Below, piece after piece: positions 1 through 64,000 of a DNA stretch of 64,000 bases. Numbering within the stretch: position 1 is the stretch's first letter; each line of letters begins with the position of its first letter. Source of the DNA: Eledone cirrhosa (Eukaryota); the NCBI GenBank assembly GCA_964016885.1, contig OZ024754.1:1426001-1490000 (forward strand), in the 5' to 3' direction. Under the pieces are notes generated by a model. That model made no database searches. It saw only the letters and a program-made list of their open reading frames with translations, and was not told the origin of the DNA. The position numbers and the translations under genes were made by a program.

Positions 1-40567: not shown

Positions 40568-41392
40568 GGACTAGGATACACAATCACAGACACACACATA
40601 TATACATACACACCTACATACACATACATACTCACACCTACACACACATACGTACACACATAGATGCTCACACACCTACACATACCCACACGTACACACA
40701 CATACATACTCGCACACCTATACGCAAACACACACACATACATACATACATACACGCACACACGTACACACATACATACTCACACACGTACACACACACC
40801 TATACATACACACACACATACACACATACAAACTCACACACACCTATACACACACACACACACATACTTTCCTTGTAATCACTCTAATCATTTTCTAATT
40901 TTCTTACTGATACTAATATTCCTTCATTCATTCATTCTCTTTCTCTCTCTCTTTCTCTCTAACTTTCTCTCTATCCATCTCTCTCTCTCCCCATCTCTCT
41001 CCCTCTCTCTCTCTTCATCTATCTATCCATATATATATATATCTCTTCATCTATCTCCCTCTCTCTCTCTTCATCTATCTATCCATATCTCTCTCTCTCT
41101 CTCTTCATCTATCTATCCATCTCTCTCTCTATCTATCTATCTCTCTATCTGGTCTCTACCTCCTCATCTACCTACCCCCTCTCTTTATTTCTCTCTCTCT
41201 CTCTATCTATCCATCTCTCTATCTGGTCTCTACCTTCCTCCCTCTCTCTCCCCCTCTCTCTCCCTATGTTTTCTACCTATTCCCTTCTACCTCCTCCTTG
41301 TTCTACTCTTCCCCTTCTCTATTTGTTTCTATCTATATTTAATCTCACCTCTGCCTGCACCTCACTTTATATCTTCCCTAACTCGACACTGT

Positions 41393-41425
<33 letters not shown>

Positions 41426-41644
41426 TAATTCTAATCCTCCTCTTCCCATTACCCCCCTTATTCTCTCACTCTATCCTCTCTCCTCACACTATCTCCCTCT
41501 CCGCCTCACTCTTTCTCTTTCTGCCTCTCTATAATTTCTTTTCCTCTCACCTTCTCTCTATCTTTTTCGCTTACTTCCTCGATTCCTCTTCCGCTTCCCC
41601 TCCTCTCACTCACCCTCCCACCCTGCATCGCCGTAAACCCCCCT

Positions 41645-41792
41645 CAACACCACCACCACCACCTCCACAACGACCACCACCACCACCACCGCCATCACAA
41701 CGAGGACCACCACCATCACCACTATCGCCATCACAACGACGACGACGACGACCACCACCACCGCCACCACCATCAGCACCACCACCTCCATC
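41645..41792. repeat. (ACC/ACG)n trinucleotide repeat
   Basis: Direct reading. Confidence 0.9.
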
Positions 41793-41831
41793 ACTCAACT
41801 GACACACCCCTATATCCCCTTCACACACACA

Positions 41832-41862
<31 letters not shown>

Positions 41863-41993
41863 CTTAAGCCATCCATTCATCTACTACATACATCTACTAC
41901 AACCAACCAGCCAACACACCAACCAGCCAACCAACCATCACACCAACCAACCAGCCAACCAGCCAACCAGCCATCTAAGCTAACCAGCCAGAT

Positions 41994-42046
<53 letters not shown>

Positions 42047-42309
42047 AGCAGCCAAACCATTCAGCACAAACCAGCCAACCAGTGAAGGCCCAGCCTGCTT
42101 TGCTTGTCTCTACATCATATCAAGCATTTACCGGTCAACATTACCACACAAACATAACAGAAATCTTTTTAGCTCGACTAGTCTTCTTGCAAGTGTGTAA
42201 CGCACAAATACGGGGGAAAAAATATATACCTCATCGTTTCACAGGCACTTCAGATCTTGTAATGACTGGTGAGTACTAAATACTTATTATATACACCGCT
42301 TCACTACAG

Positions 42310-43133
<824 letters not shown>

Positions 43134-43729
43134 TTGTTATAATTATTTAGTCTTAATTATTCTTTAATGATATACCAATTACGTTTTTCTGGTGGGGGAT
43201 GACTTTCTTTCATTTTCGTTTCGTTGGAGTTTCGGTGACAATCTATGTGTGTGTGTGTGTTTGTGTGTATGTGTGTGTGTTTGTGTCTTCGTTTGTACCT
43301 ATGTATGCATGCATGTGTGTGTGTTTGTGTGTCTTTGTATGTACGTATGTATGCATGTGTGTGTGTGTCTTTGAATGTACGTATGTATGCATGTGTGTGT
43401 TTGTGTGTTTTTATGTATGTATGTATGCATGTGTGTGTGTCTTTGTATGTATGTATGCATGTGTGTGTGTCTTTGTATGTATGTATGCATATATATATAT
43501 ATATATATATAGTGTGTGTGCATGTTTGTTTTTTCCTCTATATCATTTCTCTAGCATCTTAGACTGACACCGTGCAACATACATAAACACAAGAGCAGAC
43601 AACACATACACCCATACTACATACTATACAAATACATACATACACACGAGAGAGTATTACTTATATATATACATGCCCTTGTATACAGACACACGCTCAT
43701 ATATATATATATATATATACATACACACA

Positions 43730-43791
<62 letters not shown>

Positions 43792-44049
43792 AACGTTCAT
43801 ATATAAATATATATATATATACACACACACATAATACGATTGCAATCATAGTGTGTTCATATCTGTGTGTGTGTGTGTGCGTATATATACATACACACAT
43901 GTAATGCATACATACACACACATAAATACATACATAAATACATACATACAAGCATATATATATATACATACATACATACATAGGTACTGGAAAACACTTG
44001 TGTAAACAGTTATGGATGTTTTCTTTATATCATTGTAAATCATTCATGC

Positions 44050-44094
<45 letters not shown>

Positions 44095-44265
44095 CATACA
44101 TATATATATATGTATATATATATGGGAGAGTGTTTATACACACACACACACACATATATATATGTACATGTGCATATGCTGCTATGCATGTACATACGCA
44201 CACATTGGCTCACATACGTATGTTTGTTTATGTATATGCATGTATATTTACGAATAGCTACAAAC

Positions 44266-44313
<48 letters not shown>

Positions 44314-44426
44314 GCATGAGTATGTATGTGTGTATGTATGTGTTTGTGTGTGTGTGTGTGTGTGCGTGTGTGTGCGTGTGTGTTGATATATCCTCCACAT
44401 ATAAGCCACACTCTCCAGGCTCTCGA

Positions 44427-44461
<35 letters not shown>

Positions 44462-44465
44462 CATG

Positions 44466-44569
<104 letters not shown>

Positions 44570-44665
44570 CGTGTATATATATATATATATCTTCCTTGTT
44601 TCCTTGCATCCTTCCTTCCTTTTCTTCACCACCTTTGATTTATTTCAATCTCATTCTCTCTCTCT

Positions 44666-44709
<44 letters not shown>

Positions 44710-45141
44710 CACGCACCCTACCCACACTCACACAATATATATATATATATATACATATATACACACCGTAGTGTGTCTGTGCGTAGATTTCTGGGTTTAC
44801 ATGTGTTTGTATATATGTATAACGAATGCAACTGTATTTCCTAAATGGACTCGTCATTATATATATATGTGTGTGTGTGTGATGATGTGCATGTATATGT
44901 GTGTGTATGACTGTATACGTATGCGTGTATGTGTGTATGTGTGTATGTGTGTATGTGTGGTTGTGTGTGTGTGTGAAATCGTTTTCTCTCGTGTTTGTAT
45001 CATAATATATATCACTCAAACGAAAACATGTGTACGTCTGCAACTACAAAAAAAAAAACACATGTACTGTGTGTGTGTGTGTGTGTGTCCGCCGTCTCTC
45101 TCCCCCTGTATGCATATGTACACACATGTACACACACACAC

Positions 45142-45189
<48 letters not shown>

Positions 45190-45193
<4 letters not shown>

Positions 45194-45310
45194 CTATAGA
45201 GATATAAAAGATACAGAAGCGAAAACCAACCCAAACCAAATAGTGAGTGTTTTCAGTTATTATTTCTGGCAATATCATAACAATATGACCCTCCCCAAGT
45301 ATAACAATAT
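45190..45310 (+). mobile_element. Family C TA-associated repeat tail
   Basis: Ends atgaccctccccaagtataacaatat; homologous to 52316-52430, 54140-54330 and 62258-62690. Confidence 0.75.
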
Positions 45311-45316
45311 ATAACA

Positions 45317-45348
<32 letters not shown>

Positions 45349-45840
45349 TAGAGCTTGAAACGTGCTTCCCCGAGTATGGTTTGCTAATTTGCTGTGGAAC
45401 TAACTCTTTATCGAACTCGTCCTTTCGTGTGAGTGCCCTACTTACTACGGATATGGATATATATATATATATATATATATGTATATGTATATAGATATAT
45501 GTTTATGTATACAGGTATGTATGTATGTATGTATGTATGTATATACACATACTCGCAACCAGTATATATAGTCATATATATATATGAGAGAGAGGGAGAG
45601 AGAGAGAGAGAGTTGGGTCTTTGGTGTAAATGTCCACATCGGTCCCTTGTTAACAATCGTAAATATATTTCATTATCATCCAATATCGAAGAAGTCAGTC
45701 AATGTGGCTGTCTGTTGGTTTCATTGATATGTGTTTGAGACAACAGACACACCATATATCGTATTTTCTATAAACTATGTTTGATAACTACAGATCCCGT
45801 GGTGTATAACCATCGATGACACCCTAAAAAATGAACGATA

Positions 45841-45898
<58 letters not shown>

Positions 45899-45900
<2 letters not shown>

Positions 45901-46098
45901 CGAAGGAAAAGTGGTAAGGAACCAGGTGGACCATAACGCACCAAAGTACTCAATACTTAGGGTAGTAGAGTGGGTAATAGGAACGAGTAGGACCCCGACG
46001 GCTGAGCTCAAGCCGCTTCGACGGCCAATTCTGGACTCAGTCCAGAATTGGTCGTTGAAGCGGCTTGAGCTCAGCCGTCGGGGTCCTACTCGTTCCTA
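45899..46098 (-). mobile_element. Family A foldback element, copy 4 (near-perfect ~60-bp-arm hairpin)
   Basis: taggaacgagtaggaccccgacggctgagctcaagccg...cggcttgagctcagccgtcggggtcctactcgttccta; (TA)n on both sides. Confidence 0.9.
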
Positions 46099-46214
46099 TA
46101 TATATATATATATATATGAATGTATGTATAGTATATTTGGCAATATACTGTATGTTTAATTAAAAACATTTAGAAGACCAATACTAATACCATATATATA
46201 TATATATATGGAAA

Positions 46215-46274
<60 letters not shown>

Positions 46275-46512
46275 GCATATGTGTGTGTGTGAGACTGTGT
46301 GAGACTCTCTGTGTGTGTGTGTGTGTGTATTTGTTTAGATAAATTCGTACATCGATAGAAATATTCCTCTTTGCACAATTTTCGTAAGCATGTTTCTCTC
46401 ACAAGGCACCTACGTATCTCTCTCTCTATCTCTCTATCTATCTATCTCTCCATCTCTCTATCTCTTCAGTATATCTCGATATATATATATTTGTGTATAT
46501 ATATATATATAA

Positions 46513-46558
<46 letters not shown>

Positions 46559-46876
46559 ATCTCAATGCATTTATCTGTGTACGAGCGAGTATGTTGTCTG
46601 TATAGATTGGTGTTTCGGCTTCGACTGTGTCTGTGTGATCGTTGTTGCTGTGGTCATTCCCCTCGAACAGTTACACCATTAAGTTGTTAGCCAGCACCAT
46701 TCACTGCACTCACGCATCTAACAGCTGCACTCAGAATCCTGAATATTGTTGTTGTTGTTGTTGTTATCGTAATCGCCATGTGTGCAGGACGTGAACGAAC
46801 GTATACATCAAAACATCATTGATCGACATTGCATATGGACATGTGATTTTTCTGGGTTAGGTATACACATATGTAT

Positions 46877-47005
<129 letters not shown>

Positions 47006-47044
47006 GAAAGGCATACGCACTCATATAAACACATACAGATTGTT

Positions 47045-47097
<53 letters not shown>

Positions 47098-47176
47098 TCG
47101 TAGCCAACAGAAATTAACAACTGTCTATAACATATAGACTTCACTAAAATCCATAAATATACTTTGTAATCGTGTG

Positions 47177-47234
<58 letters not shown>

Positions 47235-47238
<4 letters not shown>

Positions 47239-47301
47239 AACGAGTAGGACCCCGACGGCTGAGCTCAAGCCGTTTCGACGGCTAATTCAGTCCAGAAATA
47301 G
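47235..47301 (-). mobile_element. Family A partial, copy 5
   Basis: taggaacgagtaggaccccgacggctgagctcaagccgtttcgacggc next to (TA)n. Confidence 0.85.
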
Positions 47302-47327
47302 TTTCAATTATGCTTCCGTAATTGTGA

Positions 47328-47638
47328 AAGCGCGTAGTTCAATGGCTAATGTGTTCGGCTCAAAATAGAAAGTTCGTGAGTTCGATTTCGGTCGGTCCGT
47401 TGTGTCCTTGAGCAAGACACTTTATTTTACATTGTTGCAGTCCACTTAATTAGGGGGAAATGTAATTTAAAGGAACGGCATTGTTACACACCGTGTGACG
47501 TTGAATCTTCCTGAGAACTAAGTTCTGTTTACACCTGTCTGTGGAATGCTCAGCCACTTGTATGTTAATTTCATGTGTAGGTTGTTTCGTTGATCAAATA
47601 ATTGGAACACTCGTCGTCGGAACCGACGGAGCTCCAAC
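47328..47638 (+). mobile_element. tRNA-derived SINE family 2, full length
   Basis: tagttcaatgg (A box), gagttcgattt (B box), CORE-like gtgtccttgagcaagacact, 3' end before (CA)n. Confidence 0.8.
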
Positions 47639-47649
47639 TCACATACACA

Positions 47650-47736
<87 letters not shown>

Positions 47737-47805
47737 CGATAATTTCATGATATATTTTCAATCCACTGCATGATAAAAGAAGGCGGCGAGAAGCTTGGTT
47801 CTTAA

Positions 47806-48153
47806 GATATTGGACTCTCCCGACCCTAAGGTCGTGGGTGAGAGTCCTGGAATGGTTGGCTCGATGTTGGACTGTCCCGACCCTAAGGTCGAGGGTGAGA
47901 GTCCTGGAAGCGTTGGCACGATGTTGGACTGTCCCGACCCTGAGGTCGAGGGTAAGAGTCCTGGAATGGTTGGCTCGATGTTGGACTGTCCCGACCCTAA
48001 GGTCGAGTGTGAGAGTCCTGGAATGGTTGGCACGATGTTGGACTGTCCCGACCCTAAGGTCGAGGGTGAGAGTCCTGGAATGGTTGGCACGATGTTGGAC
48101 TGTCCCGACCCTAAGGACGAGGGTGAGAGTCCTGGACCGGTTGGCACGATGTT
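47806..48153. repeat. 57-bp minisatellite x6
   Basis: gatgttggactgtcccgaccctaaggtcgagggtgagagtcctggaatggttggcac. Confidence 0.97.
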
Positions 48154-48607
48154 ATATTCTTGAGAATACGTTGTTTTTCAGGAGAGGATTGGGGCCTGTT
48201 TCATTAAGACACCCCGATACCCCGCCCCATCAATTTCATGTGAGGTCAGCTAACCCTGCACATAATTCTCAGCTCTATATTTAATTTCATTATCTCATAT
48301 TAAAAAGAAAACTCACGGACTAGATACATTCTATCTAGGGCGGATAAAATTCCCGAGATCCATGGACGAGTTCTCTCCAGCGGTCTCTGTCCCTCATCAT
48401 CGCTGCCATGTCCTGTATCTCTAAGTGACCAGTCTCTGTCAACCTATGTCAACCTAGGTCTCCATCTTCTAGTGTGTCAACTAAATACATTGGCTCTATT
48501 TAATTGCATCCATTTCTGTTCCGAGTTTAAATCCTTCGAGATTGACTTTTCTTTACTGCTTTTGTGGATTGATAAAATATATTTCTCCTTTTATATTTGG
48601 TTTAATG

Positions 48608-48825
48608 GACCTTCGTCGGTTTCGTCGATGCATGTTCCAAATATTTGACCAACTGAACAGGCTGCTTAGGAAATTAAAGTATGTGTGGTTGAGTATTCCA
48701 ATCATTTATGTTCCATTGTCAATATTATATACACACGTGTGTGAGATTTTCTGACAGGTGCTCTCGGGGAGATTCAGCGCGCCACAGTGTGTGACAAGAC
48801 TGAATGTTTATATTACAGGTACAAT
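48608..48825 (-). mobile_element. SINE family 2 body
   Basis: Reverse-complement similarity to 47460-47638. Confidence 0.7.
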
Positions 48826-48834
48826 CTATCCGAC

Positions 48835-48985
48835 GGCCTCTTACACGGTTTCCGTCTACCCAATATCACTCCTAAGGCATGAGTCCACCCGAGGCTATGT
48901 TAAATGAGAGTTGCCTAAGATGTCATGCAGTGGGATCGAACCAGGGACCCCATTATTGCAAAACAAACGTCATAACCATTCACTC
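48835..48985 (-). mobile_element. SINE family 3
   Basis: gtttccgtctacc..cccgaggctat..gtgggatcgaacc. Confidence 0.75.
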
Positions 48986-49020
48986 ATTCTGCGTCCACTA
49001 TTGGTTGAATAGTCGGCGAA

Positions 49021-49423
49021 TTGGCAGAGTCGTTAGAACGTCGGATAGAATGGCAGTCGTTAGAACGGCGGATAGAATGGCAGTCGTTAGAACGGCGGAT
49101 AGAATGGCAGAGTGGTTAGAACGTCGGATAGAATGGTAGAGTGGTTAGAACGTCGGATAGAATGGTAGAGTGGTTAGAACGTCGGATAGAATGGTAGAGT
49201 GGTTAGAACGTCGGATAGAATGGTAGAGTGGTTAGAACGTCAGATAGAATGGTAGAGTGGTTAGAACGTCAGATAGAATGGTAGAGTGGTTAGAACGTCG
49301 GATAGAATGGTAGAGTGGTTAGAACGTCAGATAGAATGGTAGAGTGGTTAGAACGTCAGATAGAATGGTAGAGTGGTTAGAACGTCAGATAGAATGGCAG
49401 AGTCGTTAGAGCGTCTGATAGAA
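49021..49423 (+). repeat. 29-bp tandem array (~14 units) derived from the SINE A-box region
   Basis: tggtagagtggttagaacgtcggatagaa; two units are 27 bp; runs into the SINE body. Confidence 0.92.
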
Positions 49424-49550
49424 TGCTTTGTGGTATTTGTTCCGGCTCTCTGCTCTCTCAGTTCAAATCCCGACTAGATCAACTTTGCCTTTCATCCTTT
49501 CGAGGTCGATAGATATATAAAAAGTACCAGTCAAGTACTGGGTCGATTAT
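49395..49550 (+). mobile_element. SINE family 1
   Basis: agttcaaatccc..ctttgcctttcatcctttcgaggtcgat..gtaccagtc. Confidence 0.85.
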
Positions 49551-50159
49551 TCCTCTATATCTCTTTCTCATGCCCCCCCCCCCCCACTCTCTCTCTCTCC
49601 CTCTCACTTTCTATCTTTCTCTGGAAGAAATCCTCTGTACTCAGACCTGGAGAGGGATGGGCTCCGCCAGGCTTTAAAATGCCCAAGAAAAGGTCGTCTG
49701 TCAATACGGCGCCCCTACGACTCTATCAGGTGTTACGAGACTATACCATATGCCATATATTGGTTGAATACAACATAAATGTTTTATATAATTTAATCTT
49801 TAATCTTTTGTGCTTTTCACTTGACCCCGACGTGATCGACTTTGATTTTTTCATCTACAAATGGTTGATAACACACACACGCAGTAATCTATTGAGTTAG
49901 ATTTAATTAATCCTACATGCAGCCAACCGCTCCAATAGTTTATGGTATTGTAATAACCTGAGAAACCAATACCATTATCTTTCATTGACAGAATTCTAGG
50001 ACCATGGGACTAAAATGTTTTCTGCTGTATAGTTCTGTTTCTTTACGTTCCATTTACACATCGTGCTGAGTTCTAATTTGCCTTTCATACTTCCGTGATC
50101 GATATGGTTGCAACGTGCAACGTGAATGAGTACATGTGGGTGTATATATATATATATTA

Positions 50160-50272
50160 ATTAAAATAACAGATTAAGTTTAAGCAAAGAATCGCTGCTT
50201 TCACCCTTAACGGGATCTTCTGAAGGGTGAAAGCAGCGATTCTTTGCTTAAACTTTAATCTGTTATTTTAAT
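50160..50272. repeat. ~49-bp-arm inverted repeat between TA tracts
   Basis: 50160-50208 vs 50223-50272, one indel, 14-nt loop. Confidence 0.9.
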
Positions 50273-50304
50273 AAATAAATAAATATATATATATATATGT
50301 ATAT

Positions 50305-50485
50305 AACGAAGGAAGTATGGTAAGGAACCAGATGGACCATAACGCACCATAACTTAGGGTAGTAGAGTGGGTAATAGGAAAATGTCTAACCCCGACGGAA
50401 GAGCTCAAGCCGTTTCGACGGCTATTTCTGGACTAAAATAGCCGTCGAAACGGCTTGAGCTCTGCCGTCGGGGTTAAACATTTTC

Positions 50486-50488
<3 letters not shown>
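50305..50488 (-). mobile_element. Family A foldback element, copy 6
   Basis: Same tail and hairpin, (TA)n flanks. Confidence 0.88.
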
Positions 50489-50527
<39 letters not shown>

Positions 50528-50622
50528 CACACACACACACTTCTATGAAAGTGCATGTTAAAGGATGATGTTTTTGTCAGTCTGTATGAAACACAAAATA
50601 GTAAATACGTCAACAGCCATGC

Positions 50623-51412
50623 GTACATAGGTCAGTCTTCTCTATGTATATATGTCTACATAGGTCAGTCTTCTCTATGTATATATGTCTACATAGGTCA
50701 GTCTTCTCTATGTATATATGTCTACATAGGTCAGTCTTCTCTATGTATATATGTCTACATAGGTCAGTCTTCTCTATGTATATATGTGTACATAGGTCAG
50801 TCTTCTCAATGTATATATGTCTACATAGGTCAGTCTTCTCTATGTATATATGTCTACATAGGTCAGTCTTCTCTATGTATATATGTCTACATAGGTCAGT
50901 CTTCTCTATGTATATATGTCTACATAGGTCAGTCTTCTCTATGTATATATGTCTACATAGGTCAGTCTTCTCAATGTATATATGTGTACATAGGTCAGTC
51001 TTCTCTATGTATATATGTCTACATAGGTCAGTCTTCTCTATATATATATGTCTACATAGGTCAGTCTTCTCTATGTATATATGTCTACATAGGTCAGTCT
51101 TCTCTATGTATATATGTCTACATAGGTCAGTCTTCTCAATGTATATATGTGTACATAGGTCAGTCTTCTCTATGTATATATGTCTACATAGGTCAGTCTT
51201 CTCTATGTATATATGTCTACATAGGTCAGTCTTCTCTATATATATATGTCTACATAGGTCAGTCTTCTCAATGTATATATGTCTACATAGGTCAGTCTTC
51301 TCTATGTATATATGTCTACATAGGTCAGTCTTCTCAATGTATATATGTCTACATAGGTCAGTCTTCTCTATGTATATATGTCTACATAGGTCAGTCTTCT
51401 CTATGTATATAT
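50623..51412. repeat. 33-bp minisatellite x~24
   Basis: tacataggtcagtcttctctatgtatatatgtc. Confidence 0.98.
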
Positions 51413-51723
51413 GGGAATAAACATCACCTATGACAACCAGTTTAATATAAGACAGGTTCAATTCTCTTATGTAGGAGCACTTCGGATTTTGAAAGGGCCA
51501 GTCTAGATGTAATATATTCAACTATCTTCTGTGATATTCCTACCTTGGGACATAGTTAATGTTACACGTGTTTGTGGAGTTCTCACCCATTTACGCTATA
51601 TTTAAGCCTCTACAATATTAAATATTCAGGTATTTAATGTACCGTTAAGAGTGAGTGGAATACTGAGACCATGGGATAATATTGAATGAGTAGGTCGTTA
51701 TTTCTCTGTGAGACTGTATATAT

Positions 51724-51783
<60 letters not shown>

Positions 51784-51812
51784 AGATCAAAAGATGGTTA
51801 AAAGAGTTCCAA

Positions 51813-51882
51813 GTATTTTATTATGCGCATTTCAAAAACAAATATCATCATGAGATGATATCTGCGTTTTCATCAGATCAAA
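51813..51882 (-). ncRNA. Inverted copy of the hammerhead with a weak stem I
   Basis: Reverse complement tttgatCTGATGAaaacgcagatatcatctcatgatgatatttgttttGAAAtgcgcaTAataaaatac. Confidence 0.6.
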
Positions 51883-51926
51883 CTTCACTATTCACAAGTG
51901 TTTTTTAACCTTCTTATCATGTATCC

Positions 51927-51999
51927 CTATTTTATCTGATGAAAACGCAGATACCATCTCATGATGATATTTGTTTTTGAAATGCGCATAATAAAATAG
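51927..51999 (+). ncRNA. Type I minimal hammerhead ribozyme
   Basis: Stem I CTATTTTAT/ATAAAATAG, core CTGATGA (51936-42), long imperfect stem II, GAAA (51979-82), stem III T-GCGC-A, UH=TA, predicted cut after 51990. Confidence 0.82.
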
Positions 52000-52119
52000 T
52001 TGGAACTCTTTTAACCATCTTTTGATCTTATATTATATATACTCCAGTCCTACAAACTGTAGAGTGCTACTTATCCGATATTTGCATTGCTTTATTGTGC
52101 TACAATAAAACTCACCTCC

Positions 52120-52251
<132 letters not shown>

Positions 52252-52267
52252 TACACATATATATATA

Positions 52268-52432
52268 TCATTTAGTTTTGCGAGGTTTTTTATATGAAAT
52301 CGTGTGTCGAAACAGATATTGTTATATTTGGGGAGGGTCATATTTGCGTAATATTGCCAGAATTAATAACAGAACACACTCACTGTTTGGTTGGTTTTCG
52401 CTTCTCGCTGTCTTTTATATATATATATCTGC
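52268..52432 (-). mobile_element. Family C repeat tail (long form)
   Basis: atattgttatatttggggagggtcat..cactcact.tttggtt; extension shared with 62233-62258. Confidence 0.75.
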
Positions 52433-52591
52433 GATCTAACTTACTCGGTCCTCAATGTTGCCATTGACTGATGTGTTTACATATTTATACACGAAAACCA
52501 TGTATATGTGTGTGAGAGTGTATAACTATGTATCTATATTTTCACTCACATAATATTCATATAAATATATACACGTAAAAATAAAGTATAC

Positions 52592-52653
<62 letters not shown>

Positions 52654-53774
52654 ACGCGCACGCACACACACACACACACAAAACGTACACACACACAAAA
52701 CGTACACACACACATACACACACACATATAGGCACATATGTGTGTGTGTATGTATGTATACTTTAATTCCTCCGGACCATCATCATCATCAGAGCTCATT
52801 GGCATCACACGCCACACCCCGGACACATCCAAATCTCTCTTATATATAGTCACACATTTCAACACAACCTGATCTCAGTTTGACAATCGCCACAGACAGA
52901 CGAATGCGAGAAAGTTCTCCAACCCATGTGAACCAAGAATCTCTCAAATTCTTCCCACCGAAGTTAACAAAGAACTTACTGGATCTACCAACTCATAATA
53001 TTATAATATTGTATTATAACATTAAATCAAACAAATTTTTTAACACTACAAGTGAAGTCATTCTTTTCCCTTTTTTTTCAAATATATATATATATATATA
53101 CATATATACACAAAAAATATTAACAGAACCTTAACACCAAAATATTCTCTTACTGCAACCATAGGAGGCTGATGTATTTCTTTGGGACTGAAAAGCAAAG
53201 CTGTGCACGGGAATATTTCTGTCCAAAAATTTAAGGAATACCGTCTTTTCCTGTTCAACGAAGCCTGGGTCTTGTTAAGCCAGCGATCCCAAAGCATCTT
53301 CGTGCATAGAGCAGAGAAATATACTATTTTTAAATAACTGCTCAGAATACTACATCTTCTGTACCTAGATTATATCTAACCACATTTGTACCTATGTTTA
53401 TTGGTCGAATCGGACTTGTTTGTAAACCTCTAAGTGACGATCTGGAAAAAAAGTTGGAGTTTTCGGATAGAACAAGTGAAAAGTTAACAGGTTTGTTTCC
53501 AATATATCAGTAAGTTCATCAGACAAATAAGATATATATATGTATATATAGTAAACATGGTTGACTTATATGTAATAGAAGAGACTAGAATAACTAGACA
53601 TTCAGAGACGTGTTACCTTACAACCTTAGGCCCTTGTGAACTGGCTTACCGGCCCTTGTCAACTGGCTTACCTTCTTTTATTCTTCGTCTCTGATCTGGC
53701 TTGCTTAGCAAGGAACATGTTACTATATATATCTAAGTGATAATCTAAAGAAGGCGCGGTTTTCAAATATAATG

Positions 53775-53955
53775 GACCTTCGCCGGTTTCGACGACTAAT
53801 GTTTCAGTTGTTTGATTACTGGAACAGCCTGCTCATGAAATTAACATGTAATAATTGGTTGAGTATTCCACAGAACACGTGTATTTTTAATGTGATTCTC
53901 AGGGAGATTCAGAATGATACTATGTGATAAAACTGGCTCTTTTAATCACAGGTGC
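53775..53955 (-). mobile_element. SINE family 2 body
   Basis: gccggtttcgacgac..aacagcctgctcatgaaattaac..ctcagggagattcag. Confidence 0.72.
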
Positions 53956-54139
53956 AGTTAGTCCTTCTGACGGGTATTTAAACAGTTTCTGTTCCTCCAG
54001 TTTCCCTGATAAGTTATGGGTCGACCTGAGGCCATGGTCCACGCAGTGTGGTCGAATCAGGGACCTAATGATTGCGAAGAGAACTTCATAGCAATTTGAC
54101 CATGTAGTGGCTACTGTTTTGCAATAAAAAAAACCTAAT

Positions 54140-64000: not shown

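Follow-up and report, generated by a model that had tools for sequence, protein, structure and literature searches.

The hammerhead motif at 51927..51999 (+ strand) of the window, the 64,000-nucleotide stretch of the Eledone cirrhosa genome analysed here, is very probably that of the pLTR of a Penelope-like retroelement (PLE) with Hydra-clade motifs, present in the window as a head-to-head foldback that is predicted not to fold as a ribozyme, with arms derived from capped, uncleaved mRNA and a ribozyme that would work only as a double hammerhead. As a ribozyme it is unremarkable, since hammerheads are already published for Hydra-clade pLTRs; what it adds is the mechanistic record held in the junctions of its copies. 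The family stores the ends of its templates in thousands of such junctions and so names a testable start site. How PLEs rebuild their pLTRs, and what the ribozyme does for them, are standing questions (PMC2377424, PMC8557442).

Direct reading of the window bears out most of the preliminary description, which had been made from the letters alone. The two strands of stem I (51927-35 / 51991-99), the core CTGATGA (51936-42), the GAAA (51979-82) and the AUA triplet (51988-90) are in place on the + strand, with the predicted cut between 51990 and 51991, and the long imperfect stem II is a 36-nt hairpin (51943-78) in which 14 of 16 positions are paired. CUGANGA, GAAA and NUH within three stems, open at stem I, are the marks of a type I hammerhead and all 12 core bases are intact; from direct reading, descriptor match and family alignment, the motif is a genuine full type I hammerhead core, for which self-cleavage is predicted. 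Two details needed amendment. The nine pairs given for stem I exist in the window copy, but the family-wide stem has 8 bp; the ninth pair depends on a G at 51999, where 80 of 80 sampled copies carry C and a few others, such as L017 and L026, also carry G. The stem III sequence is palindromic as claimed, but the palindrome is longer than TGCGCA: it is the 8-nt ATGCGCAT (51982..51989, +), which takes in A15.1 and U16.1 and would form stem III between the two molecules of a double hammerhead. The window copy also has a near-private C at 51954 (T in 78 of 80 sampled copies), which breaks one pair of stem II. With respect to detection, a hammerhead descriptor matched the window at 51927-51999 only and none of 100 local shuffles, while the suggested comparison with Rfam models drew a blank: a scan of 48000-56000 up to E=5 gave 102 matches, none of them a hammerhead and all merely miRNA-like hairpin noise. 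A pattern search of the window with a gap of ≤35 likewise misses the motif, whose spacer is 36 nt.

The motif lies within one arm of a 112-bp inverted repeat of 97% identity (51771-51882 / 51930-52041). Aligned to the natural copy L031, the right arm (51880..52041, +) is a 5'-truncated pLTR copy that starts at -111 from the cut site and, with a tail of ~80 nt found on this arm only (52042..52121, +), extends to ~+130; in full-length copies the tail runs on into the leader before the ATG. The inverted repeat and alignment identify the left arm (51771..51878, - strand) as an inverted pLTR copy reaching from ~-57 to +45, with a short 3' end and no tail. A second hammerhead copy on this strand (51814..51882) has a complete core and palindrome (51823-30), and the 5' strand of its stem I is cut at the head-to-head junction. 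The insertion target is represented by a TA-rich microsatellite upstream (51716..51780), whose boundary with the arm is not resolvable, and by a directly readable (TA)n microsatellite downstream (52120..52268), in which a target-site duplication cannot be read. A tandem retrozyme was considered and ruled out, as the window holds a single head-to-head pair and one descriptor match.

That the motif belongs to a retroelement hammerhead stands; self-cleavage at the window locus does not fare as well, since the predicted probability of stem I pairing in a transcript through both arms is ~1e-51. The right arm folded alone also has a minimum-energy structure without stem I (probability 0.003). We consider it most likely that the window copy is an inert by-product in which, by prediction, the 112-bp duplex keeps the ribozyme from folding. 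A ribozyme active at this locus, and possibly used by the host, would draw on the intact core and the nine pairs of stem I, yet it would have to overcome a foldback of -161 kcal/mol, the near-private mismatch in stem II and the lack of any same-strand partner for dimerisation detected by the descriptor in the window, and a by-eye review of 181 listed open frames brought up no obvious host gene, all of which make it very unlikely. The short inverted-repeat form in a TA context might also suggest a MITE-like DNA transposon with terminal inverted repeats that resemble a hammerhead by chance; this is refuted by the same sequence occurring in direct orientation around RT/endonuclease open reading frames, and the arms are variably 5'-truncated, so that we give the idea practically no credence.

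Other repeats share the window. Near-perfect foldbacks at 50172-50260, 50386-50477 and 55401-55513 account for miRNA-like Rfam noise, and related short repeats around 30454-30660, 34561-35052, 45778-46156 and 55222-55860 possibly represent another retroelement family with inverted copies. A tandem array of 33-nt units (~50640-51415) lies just upstream of the element, and a TA-rich microsatellite of ~10 kb with 4-7% GC occupies ~5850-16000.

The retroelement origin proposed in the preliminary description is confirmed by full-length copies, in which pLTR hammerheads flank an RT/GIY-YIG open reading frame. Twelve copies were taken for their long frames, and the full-length anatomy comes from the five in which same-strand hammerhead pLTRs stand on both sides of the frame: a pLTR with hammerhead and tail, an ORF of ~790 aa, a 3' UTR and a second pLTR, in a unit of 3,555-3,623 nt. 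The distance from cut site to ATG is 215 nt in four of the five long copies and 197 in one. A single ORF combining RT with a C-terminal GIY-YIG-type endonuclease, recognised by motif only, together with partial-tandem pLTRs, an inverted 5'-truncated copy and an optional tail at one end, are features of PLEs. The protein carries RWI (in RLRWIA), DKT, YRDD, CxCx5C (CNCPVKNKC), a GIY-YIG-type core with one Cys, CxxC (CNLC) and CxH (CLH), with YRDD and IYEC...YFG in an 808-aa frame; DKT is present in copies L077-L081, L083, L085 and L086 and mutated in L076. An RWK-like motif, DKT in place of DKG, a CxCx5C linker, CxxC with CxH, a C-terminal endonuclease and insertion into (TA)n, without CX2-5CxxC or CCHH, agree with the diagnosis of the Hydra clade by Craig et al. 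2021 (PMC8557442), as does a type I hammerhead with self-complementary stem III near the 3' end. By sequence, then, the element is a Penelope-like retroelement, with its clade assigned from motifs and a by-eye comparison with Hydra-1_Obim rather than from a tree. Assignment to Neptune was ruled out by the absence of CX2-5CxxC from the protein. Pfam searches with ORF pieces and whole ORFs returned no relevant hit, the best RT match in a PDB profile search with the ORF had E=1.7, and the nearest named protein relative, from Argonauta hians, is 37% identical. An Asn-rich insert at residues ~570-665 of the L076 ORF, between RT thumb and linker, varies in length among copies; Asn-rich inserts are described for rotifer Penelope (PMC3846280). 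At L038:6078-7499 (- strand) lies another PLE ORF, which has diverged but shares the CxCx5C linker and RT motifs.

Conservation of the fold was examined in the first 100 of 12,291 matches anchored downstream of the cut site, all on contig C1, of which 80 span the motif without gaps. Sixty-five of these 80 keep all 12 core bases. At the base of stem II, A-U is found in 57 of 80 copies and G.U in 22 of 80; A-U is the family norm and is shared by the published Hydra-1_oBim, one of the 'canonical' hammerheads listed in File S2 of PMC8557442, which does not support the suggestion that this pair is a weakness. Pairing is preserved in all eight stem variants that are common in the family (p=0.004 at 0.5), every one of them a Watson-Crick/wobble transition.

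Sister families, represented by 113 distinct motifs in 12 groups among the loci examined with a pattern that leaves stem II unconstrained, keep the layout with different letters. Eight of the groups occur two or more times. Among these, 22 of 24 cells at the base of stem II hold a pair, with A-U/G-C swaps, a score equalled or exceeded by 26 of 2000 shuffles; the corresponding figure for the inner palindrome is 15 of 16, equalled or exceeded by 89 of 2000 shuffles. Self-complementary palindrome variants occur, and 11 of 12 sister groups have a pyrimidine mismatch at pair 4. Stem I pairs in 46 of 48 cases across families; with columns that show almost no variation, it does not rise above shuffles (2000 of 2000 at least equal it). 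The covariation asked of genomic copies is thus present for stems II and III, whereas stem I could contribute little. A hand-picked alignment of seven rows, two of them partly out of register, has five pairs changed on both sides, a result reached by 0 of 500 shuffles. One close sister (L172:455-526, - strand) has a G-C base of stem II and a closed fourth pair (U-A), which makes it a ready-made comparison for what A10.1-U11.1 does. Several further families, whose hammerheads have other stems (L004:1140-1261, L005:990-1222, L013, L131, L142, L187 and L210), form the same head-to-head pairs, clustered in the same TA tracts.

Folding predictions favour two molecules over one. The monomer forms stem III with a probability of 0.001, and the minimum-energy cofold of two copies is a double hammerhead at -39.5 kcal/mol, compared with -14.0 per monomer. 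The dimer is the predicted active form of the ribozyme, in line with the palindrome-driven dimeric folding of the preliminary description. The minimum-energy fold of a natural leader (L079) lacks stem I, and therefore even master copies may need the help of a protein. Such poor folding would agree with reports that other PLE hammerheads cleave weakly or with the help of proteins (PMC4209133, PMC11167929).

The family is abundant in a 3.0-Gb, microsatellite-rich genome. The core with the start of stem II has 19,280 exact genomic copies, compared with 2 for a reversed control, and a looser pattern without the stem II constraint, which takes in sister families, finds 66,151 motifs against 0 in its control. 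This scale raises the interest of the case: at least 66,151 motifs, or 22 per Mb, of a kind whose window representative escapes Rfam. The axolotl genome is about ten times larger than this one. Its hammerhead count is given as 126,247 (PMC7229834). The 256-bp element as a query brought up 1,026 candidates, of which 40 were scored, and a 128-aa piece of the RT brought up 42,973, of which 150 were scored. Only 246 matches read from tail into leader, so 5'-complete copies must be a small minority. Fragments of the family also turn up, at low depth, in contigs of runs X4 and X6, which have two other organism codes (seen at L079:2633); some of these fragments start at the -124 site discussed below, and cross-sample carry-over is possible.

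The 3' ends of arms fall at two fixed points, ~+45 to +50 and ~+130 from the cut site, with 59 short ends and 41 with tail among the first 100 of 12,291 matches; in 10 of 11 head-to-head pairs exactly one arm carries the tail. At the other end, 23 of these 100 arms start between -130 and -120 and one starts at the cut site. Across the genome, counting only starts preceded by two bases foreign to the family, 2,018 arms begin at -125 and 4,930 at -124, compared with 206 at a control site 4 nt downstream (-120), and 5,585 arms read through; the window copy starts at -111, not -124. A pile-up of 5' ends at the cleavage site, as a fossil of cleavage in vivo, was sought and is not supported: beyond the single arm in 100, at most 129 starts fall there genome-wide against 79 for a reversed-pattern control, and 30 of these matches on inspection comprised 13 true junctions, 15 small indels or nearby junctions and 2 unrelated sequences. 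By eye, in the first 100 listed of each, the base before the -124 start is G in 42 and A in 15, compared with G in 13 and A in 55 before the control start. The sequence of the partner arm can itself account for about 18 of the 42 G, and the contrast persists once these 18 and 17 point mutants are dropped (p=0.001). When RT copies a cap, the signature it leaves is an extra G. The -124 site resembles an initiator. These observations fit run-off at a capped, uncleaved leader, a product resembling retroviral strong-stop DNA, and the near-absence of cut-site ends argues that linear cleaved RNA is rarely copied. In the D. virilis Penelope, promoter and start lie within the pLTR. A literature search, with Repbase, Dfam and subscription papers outside its scope, brought up no mention of a pile-up at the cap end or of strong-stop transfer in PLEs and no prior description of this element family in the text accessible to it.

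In the mechanism that we propose, the element mRNA would begin, capped, at -124, the RT/GIY-YIG protein would nick (TA)n on both strands, and reverse transcription would begin inside the RNA at the two 3' points. Priming in the 5' leader would end in run-off at the cap or in an earlier stop, and two short cDNAs joined head to head would give a foldback of the window type; we infer that the short arms come from such priming in the leader of capped, uncleaved mRNA. The two 3' classes and the one-arm tail have their match in PAc, for which internal priming at two sites, extension on both strands and use of uncleaved RNA were shown in vitro (PMC11167929). The ribozyme would be active only as a double hammerhead formed through ATGCGCAT, for example when the two pLTRs of one transcript, full-length or tandem, pair with each other; the linear RNA that its cleavage yields would seldom serve as template. 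Upstream pLTRs of tandem copies behave differently from the arms: 0 of 30 start at -124 and 15 of 30 reach -151 or further (p=0.002). The template of long copies would have to continue past -124. It could be a ligated circle, a tandem read-through transcript, or a cDNA transferred to the 3' pLTR. The last of these can be extended to a conjecture we hold only tentatively, in which the thousands of arms whose start at -124 follows an extra G represent strong-stop cDNAs that became integrated, the cDNA primed in the leader of capped, uncleaved mRNA and copied as far as the cap normally being transferred to the homologous 3' pLTR, as in retroviruses with R, to regenerate the tandem pLTR, while failed transfers would become hammerhead foldbacks edited as double-stranded RNA.

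For the long copies, a route through circles is quite possible, if short of probable. Dimeric cleavage at both pLTRs followed by re-ligation would give a unit-length circular RNA, and RT started at the tail would pass the ligated cut site, read through past -124 and regenerate tandem pLTRs, only the -124 arms coming from uncleaved mRNA. A model of this kind was proposed in PMC4209133; it would account for how far upstream pLTRs extend, something that a single pass along a capped linear monomer cannot produce, and for the hammerhead layout kept across sister families, and ligation would also erase cut-site ends. Against it, ribozyme mutants of PAc insert unaffected in vitro and no PAc RNA-seq reads end at the cut site (PMC11167929), and Naiad PLEs thrive without canonical hammerheads (PMC8557442). 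The route is compatible with our preferred explanation, from which it differs in giving the ribozyme a central role. The pile-up at -124 might, on the other hand, record no RNA 5' end at all and be due to one or a few non-autonomous master foldbacks that were amplified, or to joining at CATATG microhomology. Among the 2,018 junctions at -125, the same symmetric palindrome does recur in most of the first 100, but the 4,930 at -124 have many partners, including tail-only arms and plain (TA)n, the -124 end is common to several subfamilies, and the excess of G before the start speaks against the idea. Microhomology alone is not the cause, because the longer 8-nt palindrome yields just 43 symmetric junctions genome-wide, and on balance we find this origin improbable. 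We are more doubtful still of self-priming on an antisense template in place of the joining of two sense-templated cDNAs. It was proposed for rotifer Penelope (PMC3846280) and would suit the frequent palindromic junctions; here, however, many junctions are non-palindromic, and the arms differ in sequence and 5' extent and usually in their 3' end, one being tailed and the other not.

Set against known systems, the element has its closest likeness in Hydra-clade PLEs and departs from them in several respects. For these, PMC8557442 gives stem II of ~3-7 bp, units 'generally <3 kb' and tails of 30-40 nt, compared with 14-15 bp, 3.55-3.62 kb and ~80 nt here; none of the Hydra-clade hammerheads listed in its File S2 has this sequence, and the tens of thousands of copies also set our element apart. 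With the min-HHRs of metazoan PLEs it shares a type I hammerhead within pLTRs, a palindromic 15.2-16.2 region and, as predicted here, dependence on a dimer. The term 'minimal' applied in the preliminary description is nevertheless inappropriate in the sense of Cervera and de la Pena 2014: min-HHRs are defined in PMC4209133 by an absent or vestigial helix III, an extra base after A9 and a conserved G10.1-C11.1, whereas our motif possesses a palindromic helix III, lacks the extra base between positions 9 and 10.1, and has A-U or G.U at 10.1-11.1, a stem I of 8 bp and its long stem II. Opposite-strand pairs of min-HHRs 100-700 bp apart are described in the same paper, and between them PMC4209133, PMC8557442 and PMC3846280 already report opposite-strand pairs, tails and inverted truncated copies. 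Like PAc, a Poseidon PLE of Anolis, the element has two genomic 3' ends, which in PAc match two internal RT start sites, AT-rich targets and, by inference here, uncleaved RNA as template (PMC11167929). It belongs to a different clade, its hammerhead lies 215 nt upstream of the ATG and not in the ORF, and it has a fixed 5' end upstream of the ribozyme that is not described for PAc in the accessible text of that paper. Non-LTR retrozymes are likewise non-coding repeats of high copy number with a PLE-related type I hammerhead; they are head-to-tail tandem repeats, each with a hammerhead, that release circles, whereas the window copy is a head-to-head pair of truncated pLTRs (PMC7229834; bioRxiv 10.64898/2026.07.22.740005).

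Six changes in the L079 locus (2673, 2720, 2722, 2755, 2758 and 2764) reach 6-19% in run X5, which has the same organism code as X1, another sample and 88 Mb of contigs, and stay at ≤0.12% in X1. Every one is A>G or T>C (p=0.016 at 0.5), a hint of A-to-I editing of foldback double-stranded RNA, and possibly they are alleles of another individual. One of the six is U16.1 read on the antisense arm.
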